Origin: Candidatus Heimdallarchaeota archaeon
GTDB taxonomy: Archaea; Asgardarchaeota; Heimdallarchaeia; JABLTI01
Length of the DNA: 32,000 nt
Direction of reading: 5' to 3'
Assembly: GCA_030614005.1 (NCBI GenBank)
Contig: JAUWKS010000021.1
Coordinates: forward strand, 1 to 32,000
Shown here: piece by piece, positions 1 through 32,000 of the stretch
How positions within the stretch are numbered: the first letter of the stretch is position 1
Layout of the letters: each line of letters begins with the position of its first letter
Position numbers and translations under genes: made by a program
Notes under the pieces: model-generated
The model's database searches: none
What the model was told of the DNA's origin: nothing
Seen by the model: only the letters and a program-made list of their open reading frames with translations

Positions 1-94
1 TAAAAATCAATGAAAAGCTCATAGCGAAACTTTGAATAAAGAAGAAAAAATATTACATATAGTCCATTCCGCTAATCTAATGGAGGAAAACCAA

Positions 95-712
95 ATGTCC
101 AATTTGGATAACGATGAACAAACTGAAGAAACCTTAACATTTGAGAATTTGCAAACGAAAATTGAAATCGGTGGGAAAGAAGTACAATCTGAAGAAATTA
201 CTCCTAAAAAGGCTCTCAAGCATATTCGCACGATTATCGATGAATATGTAGACTATCAGACTGTTCCTAATAGAAGGCAATCTGATATTATCTTCAGAAC
301 CTACATTACCAAGCAAATAAATTCAACAAATGATAAAATGAAACAAGTTCATTCCCTTTTAATTGAGAAACAACAAATGTCTTCTTGGGCGATAGCTGAA
401 CGCTTAATCGATGAGTATGCAGCTTTTTCAGGAGAAGTTGACAAAGGTGATTATGGATTTACCACTTTCTTTGACAATCCTAAATTACTTGAAATGGATA
501 TTTCTCAATTATATTTGATTGATTTTGGGTTAGTTGAATCCCTTAAAATTATGAAACAACGCACTTCAGCTTTTATGAAAGTAATAAATATGGATTATTT
601 CGAAGACATAGATCTGTGGATGGAAACTTTAGATCGTCTAATTGGAAGGGTAGCCAAATTATTTGATGATAGAGCAAAGTTAGTAGGATCATACGAAAGG
701 ATTTCCTACTAA
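95..712 (+). CDS. Conserved hypothetical protein, predicted all-helical
   Basis: ORF 32..712. GGAGG at 82-86 precedes ATG at 95, so I prefer that start. The segment 'DYGFTTFFDNPKL...LYLIDFGL' resembles an uncharacterised prokaryotic family from memory, which I cannot name. Confidence 0.6.
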   Translation: MSNLDNDEQTEETLTFENLQTKIEIGGKEVQSEEITPKKALKHIRTIIDEYVDYQTVPNRRQSDIIFRTYITKQINSTNDKMKQVHSLLIEKQQMSSWAIAERLIDEYAAFSGEVDKGDYGFTTFFDNPKLLEMDISQLYLIDFGLVESLKIMKQRTSAFMKVINMDYFEDIDLWMETLDRLIGRVAKLFDDRAKLVGSYERISY

Positions 713-1030
713 TTATCCCTTATTTTTTATTTCTTCCAAAAGTTTATCTCGAATTGCTTCCTTTGTGACATTGCTTACTTTTACTACTTTGTTTCTTGAT
801 GTATGACCCGCGGTGATTTGAAAATTAGATAAGGAGATATTGAAAAAGTTGGAGAGGAGTTTTAATAGTTCCTTGTTTGCTTTGCCTTTATCAGGCGGAG
901 AGAGAAGTCGAATAAACAAGAAATTTTCTTTAGGTTCAATAACTAATTCTTGCTTTCTGCTATTTGGTTTTACTGCTATTTTCAATAGTATACTTTCGTT
1001 TGTTTCTTGGACGAATTGCCACTCACTCAT
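713..1030 (-). CDS. DUF167/YggU (UPF0235) family protein
   Basis: Motifs 'IAVKPNSRK', 'LLSPPDKGKANKELLKLL' and 'GHTSRNKVV'. The start overlaps the upstream gene's stop by 1 nt (TAATG). Confidence 0.9.
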   Translation of the reverse strand: MSEWQFVQETNESILLKIAVKPNSRKQELVIEPKENFLFIRLLSPPDKGKANKELLKLLSNFFNISLSNFQITAGHTSRNKVVKVSNVTKEAIRDKLLEEIKNKG

Positions 1031-2058
1031 TAATCGAAATCCCTCATCATTTTCTCCGCTCTGCGCAACATTTTAGCTGCATCTTTTGGAGAAGTATGTT
1101 TTGAGTTTTCCACTTTGGTTGATTTTGATAGAACGAATAGGTGTAAATCATCTTCTTCAAGTATATGTTTAATTTTGATGATTTGATCAACGGTAGCTTC
1201 ATCCTTTTTCAAAGGCATCCAGTCGCTAGGTTTTTTCATACGCAGGAAGCAAACAAAGAATGGAAATTTATTCCCCATAGATTCATTTATTGTAATTTGA
1301 ATAGCTAAAGAATCAAAGGAATTTGGAGCGTCTTCGAATTCAATCATAAATCGAACATTGACAGGGAGCATTAGTTCTTCGGATGAATTCGGATCTTTAA
1401 TTTGTTTCAATTGTACTGCTGCTTCTGTAACAAACTCAAAATCATCTAAAAGATCTACTTTGGAAAATTGATAATAAAAAAGAATTTTTCTAAGAATATC
1501 TGGGTTCCAATTTTCAATACGAATGATAAACCAAATTGGGATTAGCAGAAGATAAATATCAAGTAGAAAAATTATTGTTGAAAAATATAAACGATTACTG
1601 AAACCAAGAACTAGTAGATAAATGATTGTTGTTCCAACTATGGCACCGAAAAAGGTCCACTTTCCTTTTGGTTTTGACAAGTCAAAAAATTCTGCGATTG
1701 ATTTTTCCTTTTGTTTTCGCTTGTTGATAATATTAAACACATCTGATAATTGTTTCATAGTAGTGTCTTTCCAAATTGGTGCAATATCATCATCTAATTT
1801 TGGCTCTTCAGAAATATTCATTCGTTCTGGGAAGATAAAAAGGAGTGCAATAATGATTAGAACCAGTCCCACAAAAAATGGAATATAAGAGATAGTTTTC
1901 AATTCATATGGAAAAATCCCATTGATCGGCATAAAAATTTGTAAAATAATACCTGCAATGGCAAAAATAACTGCACTGATTATTCTAATCATTGGTTGGA
2001 TAGTTTTGAATATTCTAAAATCGGTTTTTGTAATATTTAACTCTACCATCACTCGCAC
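1030..2058 (-). CDS. Hypothetical membrane protein (about 4 TM segments plus C-terminal soluble domain)
   Basis: 342-aa ORF with two pairs of hydrophobic segments (about aa 25-78 and 135-180) and a hydrophilic C-terminus. Confidence 0.7.
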   Translation of the reverse strand: MRVMVELNITKTDFRIFKTIQPMIRIISAVIFAIAGIILQIFMPINGIFPYELKTISYIPFFVGLVLIIIALLFIFPERMNISEEPKLDDDIAPIWKDTTMKQLSDVFNIINKRKQKEKSIAEFFDLSKPKGKWTFFGAIVGTTIIYLLVLGFSNRLYFSTIIFLLDIYLLLIPIWFIIRIENWNPDILRKILFYYQFSKVDLLDDFEFVTEAAVQLKQIKDPNSSEELMLPVNVRFMIEFEDAPNSFDSLAIQITINESMGNKFPFFVCFLRMKKPSDWMPLKKDEATVDQIIKIKHILEEDDLHLFVLSKSTKVENSKHTSPKDAAKMLRRAEKMMRDFD

Positions 2059-2138
2059 CTGCTATTCTATACTAACTTATGATTGTGATATTTCAGTTAA
2101 AATTTATTGGGTAAGTTTTATTTTTCATTTTAAAAGAA

Positions 2139-2573
2139 TTATTTGTTTTCTTTTCCATTTTTCTGCAGATATTTTGGTGGAAAAATGAAAATTTTTGTTA
2201 TAAAACTTATTACCCAAAATAGCATTGACATACCAATTATTAGTGAAATGATCCACCAGTGCACATTTACAAAGTAATAGATTATTAGTGAAATAATGCT
2301 TCCAGATATAATTGTTATCAAGATTTCAAGAGTGTTTAGATTAATAAGATAAGTGGAAAACCAACCAAAAACTAACCAGATTATAAGAACGCCAAAAACT
2401 AAATTTTCATTTATTGTGGAAATTACTACAGGAAGTATAGCCATCCCTGTACTAAGTCCTCCTTGAACTATCCCAATACCAAAAGCTTTTGCAGCAGCAA
2501 CTAACCGTTTCTTTCGATTGTTTCTTTTTTCTTCAGATGTATTGAGATTCATATTCATGTAATTGAACTTCAT
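2139..2573 (-). CDS. Hypothetical small membrane protein (about 4 TM)
   Basis: 144-aa ORF, largely hydrophobic with basic termini, co-oriented with the downstream membrane gene. Confidence 0.65.
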   Translation of the reverse strand: MKFNYMNMNLNTSEEKRNNRKKRLVAAAKAFGIGIVQGGLSTGMAILPVVISTINENLVFGVLIIWLVFGWFSTYLINLNTLEILITIISGSIISLIIYYFVNVHWWIISLIIGMSMLFWVISFITKIFIFPPKYLQKNGKENK

Positions 2574-2676
2574 AGTTAAAAATCGTTTTTATAATTCAAC
2601 TTTGAATCAAATATAGAGCGAATATTTTCAATTCTCTTCATAAGAATAACCTAAAATGTCCCAAATCCTAAAATAG

Positions 2677-2684
2677 TTTAAATA
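2677..2684 (+). promoter_or_regulatory. Putative archaeal TATA box for the SMC-like gene
   Basis: TTTAAATA preceded by an A-rich BRE-like segment, about 66 nt upstream of ATG 2751. AGGTGGGG just before the start is SD-like. Confidence 0.4.
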
Positions 2685-2750
2685 GATATATTTCGAAACA
2701 ATTAACATATTGTTAGTATAGGATTAGTAATTAGTACCAGGTGGGGTTGC

Positions 2751-4634
2751 ATGCTACCAATTTTGAAAACCTTGGAATTCTCTAAAATTGTTCCCTTAAG
2801 TGAAAGATCTGTTGAAAAAATTAATTTTCGTGAAGGAATCAACAAATTCCTAGCTGAAAATGGATCTGGAAAAACCACTCTAACAGATTTAATCGAGCAC
2901 TCTCTTGTAAGAGACGCTCATGCTTTTGCGTGGAATGTCTTTTCAAAGAAAAGAGTGGATCGTACAGCTTATGTTAAATCTGAATGGGTTTTTGGCACCG
3001 AAAAAAATTCTATCACTCATGAGTTAACTGATGCAGGTGCAAGAACACGTGTAACTTCCTCAAAATTCTCAAACAAAGCACATACAAAAGATATGTATTC
3101 AGATTTCATTTATTCAAAAACAAACTTGTCTTTGGAGCAAATTCAGAAATTATTTGAAGGAGTATATTATAAACGAGAGAATGATTTGAATCTTTTAGGA
3201 ACACCAGGTAAAGAGAGTTTGATGGATTTCTTTGAGCTATTGAATAAAGCAATTAGAATGGATACTCCAACAACAATTAAACTTCGCAACCAAATTGGTG
3301 AGATAAAACGTCAAATCGATTTAAGAAAAAATAATAAACGCAAGATCGAAGCAACTCTTGAAAAGATGGAAATAATTTTTGCTGGTGCTGATTCTTCAGC
3401 TGATGCTTTAGATAATATTGGTTCTAGAAAAGGTGATTTAGAGCGAAACAATACTCAGTTAAAAGAAGATGCAGAAAAATCACGTAAAGCATCATTAAAT
3501 CTTGAACAAGAGGATCAAGAAATTCTTAATAAGTTAGACAAAGAACAAGAAACATTACTTGAAATTAGAACAAAGCTTGATTCCTTGAAATCTAATAGAT
3601 ATGCTTTACAATCGCATCTAAATAATCTCAATAACGAACTTGATGGTTTCAAAAAACTAGGGAATGTTGATTATTCTTCCATCAAAGAAGCTTGGGAAAA
3701 GAAACAAACCTGTGAGCTTTGTGGAAGCTCAATTTTCAATCATTGGGATGAACGAGTGAAGGAAGGTTGTCCTTCTTGTGGTACATTTTGGAAAAATATT
3801 CCTAAAGCCATCCAAGAATCTATTTCTAATGGGCAAAAAAATATCAGCAAAGAAGCTCGTGACATTCAAACAGAAATTGAGAAAAATGAACTTGAGCTCA
3901 GAACTACTCAAGAAGACATTGAGAAATTAGAGAAAGATGAGAAAAAAATTAATGATTGTTTGAAAAGTTTACGAGAGAAATTAGCTACTAACAATTCTAG
4001 AAGAAGAAAACTTCAATCACAGAATGATGAAATCAATCTGAAAATACAAAGAATTGGTGTTGAACTTGGTAGTTTATCAGCTCAAGAAAAAATGGTAAAT
4101 CAAGATGAAAGTATTGGTTTGCTGAAAGTAAATCTTGAAAAAATCAATGCTGAATTAGAGAATTATAATGCTCAATTGGATAGATATGAACGCGAACTTC
4201 CTGAACAAGAAGAATTACAAGAAATTCTCAACAATTTTACTCGTTCCACAAAAGAAATTTTTGGTTACAGTATGTTAGCTGATACAGATACAAGAGTTAT
4301 AACCATATCAAAAGATGATTCTGAAAGAGATTTCGAAGCTCTGTCATGGTCTGAAAGGTACTTCATTGATGTTGTATTTAGAATATCAGTTTTCAATTTC
4401 CTTATAGAAAACGGTATAATGAAAAAGGGATTCCTTATTCTTGATTCACCAGAAGCTGCTCTTGATCCACATAGATTAGATTTACTTGCGAATTTGATCA
4501 ATAAACACAAGAGCACAATCACTTTCACAATCGCTACTCGGGTAGCCAAATTTTATAATCAATTAGAGGGAAATCCGTTGGAGATTCGAAAACAAACTCA
4601 AACAAGTTTATTCGATTTCATCAGTACCAGTTGA
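2751..4634 (+). CDS. SMC/Rad50-like coiled-coil ATPase with degenerate catalytic motifs
   Basis: Walker A 'AENGSGKTT', long coiled coils flanking two CxxC motifs (CELC 3711-3722, CPSC 3768-3779), signature-like 'LSWSE', and Walker B/D-loop 'LILDSPEAALD'. Confidence 0.85.
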   Translation: MLPILKTLEFSKIVPLSERSVEKINFREGINKFLAENGSGKTTLTDLIEHSLVRDAHAFAWNVFSKKRVDRTAYVKSEWVFGTEKNSITHELTDAGARTRVTSSKFSNKAHTKDMYSDFIYSKTNLSLEQIQKLFEGVYYKRENDLNLLGTPGKESLMDFFELLNKAIRMDTPTTIKLRNQIGEIKRQIDLRKNNKRKIEATLEKMEIIFAGADSSADALDNIGSRKGDLERNNTQLKEDAEKSRKASLNLEQEDQEILNKLDKEQETLLEIRTKLDSLKSNRYALQSHLNNLNNELDGFKKLGNVDYSSIKEAWEKKQTCELCGSSIFNHWDERVKEGCPSCGTFWKNIPKAIQESISNGQKNISKEARDIQTEIEKNELELRTTQEDIEKLEKDEKKINDCLKSLREKLATNNSRRRKLQSQNDEINLKIQRIGVELGSLSAQEKMVNQDESIGLLKVNLEKINAELENYNAQLDRYERELPEQEELQEILNNFTRSTKEIFGYSMLADTDTRVITISKDDSERDFEALSWSERYFIDVVFRISVFNFLIENGIMKKGFLILDSPEAALDPHRLDLLANLINKHKSTITFTIATRVAKFYNQLEGNPLEIRKQTQTSLFDFISTS

Positions 4635-4696
4635 GAAACAATAGGTGAACTAGTAGCTTTCAATTTAAGGAGATAACTATTTCAAGTAGTTTTGGA

Positions 4697-6079
4697 ATGG
4701 TTGTCCAGAAGAAAGGAATGGTTTTTCCAATGAATGTTATAATGAAAAATGAAATTGAACATTATCAAGCAAAACATAAAAAATCAATGGTTCTTTGGAA
4801 AAAAGCAAAGCAACAATTTCCAGCTGGTGTTTCTCATAATATACGAGATTTTCATATGAGTCATTTTGATTTATGTCCACCTTTTATCAAAAAATCATAT
4901 GAAACTAAACTTGTAGACGTTGATGATAATATCTTTACTGATTTTTGGATTGCTCATGGTGGAGCAATCTTAGGACATACTCACCCAGCAGTTATGAAAG
5001 CCATAGAAAACCAACTACCAAATGGAAACCAATATGGAATGGTAAATGAAGTTGCTTTAGAATTAGCTGATAGAATTATTGAAGCCACTCCAAGTGTCCA
5101 AAAACTAAGATTTTGTTCTACTGGTACAGAGGCAACTATGTATGCTTCTCGTCTTGCTCGAGCTTTTTCAGGAAAGAAAAAAATTGCTAAAGTTATTGGA
5201 GGATGGCATGGAGGGAATGACACTCTTTTCTATTATGTTCAGGAAGTAAAACATGGTGTTGAGTCAAAAGGTATCCGAAATCAGAGCGAAGCTGGGATTC
5301 TAAGTTTTGATTATAATGACACACAGGGAGCAATAAAAATTATACGAGAAAACAAGGGAGATTTAGCTGCAGTAGTTATGGAGCCAGTTTTAGGTGCCGG
5401 AGGTGCAATTCCTCCAAAAGAAGGTTTCTTAGAAGCTATTCGCGAAGAAACTGAAAAAAACGATGTCCTATTGATTTATGATGAAATCATCACTGGGTTT
5501 AGATTAGATTACAAATCAGCGCAAGGATATTTTGGTGTTACTCCAGATATAACAACCATGGGAAAAATCGTTGGCGGAGGAGCTCCAATCGGTATTATAG
5601 GAGGACGAGAAGATATTCTTGAGCAAGCTAATTTACAAAAAGGAGGTGAGGTGTGGATAGGCGGAGGAACCTTTTCTGGGAATCCGATAAGCATGGCAGC
5701 AGGAATTGCTACTCTAGATACTTTAAATCAAGGTGGAGAAAAGCTTTATTCTGATTTAAATTCCACCGGAGATAAACTTCGCTCTAAAATTAGAGAGATA
5801 GTTGAACAGAATAATTTACCTGCTTTTGTTACAGGAGTAGGATCAATGATTAGTATTCATTGGTTTAAGGAAAAACAGGAGAATATTGAGAATAGCACAG
5901 CAATCAATGTTTCTCTTGATAAAGAAAAAGTTGCTAATTATCAATTACTAATGCTTAATAGAGAGATCCTTACTCGAGGTGGTCTAGGTTATTTATCTAT
6001 AAAACATACGGAATTAGATGTCGAAAAAGCTTTAAAAGCTATTACTGAAGCTACTAAAATCATTGCAAATAACAAATAA
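4697..6079 (+). CDS. hemL: Class III PLP aminotransferase, glutamate-1-semialdehyde aminomutase (HemL)-like
   Basis: Motifs 'STGTEATM', 'IYDEIITGFR', 'PDITTMGKIVGGGAPIG' (PLP lysine) and 'GGTFSGNPISMAAG'. The true start may be a downstream ATG (4730 or 4742). Confidence 0.7.
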   Translation: MVVQKKGMVFPMNVIMKNEIEHYQAKHKKSMVLWKKAKQQFPAGVSHNIRDFHMSHFDLCPPFIKKSYETKLVDVDDNIFTDFWIAHGGAILGHTHPAVMKAIENQLPNGNQYGMVNEVALELADRIIEATPSVQKLRFCSTGTEATMYASRLARAFSGKKKIAKVIGGWHGGNDTLFYYVQEVKHGVESKGIRNQSEAGILSFDYNDTQGAIKIIRENKGDLAAVVMEPVLGAGGAIPPKEGFLEAIREETEKNDVLLIYDEIITGFRLDYKSAQGYFGVTPDITTMGKIVGGGAPIGIIGGREDILEQANLQKGGEVWIGGGTFSGNPISMAAGIATLDTLNQGGEKLYSDLNSTGDKLRSKIREIVEQNNLPAFVTGVGSMISIHWFKEKQENIENSTAINVSLDKEKVANYQLLMLNREILTRGGLGYLSIKHTELDVEKALKAITEATKIIANNK

Positions 6080-6171
6080 AATGTCGTTATCATCCCAATA
6101 CTTTAAAAATAAAAGTTATGCAAACTAGTTTAATAAGGATTTTTTTGTACAGAGAAGCGAAGTGTGAAGCT

Positions 6172-6759
6172 ATGAGTGATGATGAAGAAATTAAGACAAA
6201 AAATCTCTTGAGAGGAATCAAATCAATCTTAAAAAGAAGAAAATACAAAATTGCCTCTGAAGAACGTTTTGAAAATTATATTGATATTCAATGTGTATTA
6301 GATACTGACGAAAGCCAAGAGATACTTGCTAGAATTTCCTTAGAGGATAAAGTTGGAGTAGCTGTTCTACGTGAATATGTTAAAAAATTAGAAGATATAG
6401 AGGCAGAGAAAGGAAAAGAAAATATTAAAGGATTATTAGTAGCTTCCAATCGATTTACTCATTATGCTCGGCGCGAATCGAAGGAGAAGAATATTTGGAT
6501 AATTACTAGCAAAGATCCAAGATTCGATATCTTTACTCATGAACTAGTTCCAGAACATGTAATTTGTCCAGATGAAGAACTAAAAGACTTATTACTCAAA
6601 TTTAATCTTGAAAGAAGGCAATTACCTAAAATTCTTATCAGCGATCCAGCAGTAAAAGCTATTGGTGCTAAACCAGGGCAAGTTGTCAAAATTTTCCGAG
6701 AAAGTGCTATTTCAAGTGAAACTATTGCTTATCGTCTTGTTGTAAGCAGAGCAAATTAG
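6172..6759 (+). CDS. rpo5: RNA polymerase subunit Rpo5 (RpoH) with RPB5/Mrr-like N-terminal domain
   Basis: C-terminal 'HELVPEH...QLPKILISDPAVKAIGAKPGQVVKIFRES...AYRLVV' is diagnostic. About 115 aa of N-terminal extension contains 'DKVGVAVLREYVKKL'. ORF opens at 6118; I prefer ATG 6172. Confidence 0.9.
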   Translation: MSDDEEIKTKNLLRGIKSILKRRKYKIASEERFENYIDIQCVLDTDESQEILARISLEDKVGVAVLREYVKKLEDIEAEKGKENIKGLLVASNRFTHYARRESKEKNIWIITSKDPRFDIFTHELVPEHVICPDEELKDLLLKFNLERRQLPKILISDPAVKAIGAKPGQVVKIFRESAISSETIAYRLVVSRAN

Positions 6760-6785
6760 TTAGTGCTCTTCTTCAACACTTCAAA

Positions 6786-6830
6786 CTCTTTTTTCTTTAT
6801 TTATCAGTTTTCAGACTTTTTTGTTGCTTT
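6786..6830 (+). terminator. T-rich putative archaeal terminator after rpo5
   Basis: Several oligo-T runs immediately after the stop codon. Confidence 0.4.
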
Positions 6831-7062
6831 TACATCAATTATCCAAAAAGATTTAAACAATAGCTTGACCAATTTCTAATTGAAAGTTAAAATAGGTTCA
6901 ATTAAAAATTGCAAATTAACTCTGCGAAGAATTAGTTTGAATAACTAAGGTAAACCTTTCAAAATATGTAGTAAAATATATCTTGAACGTGTTTAGACTT
7001 AGTTTAAATAGTACATTAGCAATTGAAACTTAATAACTGGTTTACTAAACGAGGAAAATATT

Positions 7063-7242
7063 ATGCCAACAAAAATTGACTTATCAAAGTGCTCAAAATG
7101 CGGTACATGTATAGAAGTCTGTCCAGAAGAAGTTTATGACGAAGCAGATGATGGTGCACCAATTAACGCTCGCAATGACAACTGCACTGATTGCGGTATT
7201 TGTGTTGAAGAGTGCCCAGAAGAATGCATTGAATTAGTCTAA
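7063..7242 (+). CDS. 2[4Fe-4S] dicluster ferredoxin (59 aa, absent from the ORF track)
   Basis: Hand translation: MPTKIDLSKCSKCGTCIEVCPEEVYDEADDGAPINARNDNCTDCGICVEECPEECIELV*. It has two CxxCxxCxxxCP motifs, GAGG SD at 7051-7054 and TTTAAATA at 7003-7010. Confidence 0.95.
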   Translation: MPTKIDLSKCSKCGTCIEVCPEEVYDEADDGAPINARNDNCTDCGICVEECPEECIELV

Positions 7243-7257
7243 GCTCTTTAGAATAGA

Positions 7258-7318
7258 TATCTTTAATTTTTTATTATTTCACTTTCTTTTTATTATTTTA
7301 TTTTTCTTATTTTTCAAT
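7258..7318 (+). terminator. T-rich putative terminator after ferredoxin
   Basis: About 60 nt of almost pure T/A with multiple oligo-T runs directly after the stop. Confidence 0.5.
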
Positions 7319-7409
7319 AGTCTAATTATTCAAAGAATATGCACCAACCAAAAGCTTTTGAAATATCTCTACACAGTTATGATATCCTTTGATAATGAGT
7401 TGAAATTAG

Positions 7410-8318
7410 ATGGAAAATGAGTCTCCCTTCTCCAGTAGTAATACAATCAAACTTTCAAACAATGCTCTAAAAGAATTACTTGAACCCATACCAGAGAAAG
7501 AGCTAATAAATAAAATTGCTAATATCAAAGGTTGGAAAACAAAACGAGTGCCATTAACAGCAAATCAATCAAAAAGCGAATATTTCCTACTGCATGTAGG
7601 AGCAAATATATCCCTATCAGTTTTCCGTGAATTACGAATTATTCGAGAACATACTCTAATTTCAAAATTTAAGTGGAATGTATTCAATTGGGATAAAAGT
7701 TTAGTGCGATATTTTCCTGACAAACTAGAGAAGAAAATTGAAGATGTCATTCAAAATTTGACTACTATGGTCAACTTAGATATTTTATTAGTTGATGAAG
7801 AAACAAAAACGATTTTCCTTTTATTAGAGCAATGGCAAAATCAAATTGTATCTGATACCTTTTTATCAAAAGTTGAAACGAATATTCCAAAATATTTTCG
7901 AGCATATATGTGCTTATCGAAAAAAATGCTCTTGGTTGAAAATAAATCAGAGCAAGCTACAAAGGAATTTGTCAAAATCATTGAACAATCCTTTAATGTT
8001 TCAACAGAAAAAATTCGAATCAACGCAATGATTATACGGGAGTTTGTCAAAAATAATCCTGAAAACTTAACAAGATTAGTTATTCGTGTCCCTCAAGAAG
8101 TAGCAGGGTTTGGAGGGTTATCAGAACTAACGTTACAAGGTACTGATGTTATTGTGGGTTCTAAAGGATTAATGGATCGTCATGAAACCTCACCAATAAA
8201 CGTTGGACCTTGGTCTGGAGTTTCAAATGCTAACACTAGTCTCGACGTAGGAAAACCTGCAAAAGTTTCCACAATTGGAGAAGCAATTAAGCTTTTTGAT
8301 CTTTTGAAAGAAATGTGA
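7410..8318 (+). CDS. Hypothetical protein, candidate CENP-N/Chl4-like
   Basis: 302-aa ORF, clearly coding. The CENP-N/Chl4 resemblance is by eye only (see findings). Confidence 0.45.
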   Translation: MENESPFSSSNTIKLSNNALKELLEPIPEKELINKIANIKGWKTKRVPLTANQSKSEYFLLHVGANISLSVFRELRIIREHTLISKFKWNVFNWDKSLVRYFPDKLEKKIEDVIQNLTTMVNLDILLVDEETKTIFLLLEQWQNQIVSDTFLSKVETNIPKYFRAYMCLSKKMLLVENKSEQATKEFVKIIEQSFNVSTEKIRINAMIIREFVKNNPENLTRLVIRVPQEVAGFGGLSELTLQGTDVIVGSKGLMDRHETSPINVGPWSGVSNANTSLDVGKPAKVSTIGEAIKLFDLLKEM

Positions 8319-8484
8319 GGAACTAATTTGTCGAAATAGAAACTCTTTTTTAGTTTAGTGAGAATAATTGCACCAAAAGTAGTATTATTATTTGGTAATA
8401 ACTACATAATGTATAGATTAAAAACATTTAATTATAGAATAGAAACTTATCAAAAATATCTTAGTGTTAAGGTGGCAAATTAAT

Positions 8485-9219
8485 TTGAGCAACAATCTAG
8501 ACAATTTATTAAGCGATATTTACTCTTCAGATGGTCAAAGTCAAGGCGTAAAAGAATTAGCTATGTTAATCAACAATCTATCAAACTTACTTCTAAAATC
8601 AATTAGCCAATTGGAAAGTAGAGTGTTAAAACTTGAACAATCTTCAAGAGGAGGAGCAGTAGCTAGCAGTCCTTTAGCTCCAACTACAACTCCAGCACCC
8701 AGACCAAAAGCGGCATCACCATTTAAACCAGCAACACCAGTAAAGAGAACTCCACCACCACCTCCCCAACAGAGAGCTGCCCCTGTAACAGCCCCTGCAA
8801 AAGGAGATGGACCAAGTTCAGCATCTCAAGCAGCTTCTATGCTAGGTGCAACACTTAAACCAGCACCTAAGAAATCTCCAACTGCAAGCTCAGCAGCAAA
8901 TGGATCAGGCCCTTCATTCCTAACAGGTGTAGTGAATCCAAATGCAAGGCAAGCAGCACCAACATCAACAAGTGGAGGAGTTACCATAGATGCAGCAGCA
9001 CCAACACCAACAAGTGGAGGTATTGCAGGTCCCAGAGGCGGATTTAAAGGAGAGTTAGCTGAAAAACTTGCAAGGAGAAGAGCAAAAGTTCAGCAACAAC
9101 TTGAAGATGACTTTGATGCTCCAGAAGAAGTGATAGTTGAAGAAGAGGGCCCAAGTAGTGAATTAAAAACTGATTTGGAAGATGAACTTCGAAATGCATT
9201 TTCAAAACTAAAAGGTTAA
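8485..9219 (+). CDS. Coiled-coil, Pro/Ala-rich protein with WH2/VASP-FAB-like C-terminal helix and acidic tail
   Basis: AGGTGG (8470-8475) precedes TTG 8485. Contains an N-terminal heptad helix, PPPPP (8752-8766), 'GGFKGELAEKLARRRAKV' (9037-9090), an acidic stretch and a terminal helix. Confidence 0.55.
   Translation: MSNNLDNLLSDIYSSDGQSQGVKELAMLINNLSNLLLKSISQLESRVLKLEQSSRGGAVASSPLAPTTTPAPRPKAASPFKPATPVKRTPPPPPQQRAAPVTAPAKGDGPSSASQAASMLGATLKPAPKKSPTASSAANGSGPSFLTGVVNPNARQAAPTSTSGGVTIDAAAPTPTSGGIAGPRGGFKGELAEKLARRRAKVQQQLEDDFDAPEEVIVEEEGPSSELKTDLEDELRNAFSKLKG
8953..9021 (+). repeat. Short intragenic direct repeat (AAPT[S/P]TSGG x2)
   Basis: gcagcaccaacatcaacaagtggagg at 8953 and gcagcaccaacaccaacaagtggagg at 8995 differ at one base. 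Confidence 0.75.
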
Positions 9220-9228
9220 AGATATCTG

Positions 9229-9960
9229 ATGAAGCAAAAAAAAGTTATTTGTTTGATAAGTGATGGGTTAGATTCACCTGTCGCAACTTTTCTTCTTGAA
9301 CAAAAAAGCCTACATGTAATAGGCATTCATTTTAATAATCAACCTTTTGTGGGAAAAGCAAAACACGTGAAAAGCAATGTGCAACCTTCAGAAGATCCTA
9401 TACCTAGTAAGCTACTTTTTTCTCGGCAAATAGAACCAATTGCATACAAATTAGTACATGCTTTTCAAAGTCAAAAATCATTTCAACTCTATATTGTACC
9501 ACATGGCGAAGATTTAGCCGAAATAATCAAGACTTCCGGAGATGAAAAAATAACTTGTATTCTCTGTAAACGATTGATGTTAAAAAAAGCCGAACATTTC
9601 GCCAATCAAGTGGGAGCTACTTTGATTGCTACCGGGGATATTTTAGGAGAACAAGCAAGTCAAACTATTGATACGCTAAAACTTATCGAGAGTTCACTTT
9701 CAAATACAAGACTAATTCGACCAAATATTGGTTTAAATAAAGAGGAAGTGATAGCCATTTCTAGAAAGATAGGAACATATCAACATTCTGAATTAGCCGC
9801 TAAGTTCACTTGCACAGCTGTTCCAACAAAACCATCTACAAAAGCAGCAGATGAAAGAATTGCCTTAGCTGAGGCAAAATTGAATTTTGATAAAATGATT
9901 GAGAAAAGCTGGGCAAGAGCAACAATGATAACCATTTCTGAATCTAGTTCGCAAAATTAG
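9229..9960 (+). CDS. ThiI-family PP-loop sulfurtransferase domain lacking THUMP
   Basis: Motifs 'LISDGLDSPVA', 'CILCKRLM', 'TGDILGEQASQT' and 'RPNIGLNKEEVIAISRKIGTY'. No NFLD/THUMP N-terminus. Confidence 0.8.
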   Translation: MKQKKVICLISDGLDSPVATFLLEQKSLHVIGIHFNNQPFVGKAKHVKSNVQPSEDPIPSKLLFSRQIEPIAYKLVHAFQSQKSFQLYIVPHGEDLAEIIKTSGDEKITCILCKRLMLKKAEHFANQVGATLIATGDILGEQASQTIDTLKLIESSLSNTRLIRPNIGLNKEEVIAISRKIGTYQHSELAAKFTCTAVPTKPSTKAADERIALAEAKLNFDKMIEKSWARATMITISESSSQN

Positions 9961-10190
9961 CTGATAAAAAAGCATTTATCAAATGTTTCAGACAAAAAAA
10001 TATTTTAATAGATATTAAATCTGTATTATAATGGGAATAATATCTTTGCTAAAGTTCAAATACTAGCAAAGAGTTCAATCGAAGAACTAAAAACTTTCAT
10101 CTAAAATAGTCAAATATTTCATTGGTACATAGAGAAAGTTTTTTGAATGAGTATAAGAAAGAAGGTTCAATAAAAGAGGATGATGATTAA

Positions 10191-10604
10191 TTGAAAGGAA
10201 TTATTACAGCTTCCAAACTTGTCTCATCTCCTAAGGAGATAGCTTTTCCGGATTCCGTTATGACTAACCTAGAAGAATTAAGCGGAGAAAGTGGAAAGAT
10301 TTTGATTGTTTATGCTTCTAACGTTAAAGCAATTTATTTCTTTTCTGTGGAATCGGAAGTAATTAAAATTGGCATTAAAATTTATCCATTAACATCTAGA
10401 ATTGTTGCTAAGATAATGGCTAAAATCAACGAATTCGCAAATAAGATAACTTATTCAACAGGTCTTTGTCTAGTAGATGATGTCTGTGTCTGGGAAGGAT
10501 TTCTTGAAACCCGTCATCTCACTCGATCTAAAGAAGAAGTCAAAAACCTTCTGAAAGAAATTGAAGAAGTTCAAGATGTTGCAATCGAAGAAGTACCTCA
10601 TTAG
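10191..10604 (+). CDS. AbrB-like/ACT-like protein with YSTGLC motif (paralog of 16066..16506)
   Basis: TTG start after GAGGA/TGATG. The C-terminal beta/alpha pattern is ACT-like and contains 'YSTGLCLVDDVCVWEGF'. Confidence 0.55.
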   Translation: MKGIITASKLVSSPKEIAFPDSVMTNLEELSGESGKILIVYASNVKAIYFFSVESEVIKIGIKIYPLTSRIVAKIMAKINEFANKITYSTGLCLVDDVCVWEGFLETRHLTRSKEEVKNLLKEIEEVQDVAIEEVPH

Positions 10605-10747
10605 AGGTTTTTTCTTTTACTTTTCAAATTTATTATTTTTCCATTTCTTTATTTATTTACAGTCATGCTTAGGTAAAATCATTTTAGGCAGAAACATATA
10701 ATTGCTTTAGATGACATTTGAACAAAAGCAGCTTGAGATGTTCTCTG

Positions 10748-11743
10748 ATGAATCGTACAATAAAAGATGTTGGTGAAAGATCTCTACTAAAGATGTTCGA
10801 AGAACTAATTGATGCTGGAGATTTACCTTTTAATGATGACGCAGTTGCTTTTTCGCTTTCTGAAAATTTATCCCTAGTAATAAACATTGATACCTTTGTA
10901 GCAAAAACAGATGCACCACCAGAAATGTCACCGTATCAAATGGGAGCAAAAACTACTACGATGTCTATAAGTGATCTAGGAGCAAAAGGAGTACAGCCAC
11001 TATTCACACTGGCTTCAGGTGCTTTCCCTTCTGATTTCGAAGTTGAAAAAACTGTTGAAATAGTTAAAGGAATAAAAGAAACTTCAAACAATTACGGTGC
11101 TAAATATCTCGGTGGAGATACCAATGAAGCTGATGATATCATTTTATCAGTAGTAAGTGCAGGAACAGCAAACAAAAACAAACTCATAAAACGAAATGGT
11201 GCACAAATTGGAGATAGTATATTCACAACAGGATATTTTGGATTTACGGGTGCAGGATTTAAAGTGTTTTTAGAGCAATTCAAAGCAAGAGATTTGCATT
11301 TAACAAAATTCAAAGAAGCGGTCTATAATCCAAAAGCTCGCTTGAAGGAAGGATTACTTTTAGCAAAATATGGTAAAATTTCTAGTTGTATTGATAGTAG
11401 TGATGGATTAGCTTGGTGCTTGATGGAAATTCTTCGAGGAAAAGATCAGTTTGGAATAACTATTGATAATATACCAATTGATGAAACTGTAATAGAATTT
11501 GCAAAAGAAAATAATTTGAATGTTTACGAATTAGCACTATATGCAGGTGAAGAATTTGAATTGGTTTTTACTGTTAACCCTAAAAATTTGGATGACCTTA
11601 ATTCCTTTATGAAAAGAAATGGTGTTAAGATATTTCCTTTAGGAAAAATAGTTAAAAATTCAACAAATAAAATACTACTTGAAACAGAAAGTGAAATAAT
11701 GGAAATTCAACCAAAAGGGTGGCAACATTTCTCTGATAGATAA
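10748..11743 (+). CDS. thiL: Thiamine-monophosphate kinase
   Basis: Motifs 'DVGERSLL', 'NIDTFV', 'SISDLGAKG', 'LGGDTN', 'IDSSDGL' and 'ALYAGEEFELVFT'. ORF opens at 10718; I prefer ATG 10748. Confidence 0.93.
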   Translation: MNRTIKDVGERSLLKMFEELIDAGDLPFNDDAVAFSLSENLSLVINIDTFVAKTDAPPEMSPYQMGAKTTTMSISDLGAKGVQPLFTLASGAFPSDFEVEKTVEIVKGIKETSNNYGAKYLGGDTNEADDIILSVVSAGTANKNKLIKRNGAQIGDSIFTTGYFGFTGAGFKVFLEQFKARDLHLTKFKEAVYNPKARLKEGLLLAKYGKISSCIDSSDGLAWCLMEILRGKDQFGITIDNIPIDETVIEFAKENNLNVYELALYAGEEFELVFTVNPKNLDDLNSFMKRNGVKIFPLGKIVKNSTNKILLETESEIMEIQPKGWQHFSDR

Positions 11744-11779
11744 TAGAAGTAGAAAGTTAATTAAACCAAATCTCTGTGT

Positions 11780-13111
11780 TTGAAAAATATGATAGAAGTT
11801 GCTAAGAATATTTTGACCGAACAATATCTTTGTACACATTGCTTGGGAAGACAATTCGCTTTACTAGGATATGGGTTGTCAGACAAAGAAAGAGGGGAGA
11901 TAATTCAGAACGCTTTGGTCATGGAATATTACGAACAAATTGGTAGTGATGAAAAGATATCGCTGATGATAAAAAATATCTCAAAGTGTAATAATGAATT
12001 AGCAATAAGATCCTATCATAAAGCAACGAAAGAGAAAATAGAACAAGATAAAATTACTTGTGAATTATGTGACGGATTATTTGATAAACTTCCGAATTTT
12101 GTATCAGAGATAAAGCAACTATTACTCAAAGAAGATTACCAAAGTTTTCTTATTGGAGCAATATTTCCAGCAAATCTGATTGAAAGAGAAGACAATTTTA
12201 GGGCTAAATATAGTATTACTACTAGTGAAACAATGAAAGAGGAGTTTACTCGAGAGATAGGAAAAAGTTTTGGTAATGAGACAGGAAAGATTCCAAGTTT
12301 CGATTTGCCTGATATGACAATTATCATAGATTTGCAATCCAATAAAATAAAGCTTGAAAAAAGATCACTCTATATTTACGGAAGATATCGAAAATTTATA
12401 CGAACTATTCCACAAACAAGATGGCCTTGTTGGGAGTGTGATAGTAAAGGATGTCAAAAATGTAATTTTACCGGAAAAATGTATCAAGAAAGTGTTGAAG
12501 AATTAATTGCAGAACCAATTATCAAAATTACTGGTGGTACAGGTTCCAAATTCCATGGAGCAGGTAGAGAAGATATTGATGCATTAATGTTAGGAAATGG
12601 CAGACCATTTGTTCTTGAAATTCAAGACCCAAATATTAGATCTATAAACCTAAAAAGAATTGAAAAAATAGTGAACAGAAAGGCAAGAGGCAAAGTAAAA
12701 GTTGGGCATCTAGTGATTAGTAATAAAAAGAAATTGCAACATATAAAAAACTCATCAACAAAAACCAGAAAAACGTATCGAGCTAAAATTGCCCTTGAAA
12801 AAGAGATTTCTTCTGAACTAGTACTAAAAATTGTTCAAGAATTACAAGGAACAGTGATTAAACAAAAAACACCACAAAGAGTAATGCATCGAAGAGCTAA
12901 TCTTGAAAGGCCCAGAACTGTATATGAAATTAAAGTTAAAAAAACGGGAGAAAAAGAAATTGAAGCAGAAATTACTGGGCAAGGAGGATTATATATTAAG
13001 GAATTAATCTCTGGTGATGAGGGTAGAACCCAACCTAGTTTTAGTAGTATTGTCGGTTTTAATGCTAAATGCTATCAATTAGATGTAATAAGATTGCATT
13101 ACGAAGATTAA
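11780..13111 (+). CDS. pus10: tRNA pseudouridine(54/55) synthase Pus10
   Basis: N-terminal 'LCTHCLGRQFA', then 'IYGRYRKFIRTIPQTRW', catalytic 'FHGAGREDIDALMLGNGRPFVLE', 'QKTPQRVMHRRA' and 'GGLYIKELISGDEGRTQPS'. Confidence 0.96.
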   Translation: MKNMIEVAKNILTEQYLCTHCLGRQFALLGYGLSDKERGEIIQNALVMEYYEQIGSDEKISLMIKNISKCNNELAIRSYHKATKEKIEQDKITCELCDGLFDKLPNFVSEIKQLLLKEDYQSFLIGAIFPANLIEREDNFRAKYSITTSETMKEEFTREIGKSFGNETGKIPSFDLPDMTIIIDLQSNKIKLEKRSLYIYGRYRKFIRTIPQTRWPCWECDSKGCQKCNFTGKMYQESVEELIAEPIIKITGGTGSKFHGAGREDIDALMLGNGRPFVLEIQDPNIRSINLKRIEKIVNRKARGKVKVGHLVISNKKKLQHIKNSSTKTRKTYRAKIALEKEISSELVLKIVQELQGTVIKQKTPQRVMHRRANLERPRTVYEIKVKKTGEKEIEAEITGQGGLYIKELISGDEGRTQPSFSSIVGFNAKCYQLDVIRLHYED

Positions 13112-13122
13112 TTATGGTTGTG

Positions 13123-13569
13123 TTAAGACAACCATTCATCCATTAAATTTGAATATAATTCATCTTTCACCTTTACTTCTTCGTATTTTTCTGTTCGTTC
13201 AGCAATTTCTCGAGCCAATAAATGATAACACGAAGGTATCTCTCTGCGATAAAGAGCATTAAATAAAAAATCCTTACAGGAACAATATGTATGCTCAATA
13301 ACGAGATAATCTTTTTCTTTTCCTCCTGTAACTACCCACCGTGTTATGCCAGATGGTGTGAAGGTGTATTTATGAACTCTTTTTTCACCAACAAGTTCCA
13401 AGGCTTTTTTTACTCTATCACCAAAGATAGATTCAAGTCGCTCGATATCCTCTAAACTTAACCGGCTATCTTTCTTTAATTGCAAAACTATTTCTGGAAA
13501 CACCTCAAAGACTTTCGATTTTTTAATTCGCTTGGGTGATTTTCCTTTGATGTTGAGAGATTTTGACAA
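13123..13569 (-). CDS. SWIM zinc-finger protein
   Basis: 'YCSCKDF...SCYHLLA' fits CxC-x(n)-CxH, preceded by a 'WVVTG...DYLV' beta hairpin. Confidence 0.85.
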   Translation of the reverse strand: MSKSLNIKGKSPKRIKKSKVFEVFPEIVLQLKKDSRLSLEDIERLESIFGDRVKKALELVGEKRVHKYTFTPSGITRWVVTGGKEKDYLVIEHTYCSCKDFLFNALYRREIPSCYHLLAREIAERTEKYEEVKVKDELYSNLMDEWLS

Positions 13570-13615
13570 TTTGTAGATAGCTCCTAGTATATCTGTATCA
13601 ATTGAAGGTCATAAA

Positions 13616-14473
13616 CTAATCGCTGGATTTCTTATCTTTCTTCTGAAGAAGGATTGCCTCTTCAATACTAATTACGCCGCTAGCAACTTTTCTTGCTAAC
13701 TCTTTTGTAACAGTTACATCTCCTTTAGAAAATTGTCTTGAAAGAATTTGTATTTGTTTTAATTCACCATCAGATACTAACCATTTTTCAACGCAGTTTA
13801 CACTTTCTCCTAAACGAAAAGCAATTTCCATAGCTGCTGTTGCATCTTTACCACCTTTGATTTCAACACCATCTCTAGCACCATTTTTCAAAGCTGCTTT
13901 TGCTGTTTCACTGTTCATTGGTGTGGTTTCTAATTCATCGACTACTTCTAAATCAACATCATTTGGTTTAGCATGGAGCAACTCATTCATTAATAAAACT
14001 CTACGATAACCACCTGTAGAACCCAAACGAATTAATGCCATTTTTGCTGGTGTTGTCTTAATTGAAGTAATTACATAATTTACTGCTTCTTTTATACTTC
14101 TAGTTTCTAAGGTTGCACGAACACAACCGTCTGCTATTACAGCTACTCCAATGGTCATGCCAGGATCTACGCCCACTATTACTGAGTCCCATATACGTTT
14201 GCCTTCTAACCCCAAAATAATTGTTGATATTGCTAAGTCAATGTTACCTGTTTCTACCCTAGTTAAAACTACTTTTTGAGGGTAAGTTGTAGGTTTGATT
14301 GTTTCTTCCCTTTCAGTTGTTACTACAACAATTGAACCCTCGGATGGTTGGTCACCAGGAGATATGTGTTCAACTGAGAAACCACCCTTGGTTAACCTCT
14401 CTCTAAGTAGATGACATAACCGAAAATCCATAGTTGCAAGAGAAATTAACAACACAACACCTTCAATAAACAA
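13616..14473 (-). CDS. Conserved hypothetical protein with RNase H-like (YqgF/RuvC-like) domain
   Basis: 'VIVGVDPGMTIGVAVIADG', later 'IRLGS' and 'EVVDELETT', plus a C-terminal helical extension. Confidence 0.6.
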   Translation of the reverse strand: MFIEGVVLLISLATMDFRLCHLLRERLTKGGFSVEHISPGDQPSEGSIVVVTTEREETIKPTTYPQKVVLTRVETGNIDLAISTIILGLEGKRIWDSVIVGVDPGMTIGVAVIADGCVRATLETRSIKEAVNYVITSIKTTPAKMALIRLGSTGGYRRVLLMNELLHAKPNDVDLEVVDELETTPMNSETAKAALKNGARDGVEIKGGKDATAAMEIAFRLGESVNCVEKWLVSDGELKQIQILSRQFSKGDVTVTKELARKVASGVISIEEAILLQKKDKKSSD

Positions 14474-14627
14474 TCAAGTTATTTTTAAGTAATTAATAAT
14501 ATTAAAGACTATTTCTTTCTTGAAAAACAACAATTAAATGAATGATACTGAAAGAATATTTAAGCAAGAACAAATTAATAGTCAAAGAGAAATATTTTTG
14601 TGTATATCAGAAAACGTGGAATTAAGA

Positions 14628-15308
14628 ATGGTAAAAATTACTTATCCTCTTTTATTAGTAAACTTCAAAACGTATAGTCAAGCTACGGGAAAAAAAGCTT
14701 TTGAGTTAGCGAAAATTTGTGAAAAAGTAATGAAAGAAACTAGCGTTTGTGTTGCTGCTGCAGTGCAAGCAACAGATATTCGAATGATTGCTTCTGAAGT
14801 AGAAATTCCCATTTTCGCTCAACATATTGACCCAATAAAACCTGGAAGTAATACTGGTCAAACAATGATTGATACAGTGAAAGAGGCAGGGGCAATTGGA
14901 ACTCTGATCAATCACAGTGAAAGGAGAATAAAACTTTCAAGCATAGATGAAATATTGATGCTAACAAAAGCACATAATCTTTTCTCATGTGTCTGTGCAA
15001 GTACACCACGAATAGCAGGTGCTGTGGCATCCTTGGACCCTAATTGCTGTGCAACAGAACCTCCAGAGTTAATTGGTTCCGGAATATCCGTAAGCACTGC
15101 TCAACCAGAAATTATTACTGAAACCGTTAATATAATAGCTAAAATCAATCCATCAGTTGTTTCGCTTTGTGGGGCAGGAATTACTAATAGTCAAGATGTT
15201 AAAATTGCACTTGAATTAGGAACTAAAGGAATACTCGTGGCTTCGGGGGTAGTAAAAGCTACTGATCCAGAAAAAGTACTTATGGAAATGGCTTTGATTA
15301 CAAAATAA
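14628..15308 (+). CDS. tpiA: Triosephosphate isomerase (archaeal type)
   Basis: Motifs 'VNFKTY', 'FAQHID', 'LINHSERR', 'EPPELIGSG', 'LCGAGI' and 'GILVASGVVKA'. ORF opens at 14538; I prefer ATG 14628. Confidence 0.96.
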   Translation: MVKITYPLLLVNFKTYSQATGKKAFELAKICEKVMKETSVCVAAAVQATDIRMIASEVEIPIFAQHIDPIKPGSNTGQTMIDTVKEAGAIGTLINHSERRIKLSSIDEILMLTKAHNLFSCVCASTPRIAGAVASLDPNCCATEPPELIGSGISVSTAQPEIITETVNIIAKINPSVVSLCGAGITNSQDVKIALELGTKGILVASGVVKATDPEKVLMEMALITK

Positions 15309-15466
15309 GGAAAATTACTGGAAAAAAGATTAGTCAAAAAAAATCATTAGAAAAATATCTATAATAATAATACTTAATAAGCGGAAAAAATCAGAAGAAA
15401 TAACTCTGAGAGAATATGATATATAAATATTAATTGACTTTAATTACCTTGTATCATATTATAATA

Positions 15467-15994
15467 ATGGAGGTTCTAGCAGTGCCAGAAGAAATTAAAC
15501 TTCAAATTCCAGTCAAAATTGCTGAATTTATTGATAAACTAACTAAAGATGGGTATTTTAATTCGCGAGAGGATTTTGTTCGATGCTCTGTAGAAATTGT
15601 TGCTCAGCTCTACGGTCTTTCTAAAACATCGAAAGGTGGTAAAGCATTATTAGATGTTCTAGCTGACAATGAACTAACAAAAGCAAAACCAGCAAAAAAA
15701 GTTGAAGCAACCAAACGAACAACCCCAGTCACACCTAAACCATTACCAAAGAAAAAATCATCCGAACCTCTTTCAGCGGATGACTGTGATGTGATTGATC
15801 TATTTGCAGGAATGAAATTTGAATTTGAAGATGCTTTGCATGCTAGATATACAATGGAATTGATGAAACAAGCGAAAGCTCCAATACCTAAAGAACAATT
15901 TCTCGGAATATTAGCAAAGCTCCAAGCAAATGGTAATATTGAAAAGAGCGAACATAACAAAAAAGTCGTTTGGAAATTTATTGAAGGATATTAG
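15467..15994 (+). CDS. Ribbon-helix-helix (CopG/Arc/MetJ) protein with Lys/Pro linker and C-terminal winged-helix-like domain
   Basis: N-terminal 'IKLQIPVKIAEFIDKLTKDGYFNSREDFVR' is a typical archaeal RHH. The C-terminus ends 'ILAKLQANGNIEKSEHNKKVVWKF', suggesting helix plus wing. Confidence 0.65.
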   Translation: MEVLAVPEEIKLQIPVKIAEFIDKLTKDGYFNSREDFVRCSVEIVAQLYGLSKTSKGGKALLDVLADNELTKAKPAKKVEATKRTTPVTPKPLPKKKSSEPLSADDCDVIDLFAGMKFEFEDALHARYTMELMKQAKAPIPKEQFLGILAKLQANGNIEKSEHNKKVVWKFIEGY

Positions 15995-16009
15995 TTAATT
16001 AAATAAATA

Positions 16010-16033
16010 GCTAGCTTTTTTCTGGAAGCTAGC
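16010..16033. terminator. Inverted repeat between convergent genes
   Basis: GCTAGCTT (16010-16017) and AAGCTAGC (16026-16033) form an 8-bp stem with an 8-nt loop between two stop codons. Confidence 0.5.
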
Positions 16034-16065
16034 ACTACATTCCCTTTTTATAATTAAAAAAACAT

Positions 16066-16506
16066 TCATTCTACTACTAAAACTGATATATCTACTCCAG
16101 ATATCCCTTCTATGGTCATAATATCTTTCTTTAATGCCTCTATATCGATTCTATCAAATTCTTCTGCATCAATGTAGCCATCAAATACACACGTATCTTC
16201 TAGAAAACACAAGCCAGTTGAATAAAGCGCTTTTAGACCTAAAGTTAAAAATATGTTACCAATTCTCTTTAGAAAATCAGGAGTTAACTGTCCTATATCA
16301 ATTGCTATTTTATACACCTTACTTGTCGTAGTAGGAATAATACGAATAATCTTGGTATTTGGTGTCAGTATAATTACAGCATAATTTCCAATCTCTGGTT
16401 TAAGTGCTTCAAGAAAATCAGCACTAAGTTGTAAAGATTTTTCTGACTCGAGTTTAAACATGCGCGCCATTGTTATTTGAAGGATTTCGTCTTTTTTCTT
16501 GACCAT
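16066..16506 (-). CDS. AbrB-like/ACT-like protein with YSTGLC motif (paralog of 10191..10604)
   Basis: Contains 'LYSTGLCFLEDTCVFDGYI' and has the same length and layout as its paralog. Confidence 0.55.
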   Translation of the reverse strand: MVKKKDEILQITMARMFKLESEKSLQLSADFLEALKPEIGNYAVIILTPNTKIIRIIPTTTSKVYKIAIDIGQLTPDFLKRIGNIFLTLGLKALYSTGLCFLEDTCVFDGYIDAEEFDRIDIEALKKDIMTIEGISGVDISVLVVE

Positions 16507-16643
16507 CTTTTTGTGCCTCTCATTAAGATACTAATTTTGAGAAATAACAATAATTCTCAATGATTCTTGATATATTTCTAGTTATCAGTTAAAAAACCAA
16601 GTAATTAAATAATTCCTAGAAAATTTAATTTTTGTCGTTCTTT

Positions 16644-17627
16644 TCAAACACTTTGAACAATTTTTGGAGCACTGGCTACTTTAAAATTGTAAAAAGCCCA
16701 TTTTTTCGATGCAAGTACAGAGGTTACTTTGTTTGCATATTCTTTTAGTGTAGCAATTGTTATCAAATTCCCACCACCAATAAGGAAATATGCAGGTATG
16801 CCATCTTTCCTCATTTGATGGACATCATCACACAATTCTAACATCTTTGGTTTTCTTACAAACAATCCAACTTCTTCCAATAATTCATGTGCATTTCTAA
16901 TATTTCCTTCAGCAGCTTCAAGAACTTCAAGAAAATCTCTGTTATTCAAAGCAGTCTTTATCCGATTTACCCAAATCGGTATATCCTGAACACGTTTCTC
17001 AAAATTCCGATTTGTTATTATCCCTGCATGTATCTCATCAGCGGTTATTCGTGTATCAAAATGGAATGGAACAGAAAAAAGATTAATTTCTTCCAAATCG
17101 GAATGGGAAGCTAATTGCAAGACAGTTGGTGGAGAAGTATTAGCAAGTGTTAGAGTTAAACCACCGAATAAACTTCGACCGGCACTTTCTGACCCTCGCA
17201 TAGAATATTCTAATAATTGCTCTTGACTGTAATTTAAATCCAAAATATCATTAAGAGCAGTAAAAAGAGCAGCCAAACCCGAATCAGAGCTTCCACTAAA
17301 AATGTTATAATTTGTTGAATTAACTAAAAGATTTGCAGTGATATTACTATTCAACATAAAGGATTTAATTGCTAGCACGATTTGTTCTCCACGCAAGCCT
17401 GTTAGTTCTTTTCCCCCAAGCATAAATTTCACATATGGTGTTTCACGTGTTGGAGGAAGTTGATTGTCAGGAATAATTTCAACAGAGGTTTCCGTACGAG
17501 TAATTTCATCATGACTTGTCACTGCAAGGCCCATTGTATCGTAGATCGGTGTTCTATCAGAATTGATTCCACCGAGGAAAATAATTGGTATCGTAGGATA
17601 AGCTACAGCAACAGATTTTTTCTTCAT
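16644..17627 (-). CDS. Mevalonate-3-kinase-like GHMP protein (decarboxylase fold lacking the decarboxylation residues)
   Basis: 'AYPTIPIIFLGGI...RTP', 'NYNIFSGSSDSG', 'SESAGRSLFGGLT' and 'YFLIGGGN' match Thermoplasma mevalonate-3-kinase motifs as I recall them. ORF opens at 17663; I prefer ATG 17627. Confidence 0.8.
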   Translation of the reverse strand: MKKKSVAVAYPTIPIIFLGGINSDRTPIYDTMGLAVTSHDEITRTETSVEIIPDNQLPPTRETPYVKFMLGGKELTGLRGEQIVLAIKSFMLNSNITANLLVNSTNYNIFSGSSDSGLAALFTALNDILDLNYSQEQLLEYSMRGSESAGRSLFGGLTLTLANTSPPTVLQLASHSDLEEINLFSVPFHFDTRITADEIHAGIITNRNFEKRVQDIPIWVNRIKTALNNRDFLEVLEAAEGNIRNAHELLEEVGLFVRKPKMLELCDDVHQMRKDGIPAYFLIGGGNLITIATLKEYANKVTSVLASKKWAFYNFKVASAPKIVQSV

Positions 17628-17659
17628 TTTCTTCACCCAACTAAGAAATATAAAAAAAT

Positions 17660-18547
17660 TCAATAACTTTTTCGTTCTAATTTCAACTTTTCAATATACT
17701 CAATTGACTTCTTATATTCCTTAATATCATTAATTTTTCTTATTCTTTCGAAAAGATAATCATATACTAAATCAAGTCCTTGTTGGAAATCATCAATATC
17801 AATGATTTTTAGATTATGTCTTTCAGCGTCCTCACATAGATATTTTTGCATCAAAAGATATTTATCCATTTGCTCAAGCAAACGCTCACTTGAACTTTGC
17901 AAATGGGAAAAAAGAGTTCTGGATTTTAATCGCTCAGAGTATACAGCACGATCTGTAATTCTTAGAATAATCGGAATAAAGCTTGGATGAGCTAATATTT
18001 GTTTGTCAAATTGTGAGGGTAAGAAGTGAAGATATTCAACAAGGATATTTTCTCCATCTCTAATACCCCTATCGGCAATCATTCGTTGGACTGCTTGGTT
18101 CATAGTTTGTGATTGCTTTTTGTAACCCAATAAAAGATTTTGTTCAGTATACTCACCAAAATGCTTCCATGAATTGTAAACACTGGTAAAGAATTCTTTA
18201 TTCTCATTGTATGGTAAAATACTTCGAAAAGAAGAACGAAGAGCATCCCCGCCTATTACTATGCCAATATCTAGCGCAGTTGAAATTTCTTTTGCCATAG
18301 ATGTTTTCCCCACACCAGGTAAACCTGCAACAACTAAGCATAAGGGAAGTTTTTGGATGCCTTTTCGTATTTGAGTCTTATATTCTTTCATCACATGGTA
18401 GCGTTGTAAATATTTTTCCCCGTGATTTTGCAAAGAAGAGAAGAGGTCATCCTCAGTAGAAGAATTGCAAATTATTTCGCTAATCTGTCGTAAAGATAAT
18501 CCTGTAGCTAATAATAATGAATCCTCATTCCGGAAAATCATAAGCAA
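17660..18547 (-). CDS. 2-phosphoglycerate-kinase-family P-loop kinase, mevalonate-3-phosphate-5-kinase-like
   Basis: Motifs 'AGLPGVGKTS', 'GGDALR', 'TSVYNSWKHFG', 'GENILVEYLHFLP' and 'SHLQSSSERL'. Lies directly upstream of the GHMP gene. Confidence 0.75.
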   Translation of the reverse strand: MLMIFRNEDSLLLATGLSLRQISEIICNSSTEDDLFSSLQNHGEKYLQRYHVMKEYKTQIRKGIQKLPLCLVVAGLPGVGKTSMAKEISTALDIGIVIGGDALRSSFRSILPYNENKEFFTSVYNSWKHFGEYTEQNLLLGYKKQSQTMNQAVQRMIADRGIRDGENILVEYLHFLPSQFDKQILAHPSFIPIILRITDRAVYSERLKSRTLFSHLQSSSERLLEQMDKYLLMQKYLCEDAERHNLKIIDIDDFQQGLDLVYDYLFERIRKINDIKEYKKSIEYIEKLKLERKSY

Positions 18548-18772
18548 ACCAACTTTAACTAATCAATTTACGGTATTATTAGTTAAATATATTATACTTG
18601 TTGATGAATATTAGCAAAATATTGCCTAATCTGGAATTGAAACCTAATTAAAAGAGAAAATTCTTTCTTCTAATTTCGTTAGAAGAGCAATATTTTTAAT
18701 TAGATATTCTCGCAAATGACATATAGAATACAAACTTTCTATAGATTGAAGAAAAATTAAGGAAGAATCAAT

Positions 18773-19216
18773 TTGTCAGTAGTAGAAATAACTCAAGCAG
18801 AAATTAAAAAATTCCAATATATGGGACTAACCTTTGAACAAGTCCAAGCTCTATCAATGGATGAATTCATTAAAATGCTTCCATCAAGAAAGAGAAGAAG
18901 CCTTAGTCGTCAGTCATATTGGACACCAAAAAGATTGAAGCTTATAGCTGATATTAGAGCACAAGTGAAAGGTATCAAAGAAGGCAATAAAAGAGTAAAA
19001 ACAGTAAAAACTCATTTGAGAGATATGGTTATTCTACCAGAGATGGTAAAGGCCAAAATAGGCATTCATAATGGGAAGGACTTTATTGAATTCCTTGTCC
19101 GACCAGATATGATCGGTCATATTTTCGGTGAATTTGCTCCATCAACAAAGCTTGTTAGACACGGTTCTCCTGGAATGGGTTCAACCAAATCAAGTCTTTA
19201 TATCCCATTAAAATGA
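18773..19216 (+). CDS. rps19p: 30S ribosomal protein S19 (uS19, archaeal/eukaryotic type)
   Basis: Motifs 'FQYMG', 'PSRKRRSL', 'VKTHLRDMVILPEMV', 'MIGHIFGEFAPS' and 'HGSPGMGSTKSSLYIPLK'. Confidence 0.96.
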   Translation: MSVVEITQAEIKKFQYMGLTFEQVQALSMDEFIKMLPSRKRRSLSRQSYWTPKRLKLIADIRAQVKGIKEGNKRVKTVKTHLRDMVILPEMVKAKIGIHNGKDFIEFLVRPDMIGHIFGEFAPSTKLVRHGSPGMGSTKSSLYIPLK

Positions 19217-19230
19217 TTTTTATTCTTTTT

Positions 19231-19254
19231 TGGGTTATAGAAGTAAATAACCCA
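19231..19254 (+). terminator. Hairpin flanked by T-tracts after rps19
   Basis: TGGGTTAT and ATAACCCA form an 8-bp stem with an 8-nt loop and oligo-T on both sides. Confidence 0.55.
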
Positions 19255-19392
19255 TCATCTTTTCTTTCTTACGCATGCACTTTTGAAATTAATAACCATT
19301 CCATTAACCTTTTAATTTGCAAGTTAAATATCTTTAACAATATTGTTTGAGTGATTTTCTCGAAACTTATGAGATAAACAGGAGCAGCAAAA

Positions 19393-19794
19393 ATGTCAAG
19401 ATTTTCCTTATCAAAAATCAGTGAAAAAAGAGCAAAGAAAGGTTTGAGAAAACAGATCATAAGCATATTTAGTATTATTGCAGACAAAATGGGACCACAA
19501 GTTGATTCAGTGGCTTCTCCATATGAAAGTGCTCCTATATTTAATGATAGAGAAATTTCAATCTTATTCACTGCAGTAACAATGCTAGATATTCACGAGA
19601 TGTCAATGGGAGAACTGAAATTACTGTTTGAGATAGAAGACTATACAATGTCAGATGGACGCCCTTCAAAAAAGGTTTTTGTTGTTGTTTGTGGGTGTGA
19701 AGCTGTAAGCAGTCAAGTAAGAACAATGGTCAGAAATTTGATTCATAGTTCAGATGTGGCAGTAAAGAATCTTGAAAATATTATGGAAAGATAA
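19393..19794 (+). CDS. Hypothetical protein, possibly longin/uDENN-like
   Basis: 133-aa ORF with AGGAG upstream. 'ISIFSIIADKMGPQV' is a weak longin-type N-terminal strand/GP motif. Confidence 0.45.
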   Translation: MSRFSLSKISEKRAKKGLRKQIISIFSIIADKMGPQVDSVASPYESAPIFNDREISILFTAVTMLDIHEMSMGELKLLFEIEDYTMSDGRPSKKVFVVVCGCEAVSSQVRTMVRNLIHSSDVAVKNLENIMER

Positions 19795-19849
19795 GAAAAC
19801 GTTACAAAAAATGCTTTATATTGTTTTTTAAACTCAAGAGTATTCGTTT

Positions 19850-20230
19850 TCAACAAAAGAATTTTGGTCTATCAGTAATGATTTCTTGCGAGTCTACTGG
19901 ACATTTGGCTGTTGAGCATATTCCAGAGTTGTTTGTCGCAAAAAACAACTTCCGAAAATTTTTCAAAAGTTGTTGCCCGACCAAAGGGCGTTCTTGTGAT
20001 AGCGAAAGGATTGCTAAGAATCTCTGCATAATATTTACAGATGCATTGATATCTCGGTCAATGGTTAATCCGCAATTCTCACATTTAATAGTTCGTTCAT
20101 ATAATTTCCTTTGTTCTTTCTTCCCACAATAACAGCATCTCTTTGTCGTTCTTCTTTCACTGATGCTTATTACCTTCTTACCTACTCTTTCTGCTTTGTA
20201 GGTTAAGAATCGAGCAAATCGCCAAAGAAT
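19850..20230 (-). pseudogene. tnpB: TnpB (IS200/IS605/IS607 family) C-terminal remnant
   Basis: Not in the ORF track because it lacks a start. Hand translation: ILWRFARFLTYKAERVGKKVISISERRTTKRCCYCGK...IKCENCGLTIDRDINASVNI...FFC*. This is the TnpB zinc finger plus RuvC-III 'DRDINA'. Confidence 0.9.
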
Positions 20231-20231
20231 T

Positions 20232-20580
20232 GGCGGAGAAGGAAAAGGAAATCAGAACGAGAGAAAAGGGGCTGAGGAGAGCCAAAAGGGTTGGGACAGA
20301 GGGCAGACAAAAAACGGCGCTCAGGCTTTTCTAAAAGATGAAAGGGTAAGGCATTGAAATTAAGGGTGGAATGGGAAGACCAACTGGGAGGAACAACAGG
20401 GGGCTTGGAGGAAGAAACACGCTTGACCAAAGAAAACAACAACAACAGTAAAAAATAGCAAAAAAACTATTAAAAGACCAACAAGTCAAAAAGAAAAAAA
20501 GTCCCTAAGAGAGGAGAGAAAAAGAAGGAATTAAAGACGTAAGAACAAAGAGAAAAAGGATAGAAAAACCTAACAAAAGA
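20232..20580. other. Anomalous purine-rich, T-depleted tract
   Basis: My count is 36 T in 349 nt (about 10%), against roughly one third elsewhere. It replaces the expected 5' part of tnpB. Confidence 0.8.
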
Positions 20581-20663
20581 ATTTTAAACAATTTAAGAAG
20601 GATTCTGCTCCAGAAAGAATATTTACTATATAATTTCGTTTAAGATTATTAGAGGTACTAAAA

Positions 20664-21350
20664 TTGGCTATAGAACCAGATCAAATAACTGAAGACTTAC
20701 TAATTGGTTTAGATGAATACTTGGCAGCCGGTGTACACATAGGTACTCGTATAGGCACTAAATCAATGAAAAAATTCATTTATTTAATTAGAAGTGATGG
20801 ACTTTACGTTTTAGATGTGCGAGCAACAGATAATAGAATAAGAACGCTAGCAAAATTCCTAGCACGTTATGAACCCAATCAAGTTGCGATTTTCTCCGCA
20901 AGACAATATGGGCAAGTCCCAGGTAGTAAGCTTGCCAAAACGTGCGGATTTAGAAGTGTTCCCGGTAGATTTATTCCTGGAACTTTAACAAACCCAGAAT
21001 TCGATGGTTTTATCGAACCTGAAGTTGTTCTCGTTACAGACCCTCGTGCAGATAAACAGGCAATTAAGGAAGCAAACAAAGTTGGAATCGTTGTTGCAGC
21101 GATGTGCGACACAGATAATGAAACCAAAGGTGTTGATATTCTTGTCCCATCCAACAACAAAGGTCGAAGATCTTTAGCATTAGTTTATTGGTTATTAGCA
21201 AGAGAAATCTTGAAAGCCCGAGGCGAAATTCCACCTGATGGAACTCTTCCTCTCTCTGTTGAAGACTTTACCTTCAAAGTATTACCAAGCAGCATGCAGA
21301 TTACTTCGAAAGGTGAAGAAGAGGGCGAACAAGTTAAAGAACAAATGTAA
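20664..21350 (+). CDS. rps2p: 30S ribosomal protein S2 (uS2)
   Basis: Motifs 'YLAAGVHIGT', 'RSDGLYVLDV', 'GRFIPGTLTNP', 'TDPRADKQA', 'CDTDN' and 'PSNNKGRRSLALVYWLLAREIL'. Confidence 0.97.
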   Translation: MAIEPDQITEDLLIGLDEYLAAGVHIGTRIGTKSMKKFIYLIRSDGLYVLDVRATDNRIRTLAKFLARYEPNQVAIFSARQYGQVPGSKLAKTCGFRSVPGRFIPGTLTNPEFDGFIEPEVVLVTDPRADKQAIKEANKVGIVVAAMCDTDNETKGVDILVPSNNKGRRSLALVYWLLAREILKARGEIPPDGTLPLSVEDFTFKVLPSSMQITSKGEEEGEQVKEQM

Positions 21351-21360
21351 AGAAGTTGCA

Positions 21361-21426
21361 TTTTGCAACCTTTTTCTTTTATTTTTCAATTTTAGTTTTA
21401 CTTTTTGTTTTCTGCTTGTTTTTTCT
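21361..21426 (+). terminator. T-rich putative terminator after rps2
   Basis: Long series of oligo-T runs after the stop, with A-runs on the other side facing the convergent gene. Confidence 0.5.
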
Positions 21427-21476
21427 TGTCAATAATAGAACACTGAAAAAAAAAGCTCTTAGCTGTTTTTTAAAAA

Positions 21477-22598
21477 TTAGACAGCTAAACTTAGCCAATC
21501 AGGAGAGATCCAACCCCACCCACTGTAACCAGCTAAAGCAAAGATACCCCACACACCAAAAGCAAGTATTAATCCTAAACCAATAGATAAGGGTAAACCA
21601 GGCATCATTTGAACCTTCTCAAGAAGTTTTATTGTACCAATTGCTCCAACAACTACACCAATAAAAGCTCCAATAGCTGAGAAGAAACCTAGCCTAATAA
21701 GAGCAAAACTAATGAGCATGCCAAAAAACGCAAGATCACCTAATCCCAATTCAATATAATCAGAATACTCATACTCAACCTCTGCTAGTGCAGTATCTAT
21801 ATTTGGTTCTGGAGTGTCAGATATATCTTCAACAGGAACGGTAATTTCGGATTCTTCTGTTTCACTTGTTGGGTTTGGAGTTGATAGATTCTTTTGATAT
21901 TTCTCATTTTCCCGTGCTTCACTTACTTCAGCAATTTTCTTAATTGGTCCTTTAAAAACTGAGATAATATCATATATGCTTAGCCCAATCATGATAAAAA
22001 CAGAAGCCAACATCGGTAGAAAAGTCGCTAGAAATGTTCCAGCTAAAACTGCGAAGAGCATTGCCATTACTTGAGATATTGGTTCTGCTGTCAACGTGTA
22101 AACCATTGAGACTACTGTAAAGATAGCATAAGCTAAACCAACAACAAGTGCAATTGAGATTATAACCCAGTCAGTTGAAACTTGGAAAACTCCTCCCGGT
22201 AAAAAGATATCAAGGAAGAAATAAGGAGTACTATAAACTAAAAGAAAGACAAAGAAAAACGATGTAACTGCAATGGCAACTGCAAAGAAAGCTTTCAATA
22301 GTTTGATCTTTCCATACTTGAAAATTAAGAAAATCACAAAAGCTCCAATAAAAGCTATTCCAACATAAAATAATGCATTTAATGCAGCAGCACCTGGAGT
22401 ATCACCTGGTACTGGTGTTGCCGGAGGAGGTCCACCACCACCACTTGCATCTGAATTAAAATAACCAAGAATGATTATGCTGCACAAGCCACTTAATACA
22501 GATATAATCATAATAGGAATTGATAATGAGATAAATTTCTTTTTAATGGTCACACTAAATGTTCCCAATTGACTGGCATAACCCATTTTTAGTACCAA
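21477..22598 (-). CDS. Presenilin-family (A22) intramembrane aspartyl protease
   Basis: About 9 hydrophobic segments, with 'IYDIISVFKGPIKKIAE' (YD), 'ELGLGDLAFF' (GxGD) and 'MPGLPLSI' (PAL-like). A long acidic loop separates the catalytic helices. Confidence 0.92.
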   Translation of the reverse strand: MVLKMGYASQLGTFSVTIKKKFISLSIPIMIISVLSGLCSIIILGYFNSDASGGGGPPPATPVPGDTPGAAALNALFYVGIAFIGAFVIFLIFKYGKIKLLKAFFAVAIAVTSFFFVFLLVYSTPYFFLDIFLPGGVFQVSTDWVIISIALVVGLAYAIFTVVSMVYTLTAEPISQVMAMLFAVLAGTFLATFLPMLASVFIMIGLSIYDIISVFKGPIKKIAEVSEARENEKYQKNLSTPNPTSETEESEITVPVEDISDTPEPNIDTALAEVEYEYSDYIELGLGDLAFFGMLISFALIRLGFFSAIGAFIGVVVGAIGTIKLLEKVQMMPGLPLSIGLGLILAFGVWGIFALAGYSGWGWISPDWLSLAV

Positions 22599-22744
22599 CT
22601 AATTATTAGACTATTCATCTAAGAAAATAGAGAATATCTATTGAAAGAATACTCGCTATACAAAAAAAGCTTTGCTTATAGAGGAATAAAAAAAGGATGA
22701 GAAAAGAAAGAAAAAAAGCTTTCTTTCTTTCATATTTTTGGAAA

Positions 22745-24769
22745 TTAGTTTCTCTTTTTCTTGCGAATAAAGATAACAATCACTGAGAAAATAGTCAATC
22801 CAGCAAAGAATGCCAGTGGTCCAAGGAATGGTGTTTGAGCAGTAAGTAGTGGACTAGTAGTAAGAATATGTGTTCCATTAAGACCTGTTGTGACAAACAT
22901 ATAACCATTTCTAACAGTAAAACCTGTTTCAGTGCCAGCAAATGTATCAAAAGTTCCAATCAACTTAGGATGAGCAATGTTAAATGCATCAAATAGACTA
23001 AAACCAAAAGTGGCATCTAAAAGGTAGATAAAGTCACCATCAACACAGATATCAAATGGTGATAAATAAGTAAAGTATTGACCTACTTTTGCGGGAGAAG
23101 TAATATCAGTGGTTATATCAATAATATCAAATCCTTCACCAAGTGATACAGCGTAAATATAGTCTTCAGAAACGGCTAGAGAATAGTAAAATGAAGTATC
23201 TCGTGTATAATTAGCTATTGGTTCTGGTTCATATGGATTACTCAAATCTATAATCTGTAAATAACCTCCAGTGGCTAGATATAGAGTATTTCCTATCATC
23301 TCAGCATCGTAGACGTTACCTACTTCTTGATATAACAAAGATAGTTGTGGATAATCAGGATAGTAAACATCGATTATGCTTAGACCTGCACCACCATGTG
23401 AAACGAAAACGTATTCATCGTTTGCATAGATGTCTTCAAAACCTCCGGGCAGTGTGATATTACCCCTTTCAACGGGATTTGTTGGATCAGTTACATCAAC
23501 TATTCGAAGACCAAAACTGGATTCAATGAGATATGCAAAACCATTATTCACATAAACGTGACTAAAAGCACCATTTTCATCAAAGAATTGTCCAACTTCT
23601 ACTGGATTTTCAAAATCAGTTATATCCACTATTTGGAGATTCGAACCATCAGCGACATACGCATAGCTTCCGTCTAGGAAAACGTCATATGCATAACCAT
23701 CGAATTGATCTACCCAAACTAAAGATATATCCATCAAGTCAGATGAATCGAGGATTTCCAATGAAGTGTCATCCCAGAGAAAGATATTTTCTCCTACTAT
23801 TAGGAAATTGACGGATGTGAAAGTGTCCTTATAGGTTGTATAGTAAAGTGGAGCGCTCGTATTTGAAATATCAATTATTTCAATGGTTAACTGATTATTT
23901 ACAAGAAGGTAATTATCTGTAACCCAAAGGTCAGCATCGCCACCAGTATGATTGAGAGCAAAGTCAATTAAATAAGCAGGTGTAGCAGGTAAAGTTACGT
24001 TCCAAACGTAAACATCATTTGAATCAGTCATATACAATGTATCATTTGAATAGAGAAAATTGTCTAGACCAGCGTAATATATATCTGTCAGATAACTCAT
24101 TGTAGTAACATCAGATACATTTAGTATTCGTACACGATTTGAATCTTCAAGATAAACAATATCATCATCAAGTTGGAAGTCTGTTAAACCAGTTTGAGTA
24201 TAACTATCAGTTTGAGTTGGGGTTGTATAATCTGTGATATTGTATATTTCGTAATTAAAAATAGTTGTTAGATGAACATAGTTTCCATCTACTAAGATAT
24301 TATTAATTTGATTAGATGCTGTCCAGTTGCAAATAACATTCATATTACTGAAATCAGATGCATCTAGTATATAGACTTGTGTAAGATTTGCTGCATAAAT
24401 TAAATCACTCTCAACGTAAAGATATCTGCACTGGTAAGTGTCCCATTCAGCAACTACTCGAGGTGCTGCTAAGTCTGAAACATCTACTATGATAAATCCA
24501 TTTACTCCAAGTGTTAAATATGCATTATTCCCTTCTACAACTACATCCATGATTGTTCCGTAGTTGTCATCCCAATAGGCCAGTTCTGTTATGTTTGTTG
24601 AATCTATTGGTGCTTTTTTCTTAGCATTTATTTCAAAATCAGTATCATTGTTTGTTGTTGCACTCAGAAAAGTTATCTGATTATTAATAAAAAATGGCAA
24701 CAGAAAAATAACAATAAAGATTAATGCTATAAATCTATTTTTTCGGCTTCTAAATATTTTTGTATTCAT
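22745..24769 (-). CDS. Secreted, membrane-anchored LVIVD-repeat beta-propeller protein
   Basis: Signal peptide, many 'AYVADG...LQIVDI(T/S)DP.NP' repeats, and a C-terminal TM plus basic tail 'TPFLGPLAFF...IRKKKRN'. Confidence 0.88.
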   Translation of the reverse strand: MNTKIFRSRKNRFIALIFIVIFLLPFFINNQITFLSATTNNDTDFEINAKKKAPIDSTNITELAYWDDNYGTIMDVVVEGNNAYLTLGVNGFIIVDVSDLAAPRVVAEWDTYQCRYLYVESDLIYAANLTQVYILDASDFSNMNVICNWTASNQINNILVDGNYVHLTTIFNYEIYNITDYTTPTQTDSYTQTGLTDFQLDDDIVYLEDSNRVRILNVSDVTTMSYLTDIYYAGLDNFLYSNDTLYMTDSNDVYVWNVTLPATPAYLIDFALNHTGGDADLWVTDNYLLVNNQLTIEIIDISNTSAPLYYTTYKDTFTSVNFLIVGENIFLWDDTSLEILDSSDLMDISLVWVDQFDGYAYDVFLDGSYAYVADGSNLQIVDITDFENPVEVGQFFDENGAFSHVYVNNGFAYLIESSFGLRIVDVTDPTNPVERGNITLPGGFEDIYANDEYVFVSHGGAGLSIIDVYYPDYPQLSLLYQEVGNVYDAEMIGNTLYLATGGYLQIIDLSNPYEPEPIANYTRDTSFYYSLAVSEDYIYAVSLGEGFDIIDITTDITSPAKVGQYFTYLSPFDICVDGDFIYLLDATFGFSLFDAFNIAHPKLIGTFDTFAGTETGFTVRNGYMFVTTGLNGTHILTTSPLLTAQTPFLGPLAFFAGLTIFSVIVIFIRKKKRN

Positions 24770-24923
24770 GGCATATTCCGCCTGTTTAGCTTAACTCTCT
24801 ATTCCATTTCTGGATTAAAAAACGCTATCTTAACGGAAGCTCTTTTACTTAAAAAATATTTTTCTATGAGCTTGTTTTGAGTTGTAAAAAGAAAAAAATA
24901 TTATTAAAAAAGCAACGAAAAAA

Positions 24924-25160
24924 TTATTTTGCTTCTTCTGTTTGTGCTTTTTCTTCGCCTTCACTGGGTTTTTTGATAAAAGCAACTACTAATATAATCA
25001 AAGCGAGCCCAAAAATAACGATTCCAATCCACATGACCCATTCAGGCCAAACAATTAAATCTGCTTCATTGTAGAAAATAGCACCAACAATGATCATTAC
25101 CAAACCAATTATTCCTTCGACTCCTGCGGCGATTAAAGGACTTTTTCTCATTTTTTGCAC
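24924..25160 (-). CDS. Small hypothetical membrane protein (2 TM)
   Basis: 78 aa with two hydrophobic segments and a charged C-tail. It fits the intergenic space in the orientation of its neighbours. Confidence 0.65.
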   Translation of the reverse strand: MQKMRKSPLIAAGVEGIIGLVMIIVGAIFYNEADLIVWPEWVMWIGIVIFGLALIILVVAFIKKPSEGEEKAQTEEAK

Positions 25161-25274
25161 AACCTTAGCTAATTAACAATCTCAATTATATACCTTTAGA
25201 GTATCTTTACCCTTTTTGAATTTTATTCCTAAAATGATGATTTATGTAAGAACACTAAAAAGTACAATATTTAT

Positions 25275-27575
25275 TTAGAATGCTTGCTTAATTTTTGCAG
25301 CAATGTCCTTTTGCTCATTTTTTATAATTTCAATTACTAGCTCAGGAAAATGAGGTTCATACTTGCTGAATAGTTCTCTAATTTCCTGCTTTGTTGGTTC
25401 TCTGTCCCCTAAAGAATTGAAAGCTTGAACGATTTTTCTTACATCATTAAACATATTATTAATATTATCACGAATAAATTTCGGTCTTTCTTTTGATCTC
25501 CTTCGCCACATTTTACGTAACAATTCATGGAGAAATTCCGATCGAGGTCCACCATAGGCACTCATTGATCTAAGATTAACTTTCACTGCTTCTCTAAAGA
25601 GTTTATCAGTTCCTTCTTGTGCGCCCATTAAATCAAATTCTTTAAGATTTATTCCAGCAAAATTCGTTGTCCATACTTGTGCATTGATTGCTTTATTCGG
25701 TGCAAAAATTGACAAGGCTTCAATAACATGTAATACATCCAATGGGTCATCTCCAATAACAACAACTGGATACCCAACAACTATTGCTCGCACAATGATA
25801 TCTAGTCCTTTCCGAATATAAAATCCTGCAATGTATGCACAATCTTTGTGTAATCGAACAAGTTTTTCACTTAAAGTTAAACCTGCTTCTAATGTTGCTA
25901 CTCCGAATGTTTTCTTTACCTCATTCAGATATAAATCAGGAGGTCTACCTTCTATTTTCAGAGTATTTATATCTCGACCAACTTTGAGTAAGATTGAAGA
26001 AGTATTAGTAACTTCTTTTACCAGTTCCTTTGGGTCAGTTATTTTACGTATTTTCTTGACTAAGCTTCTGGAGAATTCAGAGGAAGAACCACTAGTAACT
26101 TTCTTTTGATCTAAATCAACAATTGTAGCCCATGAATAATATTTGAGTAAATGTTTAGGAACATAAACAACATCTGCATCCTTTGGATGGACAAAAATAT
26201 CGCTTTTAATACATCGAAGAGATCTATGTGGAGCAAGAAGAGTCAAAGTTTCAAATATTTTATCCACTAAACCATTAGTGGTCACTTCAGGTGTATCACC
26301 AGTAACAACTACTAAATCCCCCATTAATAAAGCTTCGAAAATATTTTCAAGGTCTTTTTTAATCATTGAGTTTAATAGAAAAGGGTCTTTGTTTTTATCA
26401 TTAGGAACCCTAATTTTACCGGAATTATACCCTTTTTCTCTTCGAAGGGACTGTGAAGGAAGAGAACCATTCTTAGGGATGATTATTGTCATTTTATGAT
26501 TACGATCGATTTCTTGGGCGATAGGATCAATTTTCAGCTTAACGCCTTTAGATTCTTTCTCGTCTTTATCGGGTTCTACAGTATCTTTCAGTTTTGGTTC
26601 AATACCATTGGTCAATGTAGGGACTTTCATCTCACCTTGAGATGCAGCATAAAGTCCTGAACTTGTAGAACCTTGTCTATCACTATCTTTTTCCAAGCTA
26701 GGGGGGGCCATCATTGCAGATTCTATTGTATCATATTTTGTATTTGTTTTTTCGACAACTTGTGCATCATCTAAGCTAAATTTAGGTGTTACTTCCTTAC
26801 TCGGGGAAAATGCTTTTGTAACATCCAATGATGATTGAGAGAAATCCTGCGAAGTATCTGAAGAAACTGCTGTATCAGGTGAAATTTCACCTGATTTTTC
26901 TGTGGGTGCCTTTCGAGTTAGAATTTTAGAAGATTCATCGGAATCAAATGGTTTAATCGAAAAATATGATTTATTAGAAATTGTTGTTATATAGAGATAT
27001 CCTCTTTGGTAGACTTCACGTAACTGCCTTTCAACTTCTGCAGATGAAATTCCTGTTACTTGAGAAACCATATCAGGAGTAACAACTTTCATTTTTACCA
27101 GTACAAGTGTAACCATTTGTAACTCATTTGGTAAATTCAAAACTTCAAATGCATCAAGATCTTTTCGATTGCCAAAGGCTTCAATTTTCCTTTGGTCAAA
27201 AGCTTTTGATAATTCTACTAGTACTGAATCAAAGCTTCTAAATTGAGAGATATTTTTTCCATCAAAAGTAACACTAACATCATGTGGAAAAGCTTTGAAA
27301 AACCGATCTTCTAATTCAGGGAGAAATATAGATGGAACGCTTGTTTCATCGAAATCTGCCCCTATAACAAATAGAACGGAGTTATTAGAATGATAATAAT
27401 ATTTAGTGTCTTCCAAGATTATATCTTGTACTTTTTCAGTGAATTTACTAGTTGGTCCACTAAGCCACCCATAAAATTTTTCTAATCGATCTCTTTCCTC
27501 TTGATCAGTTATTTTTATGAATTTCATACCTGCAACGGGTGTGTCTTTAATGAGTATCCATACGAACTGTATCAT
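25275..27575 (-). CDS. Multidomain protein: longin-like, winged helix, linker and two DENN-like modules
   Basis: N-terminal 'IQFVWIL...YYYHSNNSVLFVIGAD...ELEDRFFKAF' is longin-like and 'TPDMVSQVTGISSAEVERQLREVYQRGYL' is wHTH-like. Internal repeats: 'IFEALLMGDLVVVTGD...IFETLTLLAPHR' and 'IVRAIVVGYPVVVIGD...VIEALSIFAPNK'. Confidence 0.6.
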   Translation of the reverse strand: MIQFVWILIKDTPVAGMKFIKITDQEERDRLEKFYGWLSGPTSKFTEKVQDIILEDTKYYYHSNNSVLFVIGADFDETSVPSIFLPELEDRFFKAFPHDVSVTFDGKNISQFRSFDSVLVELSKAFDQRKIEAFGNRKDLDAFEVLNLPNELQMVTLVLVKMKVVTPDMVSQVTGISSAEVERQLREVYQRGYLYITTISNKSYFSIKPFDSDESSKILTRKAPTEKSGEISPDTAVSSDTSQDFSQSSLDVTKAFSPSKEVTPKFSLDDAQVVEKTNTKYDTIESAMMAPPSLEKDSDRQGSTSSGLYAASQGEMKVPTLTNGIEPKLKDTVEPDKDEKESKGVKLKIDPIAQEIDRNHKMTIIIPKNGSLPSQSLRREKGYNSGKIRVPNDKNKDPFLLNSMIKKDLENIFEALLMGDLVVVTGDTPEVTTNGLVDKIFETLTLLAPHRSLRCIKSDIFVHPKDADVVYVPKHLLKYYSWATIVDLDQKKVTSGSSSEFSRSLVKKIRKITDPKELVKEVTNTSSILLKVGRDINTLKIEGRPPDLYLNEVKKTFGVATLEAGLTLSEKLVRLHKDCAYIAGFYIRKGLDIIVRAIVVGYPVVVIGDDPLDVLHVIEALSIFAPNKAINAQVWTTNFAGINLKEFDLMGAQEGTDKLFREAVKVNLRSMSAYGGPRSEFLHELLRKMWRRRSKERPKFIRDNINNMFNDVRKIVQAFNSLGDREPTKQEIRELFSKYEPHFPELVIEIIKNEQKDIAAKIKQAF

Positions 27576-27760
27576 TACCTAGTGACCTTCATATTCATCT
27601 CAGGTTATTTGCAATATTAGTTATTTAGCTAGTTTTTGATATTTTGCAAAGTTTAGTTATCGTGATGTTGGTGTTAAGAGTAATGAGGTGAGTCTCTTTA
27701 TTAAGTTTAATCGTCAAAATAAATGCTTGCTTAGATGAGCATTGATTAATTAGCAGCTAA

Positions 27761-29626
27761 TCAATAACCCCAGAATTTGTGATCCTCACTTAAACTACGT
27801 TTCAATGTAATTAAATCATCCAAAGCTTCTCTCTGATCAACAGTAAGATCTTCGAAAAATTTCTCTTTAATACGACGAACTACACTTTCTGGCAAGTCAA
27901 CATGAAGTTCCATATCTTCAGTTATCTGTCTTCCAACAGTTGGTCCCCTGATTGATATGGCAACTTGTTTTCCTTTACCTGCTTCTTTTAAAGATACACC
28001 ACTTTCTTGTATTTGTTGAATGTAACCACATTTCCGTCCATCTGTACCTCTAATCAAACCTACTCGAGGGGTTATTTTACCTGCTAGAACTTCAACACCT
28101 ACTACAGCTGGTCTACTTGCACGGAACACATTGCCAGGTATAATCTTTATTTTTCCAGGAAGTACTAAATCTTTCAAACTATCTGCTTTTAGTTTAGTTT
28201 CTACATCAACTCTCCAATGCTCATACTCATCTAGAAGGGTATAAATTATATCACTCTCAAAGAGAGCAATATTGTTAACTTCAAGTTCTTCCTGGGCATC
28301 CGGTAGAATAGCAACATTAAATGCTACAATAGCTGCGGAAGCAGGTGCACTTTCTTTTACAACTATTGCTACTGAGACATTTCCTTTATTAACATCACCG
28401 ATATCTGCTAACTTGATAGGAACCCTTCGGTCAGTAAATTCTTTAACGAGCGCTTCTAACGCTCCCAAAGTATCGGCTTTTATGATAATGCCTTCTTTGT
28501 CAGTTTCAATTTTGATTACTTTCATTTCATCTTCAATGAGCTTCTTAGCAGCCTTAATCTCATCAGGAGTATTGGCAACCATTACAGGAGCACCAGCAGC
28601 AGCTTCTGTCATACCTGAACCAGTGATTTTTATCCCAGCTGCAGCATGGACCATATCTATTGCATTGAATTTCTCTTTAGGATCACGAATCTCATCTAAT
28701 TCTTTGGGTTCCAATAGTGATCTAATTTTAGCATCATAAGCCTTATCCTTTCCACCAAAAACTATGTGATCTGTTTTTGAGAATGTCCCAGAATGAACGA
28801 TAACATTGATTGTTGTGCCCATACCTGCTTCTTCTGTTACTTCAAGAATGGTTCCTTCTCCAGGACCCTCACTATAAACAAGCTTGTCCAATAAAAATTG
28901 TTGAGCCAACCCAGAAAGAACTAAGAAAAGGTCTTGGATACCCTCATGAGTTTTAGCGCTAGTAGGAATAATAGCAACATTTTCAGTATAATTACGAATT
29001 CGATCATATCTATCTGAAGGATACCCTAGTTTAGATAATTCACCCATTATTTCATACAAATGAATATCTAGTGCTTTTTGTGTATCCATTGTTTGTTTCT
29101 TAAGCGTACTATGGAAAGATTCTCCTTCATGAATTTTCCATCCTGCTACACGATCAATTTTATTAGCAGCAACCAAAAAGGGTATTTTTCTTTGCTTGAG
29201 TAAACGCATAGACTCGAATGTTTGTGGTTGAAAACCTGTTCTTACTTCAATAACAACAATAGCTATATCAGCTACTGAAGCACCTCTTGTTCGGAGATTA
29301 AGAAAAGCAGCGTGACCGGGAGTATCAACAATTAAAATGCCAGGGATTTTAAGCTTGATGGCATCTTGCTTCATCATATCTCCACAAATCTCTTGAATAG
29401 TTTCAATGGGAAAATAGGACGCACCAATTTGTTGAGTAATGCCGCCTGCTTCTCTTGCTTGAACAGCAGTACCGCGGACTGCATCTAAAATGGATGTTTT
29501 TCCATGATCAATATGTCCCAAGATAACACAGATGGGGGCTTTCAAACGTTTGGTTTCATCTATTTTAACTTCAGCTTTCTTCTTTGGTTTGCCGGTTGGT
29601 TTTTTCTTTTCTTGTGACATATTCAA
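27761..29626 (-). CDS. infB: Translation initiation factor aIF5B/IF-2
   Basis: Motifs 'LGHIDHGKT', 'GGITQQIGA', 'VDTPGHAAF', 'NKIDR', 'KADTLGALEAL' and 'PAVVGVEVLAG'. Confidence 0.97.
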   Translation of the reverse strand: MNMSQEKKKPTGKPKKKAEVKIDETKRLKAPICVILGHIDHGKTSILDAVRGTAVQAREAGGITQQIGASYFPIETIQEICGDMMKQDAIKLKIPGILIVDTPGHAAFLNLRTRGASVADIAIVVIEVRTGFQPQTFESMRLLKQRKIPFLVAANKIDRVAGWKIHEGESFHSTLKKQTMDTQKALDIHLYEIMGELSKLGYPSDRYDRIRNYTENVAIIPTSAKTHEGIQDLFLVLSGLAQQFLLDKLVYSEGPGEGTILEVTEEAGMGTTINVIVHSGTFSKTDHIVFGGKDKAYDAKIRSLLEPKELDEIRDPKEKFNAIDMVHAAAGIKITGSGMTEAAAGAPVMVANTPDEIKAAKKLIEDEMKVIKIETDKEGIIIKADTLGALEALVKEFTDRRVPIKLADIGDVNKGNVSVAIVVKESAPASAAIVAFNVAILPDAQEELEVNNIALFESDIIYTLLDEYEHWRVDVETKLKADSLKDLVLPGKIKIIPGNVFRASRPAVVGVEVLAGKITPRVGLIRGTDGRKCGYIQQIQESGVSLKEAGKGKQVAISIRGPTVGRQITEDMELHVDLPESVVRRIKEKFFEDLTVDQREALDDLITLKRSLSEDHKFWGY

Positions 29627-29649
29627 TTCGCCTCTGAAAACTCATCTAT

Positions 29650-30117
29650 TCACTCATATATCCATGTTTCATCTGGTAAAACATTCTTGATAATCTCTGA
29701 CTCTTTAAAATAGATAGAATACTCTATTTTAGCATTTTCCGGAGAATCACCCGCATGGATAACATTTCTACCTATTTCCATGCCAAAATCTCCACGAATA
29801 GTACCAACTTCTGCTTCACCAGGTTTTGTAGCACCAACTAGCTTCCTGACACGGGTAACAGCATCCTTTCCTTCTACGACCATTGCAACAACTGGACCAC
29901 TAGAAATGAATTTTACTAACCCTTCATAGAATGGTTTGTCTTTATGAACTGCATAATGTTTTTCAGCCATAGCTTTTGTTAAGCGTAACATTTTCATTGC
30001 TACAATTCTGAGGCCAACTTTTTCTAATCGTGAAATTGTTTCGCCTACAAGTCGACGTTTTACTCCATCAGGTTTAACCATTACAAATTCTCTTTCAACA
30101 TCTACCATTGAATTCAC
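29650..30117 (-). CDS. ndk: Nucleoside-diphosphate kinase
   Basis: Motifs '[13 protein letters not shown]', 'SSGPVVAMV', 'GTIRGDFG', 'NVIHAGDS' and 'WIYE'. The ndk-infB adjacency is typical of archaea. Confidence 0.97.
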
Positions 30118-30261
30118 CTAGTACTCAGCAAAATTTCTAGCTCAAAAAACTTTTGATTGAAAAGGAATTTGAGTTTTATTCAAACTACCCTTCGAAAATT
30201 TCTTTTCTATGTAAAAAATTATTAAGTTTGTAGGTATATTATACATTGAAGGGAAGAAGTA

Positions 30262-32000
30262 TTGAGAGCAAAAGGAGAAATAATTACCATATTTATTCTT
30301 ACCCAACTATTAGTTTGTATACCTGTAAATATACTGGTTGATTCGAATCAATTACAACAAGTCGCAGGATCTACAAACACAATTACTGAAATTTCCCAAT
30401 TTGATGATAATTATGGAAATTTTTTAGGTTTAAATGTTACTAATGAAATAGTAGCAGTTTCAACTTATAGAGGAGGAGTACTATTTCTAAACCATTCTTT
30501 AAAAACACTTGAAGTTGTAAATATATACCATAATATTACTACAAGTGATGTCGCTATTGTTGAAGATACCGCTTACGTTATTAATAGAAATGGAATAACT
30601 GCATTAGATATTTCAGATTTATCTAATATTATAGAACTTGATACTTTTAACCAAGATGGTGGGAAGAGTAATCTTGAAATTAGTAACAATTGTGCTTATT
30701 ATATTTATAATGACAAAGAAATTGTTATTTTGAATATATCAAAACCTAACAATATTCAATTAATTAGTGTATATCAAAATACAAAAGATATAGGATCTTT
30801 CAAAGTAAAACAAAATTATATCTACGGAGAAGGTGAAAAAACATTCTTTATTGTAAATATCACAAATAAATCGATACCAGAAGAAATTGATAGTATCCTT
30901 TATTTTGTAGAGGATGAAATATATTCTTTTGAATTGGAGGATAAATTTGCTTATTTATTTTATATCAACCTTGATAAAATTATCGTTTTGAATTGTACCA
31001 ATCCTGGTGATATTATTTTCTATAAAGAAATTCTATTACATGGAATTACGGATGGTTTCACATTAAAAGATGAAAAAGCCTATTTTTTGAAAAAAGATGA
31101 TATAACTTATGATAGGAGAATTGAAATCTATAATTATTCAGATTTAAATTCGGTTTTTTCATTAACAAATTTCACATCAGATTCAGTAAATCAGTATGGA
31201 ACAAATGAATTGTTGCTGTTTGAGAGTGAACTCTATTTCACTAGTAGCATGAGTATAGATATTCTTGACTGTAAAAATATAACAAATATCCAAATGTCAG
31301 GAAGTTTTAGAGCAGGAGGGTACTCAAGTGATATCTTAGTTGAGGGGAATAAGATTTTTGTTGCTGATAACAGAGATGGTTTGGAAGTGATTGATATAGA
31401 AAATATCTCTAAACCATGGAAAATAATACAAAGTAATCATATATATTGTTCACAATTAGTCAAATATCAGAATTTTGCTTTTTTTATCGATGGCGGACAA
31501 GCAATTAAAGTAGTTCAGATAACAGAAAATAATGAAATAATTGATTGGGAAAATATTGATTCATATTATATATTGTATTCTTTGGAATTGATGTTTCCAT
31601 ATTTATATGTAACAACAAGTTCAGGCATCAAGATATTCTATGTAGGAGATTTAGAAAATCCAATAGAGGTTGGAGAATATTTTGAAGCAAAACAATATTT
31701 AGATATCAAAATTGTGGATGACTTGGCATATGTTATTACGACGGATTATGATACAAATTATCTAAAGATATTCAATATAGGCACTCGAAGTGAACCAGTT
31801 TTAATCAATAGTTATGAAATAATAAATGCTACAGGTTGTTTAGAAATCAATGATGATTTAGCTTTTGTCGGAGTGGATGGAGGAGTAGAAATTCTTGAAA
31901 TCTCTAAACCCACTAATATTGAAACAGTAAGCTCCTTTGTTGACGAGGAATACTATACTACTTTATCATTACATTGCACTGGTAACTACCTTTGTATCGG
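30262..32000 (+). CDS. Secreted LVIVD-repeat beta-propeller protein, partial (runs off the window; absent from the ORF track)
   Basis: Frame checked open from TTG 30262 to the end. Contains a signal-like 'IITIFILTQLLVCIPV', then 'TEISQFDDNYG', 'IFVADNRDGLEVIDI' and 'NPIEVGEY', with many N-x-S/T sequons. Confidence 0.88.
   Translation, partial: MRAKGEIITIFILTQLLVCIPVNILVDSNQLQQVAGSTNTITEISQFDDNYGNFLGLNVTNEIVAVSTYRGGVLFLNHSLKTLEVVNIYHNITTSDVAIVEDTAYVINRNGITALDISDLSNIIELDTFNQDGGKSNLEISNNCAYYIYNDKEIVILNISKPNNIQLISVYQNTKDIGSFKVKQNYIYGEGEKTFFIVNITNKSIPEEIDSILYFVEDEIYSFELEDKFAYLFYINLDKIIVLNCTNPGDIIFYKEILLHGITDGFTLKDEKAYFLKKDDITYDRRIEIYNYSDLNSVFSLTNFTSDSVNQYGTNELLLFESELYFTSSMSIDILDCKNITNIQMSGSFRAGGYSSDILVEGNKIFVADNRDGLEVIDIENISKPWKIIQSNHIYCSQLVKYQNFAFFIDGGQAIKVVQITENNEIIDWENIDSYYILYSLELMFPYLYVTTSSGIKIFYVGDLENPIEVGEYFEAKQYLDIKIVDDLAYVITTDYDTNYLKIFNIGTRSEPVLINSYEIINATGCLEINDDLAFVGVDGGVEILEISKPTNIETVSSFVDEEYYTTLSLHCTGNYLCI

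Follow-up and report, generated by a model that had tools for sequence, protein, structure and literature searches.

The gene at positions 7410-8318 of the window (the whole 32,000-nucleotide stretch analysed here) encodes a 302-aa protein, P0001, which, judged by its predicted structure, very probably belongs to the RdgC/CENP-L/CENP-N fold superfamily. Within this superfamily it represents a new Asgard family whose front end is of the CENP-N type and whose putative partner is a GTPase. Taking all the evidence together, we lean slightly towards the view that this undescribed family consists of homodimeric binders of double-stranded DNA which, in many lineages, work with a GTPase.

The gene, its locus and its family

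The open reading frame lies on the forward strand, starts with ATG and encodes 302 residues, as first read from the sequence, with KWNVF at residues 88-92 (7671-7685) and the stretch from GTDV to GPW at residues 244-268 (8139-8213). Since a word-indexed search returned about 40 clusters of homologues of near-equal length (46-98% identity, nearly all 302-304 aa, and without Pfam domains), and since dN/dS between the protein and its closest homologue is 0.09, this is a real gene under purifying selection. The surrounding DNA is low-GC archaeal DNA (about 32% GC in the window), and the immediate locus is arranged as follows:

6118-6759, + strand: Rpb5-type RNA polymerase subunit, long form
7063-7242: 2x[4Fe-4S] ferredoxin
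7243-7409, + strand: upstream intergenic region, with a long T-rich run after the ferredoxin gene and then an A/T-rich stretch before the start codon (from sequence reading only)
7410-8318, + strand: gene for the 302-aa Asgard protein of the CENP-L/N-RdgC fold, as defined by the ORF, homologue family, dN/dS and AF2 model
8319-8463, + strand: intergenic region on the downstream side, where an oligo-T run some 25 nt past the stop codon looks terminator-like by the same kind of reading
8464-9219, + strand: Pro/Ala-rich 251-aa protein, directly downstream

With a T-rich run on its 5' side and an oligo-T run on its 3' side, the gene looks separately transcribed, that is, monocistronic, in the genome of the window. 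Further neighbours in the window are ThiI-like, AIR-synthase-related, Pus10 and aIF5B-type GTPase genes; the flanks are housekeeping genes, with no defence island, and a housekeeping synteny comprising Rpb5, HemL, ThiI-like, Pus10 and aIF5B is conserved at the locus.

Some of the neighbouring products have features of their own. The protein encoded at 8464-9219, which has no Pfam family, combines a coiled-coil-like N-terminal segment, a low-complexity middle of about 130 residues rich in Pro, Ala, Ser and Thr (including PPPPP) and a charged C-terminal helix, and it keeps its position in the window's own family alone (WIN, L013 and L011). The Rpb5/RpoH homologue at 6118-6759 is 213 aa long and carries the Rpb5 C-terminal domain (E 2.7e-27) behind some 130 N-terminal residues that form a domain weakly similar to restriction-endonuclease-like folds (NA-iREase1, Mrr_cat), an architecture of the eukaryote-like long type, unlike the short archaeal RpoH. 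Finally, a 627-aa protein at 2751-4634 (+ strand) may be an SMC/Rad50-like ATPase: its L013/L014 orthologue has a precomputed SMC_N match and the synteny is kept within the window's family, while our own hmmscan of the window protein at E<=1e-5 was empty. A wider 'segregation neighbourhood' made up of this SMC-like gene, the gene at 7410-8318 and the Pro-rich neighbour is not supported as a conserved unit, as their shared synteny is confined to the window's own family.

The named sources of the word-indexed homologues were almost all Asgard MAGs, and they put the organism of the window among the 'Candidatus Heimdallarchaeota'. When ten clusters from the exhaustive HMM search described next were looked up, nine had a source name (Helarchaeota, Hodarchaeales or 'Promethearchaeota', plus one bacterial label, which may reflect a mis-binned contig). 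A second word-indexed search with the broad profile built on 55 sequences (A2) did not extend the family, and an exhaustive HMM search of 1.84 billion representatives recovered only 63 proteins at E<=1e-3, most of them of 250-320 aa; the length of the family ranges from about 255 to 340 aa. In the survey of Asgard genomes, a step that the earlier note had proposed, the 55-sequence profile showed the family to be present in 66 of the 68 other genomes of the window's class (those at least 80% complete), always in one copy, and in ten further Asgard families, and it was undetected with this profile in the two largest Asgard families sampled (0/118 and 0/71). The window's genome carries exactly one copy, as does each of 92 Asgard genomes. 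By these searches, the protein belongs to an Asgard-specific sequence family that is single-copy and near-universal in the window's class.

One distant member, P0059 (377 aa), has a C-terminal part followed by a region that lies just above the threshold of the Pfam PCI domain (22.4 bits; cutoff 22), a possible fusion to a PCI/winged-helix scaffold domain.

Searches against known families were negative. No match was obtained for the protein in Pfam or NCBIfam (hmmscan), PADLOC or PHROGs, nor was any PDB sequence matched by the protein or by our profiles A1 and A2 (phmmer, hmmsearch), which bears out the initial impression of a protein with no obvious prokaryotic family motif. The resemblances to CENP-N/Chl4 motifs that the earlier note drew by eye found no such backing. 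The Pfam CENP-N HMM (PF05238) was empty across the whole window genome at E<=10, none of the 55 family members matched Pfam CENP-N, CENP-L (PF13092) or RdgC (PF04381) at E<=10, and sub-profiles covering either the N-domain or the Gly-rich C-terminal block retrieved no CENP-N/Chl4 chain from the PDB sequences at E<=10. Since the Pfam, PDB and sub-profile searches were all empty, these parallels have no statistical support. Likewise, the 55 members gave no match to Pfam DUF4868, and the RdgC HMM (PF04381) found nothing in 200 Asgard genomes at E<=0.01, with the E. coli control recovered. A language-model feature search gave CENP-N only as a weak lead (rank 72, score 0.80). The only sequence matches, to a TLR6 TIR, a nanobody and HPPD, were at chance level and were discarded.

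Predicted structure and fold relatives

Two structural models were compared, AF2 model 1 of the window protein, built on a 30-sequence alignment (pLDDT 82.4, pTM 0.80), and model 2 of a member from another Asgard family that is 22% identical (pLDDT 91.5, pTM 0.88). The following parts were distinguished:

7443-7664, + strand: N-terminal helical domain, residues ~12-85 (helices 17-24, 29-40, 55-62 and 69-82 in model 1)
7665-8087, + strand: curved beta-sheet core with packing helices, residues ~86-226 (strands 88-94, 121-129, 134-149, 154-168 and 173-177; helix 181-195)
8076-8213, + strand: most conserved block of the family, Gly-rich, residues 223-268 (55-sequence alignment A2)
8274-8312, + strand: amphipathic helix at the C-terminus, seen at residues 289-301 in model 1 and at 277-287 in model 2

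The N-terminal helical domain, whose conserved residues are L24, P26, I27, K55 and R73, is matched by the pyrin-type domain at the N-terminus of CENP-N; CENP-N chains align from model residue 10-18 on, compared with 76-87 for RdgC, CENP-L and Iml3. The core, as modelled, is the TBP-like or CENP-L/N-homology unit that is common to RdgC; the TBP and adaptin-appendage platform domains match residues 76-204 only. The block at residues 223-268 follows roughly the motif L..x..E..GF.GL..I...G.DV..G..GL..RHE......GPW, in which G233, G244 and G266 are invariant across alignment A2, G236, V247, G250, L254 and R257 are conserved in at least 90% of the sequences (R257 in 98%), and position 259 (E259) is acidic in 92%. 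Model 1 is less confident over this block (pLDDT 56-81), and model 2 is confident.

When model 1 was compared with the PDB using Foldseek, the top 26 matches were all Iml3/CENP-L, CENP-N/Chl4 or RdgC (E 1e-7 to 2e-4), and the next family appeared only at E>4e-3. The same three families, CENP-N, CENP-L and RdgC, were found among the Swiss-Prot AlphaFold models, where the CENP-N alignments start at query residue 17 and those of CENP-L and RdgC at 79-87. With model 2 the top 23 matches were all CENP-N/L/Chl4/Iml3, followed by RdgC at 1.5e-2, while VIA gave 10.3 for CENP-L, 9.7 for Iml3, 9.0 for RdgC and 7.9 for CENP-N. In the Foldseek matches to the PDB, CENP-L/N ranks above RdgC for both models. 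Whether CENP-N or CENP-L comes first depends on the model. This comparison had been suggested in the earlier note, together with the claim that the protein is collinear with CENP-N, and the claim holds for structure (residues 17-216 align to human CENP-N 6-210, at 15% identity) but not for sequence statistics. The register of this alignment is presumably the one implied by the first three of the by-eye parallels.

The full-length structural match thus lies well above those to unrelated folds, and in the models the N-terminal helical (pyrin-type) domain is packed on the LN-homology domain. The curved sheet is antiparallel and leads into a small, highly conserved C-terminal part of the alpha/beta type. 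In the models, the architecture is that of the nucleosome/DNA-binding half of CENP-N joined to a full CENP-L/RdgC-like body. The homology to CENP-N, CENP-L and RdgC is seen in predicted structure and not in sequence searches, at 8-15% identity.

A search of the AFDB clusters returned an Asgard relative first (E 2.6e-21). After it, both in the AFDB clusters and in the ESM Atlas, came uncharacterised proteins of 270-700 aa from bacteria, phages or viruses and Thermoproteota, which match residues ~13-302 with the N-domain included. Their scores (AFDB E ~1e-8, Atlas TM 0.53-0.61) compare with ~3e-7 and 0.54-0.59 for CENP-L/N. Since these proteins score as well or better, the Asgard family is not demonstrably the nearest relative of CENP-L/N. 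Some of the fold relatives carry WYL, OmpR-type, DUF4868 (KwaB) or ResIII/DEAD helicase parts, and in prokaryotes this fold evidently defines a large family, most of it associated with DNA.

In the same AFDB search, the first ~330 residues of an uncharacterised 651-aa protein, A0A1Q9NNC3, matched the model (E 4.9e-11, query 17-301). From the style of its accession alone we suspect an Asgard MAG as its source, and it may represent an Asgard paralogue at the level of the fold.

These relatives allow a different reading, which we regard as rather unlikely, in which the Asgard family would simply add another branch to an extensive RdgC-like superfamily of prokaryotes (RdgC, YejK, RexA, KwaB/DUF4868, GAPS4b and helicase-fused proteins), binding DNA for recombination or in the nucleoid, with no special descent to CENP-L/N and with an N-domain that is widespread or convergent. 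That bacterial, viral and Thermoproteota proteins cover residues 13-302 with scores equal to or above those of CENP-L/N is what such a branch would look like; moreover RdgC lies just 1-3 Z units under the kinetochore proteins, and RdgC-like proteins with added terminal domains occur in Bacillus and Halobacteria (PMC11390915). However, the PDB matches of both models place CENP-L/N over RdgC, the Pfam RdgC HMM is empty in 200 Asgard genomes, the family is confined by sequence to Asgard archaea and near-universal in the class held closest to eukaryotes, and its GTPase neighbour, described below, parallels CENP-M.

Several fold relatives are defence proteins or ResIII/DEAD helicase fusions, and the Asgard protein could on that account be an anti-virus defence component, like KwaB, RexA and GAPS4b. 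We consider this highly improbable, given that the gene is single-copy, near-universal in its class and embedded in housekeeping synteny, unlike patchy defence islands, and that its product has no PADLOC or PHROGs match.

Gene neighbourhood and the Ras-family GTPase

The neighbourhood of the gene was surveyed in 38 non-redundant loci, covering 8-14 kb around it with ORFs called. In 13 of them the immediate upstream gene encodes a Ras-family GTPase (PF00071, E 1e-43 to 1e-56) of 176-200 aa, with motifs G1-G5 intact including the catalytic Gln. One clade (6 loci, gap -8 to 45 nt) has an abutting, co-directional GTPase gene, and in three others the gene is divergent (7 loci, gap 48-343 nt; one copy frameshifted). 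No other Ras-like gene is present in any of these 8-14 kb loci, and the genomes, of 3-6 Mb, encode 17-70 Ras-like GTPases each. When the family was placed on a maximum-likelihood tree, more than 1 substitution per site separated the four clades with a linked GTPase, and the co-directional one came out as the sister group of the window's own clade, where the GTPase is not adjacent. Between clades the neighbour GTPases are about 40% identical, and because each genome has 17-70 paralogues the reciprocal best hits are not clean; on these comparisons, the GTPases of different clades cannot be called orthologues. Nor do they match Pfam CENP-M.

At L040 (3361-3869; G302, a 1.4 Mb genome) the GTPase is split into two overlapping reading-frame fragments, representing either a frameshift/pseudogene or an assembly error.

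One co-directional pair was co-folded with GTP and Mg and scored 0.37 (runs 0.37, 0.53 and 0.37), compared with 0.00 for the best of three controls; the runs share at least 86% of their contacts, and the pLDDT of the partner is at least 78. In the calibration, 58 of 80 solved complexes reached the mark, as did 2 of 110 mismatched pairs, but scores of 0.60 or less included only 7 of those 80 complexes and both passing mismatches; since the alignments and ligands were our own, these counts apply only roughly here. The co-fold backing for the predicted pair of GTPase and clamp is weak. We think it fairly probable that there is real functional coupling to the GTPase in those lineages where the two genes are adjacent.

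The same link could mean that the main role of the protein is to act on the Ras/Rab-like GTPase beside it, either as its effector or as its regulator (GAP, GEF or scaffold), in processes of the membrane or the cytoskeleton, with the TBP-like sheet serving as a protein-binding platform, as in the adaptin appendage domains, instead of contacting DNA. We judge this quite unlikely. Among the hints of DNA binding are the basic character of the family (median pI 9.1), a Zn-ribbon and winged-helix neighbour, and fold relatives that are fused to WYL, OmpR-type and helicase domains.

The Zn-ribbon/winged-helix gene is found in three other Asgard families, on the same strand and upstream, where it encodes 130-161 aa with weak, below-cutoff matches to Zn-ribbon and winged-helix (HTH_24) domains. 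Its product may be an alternative partner to the GTPase. Separately, the divergent-GTPase loci L015, L025, L017, L021 and L032 have a gene for a PDCD5-type dsDNA_bind protein (PF01984) 1-3 kb upstream, and L015 and L025 also have one for an E2F/DP-type winged-helix protein (PF02319), which could be conserved synteny or a functional link. The positions of these genes are:

L018 5645-6037 and L028 5655-6047, same strand: Zn-ribbon/winged-helix gene, ~470 nt upstream of the target
L026 6271-6756, same strand: Zn-ribbon/winged-helix gene, 15 nt upstream of the target
L033 6135-6539, same strand: Zn-ribbon/winged-helix gene, overlapping the target
L015 4144-4512 and 5743-6201: PF01984/PF02319 region genes, upstream of the target

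Proposed function, ancestry and known systems

The family most likely functions as a clamp-like protein that binds DNA and that, in some lineages, is coupled to a GTPase, although for DNA binding by the Asgard protein taken on its own we see the case as evenly balanced. RdgC encircles DNA as a homodimeric ring, and CENP-L/N build a pseudo-symmetric vault by which one duplex is gripped (10.1101/2022.01.06.475204). By analogy with these proteins, and like all superfamily members characterised so far, the Asgard protein would bind duplex DNA through the concave basic face of its sheet. Since there is one gene per genome, it would probably do so as a homodimer; at the sequence level, no paralogous CENP-L-type heterodimer partner was found in the window genome or in the 92 Asgard genomes.

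In many lineages the protein would probably work with the Ras/Rab-like GTPase encoded immediately upstream, and the most economical reading of this link is that of a GTP-dependent switch acting on DNA loading or on partner recruitment. The C-terminal block, with R257 and E259, would be the likeliest partner-binding or regulatory surface. The collinear Foldseek alignment runs up to residue 263 of the query and 315 of CENP-N, from which we loosely infer that the conserved block may be the counterpart of the CENP-N dimerisation domain. In the human CCAN this domain is the docking place of CENP-C and CENP-M, the latter a Rab-like pseudo-GTPase whose binding site is close to the dimerisation domains of CENP-LN (10.1101/2022.01.06.475204) and whose branch arises at the base of Rab/Ras (PMC4080450).

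That CENP-L/N resemble RdgC and TBP was already established (PMC4080450; 10.1101/2022.01.06.475204), and the ancestor proposed for CENP-L/N is a singleton, homodimeric and DNA-binding, that was a relative of RdgC (10.1101/2022.01.06.475204). No prokaryotic sequence homologue of CENP-L/N, only the generic TBP-like fold, was reported by Tromer et al. (PMC6601020). The earlier note had proposed that the protein may be a precursor of an inner-kinetochore subunit. Of this proposal the kinship to CENP-N/L stands, and is strong at the level of the fold, but precursor status is unproven since bacterial proteins score equally. Ancestry is plausible and, because proteins of the same architecture from bacteria score about as well as CENP-N, only plausible; the adjacency of the GTPase and the parallel with CENP-M are no proof of it. 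Direct ancestry of CENP-L/N is in our estimation possible, if somewhat doubtful.

A more specific version, that the GTPase and the single-copy clamp together are the direct ancestor of the inner-kinetochore core of CENP-M and CENP-L/N, we hold to be unlikely. Under this version a GTPase-regulated, DNA-gripping module for chromosome handling would predate eukaryotes and would have existed in the archaeal ancestor, the clamp gene would have been duplicated into CENP-L and CENP-N, and the GTPase would have decayed to a pseudo-GTPase. We know of no CENP-A in archaea.

The origin of the kinetochore is among the least resolved parts of eukaryogenesis, and the Heimdallarchaeia-type class is considered the closest to eukaryotes. 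As a Heimdallarchaeia core gene with a CENP-N-type front on a CENP-L/RdgC body and a recurrent GTPase neighbour, the family fits the role proposed for the singleton ancestor, and it is a candidate, open to direct testing, for the prokaryotic origin of some of the kinetochore; the GTPase adjacency and the CENP-M parallel add to its interest. Should the tie to CENP-L/N fail, what is left is an unannotated, near-universal Asgard family that probably acts on chromatin or DNA and has a GTPase as its putative partner. Supplementary tables aside, we found no report of a CENP-N/L-like or RdgC-like Asgard family in the literature, including recent structure-based surveys of Asgard proteomes.

Compared with known systems, the Asgard protein resembles CENP-N/Chl4 (PF05238) in its N-terminal helical domain and LN-homology body and differs from it by the lack of a profile match. 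From CENP-L/Iml3 (PF13092), which it likewise does not match in sequence, it is set apart by a larger, CENP-N-like N-domain and by having, as far as sequence shows, no gene for a heterodimer partner. The body of RdgC (PF04381) has about 300 residues, whereas that of the Asgard protein has about 220 and is supplemented by a helical domain at the N-terminus and, at the C-terminus, by a Gly-rich motif peculiar to the family; the single-copy state of the Asgard gene is compatible with a homodimer like that of RdgC. RdgC-like proteins with extra N- and C-terminal domains occur in histone operons of Bacillus and Halobacteria (Schwab et al. 2024, PMC11390915), and these proteins of the 'RdgC histone' operons, compared here by description only, also have a prokaryotic RdgC fold with small added N-/C-terminal domains; in the two loci with precomputed Pfam calls, neither a histone gene nor a transmembrane partner was called beside the Asgard gene. 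As for the neighbouring GTPase, we draw the parallel with CENP-M as an analogy and claim no homology: both are small proteins of the Ras/Rab fold, and CENP-M is physically tied to the CENP-L/N module, but CENP-M is a pseudo-GTPase, whereas the Asgard neighbour is canonical and, with its G1-G5 motifs intact, apparently active.

Follow-up and report, generated by a model that had tools for sequence, protein, structure and literature searches.

A Heimdallarchaeal protein with Ena/VASP EVH2-like motifs is a candidate actin regulator and belongs to a pan-Asgard family

The gene at positions 8485 to 9219 of the window (the whole 32,000-nucleotide stretch of Candidatus Heimdallarchaeota DNA that was analyzed) encodes a member of a pan-Asgard family of proteins annotated as "hypothetical protein." Its product is a promising, though unproven, candidate for a further actin regulator in addition to profilin and gelsolin. 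The best reading, which we favor tentatively, is that the protein is largely disordered, probably forms oligomers, and would use short helical motifs to bind actin, much as the EVH2 region of Ena/VASP does. New here are the family membership, the recognition of the FAB-like helix as an internal copy of a family motif, the score of the human VASP FAB on a matrix derived from the family, and a conserved GAB/WH2-like block.

The open reading frame lies on the forward strand, begins with TTG, and ends with TAA (Table 1). The start at 8485 was favored over an upstream GTG at 8464 because the N termini of the homologs align to the same start residue (MSDNLDNLL...); the Shine-Dalgarno-like AGGTGG also agrees with this choice. 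The AT-rich element farther upstream is a putative archaeal promoter. We judged the gene to be real because 42 homologs exist (49 to 99% identity), and it is under selection: the frequency of the majority residue is 0.83 to 0.94 in the motif blocks and 0.38 to 0.67 in the linkers, which carry many indels. The gene neighbors show complete synteny within the Heimdall long forms (family f1), which reflects relatedness, and no neighbor common to f1 and its sister family f3 or to other lineages was found. An operon link to the upstream 302-amino-acid gene or to the SMC-like gene was likewise unsupported, as neither is shared with f3 or the other lineages.

Table 1 Features of the gene at 8485 to 9219 and of its upstream region
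Feature	Position	Strand	Comment
Complete gene	8485..9219	+	244 aa plus stop; Heimdall-lineage long form of the pan-Asgard family
TATA-box-like AT-rich element TTTAATTATA	8427..8436	+	About 50 nt upstream of the start codon; read from sequence
Shine-Dalgarno-like AGGTGG	8470..8475	+	9 nt ahead of TTG; read from sequence
N-terminal short helix and long heptad helix	8485..8640	+	Residues 1-52; family-defining domain
Pro-rich motif TPAPxPKAASPF	8689..8724	+	Residues 69-80; conserved
PPPPP tract, candidate profilin-binding site	8752..8766	+	Residues 90-94
WH2/VASP-GAB-like block PSSASQAASMLGATLKPAP	8812..8868	+	Residues 110-128; between PPPPP and the FAB-like helix
SGPSFLTGVV	8905..8934	+	Residues 141-150; conserved in f1
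FAB-like basic amphipathic helix PRGGFKGELAEKLARRRAKVQQQLEDDF	9031..9114	+	Residues 183-210
Acidic stretch EDDFDAPEEVIVEEE with conserved DDF	9103..9147	+	Residues 207-221
C-terminal helix SSELKTDLEDELRNAFSKLKG	9154..9216	+	Residues 224-244; AlphaFold2 helix 224-243

A profile of the N-terminal domain matched 156 of the 399 genomes of the phylum, mostly with one copy per genome, and matched nucleotides 8485 to 8658 of this gene at 1.0e-24; the family is present in most Asgard lineages. At its core are a long coiled-coil helix at the N terminus, a linker rich in Pro, and, toward the C terminus, the motif [IL]RxxΦxxELKxLFxK+R+. The protein studied here has the N-terminal helix recognized by the profile and, in addition, the Pro-rich linker together with the terminal-region motif. 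Across the phylum, the E and first L of ELKxLF are invariant and the K, second L, and F are at least 90% conserved, a pattern that points to a protein partner that is itself specific and highly conserved. Short forms from other lineages carry the terminal motif only, lack the acidic part, and end in a polybasic run (such as ...LRGAIMGELKELFSKRKKI or ...ELKALFSKLRRTE). The basic tail is gone from the terminal copy of f1 and f3, which either has a net acidic charge or precedes an acidic tail; the C-terminal helix at residues 224 to 244 is the ortholog of the pan-Asgard ELKxLFxK motif after loss of that tail. Arf-like GTPases of several Asgard lineages (G141, G149, G167, and G279/G280) carry the whole cassette at their C termini. 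The closest clusters in a protein atlas were unnamed Asgard proteins, with scores of 0.85 to 0.87 that serve as leads only. A regular-expression search of the source genome found no other protein ending in the same helix; in a looser look, similar basic helices ended one transmembrane, Pro-rich protein and two GTPases.

The strings quoted in the initial annotation of this stretch (PPPPP, GGFKGELAEKLARRRAKV, EDDFDAPEEVIVEEE, and LKTDLEDELRNAFSKLKG) are all present in the frame, and the helices and disordered linker that it described agree with an AlphaFold2 model built with a 30-sequence alignment, in which helices span residues 2-14, 18-55, 113-119, 187-210, and 224-243 and the remainder is disordered. 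The layout that it outlined, with an oligomerizing helix, polyproline, a basic amphipathic helix, and an acidic stretch, is kept in the orthologs. Conservation of the N-terminal domain is 0.91, and pLDDT reaches 96 in its two helices (2-14 and 18-55); on the model, residues 1 to 52 form a probable oligomerizing coiled coil. Fold searches with both AlphaFold2 models matched only long single coiled-coil helices (Z of 5 to 6). A split helical-bundle domain was considered and found unsupported, the C-terminal helices not being packed onto the N-terminal helix.

Several short blocks punctuate the remainder of the chain. In f1, P72, P74, S78, P79, and F80 are invariant within TPAPxPKAASPF (conservation of 0.83), and the polyproline tract, which sits in a linker rich in Pro, Ala, Ser, and Thr, is conserved as TPPPPP; PPPP tracts are also present in the linkers of short forms from other Asgard lineages. 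P143, F145, L146, and V150 of SGPSFLTGVV are invariant in f1, and this position aligns with the second, LKKV-type WH2-like motif of f3. Within the acidic stretch, D209 never varies and conservation of F210 is 90% or higher, the sister family included. The block at the C-terminal helix has a conservation of 0.94. The lack of the Arp2/3-type Trp, pointed out in the initial annotation, extends to the whole 244-amino-acid protein.

The FAB-like helix was predicted at residues 187 to 210 with a pLDDT of about 80. Conservation of this LARRR-bearing helix had been set as a test, and it passes: ten residues (G185, G186, F187, E190, L191, A192, E193, K194, L195, and R198) are invariant in the 30 sequences. 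On a position matrix built solely from 16 short-form C termini of other Asgard lineages, the FAB-like helix scored 18.5 bits, the best of 1,233,820 windows of the genome (the next best scored 14.3), whereas the C-terminal helix at 224 to 244 scored 11.1, a value reached by 6 windows. The FAB-like helix is a copy, inside the chain, of the motif that ends the pan-Asgard proteins. Human VASP FAB, residues 259 to 278 (PMC10340426), whose sequence had been given correctly in the initial annotation, scored 15.06 bits on the same matrix; 1 of the 1,233,820 genome windows matched this score, and among 20,000 shuffled versions of the FAB peptide a fraction of 3.5e-4 did so. The protein reads GGFKGELAEKLARRRAK, and the register that it has in common with VASP FAB comprises GG at −10/−9, a hydrophobic residue at −8, E at −5, a hydrophobic residue at −4, and LARRR. 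Both LARRR and the pattern GGhxxEhxxxLA+++ occur once in the 1.19 million residues of the open frames of the genome.

In a BLOSUM62 scan with the human FAB 20-mer, the frame ranked only 8th of 5,821, and, taken motif by motif, the likeness of this one protein to human VASP does not exceed what a proteome would offer by chance. Because the initial scan passed over very many windows, a single accidental likeness of the VASP kind is to be reckoned with. The family-level evidence for FAB likeness is stronger than the plain BLOSUM62 scan, and the correspondence lies at the level of the motif only.

A second block, missed by the initial annotation, lies at residues 110 to 128. Its consensus in f1 is GPxSAAEAASMLGVTLKKAP, with the core AASMLGxTLKKAP; A116, A117, M119, L120, G121, and L124 are invariant in f1, and AlphaFold2 placed a short helix at 113 to 119 with low pLDDT. 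Set against the VASP GAB sequence in chain V of PDB 2pbd, the block agrees in register at 7 of 12 positions (A−8, A−7, I/M−5, G−3, L0, R/K+1, and K+2). BLOSUM scans of the 5,821 frames with VASP GAB ranked this frame 24th with a 21-mer and 184th with a 17-mer. The WH2 signature consists of an amphipathic helix followed by Leu, two basic residues, and Thr or Val (PMC9433394); this protein has LKPA in its place and the f1 consensus has LKKA, so that neither carries the full signature. The sister family has two WH2-like motifs, one of which (IQDVKAGLKKVDQDEHRKER) bears LKKV; IQDVKAGLKKVDQDE, with Leu, two basic residues, and Val, occurs in this family, some of whose proteins carry LKKV or LKKI. 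All of the motifs here probably miss the ELM WH2 regular expression by one hydrophobic position.

Pfam WH2 (PF02205) and VASP_tetra had no match in this protein, 30 f1 proteins, and 3 f3 proteins at E values up to 10, a result limited by the HMMER filters, which drop most weak matches, so that very weak similarity could be missed. Pfam as a whole, searched with these proteins and the 16 short forms, returned sub-threshold coiled-coil matches only (Lzipper-MIP1, CCDC53, HSBP1, DUF7310, and DUF6400). A PDB search with the family profile found no VASP or WH2 chain, and a search with the WH2 region of f3 gave no relevant match either. When collections of 1.84 billion and 5.8 billion proteins were searched by profile, only Asgard hypothetical proteins and no eukaryotic homolog came up. 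The protein has no EVH1 domain, its N terminus being a single long helix in which Pfam finds no domain, and no likeness to the VASP tetramerization domain (scans with the 1use sequence ranked the frame 1,342nd to 3,266th of 5,821). The VASP/WASP-like layout originally proposed is partly supported: the motif order is kept and human VASP FAB fits the family matrix, but Pfam WH2 and VASP_tetra matches, EVH1, eukaryotic homology, and ARPC4/ARPC2 were not found.

How such a protein might act on actin can be outlined as follows. The N-terminal helix of 55 to 60 residues would form a coiled coil and make the protein multivalent; the PPPPP linker would recruit profilin-actin; the AASMLGxTLKKAP block might hold an actin monomer like a weak WH2/GAB; and the basic helix GGFxGELAEKLARRR, together with the related terminal ELRNAFSKLKG, might bind filaments as VASP FAB does. 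The combined motifs could then bundle or tether filaments or speed their elongation. We infer the oligomerization, all of the binding events, and the effect on actin. Counting for the actin reading, the order polyproline, GAB-like, FAB-like is kept in all 30 aligned orthologs. Counting against an EVH2-like protein are the lack of Pfam, PDB, and eukaryotic homology, the LKPA sequence, and the differing domain order.

The initial annotation had relied on Asgard archaea encoding actin and profilins, and this holds here: the source genome encodes a profilin at C57:19871-20254, which a Pfam PF00235 search did not find and which matched the solved Asgard profilin 5zza_P at 5e-20 in a PDB search, and canonical actin (443 to 448 bits) is present in 8 of 10 other genomes of the genus. 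Asgard actins are 77 to 98% identical among themselves. The source genome also has two divergent actin-related proteins (C74 and C82).

A scaffold for a partner other than actin is a serious, if somewhat unlikely, alternative. The protein would then be an oligomeric, disordered adaptor whose ELKxLF, PKAASPF, SGPSFLTG, and DDFxxP motifs recruit other proteins, such as GTPase effectors, division proteins, or ESCRT/Vps4, and short basic helices would resemble VASP by coincidence. Such a view draws on the failure of profile methods to detect homology to any actin regulator, on the chance-level similarity of the single motif to VASP, on the several conserved motifs that have no VASP counterpart, and on the gene neighbors, which differ between families, so that context gives no pointer to actin. 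It is harder to reconcile with the score of VASP FAB on the family matrix, which chance is unlikely to produce, and with the independent GAB/WH2-like motifs that follow polyproline in the expected order. Vps4 MIT domains bind the MIM1 consensus (D/E)xxLxxRLxxL(K/R). Compared by eye, the f1 terminal helix fits 4 of its 5 positions (Ala in place of Arg), but the pan-Asgard ELKxLFxK+ consensus fits it in no register, which may speak against this partner for the family motif.

We consider it unlikely that the family serves as a membrane tether, in which the C-terminal amphipathic helix and its K/R-rich end would be a membrane-targeting sequence on a flexible Pro-rich spacer. The coiled coil would oligomerize, the family would anchor or space something at the membrane, and the similarity to VASP FAB would reflect convergence of basic helices. 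Eukaryotic small GTPases have a flexible region and a membrane anchor at the C terminus, the place where the cassette ends the Arf-like GTPases; this cassette and the polybasic end of the short forms would suit membrane anchoring no less than actin binding. The similar basic helices that end other Pro-rich proteins of the genome, two GTPases among them, point the same way; these tails score weakly on the short-form matrix (5.0 bits for the C4 tail). The membrane-targeting helices of MinD and FtsA, however, keep amphipathicity rather than sequence and have no acidic residues, whereas the ELKxLF motif is near-invariant, Glu included. The loss of the basic tail in f1 and f3 also argues against a tether, as does the genome protein with an N-terminal transmembrane helix that ends in a similar helix, for which a second anchor would be redundant.

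A WASP/WAVE-like nucleation-promoting factor, whose WH2-like block, amphipathic Arg helix, and acidic stretch with its aromatic residue would make up a V-C-A unit activating actin-related proteins, is very improbable: the order polyproline, LKK motif, helix LAEKLARRRQKV, and EDDFDAP...EEE with the conserved DDF would suit it, as would C74 and C82, and we take the helix and acidic stretch to resemble the WASP-family C and A regions, but Trp is absent from the acidic region as from the whole protein, the short forms lack the acidic part, and ARPC4 and ARPC2 were not found in the 90%-complete source genome, which weakens a WASP-like reading while being, in an incomplete genome, no proof of their absence.

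In the cited literature, Asgard actin regulators are profilins and gelsolins only (PMC9433394; bioRxiv 10.1101/2025.11.30.690169), and formins, Ena/VASP, and like polymerases are listed as metazoan and amoebozoan machinery. Should the family prove to bind actin, Asgard archaea would have a third class of actin regulator, the first of the WH2/FAB type to be free-standing, and this would bear on the origin of the eukaryotic logic of proline-rich plus WH2 elongation. It would also suggest that Arf-like GTPases are linked directly to actin. An Arf GTPase coprecipitates with Lokiactin (bioRxiv 10.1101/2025.11.30.690169); it may be one of the cassette-bearing Arf-like ones. At its broadest, the proposal would be of a phylum-wide, single-copy Asgard factor for actin assembly or bundling, with a coiled coil, a profilin-recruiting polyproline, and a FAB/WH2-type helix, to which the Heimdall lineages closest to eukaryotes added WH2-like motifs, so that the combination of Pro-rich and WH2/FAB elements would predate eukaryotes and the cassette would couple Arf-like GTPases to actin; this fuller picture is speculative and on balance doubtful. 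Even if the actin reading fails, a conserved, unannotated pan-Asgard family has been defined, with a sharply conserved C-terminal peptide for which a conserved partner must exist.

Among known systems, the membrane anchors of MinD, FtsA, and small GTPases resemble the family in having an amphipathic helix with a basic end at the extreme C terminus behind a flexible linker; unlike them, the family shows strong sequence conservation with an invariant Glu, and the Heimdall long forms have lost the terminal basic tail. The elongation module of WASP-family and WH2 proteins likewise has polyproline upstream of a helix-plus-LKK motif. Unlike WH2 domains, the helix here is Ala rich, with M119 and L120 as its sole large hydrophobic residues, and unlike the WASP family, the protein is without a Trp-containing acidic tail and ARPC4/ARPC2 were not found.

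The closest comparison is with the EVH2 region of human VASP, in which GAB occupies residues 223 to 239, FAB 259 to 278, and the tetramerization domain 343 to 380 (PMC10340426; PDB 2pbd and 1use). The order of elements is alike, with a Pro-rich region first, a candidate weak WH2-like monomer-binding motif next, and then the basic helix GG-h-x-x-E-h-x-x-x-LARRR; the central proline-rich region of Ena/VASP has a counterpart in PPPPP at residues 90 to 94, disorder lies between the motifs, and multivalency would come from a coiled coil in another part of the protein. Unlike Ena/VASP, this protein has no EVH1, its coiled coil is N-terminal, it has an extra terminal helix, and about 57 residues separate the GAB- and FAB-like elements versus about 20 in VASP. 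Because EVH1 is absent, the coiled coil is unlike, the spacing differs, and there is no profile-level homology, the protein is not a member of Ena/VASP; it is at most a functional analogue or a very remote or convergent relative. The only Asgard WH2-like elements described in the cited literature are the LKK[T/V]-type motifs of the two-domain gelsolins, which have been seen on actin by crystallography (PMC9433394; bioRxiv 10.1101/2025.11.30.690169). Those gelsolin motifs are linkers between folded domains, whereas the motifs here are free-standing elements of a disordered polyproline protein that is anchored by a coiled coil and has no gelsolin domain.

The gene under study, which lies in a window with a G+C content of ~32%, is real and encodes a 244-aa protein, P0001. 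A search of 5.8 billion proteins returned 42 relatives (49 to 99% identity), all MAG derived, labeled, where labels were present, Heimdallarchaeota or Asgard, and none with a Pfam domain. In an alignment that 30 of these relatives entered, the frequency of the majority residue was 0.83 to 0.94 in the motif blocks versus 0.38 to 0.67 in the linkers, whose alignment columns, because of indels, outnumber their residues two- to threefold. The initial annotation had proposed an actin regulator with a coiled coil, polyproline, a helix resembling WH2 or the F-actin-binding motif (FAB) of human VASP, and an acidic tail. Its observation was confirmed: all the strings it quoted are present in P0001, the Trp it had found missing from the acidic part is absent from all 244 aa, and the LARRR helix, whose conservation in orthologs it had named as a check, is kept, with G185, G186, F187, E190, L191, A192, E193, K194, L195, and R198 invariant.

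The gene neighbors of P0001 are conserved within its own family of long forms (f1) only, none being common to the sister family of long forms (f3) or to other lineages, and the context therefore gives no functional pointer. The gene directly upstream adjoins in all f1 genomes (46 to 86% identity) and is absent from f3 and other loci; a functional link to it is unsupported, the adjacency being confined to f1. Starting 10 nt past the P0001 stop codon is the gene for a 243-aa PP-loop protein of the ThiI type (9229-9960 (+); PF02568, 1.3e-45), probably without the THUMP and rhodanese parts, which may be cotranscribed with the P0001 gene.

Features of the P0001 locus and of related loci in other genomes
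Feature	Position	Strand	Basis or remark
ORF of P0001	TTG 8485 to TAA 9217-9219	+	sequence reading
AGGTGG	9 nt upstream of P0001 start	+	sequence reading
AT-rich TATA-like element upstream of P0001	8427-8436	+	sequence reading
302-aa protein directly upstream of P0001 gene	7410-8318	+	no Pfam family
Canonical Asgard actin	L027:1492-2631	-	379 aa; ~60% identical to eukaryotic actin
Arf-like GTPase + cassette	L022:2699-4132	-	other Asgard genus
Arf-like GTPase + cassette	L074:1736-3031	-	other Asgard genus
Arf-like GTPase + cassette	L075:1836-3083	-	other Asgard genus
Arf-like GTPase + cassette	L084:1318-2469	-	other Asgard genus
HEAT-like protein + C-terminal cassette	L072:1874-3094	-	cassette follows HEAT-like region

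Judging from searches with its N-terminal helix and C-terminal motif, P0001 belongs to an unannotated family that spans the Asgard archaea and is its long form in the Heimdall lineage. This family, with a coiled-coil helix, a Pro-rich linker, and an ELKxLF motif, is new; we found no description of it in the literature on Asgard archaea with VASP, WH2, EVH2 (the VASP half carrying both actin-binding motifs), or polyproline. The reports retrieved credit Asgard archaea with two kinds of actin regulator, profilins and gelsolins. An f1 profile gave strong matches only within the GTDB family to which the window belongs (10 of its 11 other genomes) and weak ones to f3, which the N-terminal-helix profile found in 26 of 30 genomes. 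The f3 proteins (280 to 360 aa) keep one order of parts. The N-terminal helix is followed by Ala/Pro-rich GAPNLSAAP repeats and then by two LKK-type motifs, the first DLMKAASGLTKAPEQ and the second, of the LKKV type, more canonical (SAIQDVKAGLKKVDQDEHRKER, with LTKVDPDE and LKKINPDE as variants); after these come a basic helix (MVLNMEVKDALAKRKSRSKK), an acidic DDFxP-containing stretch, and a terminal helix (LQGELRNAFSSLLESD). The GAPNLSAAP repeats stand three to five in tandem in f3 linkers (L020:2496-3428 (+), L021:2786-3691 (-), and the protein P0164) and are absent from f1. Two still weaker matches, a 156-aa protein and a 477-aa Arf-like GTPase, have only the N-terminal helix, Pro-rich linker, and C-terminal helix in common with the family. 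A full-length f1-plus-f3 profile run against 1.84 billion representatives returned 17 proteins, all in this Asgard family.

Of the phylum's 399 genomes, 156 (from 57 of its 85 genera) matched the N-terminal-helix profile, nearly always with a single copy, in frames of 135 to 200 aa in most lineages, 250 to 300 aa in f1, about 275 to 340 aa in f3 (complete frames), and 406 to 477 aa in fusions; 20 matching loci were retrieved for reading. In the short forms of other Asgard lineages, MAEEFxxxL is followed by a helix of 60 residues and a Pro-rich linker, often with PPPP, and the extreme C terminus is formed by the motif (A/P)NPxS[LI]Rxx[ILM]xxELKxLFxK[RK][RK], whose E and L never vary and whose R, K, L, and F are conserved to 90% or more. 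A profile of 16 short forms recovered 69 clusters, without a eukaryotic label among them and without a Pfam domain but for one stray precomputed PF01813 entry; all named ones are "hypothetical protein," from Jord-, Loki-/Prometh-, Hod-, Frey-, and Helarchaeota, with one weak match labeled Bathyarchaeota. Heimdallarchaeia seem to have gained additional motif copies more than once. A 432-aa form (L073:1467-2765 (+), genome G010, family f2) has several motif copies (MSQMQELKNAFSG, SEIMGVLSRRRDRK, and VDLQSRLKGAFKDKKK) and a Lys/Pro/Ala-rich tail.

A position matrix was derived solely from the C termini of the 16 short forms, with no f1, f3, or VASP sequence in it, and all 1,233,820 open-frame windows of the source genome (G000) were scored against it. 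The top window was GPRGGFKGELAEKLARRRAK of P0001, at 18.5 bits (runner-up, 14.3 bits), so by its sequence the FAB-like helix duplicates the C-terminal motif of the family. The f3 internal helix scored 20.6 bits, and the terminal helix of P0001 scored 11.1 bits, equaled or beaten by six G000 windows. Human VASP FAB itself scored 15.06 bits, a value matched by one G000 window, P0001's own, and reached by 3.5e-4 of shuffled FAB peptides (n = 20,000; mean, -9.3; SD, 4.9), and the reversed peptide scored -12.5 bits. These matrix and shuffle scores imply that the likeness to VASP FAB lies in the family consensus (h-M-x-E-h-x-x-h-h-[SA]-+-R-+-K) and is not a quirk of one sequence. In register on LARRR, FAB and the P0001 helix agree at GG (-10 and -9), a hydrophobic residue at -8, Glu at -5, a hydrophobic residue at -4, and LARRR. 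A 318-aa G000 protein (L043, C4:91497-92453 (-)), with an N-terminal transmembrane helix, a helical domain, and ~130 Pro-rich aa, ends in GDGDGQSISGLRMEMLRELARLKKFMSEETRE, a helix in the h-xx-E-h-xxx-LAR register that is weak on the family matrix (5.0 bits).

Between the polyproline tract (residues 90 to 94) and the basic helix lies a second conserved block, overlooked in the initial annotation, with the consensus GPxSAAEAASMLGVTLKKAP (residues 110 to 128) and with A116, A117, M119, L120, G121, and L124 invariant in the 30-sequence alignment. In human VASP, the G-actin-binding motif (GAB) spans residues 223 to 239, FAB 259 to 278, and the tetramerization region 343 to 380 (PMC10340426); for comparison, we took GAB as the 21-mer of PDB 2pbd chain V and the tetramerization domain from PDB 1use. 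Aligned on the Leu of LRKV/LKKA, GAB and the block match at -8 (A), -7 (A), -5 (I/M), -3 (G), 0 (L), +1 (R/K), and +2 (K). The WH2 signature is two basic residues and then Thr/Val, and Asgard gelsolins carry an internal WH2-like motif of the LKKT type (PMC9433394), whereas P0001 has LKPA at that place. In ungapped BLOSUM62 scans of 5,821 G000 frames, P0001 ranked 8th with human FAB, 24th and 184th with GAB (21-mer and 17-mer, respectively), and 1,342nd to 3,266th with the tetramerization domain. G000 has a single occurrence each of LARRR and of the strict FAB pattern, counts to be read against a first-stage scan behind their choice that covered very many windows.

AlphaFold2 predicted helices in P0001 at residues 2 to 14, 18 to 55, 113 to 119, 187 to 210, and 224 to 243, with a pLDDT of <50 elsewhere and a pTM of 0.23 (30-sequence alignment). 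A 134-aa short form gave a pTM of 0.39 (46-sequence alignment), with helices at residues 2 to 13, 17 to 75 (pLDDT up to 98), and 112 to 133. Both models resembled only long single coiled-coil helices (Z, 5 to 6), among them dimerization segments of DMPK, tropomyosin, the myosin rod, and ATP synthase b; from these fold matches and the heptad pattern, we infer that the N-terminal helix oligomerizes. The idea that the C-terminal helices are parts of a split bundle is not supported, since no match to either model linked them with the N-terminal helix in a low-rmsd fit, and they were therefore treated as free motifs.

We tentatively favor the reading that P0001 is a multivalent, EVH2-like actin binder. 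The coiled coil would confer multivalency, the polyproline would recruit profilin-actin, monomers would be held, in the Heimdall long forms, by the weak WH2/GAB-like motifs, and the FAB-like helices would bind filaments, with bundling, tethering, or quicker elongation as the outcome. G000 encodes a profilin (C57:19871-20254) that matches solved Asgard profilins (5zza_P, 5e-20; also 7pbh, 5zzb, and 6yrr), and a Heimdall profilin binds the VASP polyproline peptide weakly (PMC8410842). Canonical actin is absent from the G000 assembly (90% complete), the best matches being two actin-related proteins (C74 and C82; 29 to 30% identity); it is present (443 to 448 bits) in 8 of the genus's 10 other genomes and in the single sister-genus genome. 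The canonical Asgard actin has 379 aa, and the actins found in these genomes are ~60% identical to eukaryotic actins.

That ELKxLF hardly varies across the phylum speaks for a protein partner that is itself very conserved, as actin is. That the motifs recruit another conserved partner, the VASP likeness being convergence or chance, is somewhat less likely than actin binding. The complete cassette (coiled-coil helix, PPPP linker, and ELKxLF motif) also forms the C-terminal part of Arf-like GTPases, which were seen in at least four other Asgard genera, ending there in an "ELKDLFAKRKK"-type sequence. This place at the end of GTPases, like the polybasic end of the motif, would fit an amphipathic helix that targets the membrane from the end of a flexible spacer, an explanation that we consider unlikely. 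A WASP-like V-C-A module is highly improbable; neither ARPC4 nor ARPC2 was found in the 90%-complete G000 assembly.

Two G000 GTPases, one Arf-like (C110:59244-60533 (-)) and one Rab/Ras-like (C29:16572-17627 (-)), have long Pro-rich C-terminal extensions that end in basic amphipathic helices (SDLMTELKMRLHNRGK and RFSFLDRLNAERKRLK, respectively). A 277-aa G000 protein (C63:26690-27523 (-)), with an N terminus that is MIT-domain-like by eye, long polyproline tracts (PPPPPPPP), and a C-terminal domain, is a candidate for another Pro-rich adaptor.

The actin-regulator reading of the initial annotation thus stands in part, as a candidate function supported by the conserved motif architecture and the motif statistics. 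Pfam WH2, thymosin, and VASP_tetra gave no match in any family member tested, and PDB sequence searches returned nothing relevant. Ena/VASP proteins have an EVH1 domain, whereas P0001 is without one, and its coiled coil lies at the end opposite to that of VASP. These negatives and differences, together with LKPA, rule out membership of P0001 in the Ena/VASP or WH2 family as defined. The claim that remains is one of analogy, that P0001 may work like Ena/VASP or WH2 proteins; if it is an actin regulator, the family is at most a variation on the known proline-rich plus WH2/FAB kind.

What the first reader, a model, noticed from the sequence alone, without database searches (positions are those of the whole stretch)
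16644..18547. Two-gene unit resembling the Thermoplasma-type mevalonate pathway in a probable Asgard archaeon
Seen: co-oriented genes 32 nt apart, a 2-PGK-family kinase followed by a GHMP protein. Established (from memory): Thermoplasmatales use mevalonate-3-kinase (Ta1305), mevalonate-3-phosphate-5-kinase (Ta0762, a 2-PGK-family kinase) and a bisphosphomevalonate decarboxylase to reach isopentenyl phosphate. Both proteins here share distinctive motifs with those enzymes: 'AYPTI..LGGI', 'SGSSD', 'SESAGRSLFGGLT'; and 'TSVY..WK..G', 'H..S..RL'. Inference: this lineage makes isoprenoid precursors by a route usually tied to acidophilic Thermoplasmatales, which bears on Asgard lipid evolution. Having the two genes side by side strengthens the pathway assignment.
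Basis: partly seen in the sequence, partly recalled or inferred. Interest (0 to 1): 0.85.

Follow-up and report, generated by a model that had tools for sequence, protein, structure and literature searches.

The report
Mevalonate-3-kinase gene pair, Heimdall archaeon
[quoted passage not shown] They appear to feed a eukaryote-style decarboxylase instead, which would be an untested hybrid route to isoprenoid building blocks; the presence of these genes in this lineage was already published in 2024.

Summary
On the minus strand, a 293-aa P-loop kinase (17660-18541) is followed after 32 nt by a 327-aa GHMP/MDD-fold protein (16644-17627).

The GHMP protein is closest to Thermoplasma mevalonate-3-kinase by sequence, tree and fold, and it lacks the decarboxylase Asp. 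The kinase scores best against mevalonate-3-phosphate 5-kinase and separates cleanly from the true 2PGK-like paralogues of other Heimdallarchaeia.

The organism belongs to Heimdallarchaeia order JABLTI01. M3K and M3P5K homologues were already reported in this order in 2024 (PMC11052028).

The pathway reading is only partly right. This family of 12 genomes has no bisphosphomevalonate decarboxylase, no IPK, no GHMP PMK and no AcnX. It does have an adjacent diphosphate-type decarboxylase (DMD) and one MVK/PMK-intermediate GHMP kinase.

In DPANN relatives the same front pair sits in one operon with either MBD-like plus IPK (type A) or DMD plus that GHMP kinase (type B). The two types are interleaved on the trees, and IPK and the GHMP kinase are mutually exclusive across five genomes.

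Best model, untested: MVA, then M3P, then M3,5BP, then 3-phospho-5-diphosphomevalonate, then IPP, without IPK.

Earlier notes from this scan had flagged the same stretch and the DMD/kinase pair on another contig of this genome.

The parts
17660..18541 (-). P-loop kinase of the 2PGK/M3P5K superfamily, 293 aa from the ATG (the listed ORF starts at TTG 18547). It has an N-terminal helical domain of about 65 aa followed by a kinase domain with the Walker A motif GLPGVGKT. Predicted mevalonate-3-phosphate 5-kinase.
   Evidence: - NCBIfam: the best family is M3P5K NF008996 at 134.6 bits (cut-off 250), against 2PGK NF003259 at 111.3 bits.
- 2PGK-like paralogues of other Heimdallarchaeia score 245-259 and 74-97 bits on those two models.
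- Tree: the operon-linked kinases form a clade with 100/99 support, apart from those paralogues.
- Fold: matches 2PGKs and Ta0762, the latter at 29% identity and rmsd 2.3.
- It lies next to an M3K-like gene at every locus where that flank was recovered.
17628..17659 (-). 32-nt intergenic spacer with a GGTGA ribosome-binding-like motif (17633-17637) 5 nt upstream of the downstream ATG. This is consistent with co-transcription.
   Evidence: Sequence read directly. Co-transcription is inferred, not shown.
16644..17627 (-). GHMP/MDD-fold protein of 327 aa. Predicted mevalonate 3-kinase, a non-decarboxylating 3-OH kinase.
   Evidence: - Pfam MVD-like_N plus M3K_C, both above the gathering score.
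- NCBIfam M3K 147.6 bits (cut-off 440), against PMD 69 and DMD 58.
- PDB: Ta1305 at E 1.6e-21.
- AF2 model with pLDDT 93.6; the best folds are 4rkz and 4rkp at TM 0.87-0.91.
- It groups with T. acidophilum M3K against DMD and MBD-like proteins with 100/99 support.
- It has YFLIGGGN where decarboxylases have YT.D.G.N, keeps the SES...R motif and the loop Arg, and lacks the Tyr/Lys/Arg diphosphate binders.
18542..18772 (-). A+T-rich divergent intergenic region between the kinase gene and the uS19 gene. It holds a TATA-like run (about 18585-18596) and is the likely promoter region of the pair.
   Evidence: Sequence read directly. Not tested.

Best explanation
The two window genes encode the front half of a mevalonate-to-IPP module.

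1. The GHMP protein phosphorylates the 3-OH of mevalonate and stops there, because it has no catalytic Asp. The product is mevalonate 3-phosphate (M3P).
2. The upstream P-loop kinase phosphorylates the 5-OH, giving mevalonate 3,5-bisphosphate (M3,5BP).
3. In this lineage the back half is not MBD plus IPK as in Thermoplasma. It is a gene pair on another contig (C21): an MVK-scaffold GHMP kinase with PMK-type motifs, and a diphosphate-type decarboxylase (DMD).
4. The GHMP kinase most likely adds the beta-phosphate, giving 3-phospho-5-diphosphomevalonate.
5. The DMD-type enzyme then eliminates phosphate and CO2 to give IPP directly, so no isopentenyl phosphate kinase is needed.

Shown here: the homologies, the diagnostic residues, the gene neighbourhoods, the phyletic pattern and the trees. 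Inferred: every catalytic step. The front half (M3K plus M3P5K activity) is about 70% likely. The complete hybrid route is about 45% likely.
For: Front half:
- Best family, PDB and fold matches are to Ta1305 and Ta0762.
- The Asp that defines decarboxylases is replaced. Its role is documented in PMC9254496.
- The kinase is distinct from 2PGK-like paralogues.
- The pair occurs in 11 of 11 genomes of the genus and nowhere else among 82 genomes of the class.
- Orthologues sit in M3K, kinase, MBD-like, IPK operons.

Back half:
- Family f1 lacks IPK (0 of 12, against 63 of 70 elsewhere), a GHMP PMK and AcnX (1 of 12). The own genome lacks MBD.
- HMGR and IDI2 are present.
- DMD and the GHMP kinase are adjacent.
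- In Aenigmatarchaeota all four genes form one tight operon.
- Type A and type B back halves swap at least 3 times among front-half kinases that are up to 74% identical.
- IPK and the GHMP kinase are mutually exclusive in five DPANN genomes.
- Type-B decarboxylases carry the DMD signature (Lys of KYWGK, Arg, Met). Type-A decarboxylases carry the PMD/MBD signature (Met, Arg, His) (residue roles from PMC3857490, and the title of entry 6n0z).
- The GHMP kinase has PMK-type GSGxD(I/V)A and SGAGxGD motifs. PMC11052028 places it as the PMK clade nearest the MVK outgroup.

Precedent: a dual-function decarboxylase accepts its pre-phosphorylated intermediate with ADP as cofactor (PMC5177888). DMD Asp mutants release the 3-phospho-5-diphosphate compound (PMC9254496).
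Against: - No activity has been measured for any of the four proteins.
- Both window proteins fall well below the NCBIfam equivalog cut-offs (147.6 of 440 and 134.6 of 250).
- The GHMP kinase passes the MVK model's cut-off (197.5 against 163), its best solved relatives are MVKs, and PGAP names its orthologues mevalonate kinase. My tree does not resolve MVK from PMK.
- The DMD keeps an intact ATP P-loop and the loop Lys. It could therefore do its own 3-phosphorylation, which would make a separate M3K seem redundant.
- The window kinase has the N-terminal domain of 2PGKs, which Ta0762 lacks.
- The own assembly is 90% complete.
- A structure-only PMVK-like kinase in Asgard archaea has been reported, and I could not trace which proteins it refers to.
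Confidence: 0.48

Rival explanations
1. Classical eukaryote-type route with a non-orthologous PMK. The C21 GHMP kinase is a true mevalonate 5-kinase, the window P-loop kinase phosphorylates MVA-5-P to MVA-5-PP (as the unrelated P-loop PMK of animals does), and DMD makes IPP. The M3K-like protein would be accessory, regulatory or redundant.
For: - The GHMP kinase scores as MVK and is annotated as MVK.
- The DMD is a complete dual-function type.
- PMK is the one missing step.
- P-loop PMKs exist in animals (established knowledge).
Against: - It leaves the strictly co-inherited M3K-like gene without a role.
- The same kinase clade, at up to 74% identity, sits in operons with MBD-like plus IPK and no MVK in the genome. 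There it must act on M3P.
- The kinase model does not resemble animal PMVK among the top hits.
- The family's known chemistry is phosphorylation of a hydroxyl group.
Confidence: 0.17
2. Monophosphate variant of the hybrid. M3K and M3P5K make M3,5BP, the DMD-like enzyme decarboxylates it to isopentenyl phosphate, and the GHMP kinase takes the place of IPK (IP to IPP).
For: - The GHMP kinase occupies the operon position and the phyletic niche of IPK.
- R. castenholzii PMD decarboxylates M3,5BP.
Against: The type-B decarboxylases carry the diphosphate-type residues Lys, Arg and Met, not the monophosphate-type residues seen in the type-A MBD-like proteins.
Confidence: 0.1
3. Complete Thermoplasma-type pathway: M3K, M3P5K, MBD, then IPK.
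For: Homology of the two window proteins. Relatives with the full operon exist.
Against: - No MBD-like gene in the own genome. JABLTI01 MAGs also score 0 for MBD in Table S3 of PMC11052028.
- IPK is absent from all 12 genomes of the family, although it passes its cut-off in 63 of 70 other genomes of the class.
Confidence: 0.05
4. The pair is not on the main isoprenoid route. It could be a side, salvage or regulatory branch acting on mevalonate or another 3-hydroxy acid, or the kinase could be a true 2-phosphoglycerate kinase.
For: - Both proteins are below the equivalog cut-offs.
- The kinase has 2PGK architecture.
- M3Ks are known to accept other 3-hydroxy acids (PMC4357925 abstract).
Against: - The pair is in a tight operon with DMD plus kinase, or with MBD plus IPK, in many genomes of only 0.7-0.9 Mb.
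- The lineage otherwise has a gap between mevalonate and IPP.
- The 2PGK model score is less than half that of the real 2PGK-like paralogues.
Confidence: 0.1

Closest known systems
Thermoplasma-type mevalonate pathway (M3K Ta1305, M3P5K Ta0762, MBD Ta0893, IPK)
   Same: The two window proteins are the closest relatives of Ta1305 and Ta0762 by sequence, fold and tree. The M3K hallmark, loss of the catalytic Asp, is present. Some DPANN relatives carry the complete four-gene set in one operon.
   Different: - This lineage has no MBD and no IPK. The decarboxylase is a diphosphate-type DMD, and a GHMP kinase stands in IPK's place.
- The kinase carries an extra N-terminal helical domain.
- Identity to the Thermoplasma enzymes is only about 27-30%.
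- The habitat is cold-seep and marine sediment, not acid.
Eukaryote-type (classical) mevalonate pathway (MVK, PMK, DMD)
   Same: A DMD with the canonical Tyr/Lys/Ser/Arg/Met/Asp residues. IPP would be the direct product, so no IPK is needed. An MVK/PMK-family kinase lies next to the DMD.
   Different: Only one MVK/PMK-family kinase is present instead of two. No recognisable PMK was found (GHMP type or, by sequence, animal type). Two additional kinases (M3K-like and P-loop) are co-inherited with DMD and the GHMP kinase.
2-phosphoglycerate kinase of methanogens and Thermococcales
   Same: Same superfamily and the same two-domain architecture, with TM 0.74-0.78 to Swiss-Prot 2PGK models.
   Different: Identity is 18-24%. 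The NF003259 score is 111, against 245-259 for the 2PGK-like paralogues of other Heimdallarchaeia. It forms a separate clade and is always linked to an M3K-like gene.
M3K and M3P5K homologues of Heimdallarchaeia o__JABLTI01 and DPANN reported in PMC11052028 (2024)
   Same: The same gene families and the same lineage. The gene content in that paper's Table S3 (M3K 1, M3P5K 1, DMD 1, one GHMP kinase, no IPK, no MBD, no AcnX) matches what I find.
   Different: That paper reports presence and phylogeny, and calls the content a 'mixed combination'. As far as I could read, it gives no pathway model, no comparison of operon types and no residue-level argument. It counts the GHMP kinase as PMK, whereas NCBIfam and PGAP call it MVK.

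Membership tests
Mevalonate 3-kinase (EC 2.7.1.185, Ta1305 type) | MDD/GHMP fold with the M3K-specific C-terminal domain | tested here: met
   Pfam MVD-like_N 54.1 bits and M3K_C 45.9 bits, both above the cut-off of 27. The AF2 model's best PDB hits are 4rkz and 4rkp at TM 0.87-0.91.
Mevalonate 3-kinase (EC 2.7.1.185, Ta1305 type) | Closer to characterised M3K than to DMD, PMD or MBD | tested here: met
   NCBIfam 147.6 bits against 69 and 58. PDB 80 bits against 39 or less. A 100/99 split places {M3K-like + T. acidophilum M3K} against {DMD, MBD-like}; the Thermoplasma branch is long.
Mevalonate 3-kinase (EC 2.7.1.185, Ta1305 type) | Catalytic Asp of the decarboxylases absent | tested here: met
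   The window protein has YFLIGGGN, Ta1305 has YIVTGGSN, and DMD has YYTIDTGAN. No acidic residue occurs in this loop in any of the 15 family members aligned. The role of the Asp comes from PMC9254496.
Mevalonate 3-kinase (EC 2.7.1.185, Ta1305 type) | Loop Arg (Ta1305 Arg185) and the Glu of the SES motif conserved; no Tyr/Lys/Arg 5-(di)phosphate binders | tested here: met
   SESAGRS and the loop Arg are nearly invariant. The KYWGK and S-R..M positions are not conserved. The importance of Arg185 comes from PMC9254496. The role of the Glu is recalled from memory only.
Mevalonate 3-kinase (EC 2.7.1.185, Ta1305 type) | Reaches the NCBIfam equivalog cut-off (NF040848, 440 bits) | tested here: not met
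   147.6 bits. It is a separate subfamily at about 27-30% identity to Ta1305.
Mevalonate 3-kinase (EC 2.7.1.185, Ta1305 type) | Converts mevalonate to mevalonate 3-phosphate | not testable with these tools
   Needs an enzyme assay.
Mevalonate-3-phosphate 5-kinase (EC 2.7.1.186, Ta0762 type) | Best-matching family, and a catalytic domain most like Ta0762 | tested here: met
   NF008996 is the best hit at 134.6 bits. Q9HK44 gives the highest identity (29%) and the lowest rmsd (2.3) of all Swiss-Prot hits.
Mevalonate-3-phosphate 5-kinase (EC 2.7.1.186, Ta0762 type) | Reaches the equivalog cut-off (250 bits) and has the single-domain architecture of about 200 aa | tested here: not met
   134.6 bits. 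The window protein has an extra N-terminal helical domain of about 65 aa, as 2PGKs do.
Mevalonate-3-phosphate 5-kinase (EC 2.7.1.186, Ta0762 type) | Functionally linked to M3K, MBD and IPK | tested here: met
   It lies next to an M3K-like gene at every locus where that flank was recovered. Four loci show the operon M3K, kinase, MBD-like, IPK.
2-phosphoglycerate kinase | Groups with and scores as 2PGK | tested here: not met
   NF003259 scores 111 bits (cut-off 343), against 245-259 for the Heimdall 2PGK-like paralogues. It forms a separate clade with 100/99 support. Linkage to cDPG synthetase was not tested.
Thermoplasma-type mevalonate pathway (whole system) | MBD (ATP-independent bisphosphomevalonate decarboxylase) present | tested here: not met
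   The best NF040847 match in the own genome is the DMD, at 68 bits (cut-off 560). Table S3 of PMC11052028 gives MBD 0 for the JABLTI01 MAGs.
Thermoplasma-type mevalonate pathway (whole system) | Isopentenyl phosphate kinase present | tested here: not met
   Found in 0 of 12 family genomes, against 63 of 70 elsewhere in the class. The own AAK-family proteins are PyrH and an MfnE-like protein.
Eukaryote-type mevalonate pathway (whole system) | DMD with diphosphate-binding and catalytic residues | tested here: met
   TIGR01240 at 309.6 bits (cut-off 171). The Lys, Arg, Met and Asp residues and the P-loop are present.
Eukaryote-type mevalonate pathway (whole system) | Separate MVK and PMK | tested here: not met
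   There is one MVK/PMK-family kinase per genome. TIGR01220 never reaches its cut-off in the family, whereas a true Heimdall PMK scores 216 bits. No PF04275 match was found, though that search had no positive control.

The most novel reading that the evidence does not exclude
Heimdallarchaeia JABLTI01 and many Aenigmatarchaeota run a fifth, undescribed variant of the mevalonate pathway.

- Mevalonate is phosphorylated first at C3 and then at C5, as in Thermoplasma.
- A PMK-like GHMP kinase converts the bisphosphate to 3-phospho-5-diphosphomevalonate.
- A DMD-type enzyme, acting only as decarboxylase, releases IPP, so the route does not need IPK.

The GHMP kinase branches nearest the MVK outgroup in the published PMK tree. 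This module could therefore be the setting in which phosphomevalonate kinase, and with it the eukaryote-type route, arose in the archaeal relatives of eukaryotes.
Probability: 0.4. Interest if true: 0.8.

Novelty: new variant of a known kind. Interest (0 to 1): 0.55.

Why it matters
- Isoprenoid supply underlies archaeal membranes. The origin of the eukaryotic mevalonate pathway is an open question tied to Asgard archaea.
- The genes themselves are not news: PMC11052028 listed them in 2024.
- The comparison made here turns an unexplained 'mixed combination' into a concrete prediction that needs only four enzymes to test. The same M3K-plus-kinase front half is coupled either to MBD plus IPK or to a diphosphate-type DMD plus a PMK-like kinase.
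- If the prediction holds, the 3-phospho route is not an adaptation to acid, since these organisms live in cold-seep and marine sediments. It would also add a new free intermediate (3-phospho-5-diphosphomevalonate) and give a plausible evolutionary bridge between the Thermoplasma-type and eukaryote-type pathways.
- If it fails, the lineage has an unfilled PMK or IPK step, which is itself worth knowing.

Tried and rejected
- The sequence search of the PDB with the kinase found only P-loop fragments. The PDB fold search gave only generic NMP and gluconate kinases.
- The one scan of genome contigs with the kinase alignment reached Heimdall and DPANN MAGs only. It reached no Thermoplasmatales or methanogens, so I could not build a tree that includes Ta0762 and characterised 2PGKs. 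I used Heimdall 2PGK-like paralogues as the outgroup instead.
- The M3K structure paper (Protein Sci 2015) is not held. The JBC 2017 DMD-to-kinase paper was not found.
- The GHMP-kinase tree does not say whether the C21 kinase is an MVK or a PMK.
- PF04275 (animal-type PMK) found nothing in the own genome or in 82 genomes of the class. No control genome rang, so this is weak.
- The Asgard 'PMVK-like' structural cluster mentioned in PMC12962969 could not be traced to particular proteins.
- No RNA holder is listed for the stretch, so I did not use read laying.
- No tRNA and no Rfam family was found in the window.
- An apparent break of the kinase gene in L046 is a 100-N scaffold gap. In L045 it is a frameshift in a single MAG.
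Full report
**Observation.** Two ORFs lie head to tail on the minus strand: 17660..18547 and 16644..17663.
- Database clusters identical to them are 293 and 327 aa long, so the real starts are the ATGs at 18541 and 17627.
It holds GGTGA 5 nt before the ATG.
- The quoted GHMP motifs are present and align to the same motifs of Ta1305.
- The window has 28-38% G+C. It also carries uS19, uS2, a presenilin homologue, TIM, Pus10 and aIF5B-type genes.
- The same gene order occurs on a 2.26-Mb Heimdallarchaeota contig.
- The kinase's nearest named relatives are Candidatus Heimdallarchaeota MAGs, including HMA_bin2.83 (JABLTI01), 12R2_15 and 12F4_9. These are the JABLTI01 genomes used in PMC11052028.
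- The stretch occurs in cold-seep and marine-sediment metagenomes.

**The GHMP protein.**
- It has Pfam MVD-like_N plus M3K_C.
- Its best NCBIfam model is mevalonate-3-kinase at 147.6 bits, against 69 for PMD and 58 for DMD. That is far below the equivalog cut-off of 440.
- Its best solved relative is Ta1305 at 80 bits, against 39 or less for decarboxylases.
- An AlphaFold model (pLDDT 93.6) matches the T. acidophilum M3K structures best (TM 0.87-0.91), just ahead of the MDDs.
- In a tree with DMD-like and MBD-like proteins, it falls with T. acidophilum M3K on one side of a 100/99 split. The Thermoplasma branch is long.
- The Asp that all decarboxylases need, and that M3K lacks (PMC9254496), is replaced. 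The loop reads YFLIGGGN, against YYTIDTGAN in the genome's own DMD.
- The SES..R motif and the loop Arg are kept. Arg185 of Ta1305 is essential according to PMC9254496.
- The Tyr/Lys/Arg residues that hold a 5-(di)phosphate in DMD (PMC3857490 Table 4) are absent.
- I read it as a kinase that phosphorylates the 3-OH of free mevalonate and does not decarboxylate.

**The P-loop kinase.**
- Its best NCBIfam model is mevalonate-3-phosphate 5-kinase at 134.6 bits (cut-off 250), followed by 2PGK at 111.3 bits.
- Other Heimdallarchaeia have 2PGK-like paralogues that score 245-259 on the 2PGK model and 74-97 on the M3P5K model.
- In a tree, the kinases linked to M3K-like genes form a 100/99 clade apart from those paralogues.
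- The model (pLDDT 90.5) matches Swiss-Prot 2PGKs over both domains, at 18-24% identity. It matches Ta0762 over the kinase domain, at 29% identity and rmsd 2.3.
- Ta0762 lacks the N-terminal domain, so the window protein has 2PGK architecture with a catalytic domain closest to M3P5K.

**What the genome lacks and has.** The assembly is 3.62 Mb and 90% complete.

| Enzyme | Result |
|---|---|
| HMGR, IDI2 | present |
| MDD-superfamily genes | two only: the window gene and a DMD on contig C21 (TIGR01240 309.6 bits) |
| MVK-like GHMP kinase | one, next to the DMD (TIGR00549 197.5 bits) |
| MBD | none |
| IPK | none; the AAK-family proteins are PyrH and an MfnE-like protein |
| Further MVK or PMK | none; the other GHMP kinases are galactokinase-like and pantoate kinase |

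Across 82 genomes of the class:

| Feature | In the window's own group | Elsewhere in the class |
|---|---|---|
| M3K-like gene | 11 of 11 genomes of the genus | none |
| High-scoring M3P5K-like kinase | present; confined to the family (11 of its 12 genomes) | none |
| IPK | 0 of 12 genomes of the family | 63 of 70 |
| GHMP PMK | none reaches the cut-off; a true Heimdall PMK scores 216 bits | not applicable |
| AcnX | 1 of 12 | not searched |
| DMD plus GHMP kinase | 9 of 12, always as neighbours | sporadic |

This agrees with Table S3 of PMC11052028. That paper already reported M3K and M3PK homologues in JABLTI01 and DPANN, and called the gene content a 'mixed combination'.

**Comparative context.** This is the new part of the analysis.
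- In Aenigmatarchaeota and related MAGs, the four genes form one tight co-directional operon: M3K-like, P-loop kinase, DMD, GHMP kinase. I call this type B.
- In other Aenigmatarchaeota, a Micrarchaeota MAG and an unassigned contig, the same two front genes are followed by an MBD-like decarboxylase and IPK. I call this type A, and it is a complete Thermoplasma-type lower pathway.
- Heimdall genomes carry type B split into two pairs. In one relative the pairs are 3.6 kb apart.
- On both the kinase tree and the M3K tree, types A and B are interleaved. There are at least 3 switches, and type-A and type-B kinases are up to 74% identical. The front half very probably does the same chemistry in both types.
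- In five DPANN genomes, IPK and the GHMP kinase exclude each other. Type B has IPK 0 and GHMP kinase 1; type A has IPK 1 and GHMP kinase 0.
- The decarboxylases differ exactly where specificity is set:
  - Type-B enzymes have KYWGK, S/T-T-R and Met, as DMDs do. These are the residues introduced in the A. thermophila PMD N20K/H194M mutant, entry 6n0z.
  - Type-A enzymes have KYLGM, an extra Arg and His, as PMD and MBD do.
- Type A should therefore release isopentenyl phosphate and needs IPK. Type B should release IPP and does not.

**The GHMP kinase.**
- Overall it resembles MVKs. It passes the TIGR00549 cut-off, its best solved relatives are MVKs, and PGAP names its orthologues mevalonate kinase.
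- Two of its motifs are of the PMK type. It has GSGLDIA and SGAGVGD, where solved MVKs have PSGxD(N/T) and GxGxGG, and PMKs have GSGFDVA or GSCGDIA and SGxGGGD.
- In my tree, the type-B kinases form their own clade (99/98). It lies inside a larger clade that also holds Heimdall PMKs, and apart from the IPK-linked archaeal MVKs. MVK and PMK are not resolved.
- PMC11052028 counts these proteins as the PMK clade nearest the MVK outgroup.

**Mechanism proposed.**
1. Mevalonate is converted to M3P by the window GHMP protein.
2. M3P is converted to M3,5BP by the window kinase.
3. M3,5BP is converted to 3-phospho-5-diphosphomevalonate by the C21 GHMP kinase, acting as a PMK.
4. That compound is converted to IPP by the C21 DMD, acting as decarboxylase.

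The total is three ATP, as in the classical route. Two precedents make the last step plausible. R. castenholzii PMD decarboxylates its pre-phosphorylated intermediate with ADP bound (PMC5177888). DMD Asp mutants behave as MVA-5-PP 3-kinases (PMC9254496). All catalytic steps are inferred.

The main weaknesses are the MVK-like overall character of the GHMP kinase and the intact ATP site of the DMD, which makes a separate 3-kinase look redundant. I put the front half at about 0.7 and the whole route at about 0.45.

**Rivals.**
- A classical route with the P-loop kinase as a PMK analogue gives the M3K-like gene no role. It also conflicts with the type-A operons.
- In a monophosphate variant, the GHMP kinase replaces IPK. 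This conflicts with the diphosphate-type residues of the decarboxylase.
- The full Thermoplasma-type route is contradicted by the absence of MBD and IPK.
- A side pathway or a true 2PGK conflicts with the operons and the scores.

**Verdict.**
- The pathway assignment needs correcting.
- The presence of these genes in this lineage is already in the literature.
- What remains of interest is the predicted hybrid route, which would not need IPK, and its possible bearing on the origin of PMK and the eukaryote-type pathway.

Noticed in passing
window 16066-16506 (-): A 146-aa ORF lies directly downstream of the M3K-like gene on the same strand and is conserved in this position in Heimdall relatives (L020, L022). 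It has no Pfam or NCBIfam family. The protein-atlas search finds Asgard-only hypothetical clusters at score 0.92 and only weak ACT- or AbrB/MazE-like leads at 0.75-0.81.
   Followed up: partly
window 21477-22598 (-): A presenilin-family membrane protease homologue (PF01080, 63 bits) sits between ribosomal protein genes and an LVIVD-repeat protein. The order presenilin, uS2, uS19, kinase, M3K, TIM is conserved in other Heimdall contigs. In L020 the DMD and GHMP kinase pair sits right next to the presenilin gene.
   Followed up: partly
window 25275-27575 (-) and 15434-15994 (+): A 766-aa ORF and a 186-aa ORF with a Lys/Pro-rich middle have no Pfam family. The 186-aa ORF also has no NCBIfam family.
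   Followed up: no
L023:6001-10003 and L024 (ENA ERZ27293349 and ERZ27293400): A complete Thermoplasma-type lower pathway lies in one operon (M3K-like, kinase, 409-aa MBD-like, IPK) in an unassigned, apparently non-acidophile organism. A GreA/GreB-family gene lies 2.4 kb upstream, which is unusual for an archaeal contig.
   Followed up: partly
L044:3949-6724 (Candidatus Iainarchaeum MAG): The kinase is flanked by two M3K-like paralogues. The second also lacks the catalytic Asp and has SASSPRS in place of SESAGRS. No decarboxylase lies within 5 kb.
   Followed up: no
L013 (G051:C43:14000-26000): Another Heimdall family has one cluster that holds IDI2, UbiX, DMD, a true PMK, AcnX, a UbiD-type decarboxylase and MVK. 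Archaeal-type and eukaryote-type genes are therefore side by side. PMC11052028 noted the same for Hodarchaeales.
   Followed up: partly
L045:5001-5830; L046:5001-6025: In two closely related Aenigmatarchaeota-type loci the P-loop kinase reading frame is interrupted. In L046 the cause is a 100-N scaffold gap. In L045 it is a frameshift with about 11 residues missing, which may be an assembly error or a real lesion. The other three operon genes are intact.
   Followed up: partly
G080:C44:111373-112590: This is the only AcnX gene found in the window's family (292 bits). It occurs in a genome with about 7% contamination, so it could be foreign DNA or a retained archaeal-type gene.
   Followed up: no

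Follow-up and report, generated by a model that had tools for sequence, protein, structure and literature searches.

Which reaction is catalysed by a protein that has the fold of a mevalonate-pathway decarboxylase and lacks the residues that drive decarboxylation, and to which pathway could such a protein belong? The question is raised by a reverse-strand gene at positions 16644–17627 of the window, by which we mean the whole 32,000-nucleotide stretch of Candidatus Heimdallarchaeota DNA that was analysed. The gene runs from an ATG at 17627 to a stop codon at 16644 and encodes a 327-residue protein, P0001. The window corresponds to one contig (C67) of a 3.6-Mb assembly that comprises 126 contigs, has a G+C content of 32% and is rated 90% complete. 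The nearest public relatives of P0001 are 89–90% identical to it and come from MAGs labelled Candidatus Heimdallarchaeota, and the protein of the JABLTI01 record (L018) is 62% identical. Close homologues are named ‘mevalonate pyrophosphate decarboxylase’, ‘Diphosphomeva...’, ‘mevalonate-3-kinase’ or ‘hypothetical protein’, depending on the source, and members of the clade are accordingly called decarboxylase, M3K (mevalonate 3-kinase) or hypothetical protein across databases. The original prediction, which took P0001 for a 3-kinase, had expected automated annotation to call it a decarboxylase; this holds for some sources, as it does for one Thermoplasmataceae protein of the M3K clade that is named ‘diphosphomevalonate decarboxylase’, but other sources use the kinase name or no functional name at all.

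We took ATG 17627 as the start of P0001 because a Shine-Dalgarno-like GGGTGA (17638–17633) lies 5 nt ahead of it and because the resulting N-terminus agrees with the consensus MKKxSxAVAYPT that is common to the P0001 homologues in the alignment. A longer reading frame starting from TTG 17663 was rejected, as it overlaps the stop codon of the upstream gene and disagrees with the N-termini of the homologues. The GGGTGA element is located in a spacer of 32 nt (17628–17659, reverse strand) that separates the P0001 gene from a P-loop kinase gene (17660–18547, reverse strand), the 295-residue product of which, P0002, has mevalonate-3-phosphate 5-kinase (M3P5K) as its top family. The two genes are probably co-transcribed.

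The active site of P0001 was examined in a column alignment of 238 homologues that consisted of 144 M3K-like proteins and 94 decarboxylases. The three motifs on which the original prediction had been built, IIFLGG (residues 15–20), SESAGRS (146–152) and FLIGGGN (281–287), were all found where it had placed them. Its pairing of these motifs with those of decarboxylases was off by one residue, in that IKYWGK pairs with IFLGGI and the catalytic Asp with G284, but the loss of the decarboxylase Lys/Asp pair stands, as neither stretch holds any Lys, Asp or Glu. The first Lys of IKYWGK is present in 87 of the 94 decarboxylases and in none of the 144 M3K-like proteins; its position is occupied by F17 in P0001, and that of the second Lys by I21. 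The catalytic Asp is distributed in the same manner (88/94 decarboxylases, 0/144 M3K-like proteins), with G284 replacing it in P0001 and a Thr in the Thermoplasmatales M3Ks. A pairwise HMMER alignment to 4rkp, a structure of the Thermoplasma acidophilum M3K, moves the Asp position to I283 instead of G284; neither alignment puts a Lys or an Asp at the catalytic positions of P0001. The column of E147 contains Glu in 143 of the 144 M3K-like proteins and in none of the 94 decarboxylases, which mostly have Gly there, and the column of R193 contains Arg in 143 of the 144 M3K-like proteins. R151, the Arg of the catalytic triad, is invariant and retained in P0001, as is the ATP loop, which reads SGSSDSG. 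When the 19-residue tag of chain 4rkp_A is subtracted, E147 corresponds to E140, R193 to R185 and I283/G284 to T275/G276 (the counterparts of E147 and R193 being found at chain positions 159 and 204, respectively), which bears out the earlier equation of the SESAGRS Glu with E140 of the T. acidophilum enzyme. Work by Vinokur from 2015 reportedly assigns to E140 the role of excluding 5-phosphorylated substrate.

An Asp, a Lys and an Arg constitute the triad that is needed for decarboxylation (PMC5177888, PMC9254496), of which the Asp is a conserved residue of DMD, PMD and MBD that M3K does not share (PMC9254496). The Sulfolobus solfataricus DMD (SsoDMD) in which this Asp is replaced (Asp-to-Thr/Val) behaves as a pure 3-kinase, and R185 is essential in the T. 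acidophilum M3K (PMC9254496). P0001 lacks both the Asp and the Lys by which DMD, PMD and MBD eliminate phosphate and would therefore not be expected to decarboxylate its product.

A search of NCBIfam models gave mevalonate-3-kinase (NF040848) as the best family of P0001 with 147.6 bits, compared to 69.6 bits for PMD and 57.4 bits for DMD. The score remains below the equivalog cut-off of 440 bits set for this model, which was built on Thermoplasmatales; the Thermoplasmatales-type protein P0121, a member of the same M3K-like clade, clears it with 545 bits. The Pfam domains MVD-like_N (54.3 bits) and M3K_C (45.6 bits) both exceed their cut-off of 27. In a sequence search of the PDB, the T. acidophilum M3K Ta1305 was matched with an E value of 2e-21 and DMDs with values of ~1e-9. 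The AF2 model of P0001 (pLDDT 96.9) retrieved Ta1305 chains (4rkz/4rkp) as its top four Foldseek matches with TM scores of 0.87–0.91, with DMD and PMD structures close behind. In a maximum likelihood tree, 49 M3K-like proteins are separated from 21 DMD/PMD/MBD-like proteins with an SH-aLRT support of 100. Within the M3K-like clade, Thermoplasmatales constitute one subclade and P0001 belongs to another, made of Asgard and DPANN sequences, for which our literature searches found no assayed member. The Thermoplasmatales-type proteins in this comparison, such as P0121 and P0141 (labelled Thermoplasmataceae), came from protein searches; the locus set described below is without the Ta1305 and PTO1356 loci.

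Considering (i) the residue columns, (ii) the family and structure matches, (iii) the position in the tree and (iv) the M3P5K-like neighbour, which together support the 3-kinase assignment made in the original prediction, we infer from sequence, a predicted structure and gene context that P0001 is quite probably a mevalonate 3-kinase. It is also likely, with slightly less confidence, to be an orthologue-level relative of the Thermoplasma M3K that does not decarboxylate and is paired with an M3P5K-like kinase. With the M3Ks of Thermoplasmatales (Ta1305, PDB 4RKP/4RKS/4RKZ; PTO1356; EC 2.7.1.185), P0001 shares the DMD-like GHMP fold, the superclade, the loss of the decarboxylase Lys and Asp, the Glu of SESxGRS, the equivalent of Arg185 and the shortened ATP loop SGSSDxG. 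It differs from Ta1305 in that the two are only ~23–29% identical and belong to separate subclades, and in that Gly/Ile replaces Thr at the Asp position. Furthermore, the P0001 gene adjoins that of its M3P5K-like partner, whereas the locus tags of Ta1305 and Ta0762 place these genes apart from each other in T. acidophilum, and its host is not an acidophile of the order Thermoplasmatales and is without MBD and IPK. The low identity to Ta1305, the score far under the equivalog cut-off and the missing MBD and IPK, of which the original prediction took no account, count against the 3-kinase reading. With DMD/MVD (S. epidermidis, 4DU7; S. solfataricus, 5GMD), P0001 has in common a homologous fold, the carboxylate-binding Arg (R151) and the half-reaction in which the 3-OH is phosphorylated; unlike P0001, DMD possesses the Lys and the Asp, binds the 5-diphosphate and eliminates the 3-phosphate with decarboxylation.

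The neighbouring P-loop kinase bears on the same question. P0002 matches the M3P5K family NF008996 best (134.6 bits, under the cut-off of 250), with 2-phosphoglycerate kinase as the runner-up at 111 bits. To place the pair in context, we used a set of 40 related Asgard and DPANN loci that had been fetched by their M3K-like protein. The M3K-like and M3P5K-like genes adjoin in 33 of these 40 loci, in the order M3P5K-M3K in all Asgard loci that have both genes on the contig and in the order M3K-M3P5K in DPANN, and throughout the set the neighbours of the M3K-like gene are always mevalonate-pathway genes. Among 82 genomes of the class, the M3K-like gene is found in all 11 genomes of a single genus and in no others, and P-loop kinases that score at least 135 bits on the M3P5K model are confined to that genus and a fragmented sister genome (G081). 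In two loci from related Aenigmatarchaeota MAGs (L023, 6962–7793; L024, 5739–6763; both on the forward strand), the M3P5K-like gene is split in two ORFs, owing to either a frameshift or an assembly error; it is whole in L026 and L027.

What becomes of mevalonate in this Heimdall genus further downstream can be derived from its gene content. HMG-CoA reductase is encoded in nine of the 11 genomes, therefore mevalonate is made. IPK (NF040647) exceeds its cut-off in none of the 12 genomes of the family, where the best match of 45 bits is a UMP kinase; the same model yields 199–222 bits in DPANN genomes that have MBD-type clusters. No MBD was found in the genome or genus, the sole other MVD-family gene being a canonical DMD, and profile searches found no AcnX, no animal-type PMK and no PMK above the model cut-off. 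Because the genome is 90% complete, these absences lean mainly on the agreement among 11–12 related MAGs. The DMD gene (motifs IKYWGK and TIDTGAN) is located on another contig of the assembly directly upstream of the sole MVK/PMK-family kinase gene (G000 contig C21; L001, 31–2013, reverse strand). Its product scores 309.6 bits with TIGR01240 and 69 bits with the MBD model NF040847, and displays the diphosphate determinants KYWGK and Met, with its ATP loop intact and the Lys/Asp/Arg set complete. The adjacent C21 kinase looks like an MVK: its score with the MVK model, 197.5 bits, is over the cut-off and compares to about 50–66 bits with PMK models, its best PDB matches are all MVKs, and it carries the MVK-type motif APGKxILFGEHA. 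PMC11052028, however, reads it as PMK-type, which goes against these HMM and PDB results.

Two further GHMP kinases of 360 residues, encoded on contigs C71 and C123, were considered as MVK or PMK and set aside, as they carry the galactokinase motif GEHxDY and score best as galactokinases. An amino-acid-kinase-family protein (C16, 4328–5017, forward strand; L010, 1471–2160) scores 96.7 bits as MfnE, below the cut-off, and 39.8 bits as IPK. Among the proteins of that fold in the genome, no other could conceivably serve as a hidden phosphate-to-diphosphate kinase; its reading as a hidden IPK was not adopted and is kept as a less likely one, as genes for a methanopterin-type cofactor (beta-RFAP synthase) are present and the DMD is of the diphosphate type.

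The DPANN loci contain the same upper pair in two types of cluster. Type 1 combines the M3K-like and M3P5K-like genes with that of an MBD/PMD-like decarboxylase, and the IPK gene is often in or near the cluster. In type 2, the two genes are joined by those of a DMD and a GHMP kinase, all four being co-directional and overlapping or nearly so. The type-2 DMDs are 46–55% identical to the C21 DMD and the type-2 kinases are 38–47% identical to the C21 kinase; the Heimdall genus thus carries a type-2 gene set that is split over two contigs. A whole-genome check identified IPK in five of five type-1 genomes and an MVK-family kinase in none of them. Each of the five type-2 genomes has one match to the MVK model, which is over the cut-off and coincides with the cluster kinase in four genomes, and in the fifth scores 57 bits and is located on another contig; a borderline IPK is present in one of the five.

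The decarboxylases of the two types were compared at the positions that determine mono- or diphosphate specificity, using the N20K/H194M PMD mutant (entry 6n0z) as a reference. Type-1 decarboxylases lack the second Lys, have His and possess a degenerate ATP loop; type-2 decarboxylases, like the C21 DMD, have KYWGK, Met and an intact ATP loop. The type of the decarboxylase thus co-varies with the last kinase of the cluster, and the sole cluster in which a DMD-like gene is accompanied by IPK has His at the specificity position. This intermediate cluster, found in a Micrarchaeota MAG (L053, 7675–9565, forward strand), comprises M3K-like, M3P5K-like and DMD-like (KYWGR and His) genes with IPK directly downstream. 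The two cluster types are interleaved in phylogeny: the M3K tree shows six or more switches and the P-loop kinase tree four or more. The genomes underlying both switch and cluster counts are related and do not constitute independent samples. At one recent switch, identity amounts to 91% between the M3K-like proteins and to 56% between the P-loop kinases; the faster divergence of the latter may signal a changed specificity. In type-2 clusters, the M3K-like gene is always kept beside that of the P-loop kinase with its catalytic residues invariant, and these clusters include those of DPANN genomes of 0.7–1.1 Mb.

The predicted enzyme set of type 1 matches the Thermoplasma route of M3K, M3P5K, MBD and IPK. 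As type-1 genomes have no MVK-family kinase, the M3K-like enzyme is their only candidate for entry into phosphorylated mevalonate. Type-2 clusters employ M3K-like proteins that are nearly identical to those of type 1, and the most economical reading is that the enzyme keeps its type-1 function in type 2 and in the Heimdall genus.

We tentatively propose the following model for the Heimdall genus. P0001 would phosphorylate the 3-OH of free (R)-mevalonate with ATP and release mevalonate 3-phosphate without decarboxylating it. P0002 would then turn mevalonate 3-phosphate into mevalonate 3,5-bisphosphate, which would be raised to the 3-phospho-5-diphosphate either by the MVK-family kinase encoded beside the DMD or by the P-loop kinase. 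From this compound, the C21 DMD would make IPP, performing only or mainly the elimination/decarboxylation half of its usual reaction. The assignment of the last step to DMD appears most likely because the genus, without MBD and IPK, has only a diphosphate-type DMD and one MVK-family kinase, and for the same reasons, the end product would be IPP that is reached via a 5-diphosphate. Such a mixed route, with phosphorylation at positions 3 and 5 preceding the formation of IPP via a diphosphate intermediate and DMD, is a possibility suggested by gene content and residue patterns. Were it correct, the M3K-like/M3P5K-like pair might supply the upper half of a mevalonate route that is so far undescribed, would be the fifth of its kind and is present in Heimdall-group Asgard archaea and several DPANN lineages; the lower halves could conceivably have been exchanged repeatedly under a conserved upper half; and the mixed and Thermoplasma (MBD, IPK) routes would perhaps be related to each other in the way that the classical (PMK, DMD) and haloarchaeal (PMD, IPK) routes are. 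What speaks for this model is that the M3K-like gene has been kept everywhere with its catalytic residues intact, even in the genomes of 0.7–1.1 Mb. Against it counts the intact ATP site of the DMD, which could itself phosphorylate the 3-OH, so that a separate 3-kinase would look redundant.

The same ATP site and the MVK-like C21 kinase, which likewise counts against the mixed route, favour the strongest competing explanation, a classical route in which the P-loop kinase serves as PMK. The C21 kinase would be mevalonate 5-kinase, P0002 a non-GHMP phosphomevalonate kinase and the DMD a normal, ATP-dependent one, with P0001 a spare M3K-like enzyme whose side, salvage or regulatory role lies apart from the main flux. 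The kinase passes the MVK cut-off, carries the MVK motif and matches only MVK structures, the DMD retains all kinase and ATP-binding residues, other PMK candidates are absent from the genome, and a marked divergence of the P-loop kinase accompanies the change of the lower half of the pathway. A spare role is at odds with the presence of the M3K-like gene, with its catalytic residues invariant, beside the P-loop kinase in every type-2 cluster, small DPANN genomes included. It is also at odds with the sister clusters that have MBD and IPK and lack MVK, as there the same two proteins must be M3K and M3P5K, and with the near-identity of M3K-like proteins across the change of cluster type. Moreover, we know of no P-loop kinase of the P0002 family that phosphorylates a phosphomonoester. 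On balance, we consider this explanation rather unlikely and less probable than the mixed route.

Considerably less probable is that P0001 is a 3-kinase for a different substrate, such as mevalonate 5-phosphate, the 5-diphosphate or another 3-hydroxy acid. Its distance from the assayed enzymes and its separate subclade would allow for this, the Picrophilus M3K is weakly active on other 3-hydroxy acids (PMC4357925), and the MVK-like kinase of the genome could supply mevalonate 5-phosphate. However, Glu147 does not vary within the M3K-like clade, none of the enzymes that bind 5-phosphorylated mevalonate possesses it, the Lys positions with which DMD binds the (di)phosphate are hydrophobic in P0001, and the neighbouring genes belong without exception to the mevalonate pathway. 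Finally, that P0001 is itself a decarboxylase (DMD, PMD or MBD), as the shared fold, the shared Pfam domain MVD-like_N and the name ‘mevalonate pyrophosphate decarboxylase’ given to homologues in some sources could suggest, is highly improbable, because the Asp that is conserved in these enzymes, and the replacement of which abolishes decarboxylation (PMC9254496), is absent together with the Lys, because P0001 falls outside the decarboxylase clade with 100% support, and because a canonical DMD is encoded elsewhere in the genome.

Read as a mevalonate 3-kinase, P0001 adds a member to a known family that had already been reported from this lineage. When first described, the M3K route was taken for an adaptation to acid that only Thermoplasmatales possess (PMC5177888). 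Homologues of M3K and MBD were noted in Micrarchaeota in 2018 (PMC6107057), and homologues of M3K, M3PK and ‘MBD’ were reported in 2024, on the basis of phylogeny only, in Heimdallarchaeia o__JABLTI01, Aenigmatarchaeota and others (PMC11052028); the same paper remarks that those MAGs also carry ‘PMK’ and DMD. Where that paper has MBD homologues present, we find a single DMD-type decarboxylase, IPK in 0 of 12 genomes and a four-gene cluster in DPANN that alternates with the MBD/IPK cluster. In the literature searched, PMC11052028 included, we found no description of the genus-wide absence of IPK and true MBD, of the four-gene DPANN cluster or of the co-variation of the decarboxylase with the last kinase. 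The occurrence of the M3K-like/M3P5K-like pair in non-acidophilic Asgard and DPANN archaea extends the report of PMC11052028 and weakens the view of the M3K route as an acid adaptation. The synthesis of the isoprenoid units of archaeal membrane lipids and the origin of the eukaryote-type mevalonate pathway are open questions to which Heimdall-group Asgard archaea are central. By the logic of gene content described here, one upper pair combines with MBD and IPK in some genomes and with a diphosphate-type DMD and an MVK-family kinase in others. If the latter combination works, it would constitute a new pathway variant and a living intermediate between the ‘split’ and ‘fused’ designs of kinase and decarboxylase.

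Several further observations were made in the course of this work. In a cluster from a Candidatus Iainarchaeum MAG (L030, 7811–8752, forward strand), the third gene encodes a second M3K-like paralogue in place of a decarboxylase; the paralogue was also encountered as P0131. Both the Glu that is otherwise invariant in the clade and Asp115 are Ala in this paralogue (ASASSPRS, SGSSASG), which, like other M3K-like proteins, has neither Lys nor Asp at the triad positions of decarboxylases; it may act as a 3-kinase on a phosphorylated substrate or have lost its activity.

Downstream of the P0001 gene, at a distance of 137 nt and on the same strand, the window contains an ORF of 146 codons (16066–16506, reverse strand) with no Pfam match. 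It is kept in place, at 61–84% identity, in every Asgard locus whose contig reaches past the M3K-like gene, and none was found in the DPANN clusters. The surrounding genes for TPI, uS19 and a DUF460-like protein are also syntenic; since synteny thus extends over a wider region, the conservation of this ORF may reflect the lineage alone. At 21477–22598 (reverse strand), the window encodes a membrane protein of 373 residues that matches Pfam Presenilin with 63 bits, over the cut-off, and is an archaeal homologue of presenilin/signal-peptide-peptidase.
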